Source of the DNA: a candidate division WOR-3 bacterium
GTDB taxonomy: Bacteria; Hydrothermota; Hydrothermia; Hydrothermales; Hydrothermaceae
Direction of reading: 5' to 3'
NCBI GenBank assembly: GCA_039803745.1
Contig: JBDRZD010000054.1
Span: 1 to 10,396, forward strand
Length of the DNA stretch: 10,396 nt
This document shows positions 1-10,396 of the stretch, piece by piece. Position 1 is the first letter of the stretch. Each line of letters opens with the position of its first letter. A program made the translations under genes and the position numbers. Below the pieces are notes generated by a model that was given only the letters and a program-made list of their open reading frames with translations, searched no databases and was not told the origin of the DNA.

Positions 1-1811
1 TCTTCTTCAAGGACTTTTTCATAACAAAATATTGCCTTGTCAAATTTACCTGTAAAATAATAAATTGCTCCTAAATTAAAATAAATACTTTTTCTATATT
101 TGCTATCCCTTTTTAAAAGATTTAGATAGAGAATTTCCGCACATTTAAATTCAAGTGATAAATAGGCATAAAATGCCAAATTTAAAAATTTTCTATCATG
201 TTCTTTTCTTTTATAAAAACCTTCAAACCAGTTTATAAGCCATGACTTTTTCTTTTTATTTAATATTTCCCACACCTCTTTTTCATCTATTACTGTATCA
301 ATTCCCATTTCTTTTATTATTTTCATAAAATTTACTCTTCCAATATGAGGCATAAAATCTCTATGAGCAAATATAACTGACTTATCATCAGCATATATCA
401 TTCTCCATTCAGGCATACTCTTTATATCCCTGTCCCAGAAAAGTGCTTCAGGGTAAGAATAATCAAATATAACAATGTCTGGTTTATATTCTTTTATAAG
501 CTGCGGAAGACCGCCAGGTTTAAAACTTTCCTTATATTTTTTAAAAAACTTTTCTTTCATAACTTCAAGCCTTCCATCTATAAAAACAGGCTCTCTTACA
601 CTCCATATAAGCCAGCTTCCATGATTTAAATCGTTCAATATCCTTCCTTTTAAATTGTTTTTTAAAATAAAATTAGAAGCACCTATTGGTTGCACATTTT
701 CATCAAGACCAATGCCAAAATTTCCTCCGCCTCTATCATAATAAAAGGAATTTGTAAGTATTCTTATAAAAAATAAAAGGAGAATAAAATCAAAAACATA
801 AAAAAGATAATTTAAAAATTTTTTAATTGAATCATAAAAATTATCTATGGAAAGGGCAAGGATTTGGGAAGAGGCGATCAAAAATAATGGGATATTTCTA
901 ATGGCAGTATAAGAAAGATAAAGGAATGAAAAGAGGATTAAAAATTCGTGAATTTTTCTCTTTTTAAATGTTAAAATAAAAAATAGAATTGTTAAAAAAA
1001 TAAAAATATAAAAAAGTATTAAAGGAGTTTTTGGCATTAGAAATAAAGCCTTTTTTGAAAATGGTGAAGTAAATTCAAAAATCACATCTTTAAATACACT
1101 TTTTTCTTGAAGTCTTGTAAAAAGATAAAATGGAAAAAGAACTCCTTTTAGAAAATAGGGATTTAAAAAAGAGGAAAGGATTGAAATAAAAACATATTTA
1201 AAAAATTCCTTATCAAATTTTTTGTAATGATAAAGATAACTTATAAAATAAAAGCCCATAACAGCCCATCCAAGAATGAATATTCCATGAAAATTTGTCC
1301 ATAGAACCTGTATAAAAGGTAATAGATAAAGATAGTTTTTCCTTTTATAAAAATGTTCATCAAGAATAAAAAGAATGGTAATTAAAAAAATGTATGAGAA
1401 AAGTTCTGGTCTTAAAGAAAATCTCAATTCTGCTATTAAAACAACTGCTAATATAACTATAAATGATATAGATTTATGAATTCTCCTTTTATTCATCCTT
1501 AAAAAAATTATTAAAAATAAAAGGGTAACTAAAATTGATGTTAGAAAGGAAAGACCTTTGTATCCTGAAATTTTATAAATTAAAAATATTAGGATCTGGA
1601 ATAACCAGTACATTGCAATATATTCATTATTATTAACAGTATATGTAAAAACATCATATTTATGGAAGGATTTATTTTCAATCATCCATTCTCCACCTCT
1701 TAAGTGAAATCCAAGGTCATAATCCATTATTTTTCTTAAGGATAAAGAGAAAATGAAAATAAAGAGGAATAGAAAAGAAACTTTAAGAAAATTTATTCTG
1801 TATTTTCTCAC
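1..1811 (-). CDS. Multi-pass membrane protein, GT-C / STT3-PglB-like glycosyltransferase architecture with C-terminal TPR repeats (3' end outside window)
   Basis: Manual translation: the frame starting at GTG 1811 is the same frame that reaches the window edge, and I saw no stop in the stretches I read. MRKYRINFLKVSFLFLFIFIFSLSLRKIMDYDLGFHLRGGEW..., RFSLRPELF, LWTNFHGIFILG, LNPYF, VIFEFTSP, AIRNIPLF, GRILNDLNHGSWLIW..PVFIDGR, ending in TPR-like FNLGAIYYFTGKFDKAIFCYEKVLEE. Many hydrophobic segments. Alternative in-frame TTG at 1838. Confidence 0.85.
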   Translation of the reverse strand, partial: MRKYRINFLKVSFLFLFIFIFSLSLRKIMDYDLGFHLRGGEWMIENKSFHKYDVFTYTVNNNEYIAMYWLFQILIFLIYKISGYKGLSFLTSILVTLLFLIIFLRMNKRRIHKSISFIVILAVVLIAELRFSLRPELFSYIFLITILFILDEHFYKRKNYLYLLPFIQVLWTNFHGIFILGWAVMGFYFISYLYHYKKFDKEFFKYVFISILSSFLNPYFLKGVLFPFYLFTRLQEKSVFKDVIFEFTSPFSKKALFLMPKTPLILFYIFIFLTILFFILTFKKRKIHEFLILFSFLYLSYTAIRNIPLFLIASSQILALSIDNFYDSIKKFLNYLFYVFDFILLLFFIRILTNSFYYDRGGGNFGIGLDENVQPIGASNFILKNNLKGRILNDLNHGSWLIWSVREPVFIDGRLEVMKEKFFKKYKESFKPGGLPQLIKEYKPDIVIFDYSYPEALFWDRDIKSMPEWRMIYADDKSVIFAHRDFMPHIGRVNFMKIIKEMGIDTVIDEKEVWEILNKKKKSWLINWFEGFYKRKEHDRKFLNLAFYAYLSLEFKCAEILYLNLLKRDSKYRKSIYFNLGAIYYFTGKFDKAIFCYEKVLEE

Positions 1812-1818
1812 AAATTTA

Positions 1819-1848
1819 ATTATATTTAAAAAATTCAATGATAATCAA
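1819..1848 (-). promoter_or_regulatory. Putative sigma70 promoter for the GT-C-like gene (probably leaderless)
   Basis: Minus strand TTGATT (1848-1843), 18 nt, TATAAT (1824-1819); GTG start follows 7 nt later; no Shine-Dalgarno. The AT-rich background lowers significance. Confidence 0.5.
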
Positions 1849-1855
1849 TTATAAT
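1826..1855 (+). promoter_or_regulatory. Putative sigma70 promoter for the plus-strand cluster
   Basis: TATAAT at 1850-1855, 9 nt before ATG 1865; weak -35 TTAAAA at 1826-1831; no Shine-Dalgarno. Confidence 0.4.
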
Positions 1856-1864
1856 TTAAAACTC

Positions 1865-2758
1865 ATGAGGATAATTGGTAAAATAAACAAAATTGAAAAA
1901 GATAGGGTTGAGTTTATTCCATTAGATATTTTCCCTGAAGAAATTAAATATTTTAAAAAAATAAAAAATAAAAAGATTTATATTGAAAAAGAAGAAAATT
2001 TTGAAGAAGGAAAACTTTTTGTTCTTGACAGTGAAAAAAGCAGGGAAATCCTTTATAAAAATTTCAAAGTAAAAAATAAAAAAAATTTATATTTTTCTTA
2101 TGAAAGAGGTAAAAATTATGTTCTTTTGGAAAACGAGTTTTTAAAAATTCTTATTGACCCTGAAAAAGGAGGGAAAATAGAATCTCTATTGGATAAAAAA
2201 AATAATTTTGAATGGTTTTTTGATGATTTTTCTTTTTCAGAGGGGAAATTATCAAGATGCGGAATTTCACAGGGTTTTAAAGAAAGAAGTCTTTATGAAA
2301 AAAGATTGGATTATAAATGGAATAAAATTGAATTTTTTGGGAAAAGGAAAGAGAAGGATTTTTTATTTGAAAAAAGGATAAAGATCTTAAATAAAAAACT
2401 TTTTTTATCTTTTTCATTAAAATCAAAAAAGGAAAGTGAGTTTTATCCATTTTTTGAAATAAAATTCTTTACAAAAGGAAAACCCTTTGAATATTCTATA
2501 AGTTATATGGAGAATGAAGAAATGAAAGAAATGCCCCTTTTCTCTTACCCATTTTTTGGTGGATGGACACATATCCGTGAATTGGGAATTGTAAAAAAAA
2601 TAATTGTGGAAAATAATAGAAGTAAAATAAAAATAAAACCTGAGATAAGAAAACTCATAAATTTTGATTTTGGATATGGAATTGACTATTTTTATTTTAG
2701 GTTGTTTTACAAAAAATTTAAAAAAATTTTTAATGCAAAAATTATAGTGTCATGCTAA
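1865..2758 (+). CDS. Hypothetical protein with galactose mutarotase-like beta-sandwich region
   Basis: VLLENEFLKILIDPEKGGKIESLLDKKNNFEW matches the opening motif of aldose-epimerase-like / glycoside hydrolase C-terminal supersandwich domains; the remainder looks beta-rich. ATG 1865 preferred over 1838 because 1838 lies upstream of the candidate -10 box. Confidence 0.6.
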   Translation: MRIIGKINKIEKDRVEFIPLDIFPEEIKYFKKIKNKKIYIEKEENFEEGKLFVLDSEKSREILYKNFKVKNKKNLYFSYERGKNYVLLENEFLKILIDPEKGGKIESLLDKKNNFEWFFDDFSFSEGKLSRCGISQGFKERSLYEKRLDYKWNKIEFFGKRKEKDFLFEKRIKILNKKLFLSFSLKSKKESEFYPFFEIKFFTKGKPFEYSISYMENEEMKEMPLFSYPFFGGWTHIRELGIVKKIIVENNRSKIKIKPEIRKLINFDFGYGIDYFYFRLFYKKFKKIFNAKIIVSC

Positions 2759-3945
2759 CATTTGGATTTGAATGGGAAATATTTGTTTTGAATACAAAAC
2801 TTCTTCCCCTTCAAAGGGAAGAAACTCTTAATATTGCCTATAATTTAAGAAAAAAGATAAGGGGAACTCATACAGGATGTGATTTTATGATTTATTTTCC
2901 ATCACCAATACTTGAAATAAGAAGTGGAATAATGAAGAGTTTAAGAGAAAGTGAGGAAATTTTAGAGAAAATTTTTGAAGAGATTAAAAAATTAAGGAAA
3001 AATAATTTGATATTTTTATTTTCAGGAACATATCCATTTTCAGGTGATACTGCTGGTTTTCATGTTCATATTGGAAGTTTTTATTCCTTTAAAGAGTCTT
3101 TTGAATATGAAAGAAGTTTGATAAATTATATTCCTTTACTTGGTGCAATTTCTGCAAATAGTTCTATATATACAAAATATATATATGGAAATTATAAAAG
3201 TTACAGGATTTTGTTTCATGCATGGTGGGCATCAAGACCAAATAGATATGAAATTGAGAAGAAAAGGTTTTTTGAATGGGGAACAGATTTAAATAATAAA
3301 TTAATATACAAGCCGACAATTGAGATAAGGATAGGTGATGCACCAATTTTTAAGGATTTTATAATGGATTATTTATTTCTCTGCCTTGGTTTTTTCCTTT
3401 TAAATGATGAAGAATTTAATGAAAAAAGATATAGGGAATATTTAATAAATAGATTGATAATAGCAAAAAATGGATTGCAGTCAAAAATATTATGGAATGG
3501 AAAAGAAGAAAATATTGATGATGTTTTGTTAAATAAAATTTCAAAAATAGAGGATAAACTTTCAAAAAAATTCAATTATAAATTTAAGATAGTGCCAGAG
3601 ATGATAGAGAAAAGGAGAAATATGGCTGATTTTTCTTATGAAATTTTTAAAAAAGAGAATATGGATATCTTAAATTATATTTTAAGAGTAAACGATGCCT
3701 TTTTTGAAAATGGTTTTTTAAATTATTTAAGAAATTCAAAAAAACTTGAAATTTTAAAATCTCCAACACCTGAAGAAATATTTTTTGAATTTACAAAAGG
3801 TAAAAGTGCCTTGTGGAGATTATCAGAGATTTCAAAATTGCCTCTTCTTGAAATTGAAAAAATAATAGAAAATTTAAAAAAGAAGAGAAAAATAAAAATT
3901 TTTAAAGACAAAATTTATGGAATTTTGATTTCAAGAAATGATTAA
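2752..3945 (+). CDS. Carboxylate-amine ligase, glutamate-cysteine ligase family 2 (GCS2/YbdK-like), atypical
   Basis: Ordered GCS2 motifs: TFGFEWE, ILEIRS, SGTYPF, AGFHVHIG, AISANS, KSYR, PTIEIRIGDAP. 7 nt overlap with the upstream gene. Confidence 0.8.
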   Translation: MLTFGFEWEIFVLNTKLLPLQREETLNIAYNLRKKIRGTHTGCDFMIYFPSPILEIRSGIMKSLRESEEILEKIFEEIKKLRKNNLIFLFSGTYPFSGDTAGFHVHIGSFYSFKESFEYERSLINYIPLLGAISANSSIYTKYIYGNYKSYRILFHAWWASRPNRYEIEKKRFFEWGTDLNNKLIYKPTIEIRIGDAPIFKDFIMDYLFLCLGFFLLNDEEFNEKRYREYLINRLIIAKNGLQSKILWNGKEENIDDVLLNKISKIEDKLSKKFNYKFKIVPEMIEKRRNMADFSYEIFKKENMDILNYILRVNDAFFENGFLNYLRNSKKLEILKSPTPEEIFFEFTKGKSALWRLSEISKLPLLEIEKIIENLKKKRKIKIFKDKIYGILISRND

Positions 3946-5602
3946 ATTAATTTTGTTTTTTTCTTTAATAACTCCTGAAAAATTTTTGAATTTCCTTGAA
4001 AAAGAACTTCAAAAAAATTTTGAGGAATTAAATAAAAAGGATTTAAAACCCTATTATATGCAATACCAGTTGATTTTTGAAGAAAGAAAGGAAATTGAGG
4101 TATCCTTCGGAAACATAATAAATGAATATGAAAATAAAAAGGGATATATTGATTCAAAGATTAGAATTGGTGATTATAATTTTGATAGTTCAATATATCC
4201 TGATGAACTTTACTTTGGAGGGGAAGAGGAGGGTGTAATATCATATATTTTAAGGGATTTAAAAATCCCCTTTTATGAAGATACTTCAATCAAAGAAATT
4301 CTTAAAAAGATCAGTTTGAGAAGTTATCAGATTTCAAAGGTAAGGTATCTTGAAAAAAAGGGTAAAATAATTCAGGAAGTTAGGGAGGATACACTTCCCT
4401 GTTTTACAAAAGAGGCTCCTGAAATTTATATTGATTTTAAAAAAGAAAAAAATATAAATGAAGAAAAAATTAAAAAAATTATAAAAGAAATTTCAGAAAT
4501 TTTTAAAGGGGAAAAAGAGATCATTTCTTCCTCTGTTCTTTATACTTCTATAAAAAACAGAAAGTATTTTGTTGATACAGAAAAAAGAAAAATATTTGAA
4601 AAGAGAAATTATAATTACATTTATATATATGCAGAGACGAAAACAGATGATGGAATGTGGGTATCAGATTTTGAAACAATTTTTTTCTTTGATGAAAAGG
4701 ATTTGCCCTCTTATGATTCCTTAATTTTTTTAACAAAAAAGATTATAGAGAATGTTAAGAATTTAAGATATGCAAAAATTCAGGAAGCCTATAAAGGTCC
4801 TGTTTTAATAAAATCACCTGCATCAGGTGTTTTCTTTCATGAAATTTTAGGGCATAGACTTGAGGGGCACAGGCAAAGGTCTCGTGTTGAAGGAGAAATT
4901 TTTAAAGAAAAAATAGGTGAAAAAATATTAGAGGATTTTATAAATGTTTATGATGCTCCTGATTTAAAATATTATAAAAATTTTCCCTTAAGCGGTTTTT
5001 ATAATTTTGATGAAGAAGGGATAAGAGGTAAAAAAGTAATTTTAATAGAGAAAGGAATCTTAAAAAATCTTTTACTTTCAAGAAGACCTGTCCTTAATTT
5101 TAAAAATTCAAATGGACATGCAAGGGCTTCCCCATTTTATCTTTCTTCCTCATTTAATCCTCCTGTTCCAAGACAGGGAAATTTAATAATTGAAAATTTG
5201 CGTCCTGTAAGTTTTGATTCTTTAAAAAAATTATTAATTTCAGAATGTATAAACCAAAATAAGGATTATGGGATAATAATTGAAAAAATAAGGGAAGGAA
5301 GAACACAGACAACAAAGTTCACACTTGAAACTTTTGAATCAGAACCAGTTGTTGCAAAAAGGATATATTTAGATGGTAAAGAAGAATATATAAGAGGTAT
5401 CAGGTTTGGAGGAACACCTTTAATTTCTTTAAAAAATATAATACTCCTTGGTGATGACCAAAAAGTTTATAATGGATTCTGTGGTGCTGAATCAGGAAGT
5501 ATTCCTGTTGGCATTGTTTCGCCTTCTGTTTTAATAAGAGAAATTGAACTTGCAAAGAAAGAGAAAAGTTTTTTAAAACCACCCTTTTTACCAAGACCAT
5601 GA
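3938..5602 (+). CDS. TldD/PmbA family Zn metalloprotease, catalytic (TldD-like) subunit
   Basis: FFHEILGHRLEG (HExxxH, 4838-4855), FDEEG, LIEKGILKN, SNGHARA, C-terminal GFCGAESG with the Cys ligand (5480-5482), VSPSVL. Short hydrophobic N-terminus MIKLILFFSLI. Confidence 0.92.
   Translation: MIKLILFFSLITPEKFLNFLEKELQKNFEELNKKDLKPYYMQYQLIFEERKEIEVSFGNIINEYENKKGYIDSKIRIGDYNFDSSIYPDELYFGGEEEGVISYILRDLKIPFYEDTSIKEILKKISLRSYQISKVRYLEKKGKIIQEVREDTLPCFTKEAPEIYIDFKKEKNINEEKIKKIIKEISEIFKGEKEIISSSVLYTSIKNRKYFVDTEKRKIFEKRNYNYIYIYAETKTDDGMWVSDFETIFFFDEKDLPSYDSLIFLTKKIIENVKNLRYAKIQEAYKGPVLIKSPASGVFFHEILGHRLEGHRQRSRVEGEIFKEKIGEKILEDFINVYDAPDLKYYKNFPLSGFYNFDEEGIRGKKVILIEKGILKNLLLSRRPVLNFKNSNGHARASPFYLSSSFNPPVPRQGNLIIENLRPVSFDSLKKLLISECINQNKDYGIIIEKIREGRTQTTKFTLETFESEPVVAKRIYLDGKEEYIRGIRFGGTPLISLKNIILLGDDQKVYNGFCGAESGSIPVGIVSPSVLIREIELAKKEKSFLKPPFLPRP
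5094..5124 (+). repeat. 31 bp near-identical direct repeat, copy 1 (inside tldD-like gene)
   Basis: ttaattttaaaaattcaaatggacatgcaag; one mismatch to 6731-6761; encodes NFKNSNGHAR. Confidence 0.85.
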
Positions 5603-7131
5603 AATTTTTAATTTTATTTTTTATAATAAGTGGCATAAGAAATATTTTAAAAAAGGAAATTGAAAAAAATTTTAAATATTTGAATGAAAATTTTGAAATT
5701 AAACCATATTTTATCCTTTATAGAATTTTTGATATAAAAATTTATTATTTAGAATTTTCTGATAAAAATTTAGTTGAAGAAAGAAAAACAAATTTAAGGA
5801 TTCCCTATGTTGAATTAAGGGTTGGGGATTATAAAAATGATGGAGTTAATACAAAAATTTTAACAGATTTTTTAGAGGATGAGGATTTTAAGAATTTCCT
5901 GTACCCCAAATTGCCCCTTGAAGATGATGAACATGGAATAAGGGATGTATTCTGGAAAATTACTGATTTTGCCTATAAAATAAGTGTGAGGAATTTTTAT
6001 GAGAAAGAAAAAAAGGGAACAGTTTTTCTTGAAGAAGATACTTCTTATTCTTTTTCAAAGGAGATTCCAAATAAATATATAGAAAAGAGAAGGGAAAAAA
6101 TAAATTATGAGGAAATAAGAAATAAGTTTTTTGAGTTTAATAAAAAGATTAAAAAGGAAAAATTTATATACAATTTAAAAACTTATTTTTACTCTATTAA
6201 TATGGGAAGAACAATTTTGAACACTGAAGGAACTGAAATTGAGGACAATAGAATTTATTTTCTTTTAAAGGTTGAAGTTTCAGCCTTTGATGAGGAAGGT
6301 AAATATTATAAAAATTCAAGGGAATTTTTTGGTTATAAAATAGATGAAATTTTAAATGAAAATATTTTAAGAGAAATAAAAATTTTTATAGATGGTTTTA
6401 AAGAATATGTTAATGCAAAGGAAATAAAAGAGTATAATGGAGATATAGTTTTAAGAGGGATTTCTTCATCAAAATTTATTTTAAATCTTGTAAAAAACAG
6501 ATTTCTTTTAAATAAAGAAAATTGTGAAATTTTAAAGGATTTTTTTGATAAAATTGGTAATAAGATAACAGGTGATATAAGAATTTATGATAAGCCGGAT
6601 ATAAAATATTTTAATGGATATCCTCTTTCAGGACATTTAATTTATGATGATGAAGGAGTAAAATCAAAAGAGGTTATTCTTATTGAAGATGGAATTTTAA
6701 AGAATTTTCTTTTAAAAAGGGAGCCAGTGTTTAATTTCAAAAATTCAAATGGACATGCAAGAGCAGGAATTTATTCAATCCCTTTCCCTTTTATAACAAA
6801 TTTATTTGTTGATGGTAAAATTTATGAGATTGAAAATGATAGCATACTTATAATAGAGGATATAGAATTTAAATCATCACTTTCTTTTGAAATTAAAAAG
6901 GGATTTTTATCTTACAAAAATGGTATTAAGAAAGAGATTAAGAATTTAATTGTTTCTTTTTCTTCCTTTGATGAAATGCTTGCAAAGATTAAAGGTGTAT
7001 GTGGTTCTTTAAAATCTTATAATTTTTATGAAGATAATCCATATATGCCCTTCTCTATTAATTCCTATGATTTAATTTTAAAGGATGTGTATTCAAAGAG
7101 GTTTTTTAAAAAGAAGATAAGAAGTGATTAA
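5599..7131 (+). CDS. TldD/PmbA family protein, non-catalytic (TldE/PmbA-like) partner
   Basis: Colinear with the upstream paralog (LRVGDY, YDDEG, LIEDGILKNFL, SNGHARA) but the HExxxH region is replaced by SKFILNLVKNR. ATGA overlap with the upstream gene. Hydrophobic N-terminus MKFLILFFIISG. Confidence 0.85.
   Translation: MKFLILFFIISGIRNILKKEIEKNFKYLNENFEIKPYFILYRIFDIKIYYLEFSDKNLVEERKTNLRIPYVELRVGDYKNDGVNTKILTDFLEDEDFKNFLYPKLPLEDDEHGIRDVFWKITDFAYKISVRNFYEKEKKGTVFLEEDTSYSFSKEIPNKYIEKRREKINYEEIRNKFFEFNKKIKKEKFIYNLKTYFYSINMGRTILNTEGTEIEDNRIYFLLKVEVSAFDEEGKYYKNSREFFGYKIDEILNENILREIKIFIDGFKEYVNAKEIKEYNGDIVLRGISSSKFILNLVKNRFLLNKENCEILKDFFDKIGNKITGDIRIYDKPDIKYFNGYPLSGHLIYDDEGVKSKEVILIEDGILKNFLLKREPVFNFKNSNGHARAGIYSIPFPFITNLFVDGKIYEIENDSILIIEDIEFKSSLSFEIKKGFLSYKNGIKKEIKNLIVSFSSFDEMLAKIKGVCGSLKSYNFYEDNPYMPFSINSYDLILKDVYSKRFFKKKIRSD
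6731..6761 (+). repeat. 31 bp near-identical direct repeat, copy 2 (inside tldE-like gene)
   Basis: ttaatttcaaaaattcaaatggacatgcaag; one mismatch to 5094-5124. Confidence 0.85.
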
Positions 7132-7726
7132 CCATAAAGAGATAAGAAATGACATTGAAATTTTTCTTGATTTTTTAGAAAAAAATTTGCCTGAAAAGAA
7201 AATTTATGTTGAAAAGTTTAAAAAATATCATGAAAAGATAATAAAAGAAAATGAAAAGATGAGCCTTGTTTCAAAAAAAGATATTTATTCAGTTGCAAGG
7301 AAACATTTTTTAGATTCAGTTTTGATTTCAAATTTCATAGAAGAAAAGGAAATAAGTGATATAGGTTCTGGTGCAGGTTTCCCTGGTATTATAATTTCTA
7401 TATTAAATCCTGATAAAAGAGTTTATCTTATAGAAAGAAATCTAAAAAAGAGTATTTTTTTAAAAGAGGTGAAAATTGTTTTGTCTCTTGAAAATGTTAA
7501 AGTGATAAGGGAAGATATTTTAAATATGCAAGAAATTCCAGGGGATGCCTTTGTTTCAAGGGCAGCAAATTATAAAAAGATATTGAAAATTTTAAAGGAT
7601 AAAAATATTAAAGATAAAAATTTTTATGCTGTTTTACCCTTTAAAGAAAATATAAAGGAAAAATTTTATATAATAAAAAACCCTTTAACAAAAGAAAACT
7701 TTAAGTTGTTAAAAATTAAGATTTAA
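7124..7726 (+). CDS. rsmG: 16S rRNA (guanine(527)-N7)-methyltransferase RsmG (GidB)
   Basis: NEKMSLVS, KHFLDS, DIGSGAGFPG (SAM-binding), LIERNLKKSIFL, VSRA. GTG start overlapping the upstream stop by 8 nt. Confidence 0.92.
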   Translation: MINHKEIRNDIEIFLDFLEKNLPEKKIYVEKFKKYHEKIIKENEKMSLVSKKDIYSVARKHFLDSVLISNFIEEKEISDIGSGAGFPGIIISILNPDKRVYLIERNLKKSIFLKEVKIVLSLENVKVIREDILNMQEIPGDAFVSRAANYKKILKILKDKNIKDKNFYAVLPFKENIKEKFYIIKNPLTKENFKLLKIKI

Positions 7727-8064
7727 TATCCTAAGAGTCCTATAAGTGCTCCTGTCATTAAAACAATAAAAAGTGTGATAAGCGAAAAAGCAATACCTAC
7801 TATTAAAGTAATTCCTGCTATTATAAAGTAAAGTCTTATTTTTGAAATTGCTTCAAGGAATTTATTTTCATCCTTTGATAAAAAAGCAGAGGATGCAAGA
7901 TTTCCTGCTTGATAAAGAACAACTCCCATCCATATTGGAAGCCATGCAATAATTATTCCTGCAATGGATAATGCAGTTAGAGCACCTGCTATGATTGATA
8001 GAATACCTATAAATTTCATCCATCCACTTGCCTTATTCAGTTCCTCAAATATTTTTTCATTCAT
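7723..8064 (-). CDS. Small membrane protein, DUF5362-like
   Basis: GWMKFIGILSII..IIIAWLPIWMGVVLYQA..YFIIAG pattern, about three hydrophobic segments; AGGAGG at 8074-8069. Confidence 0.75.
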   Translation of the reverse strand: MNEKIFEELNKASGWMKFIGILSIIAGALTALSIAGIIIAWLPIWMGVVLYQAGNLASSAFLSKDENKFLEAISKIRLYFIIAGITLIVGIAFSLITLFIVLMTGALIGLLGY

Positions 8065-8072
8065 AAAACCTC

Positions 8073-8951
8073 CTAAATTTCAAAATTTATATTTTTATCA
8101 CCCTTTTTAATGAATGCAACAGGCATTGTTTCTGTATTTTTATAAAAGCCGAATTCACAGCTTATTGTTATACCAATAACTCCTGCAAGCCCTTTTGTAT
8201 TTTTTTCAAGTTCTTCTATACCAATTCTACATGCTTCACTTATATCCTTTCCTTCAATTACCTTATCACATATAAATTTTGCAAGAACAACCCTCATTAT
8301 TGACTCACCAAACCCTGTTGCAGAAACTGCACAAAGACTATTAGCATAGGTTCCGCACCCAATACATGGAGTATCACCAATTCTTCCTTTCATTTTTAAA
8401 AATATTCCACCTGTTGAAGTTCCTGCAACGATTATTCCATTTCTATCAACTGCGCAGGCACCAACAGTATCACCAGAAAATACATGTTGCAAGAAATCTT
8501 TTCCTTCATTTATTGCCTTTTCATACATTGAAAGTTTTTCAGAAGTTAAAAGATTTTCTCTTTTAAAACCTTCTGAAATTGCAAATTCCTCTGCACCTTC
8601 ACCACTTAAAAGAAGATGGGGTGTTTTTTCCATTACTTTCCTTGCAATTAATATCGGATTTTTAAATCCTTTAATTCCTGCAACACCACCAAATCTTAAA
8701 TCATTTCCAACCATTATTGCAGCATCAAGTTCAATCTCACAATAATGATTTGGAGATGCTCCGTATCCTGCATTGAAATAGGGATTATTTTCCATTTCAC
8801 AAACAGCAGCACATACAGCATCAATTGCAGAACCATTTTTTTCTAAAATCTTATATCCTTCCTCACACGCCTTTATCACCCCTTCTTTTGCTCTTTCTCT
8901 ATCTCTATGCTTTCCTGCTCCACCATGAACAATTATACCAAAATTACCCAT
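8073..8951 (-). CDS. iaaA: Isoaspartyl peptidase / L-asparaginase (Ntn-hydrolase, asparaginase 2 family)
   Basis: IIVHGGAG, FNAGYG, ELDAAIM, KNPILIAR, GDTVGA (Thr nucleophile), TSTGG, GRIGDTP, SATGFGE. Confidence 0.93.
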   Translation of the reverse strand: MGNFGIIVHGGAGKHRDRERAKEGVIKACEEGYKILEKNGSAIDAVCAAVCEMENNPYFNAGYGASPNHYCEIELDAAIMVGNDLRFGGVAGIKGFKNPILIARKVMEKTPHLLLSGEGAEEFAISEGFKRENLLTSEKLSMYEKAINEGKDFLQHVFSGDTVGACAVDRNGIIVAGTSTGGIFLKMKGRIGDTPCIGCGTYANSLCAVSATGFGESIMRVVLAKFICDKVIEGKDISEACRIGIEELEKNTKGLAGVIGITISCEFGFYKNTETMPVAFIKKGDKNINFEI

Positions 8952-8961
8952 ATTTAATTCC

Positions 8962-9579
8962 TTATTTTTCTACATTTTTTACTTTTTCCTTCATTTTTAT
9001 TTTTTGTGTGTCCTCCATTATTTCTATTTTTTCAATTATATCACCTTTCCTCAATTTTTTAACAATATCCATTCCCTTTATAACTTTACCAAAGACCGTA
9101 TAATTTCCATCAAGATGGGGAGTTTCTTTTAAAGTAATGTAAAACTGGCATGAACCAGAATTCGGATCTTGAGCCCTTGCAATGCCAAGTGCTCCCTCTA
9201 CATGTTTTGCCTTTTCATTAATCTCTAATGGAATATTGTATCCTGCATTTCCATAACCTGTTCCATAAGGGTCTCCTCCCTGAATAACAAAATCAGGAAC
9301 ATACCTGTGGAAGATAAGTCCATCATAAAATCCGAGTTTTGAAAGTTTAACAAAATTTTTAACAGTTTTCGGAGCATACTGGGGATAGAGTTCACAAAGA
9401 AATTCACCCTTATTTGTCTTTATTAAAATTTTTAATGGCTCTTTTATTTCTATATCCACATCCTTATATTTTTTAGCAATCTCAATTCTTTCTTCCGGTT
9501 TTGAATTTTTATTTAGAATCCTTTCTATTTTTAATTCCTGCTCCTGTGCAAAGAGTAAAAAAAATAAGCAAAGAAACAT
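8962..9579 (-). CDS. Cyclophilin-type peptidyl-prolyl cis-trans isomerase, probably exported
   Basis: APKTVKNF, FYDGLIFHR, FVIQGGDP, SGSCQFYI, HLDGNYTVFGKV; hydrophobic N-terminus MFLCLFFLLFA; AGGAGG at 9590-9585. Confidence 0.95.
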   Translation of the reverse strand: MFLCLFFLLFAQEQELKIERILNKNSKPEERIEIAKKYKDVDIEIKEPLKILIKTNKGEFLCELYPQYAPKTVKNFVKLSKLGFYDGLIFHRYVPDFVIQGGDPYGTGYGNAGYNIPLEINEKAKHVEGALGIARAQDPNSGSCQFYITLKETPHLDGNYTVFGKVIKGMDIVKKLRKGDIIEKIEIMEDTQKIKMKEKVKNVEK

Positions 9580-9608
9580 TTGAACCTCCTTTAATTTAAA
9601 GAAATATA

Positions 9609-9638
9609 ATTATATCAAAAAGAGAAAAGGATTATCAA
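9609..9638 (-). promoter_or_regulatory. Putative sigma70 promoter upstream of the PPIase-iaaA-DUF5362 genes
   Basis: Minus strand TTGATA (9638-9633), 18 nt, TATAAT (9614-9609), with extended -10 TGn (TGATATAAT), in the 69 bp intergenic gap and upstream of an AGGAGG RBS. Confidence 0.65.
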
Positions 9639-9648
9639 AGAGAAGGAA

Positions 9649-10023
9649 TTATTTTAAAGTATCCCTTTTAAAACCTTTATTTATAATTTTTATTTTTCCT
9701 GAATAACCAATATTATCCCACTCATCAATTGCCTTTGCCCTTAAAAAATGAACAGAATCTGAAAGAAGGAATTTAAAAATATATGGCGGAATTGAATCTT
9801 TTCCAATGGATTTATCATCTGAAAAAACTTCAACATAAATTATCTTTGATTTATCTTTAACCTCTATTTTTATTTCAATTTCACCTTCAAGAGTATCTCT
9901 ATCAGAGGGGTTTAAAATTTCAACATCAGGAGGCTGTGTATCAGGTTTTCCTGGTGGAGGCATTTTTTTTGCACAAAAGTTTAATATTATCATTAAAAAA
10001 ATTATTTTTTTAATATCATTCAC
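9649..10023 (-). CDS. Putative lipoprotein with a single bacterial Ig-like domain
   Basis: KKIIFLMIILNF-C signal with Cys, Pro-rich linker PPPGKPDTQPP, then Ig-like pattern VEILNP..IKIEVKD..VEVF..PPY..LRAKAIDEWDN. Start codon uncertain (see findings). Confidence 0.75.
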   Translation of the reverse strand: MNDIKKIIFLMIILNFCAKKMPPPGKPDTQPPDVEILNPSDRDTLEGEIEIKIEVKDKSKIIYVEVFSDDKSIGKDSIPPYIFKFLLSDSVHFLRAKAIDEWDNIGYSGKIKIINKGFKRDTLK

Positions 10024-10396
10024 CTCCTCTAAAAATTATTTTTATTAATTGCATTATAAAAATTCCAAGAATAAAAAAAATGAAAGAGTTTAAAGACTTT
10101 TTAAAATCAACCTCTTTATGAAGTTCAGGGATCAAATCAGATGCTGCAATATAAAAAAAATTACCTGCTGCAAATGGCATTATGTAATGAATATATTCTG
10201 TCCCTTTAAATAAAAAATAGCCAAAAAGACCGCCTATAAAAGCAGTAAGAGCACTTATAAAATTATAAAAAAGTGCCTTTACTCTGTCCATTCCACCAAA
10301 AATAAGTATTGAATAATCACCTATTTCTTGAGGAATCTCGTGAGCCATAACCACTAATGTTGTTATAATACCGAAAGGAATATTTATTAAAAAACT
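10016..10396 (-). CDS. ZIP family metal (Zn/Fe/Mn) transporter, C-terminal part (5' end outside window)
   Basis: Frame is open to the window edge (SFLINIPFGIITTLVVMA), then HEIPQEIGD, NFISA, AAGNFFYIAASDLIPELH, which are ZIP signature segments. Confidence 0.92.
   Translation of the reverse strand, partial: SFLINIPFGIITTLVVMAHEIPQEIGDYSILIFGGMDRVKALFYNFISALTAFIGGLFGYFLFKGTEYIHYIMPFAAGNFFYIAASDLIPELHKEVDFKKSLNSFIFFILGIFIMQLIKIIFRGGE

Follow-up and report, generated by a model that had tools for sequence, protein, structure and literature searches.

The question raised by this locus is what is made by a long reading frame at the edge of the window (by which we mean the whole stretch of 10,396 nucleotides analysed here, from a candidate division WOR-3 bacterium). 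The initial annotation had read its product as an oligosaccharyltransferase-like GT-C enzyme with an altered acceptor pocket. Enzymes of the GT-C type attach sugars to proteins (N-, O- and C-glycosylation) and decorate the cell envelope outside the cytoplasm, and new GT-C families, such as TMTC, TMEM260, PgfM1 and GT136, have repeatedly revealed new glycosylation pathways. Our preferred reading, to which we give a probability of roughly 0.6, is that the protein is a periplasm-facing GT-C glycosyltransferase which depends on a lipid-phosphate-linked sugar and whose TPR tail recruits an acceptor other than a sequon.

A frame of 612 codons is beyond chance in a window with a G+C content of ~25%. 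Its start may be a TTG at position 1838 or a GTG 27 nt downstream (residue 10), the latter being where the database entry P0002 (603 aa) begins. A homologue search with the protein matched 214 database proteins at E<=1e-3; since relatives are ~626-660 aa in length, some ~15-25 C-terminal residues are presumably missing from the window. The gene and its three parts are as follows.

3 to 1838, minus strand: the whole gene, 612 codons, running off the window at its 3' end.
756 to 1838, minus strand: membrane domain (residues 1-361), from the helices of the model, with a predicted topology.
195 to 755, minus strand: periplasmic alpha/beta domain (residues 362-548), from the domain folded alone and a fold search.
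3 to 194, minus strand: C-terminal TPR repeats (residues 549-612), from Pfam and the model, the tail being incomplete at the window edge.

Searches against sequence families recognised the tail and nothing of the GT-C type. Pfam returned TPR repeats alone for the window protein (TPR_1, TPR_2 and TPR_8 at residues 585-611, the model showing TPR helices over residues 549-611), and no PF02516, PF10034, PMT_2 or other GT-C-type model. For 59 relatives, 55 of which carry TPR_2, no GT-C family was found among the 25 of 48 families listed, and the same was true of 31 further relatives. An NCBIfam search gave no match. When the PDB was searched by sequence, whether with the single sequence or the full alignment, TPR matches alone were returned, while two TPR-free profiles (A2 and A3) produced chance matches only, such as an acetylcholine receptor at E 0.12; hhalign of profile A2 against ArnT of E. 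coli K-12 gave a probability of 0.7%. These searches show a family which, at the level of sequence, is covered by no Pfam or NCBIfam model.

The predicted structure supplies the assignment. An AlphaFold2 model built from a 59-sequence alignment (pLDDT 94.4, pTM 0.92) contains 13 hydrophobic helices, and a Foldseek search of the PDB with it returned 25 matches (E<=1e-3), every one of them to a GT-C enzyme. Ranks 1-22 were occupied by STT3, AglB, PglB or CeDPY19 chains only, the best being 8age_A (E 3.4e-7, TMq 0.56) and CeDPY19 appearing at rank 5 (E 3.3e-6); the matches extended over 550-790 alignment columns, with moderate TM-scores of 0.45-0.56. ArnT (E 2.6e-4) and AftD ranked after the STT3/DPY19 group, ALG12/9 and AftA matched at E above 1e-3, and PMT structures matched weakly (E ~0.07 over 274 columns). 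An Atlas search, which we treat as a lead only, placed Dpy19, STT3 and PMT_2 as the nearest named clusters, each at 0.92. Folded by itself, the periplasmic domain (pLDDT 88) had as its ten best structure matches the C-terminal domain of AfAglB-S2, CeDPY19 (ranks 4, 6 and 9) and yeast or human STT3; in this search no match reached E<=1e-3, the top one (AfAglB-S2, 3vu0) lying at E 1.2e-3 with TMt 0.50. Judged by the model, the window protein is shown to have a GT-C fold, as had been claimed. The claim that this fold is that of an oligosaccharyltransferase (OST) was sustained in part: STT3, AglB and PglB are the nearest solved structures, but DPY19 fits about as well, and the dome is one that DPY19 has in common with the Emb and AftD enzymes (in the available part of PMC10154233), so that the likeness is to the STT3/DPY19 architectural class and not to OSTs specifically.

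Clusters of K/R occur at residues 1-16, 118-121, 166-169, 206-209 and 290-295. Read by the positive-inside pattern, the modelled helices would comprise 11 crossings and two membrane-associated helices (78-95 and 229-243), where STT3 and DPY19 have 13 crossings, and we take the positions of these clusters to place the conserved loop residues on the periplasmic side. The conserved elements are these.

1704 to 1724, minus strand: first external loop motif D39-Y-D41-L-G-F-H45 (DYDLGFH, residues 39-45), with D41 and H45 near-invariant.
1653 to 1655, minus strand: D62, likewise acidic and near-invariant, further along the first external loop (330/340 of the close relatives aligned).
1404 to 1424, minus strand: R139-F-S-L-R143-P144-E145 (RFSLRPE, residues 139-145), in the turn that joins helices 122-139 and 144-165 on the periplasmic side.
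1293 to 1301, minus strand: W180-T-N182, in the turn that leads from helix 170-183 to helix 185-205, again on the periplasmic side.
1131 to 1163, minus strand: N226-P227-Y228 ... G232 ... P236, a conserved, proline-containing start to the long external region.
1071 to 1085, minus strand: V-I253-F-E255-F (VIFEF, residues 252-256), in the loop 244-269 before helix 270-289.
894 to 905, minus strand: A-I-R314-N315 (AIRN, residues 312-315), where helix 313-332 begins on the periplasmic side.
570 to 635, minus strand: NDLNHGSWLIWSVREPVFIDGR (residues 402-423), in the periplasmic domain.
561 to 635, minus strand: N402-D-L-N-H-G407-S-W-L-I-W412 ... I-D421-G-R423-L-E425-V426, at the putative counterpart of the place where OSTs carry WWDYG ... 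DGGK.

All motifs quoted in the initial annotation were recomputed and found, VIFEF lying precisely at 1085-1071 where about 1080-1065 had been given, and DYDLGFH does come right after the first hydrophobic helix (17-32 in the model). Conservation was counted over 352 aligned relatives (the close set), across which the order of the motifs is kept, and over 36 distant rows of ~25-30% identity. In the first external loop, D41 is retained in 327/329 of the close set and 35/36 distant rows, H45 in 323/330 and D39 in 247/329 of the close set; D41 is a candidate catalytic or metal-binding Asp. R143 (338/347 and 35/36) and P144 are deeply conserved, E145 giving way to H or Q in some clades. W180 is present in every relative compared (349/349 and 36/36) and N182 in nearly all (344/350 and 36/36). 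E255 is similarly constant (350/352, and 34/34 aligned distant rows), I253 of the same motif is kept in 324/351 of the close set, and the first position of the motif varies (H124/A52/T37/V25). N315 is found in 351/352 of the close set and R314 in 323/352, with K in 28, the substitution falling in some clades; R314 is a candidate phosphate-binding Arg.

In the periplasmic domain N402, G407, D421, R423 and E425 are conserved, G407 in 351/352 of the close set. Both N402 and G407 fade with distance, to 19/32 and 17/32 of those of the 36 distant rows that have a residue there. D421 persists (347/351, and 31/31 aligned distant rows) and, with R423 (346/351) and G422 (326/351) in the close set, forms a deeply conserved D421-x-R423 element beside a variable DLNHG. 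WWDYG had been said to be replaced by DLNHG; the former is absent, but the latter is no family motif, since D403 (S133/D126/H38), N405 (N149/G110) and H406 (F127/T42/Y38) all vary over the 352 relatives and the family consensus at this place is N-x-hydrophobic-x-x-G. The distance of 14 residues that had been noted between G407 and D421 was read directly from the sequence, and the G-to-D spacing in WWDYG..LIDG of PglB is likewise 14 residues.

The nature of the donor was approached through the gene neighbourhood, surveyed at 79 loci with 150 immediately adjacent gene slots. No neighbourhood conserved across all 79 loci was found, and the most widespread neighbours, DUF7948/SBBP beta-propeller proteins (15 loci) and a GT2 of ~228 aa (14 loci, directly downstream in 13), are clade-specific. 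In NCBIfam the GT2 comes closest, though always short of the cut-off, to enzymes that make polyprenyl-phosphate sugars (AglJ, PgfS, ArnC, PpgS and Dol-P hexose transferase); in four loci the upstream neighbour is a flippase-like gene (PF03706). According to a quick tree only, the GT2 linkage is limited to one Ignavibacteriota clade (13/13 rows) and one Bacteroidota locus, and is absent from the window protein's own clade of seven; shared ancestry may lie behind part of it. The window itself stops before the gene downstream of the GT-C-like gene. No oligosaccharide-assembly genes were seen among the adjacent gene slots examined. Such neighbours as are informative point to a single-sugar donor carried on polyprenyl monophosphate, not to an oligosaccharide.

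We accordingly favour a model in which an inner-membrane GT-C enzyme combines a membrane domain of many helices with a 'dome' in the periplasm and a C-terminal TPR tail. Its predicted active site would face the periplasm and would be made up of D41/H45/D62, R143, W180/N182, E255, R314/N315 and, from the dome, D421/R423. The sugar would be taken from a polyprenyl-phosphate-linked donor, probably, where neighbours are informative, one sugar unit carried by undecaprenyl monophosphate, a product of the adjacent GT2, and would be passed to an acceptor other than an N-x-S/T sequon. By analogy with TMTC, TMEM260 and TfpW, that acceptor would most plausibly be a protein of the periplasm or cell surface, and the TPR tail may recruit it. 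TMEM260 and TMTC are TPR-bearing GT-C protein glycosyltransferases (in an excerpt of PMC10214176), and TfpW, a pilin glycosyltransferase of Pseudomonas, is described as a protein of 646 aa for which 11 helices are predicted and whose TPR domain lies in the periplasm (in an excerpt of bioRxiv 10.1101/2020.04.19.049825). TMTC1-4 (GT105), TMEM260 and TfpW share with the window protein a GT-C membrane domain followed by extracytoplasmic TPR repeats, and TfpW, as described in that excerpt, is also close to it in size and helix count. Unlike them, the window protein matches neither PMT_2 nor any other GT-C-type Pfam model, and PMT structures fit it weakly; TfpW was modelled on ArnT in the same excerpt, whereas the window protein fits STT3/DPY19 better. 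Nothing resembling a pilin gene was seen in the window, nor beside the window gene.

It is possible, though in our estimation unlikely, that a GT-C enzyme of this kind decorates an exported lipid or an exported envelope polymer other than protein (LPS/O-antigen, exopolysaccharide, peptidoglycan or a glycolipid), akin to Gtr-type systems, ArnT, YfhO or Emb/Aft, with the repeats binding a glycan or docking a partner. TPR domains are known also to bind glycans or partner proteins, and 50 of the 57 matches listed in a third homologue search lack a precomputed TPR-type Pfam domain; in TMTC, TMEM260 and TfpW, on the other hand, TPR tails are a hallmark of enzymes directed at protein. The presence of ArnT and AftD among the fold matches, and of the dome fold in Emb and AftD (PMC10154233, as excerpted), would suit envelope decoration, but ranks 1-22 fall to protein-modifying STT3, AglB, PglB and DPY19. 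Envelope genes (LptD, BamD/YfiO-like, GH8 and a YfhO-like protein) stand beside single loci, yet a polysaccharide cluster, with Wzx, Wzy, an initiating phosphoglycosyl transferase and several GTs, was not found among the 150 adjacent gene slots. The GT2 and flippase-like genes beside a GT-C partner recall the three-component glycan-modification systems, for which the GT2 + flippase-like + GT-C arrangement is given in the available text of PMC11127046. Examples are GtrA/GtrB/Gtr-type systems, ArnC/ArnEF/ArnT and PgfS/PgfM1, the last a GT2 + GT-C pair for protein O-glycosylation (PMC12041528, in part). The window family differs from such systems in that linkage is seen in two clades only and is missing from the window's own, and in the dome + TPR architecture of its GT-C partner.

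A true N-oligosaccharyltransferase, moving an oligosaccharide from lipid pyrophosphate to Asn and reading its acceptor without WWD, seems highly improbable. The resemblances to STT3/AglB/PglB (GT66, PF02516) are these: they give the top fold matches for the whole model and rank with the best when the periplasmic domain is searched, the membrane domain precedes the periplasmic domain in both, and both have a conserved Arg where a helix begins on the periplasmic side, as well as a G separated by 14 residues from a D-G early in the periplasmic domain. The OST motifs comprise two DXD (EL1 and EL2), TIXE/SVSE in external loop 5, DGGK or DNXTZNX[T/S], and DK/MI (in the available part of PMC8342417). 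Against this list, the D-x-D after helix 1 resembles the first DXD and x-I-x-E of the long external loop resembles TIXE, while D421-G422-R423 is like DGGK only in its D-G and basic residue. The OST scaffold, asserted to be kept, is kept only in part, with D-x-D in EL1 and x-I-x-E in a putative counterpart of EL5, the second DXD being replaced by R143-P144-(E/H/Q)145. PF02516 is matched neither by the protein nor, among the families listed, by its relatives, WWDYG is missing with N-D-L-N-H-G and variable positions in its place, and an extra TPR tail has been added at the C-terminus. Lastly, with no oligosaccharide-assembly genes nearby, the sole neighbour related to glycans looks like a synthase of single sugars on a monophosphate carrier, which suggests a monosaccharide-monophosphate donor.

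We give very little weight to a protein that is no glycosyltransferase at all, being a membrane scaffold or another enzyme (polymerase/ligase-like, for example) with a retained GT-C-like helix bundle: the lack of a sequence family assignment and TM-scores of ~0.5 would allow it, but near-invariant acidic, basic and aromatic residues occupy the catalytic and phosphate-binding loop positions of GT-C enzymes and the predicted fold is matched over the 550-790 columns given above.

DPY19 is a tryptophan C-mannosyltransferase (GT98, PF10034). It combines an STT3-like variable module and a C-terminal luminal dome with a polyprenyl-monophosphate (mannose) donor, in the available part of PMC10154233, and is matched by fold over both the whole model and the dome. 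The window protein has no PF10034 match, and an Asp after helix 1 as the putative counterpart of the catalytic Glu71; the conserved disulfide between EL5 and dome of DPY19 (same source, in part) is impossible in it, since residues 1-548, read from the translation, are free of cysteine. DPY19 lacks a TPR tail, and the window family is bacterial. Tentatively, the family may form a third branch of the STT3/DPY19 class, confined to bacteria and with the window protein as its founding example, TPR-guided and transferring a single sugar from undecaprenyl phosphate to non-sequon sites of periplasmic or surface proteins. If this were true, it would be among the largest unrecognised protein-glycosylation systems, involving tens of thousands of sequence clusters in the uncultured FCB group and neighbouring phyla. 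As modelled, the closest structural relatives of this uncharacterised family are the protein-modifying STT3 and DPY19. Should the acceptor be protein, a new bacterial protein-glycosylation route and a new scaffold for glycoengineering would follow; should it be a glycan, a widespread envelope-modification enzyme would be added. Either way, a concrete list of residues is offered for mutagenesis.

The initial annotation had also supposed the family to be widespread and without a name, and this is borne out by 31,488 representatives at 50% identity and E<=1e-3 (8,924 at E<=1e-30), titled "TPR repeat protein" or "hypothetical" only. One homologue comes from an assembly of Draconibacterium orientale, a carrier that can be cultivated. 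A literature search found no paper on the family, although text search cannot reach a nameless family; it appears to be a very large bacterial family characterised by nobody. To our knowledge, the general O-oligosaccharyltransferase of Bacteroidota is an enzyme still unidentified. This candidate identity was dropped, the best 120 rows of each of two homologue searches being MAG-derived or unnamed proteins, with Bacteroides, Porphyromonas, Tannerella and Flavobacterium named nowhere among them, which is a weak test. By record titles, the family spreads through WOR-3-like bacteria, Ignavibacteriota, Bacteroidota, FCPU426, Verrucomicrobiae, Chloroflexota and Krumholzibacteria.

The target gene encodes a GT-C protein whose large, unnamed family has an STT3/DPY19-like architecture and is without the WWD pocket. 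It diverges from a five-gene plus-strand operon, and the window edge cuts its downstream side. No tRNA and no Rfam family was found anywhere in positions 1-10396, in which the following features were identified.

1838 down to 3, minus: target ORF, 612 codons, running past the window start
1838-7726, plus: apparent operon of five ORFs with start/stop overlaps of 4-8 nt, comprising the next four lines
plus: ORF of 306 aa, weak DUF5107 match (E 0.003) and nothing else
plus: ORF of 397 aa, weak GCS2 carboxylate-amine-ligase match (E 0.005)
plus: two TldD/PmbA-like proteins (554 and 510 aa), each starting with a hydrophobic, signal-like segment
plus: RsmG
7723-10396, minus: series of small genes with envelope or housekeeping roles, encoding a DUF5362 membrane protein, an Asparaginase_2-type enzyme, a cyclophilin with a hydrophobic N-terminus, a Big_7 Ig-domain protein and a ZIP zinc transporter cut at the window end

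TldD/PmbA proteins are normally cytoplasmic, and a signal-like N-terminus is unusual for them. G+C is very low (0.22-0.33), and the sign of the GC skew flips near 7700, where the coding strand switches. As the database entry for the target protein comprises 603 aa and begins at a GTG corresponding to residue 10, the true start may be either the TTG at 1838 or the GTG at 1811. Relatives measure 626-660 aa and thus only the last 15-25 residues are probably absent. Every motif quoted in the initial annotation was recovered, on recomputation from the sequence, where it had been placed, save that VIFEF, though present, lies at 1085-1071 rather than about 1080-1065.

Pfam detected a TPR repeat in the target protein at residues 585-611 and nothing else, while NCBIfam returned zero matches. 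When 59 relatives were scanned singly, 48 Pfam families were matched; among the 25 listed there was no GT-C family, and the non-TPR entries were weak and each occurred in 1-3 members. A further 31 more distant relatives yielded TPR-type matches or nothing. Because PDB sequence searches, whether queried with the complete protein or the entire alignment, returned TPR proteins only, TPR-free alignments were built from the fetched loci, covering residues 1-545 (A2, 58 sequences) and the periplasmic domain, residues 362-548 (A3, 60 sequences). Both profiles gave chance-level matches only against PDB sequences, and A2 matched E. coli K-12 ArnT with a probability of 0.7%. By sequence comparison, the membrane and periplasmic domains could be assigned to no family.

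The AlphaFold2 model of the target, derived from a 59-sequence alignment, had a mean pLDDT of 94.4 and a pTM of 0.92. All 25 of its Foldseek matches in the PDB at E≤1e-3 were GT-C enzymes, upholding the fold proposed in the initial annotation. Ranks 1-22 were occupied by yeast and human STT3, A. fulgidus AglB, C. lari PglB and C. elegans DPY19 (top match 8age_A, E 3.4e-7, TMq 0.56, 672 columns; DPY19 7zli_A, E 3.3e-6), the remainder being ArnT (E 2.6e-4) and AftD (E 9.3e-4). ALG12, AftA and ALG9 fell above 1e-3, and a PMT match was limited to 274 columns (E about 0.07). An Atlas look-alike search, which we treat as a lead, found unnamed clusters nearest, the nearest named ones being Dpy19, STT3 and PMT_2 (0.92). 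With the periplasmic domain modelled alone (pLDDT 88), the ten best matches were the minimal C-terminal globular domain of AfAglB-S2 (3vu0, E 1.2e-3, TMt 0.50), CeDPY19, and yeast or human STT3; as no PDB match reached E≤1e-3, this likeness is only suggestive. Since PMC10154233 describes the variable membrane module of DPY19 as resembling that of STT3, and the core of its C-terminal "luminal dome" as common to OSTs and present also in Emb and AftD, the modelled target belongs architecturally with the STT3/DPY19 class, and a dome alone does not make an oligosaccharyltransferase (OST).

Conservation was counted over 352 relatives (all retrieved proteins of ≥450 aa) aligned to the A2 profile.

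Conserved residues of the target protein among 352 relatives
D41 327/329, H45 323/330, D62 330/340
R143 338/347, P144 344/347, E145 318/347 (H in 25)
W180 349/349, N182 344/350
N226, P227, P236 near-invariant
I253 324/351, E255 350/352
R314 323/352 (K in 28), N315 351/352
N402 351/352, G407 351/352
D421 347/351, G422 326/351, R423 346/351, E425 342/351
D484 341/347

Most of these residues were also followed in 36 distant sequences (approximately 25-30% identity) from a search started with a distant representative, for which 57 matches were listed. Here D41 (35/36), H45 (33/36), D62 (33/36), W78 (36/36), R143 (35/36), P144, W180 and N182 (each 36/36) persisted, as did E255 (34/34 aligned), R314 (31, plus one K), D421 (31/31 aligned) and R423 (30/31). 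Position 145 was E in 19, Q in nine and H in five, and N402 (19/32) and G407 (17/32, A in 12) had decayed among rows with a residue there.

Segments rich in K/R occur at residues 1-16, 118-121, 166-169, 206-209 and 290-295. Because these appear to mark cytoplasmic loops, the conserved polar residues, the dome and the TPR would be periplasmic, the side on which a GT-C active site is expected. We infer 11 crossings, with helices 78-95 and 229-243 membrane-associated and not spanning, whereas STT3 and DPY19 have 13 spanning helices.

Relatives' gene neighbourhoods were compared across 79 loci (L-numbers below), in which ORFs were called and clustered and representatives scanned. No neighbour was conserved across all 79. 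A GT2 of approximately 228 aa is the next gene downstream, on the same strand, in 13 loci, and it lies upstream in two (14 loci and 15 genes in total). The NCBIfam models that it matched best are those of polyprenyl-phosphate sugar synthases (AglJ, PgfS, ArnC, PpgS and Dol-P hexose transferase), and every one of them scored far below cut-off. A flippase-like PF03706 protein is encoded upstream in four Bacteroidota loci. A maximum-likelihood tree, built from 72 rows with a quick search, grouped 13 of the 14 GT2-linked genes in one Ignavibacteriota-centred clade (SH-aLRT 97), every member of which has the GT2, and placed the fourteenth in the Bacteroidota clade with flippase-like genes. The window's own clade of seven has neither gene. 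Since the remaining flanking genes vary between sub-clades of the 13-member clade, the GT2 pairing gains some weight, yet it amounts to only two origins. The 150 directly adjacent gene slots showed neither Wzx nor Wzy, and no initiating transferase or cluster of several GTs. In Prolixibacteraceae-type loci (L040-L044, L047, L051, L053, L072) the next gene on the same strand always encodes a class-II glutamine amidotransferase domain protein of approximately 633 aa, for which the top NCBIfam model, below cut-off, was purF-like. Ahead of the family gene there usually lie genes for a rhodanese-domain protein and for an aminotransferase class-V (PF00266)/AIR-synthase-related (PF00586/PF02769) fusion.

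The best-supported reading is that the target is a periplasm-facing GT-C transferase using a polyprenyl-phosphate-linked sugar donor which, where neighbours are informative, is probably a monosaccharide on a monophosphate carrier. D41, aided by H45 and D62, would be the candidate catalytic or metal-binding centre, and R143 and R314 candidate phosphate binders; E255 would lie on a mobile external loop, a dome bearing D421 and R423 would close the active site, and the TPR tail may recruit the acceptor. Parallels appear in the literature describing TMEM260 and TMTC as TPR-guided GT-C protein glycosyltransferases (PMC10214176), the pilin-modifying TfpW (646 aa, 11 predicted helices, periplasmic TPR domain; bioRxiv 10.1101/2020.04.19.049825) and protein O-glycosylation by the GT2 plus GT-C pair PgfS/PgfM1 (PMC12041528). 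The main rival places a glycan or lipid as the acceptor, as in the three-component modification systems treated in PMC11127046.

Features common to Stt3, AglB and PglB, as set out in PMC8342417, are 13 TM helices, DXD in EL1 and EL2, TIXE/SVSE in EL5 and a C-terminal domain with WWDYG, DK/MI and DGGK (or a double sequon). That the target is a true N-OST is unlikely: it carries elements resembling the first DXD, TIXE and DGGK (D-x-D following helix 1, x-I-x-E within a long loop on the outer side, and D-G plus a basic residue), but is without WWDYG, as reading the corresponding place confirmed, and in its family the second DXD is R-P-E/H/Q. At the place of WWDYG ... DGGK the family consensus is N-x-hydrophobic-x-x-G-[GS]-[WY], then D-G-R-L-E-V 14 residues after the Gly, D-G-R being the more deeply conserved half. 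The same distance probably separates the G from the D in PglB and yeast STT3. Since D403 (S/D/H), N405 (N/G) and H406 (F/T/Y) vary among the 352 relatives and N402 and G407 fade in the distant set, DLNHG appears peculiar to the window's close kin and is no family motif. The observation in the initial annotation is confirmed and its interpretation is upheld in part: the target is a GT-C protein of a large unnamed family, is STT3/DPY19-like in architecture and has no WWD pocket. The statement "DLNHG replaces WWDYG", on these alignments, over-reads non-conserved local sequence.

At E≤1e-3 the A2 profile matched 31,488 representatives of 50%-identity clusters, of which 22,730 also reached ≤1e-10 and 8,924 reached ≤1e-30. 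For the relatives listed by the homologue searches, a name, where the source supplied one, was "tetratricopeptide repeat protein" or "hypothetical protein", in keeping with the expectation of a widespread, unnamed family. At least 278 relatives were confirmed (one genome per species; two strict peptide patterns, a lower bound). The window's protein has its nearest neighbour, at 64% identity, in Candidatus Hydrothermus pacificus; record titles place others in Ignavibacteriota, Bacteroidales, Prolixibacteraceae (including a Draconibacterium orientale assembly), candidate divisions FCPU426 and CSSED10-310, and Holophagales, with distant members in Verrucomicrobiae, Promineifilaceae and Krumholzibacteria. 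As a precomputed TPR-type Pfam domain is present in only 7 of the 57 listed distant-representative matches, the more distant of which mostly measure 470-540 aa, the sequences indicate that the membrane-plus-dome core exists without the TPR tail.

One FCPU426 MAG carries at least eight paralogues (L019, L021, L032, L033, L034, L037, L038, L069). Compared over the stretch of protein used in the tree, its L033 and L034 are identical to L035, and its L032 to L031, of a second FCPU426 MAG. L031-L035 share three small downstream genes, one encoding an addiction-module antidote-like PF21716 protein. In L031, L033, L034 and L035 the upstream side encodes lectin/NHL beta-propeller proteins, of which one has a T9SS-type C-terminal domain, and the whole arrangement resembles a repeated segment. 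L028 holds two tandem paralogues at 7878-11786 (640 and 644 aa). Very long ORFs (1166-1473 aa) were grouped with the family by BLAST in L012, L061 and L062, lying upstream of the match in L012 and L062. Other C-terminal-TPR proteins of 680-750 aa, whose N-terminal half of approximately 500 aa has no Pfam match, occur 1-5 genes from the match in L002, L003, L013, L021, L037 and L069, and may be further "membrane domain plus TPR" enzymes without a family assignment.
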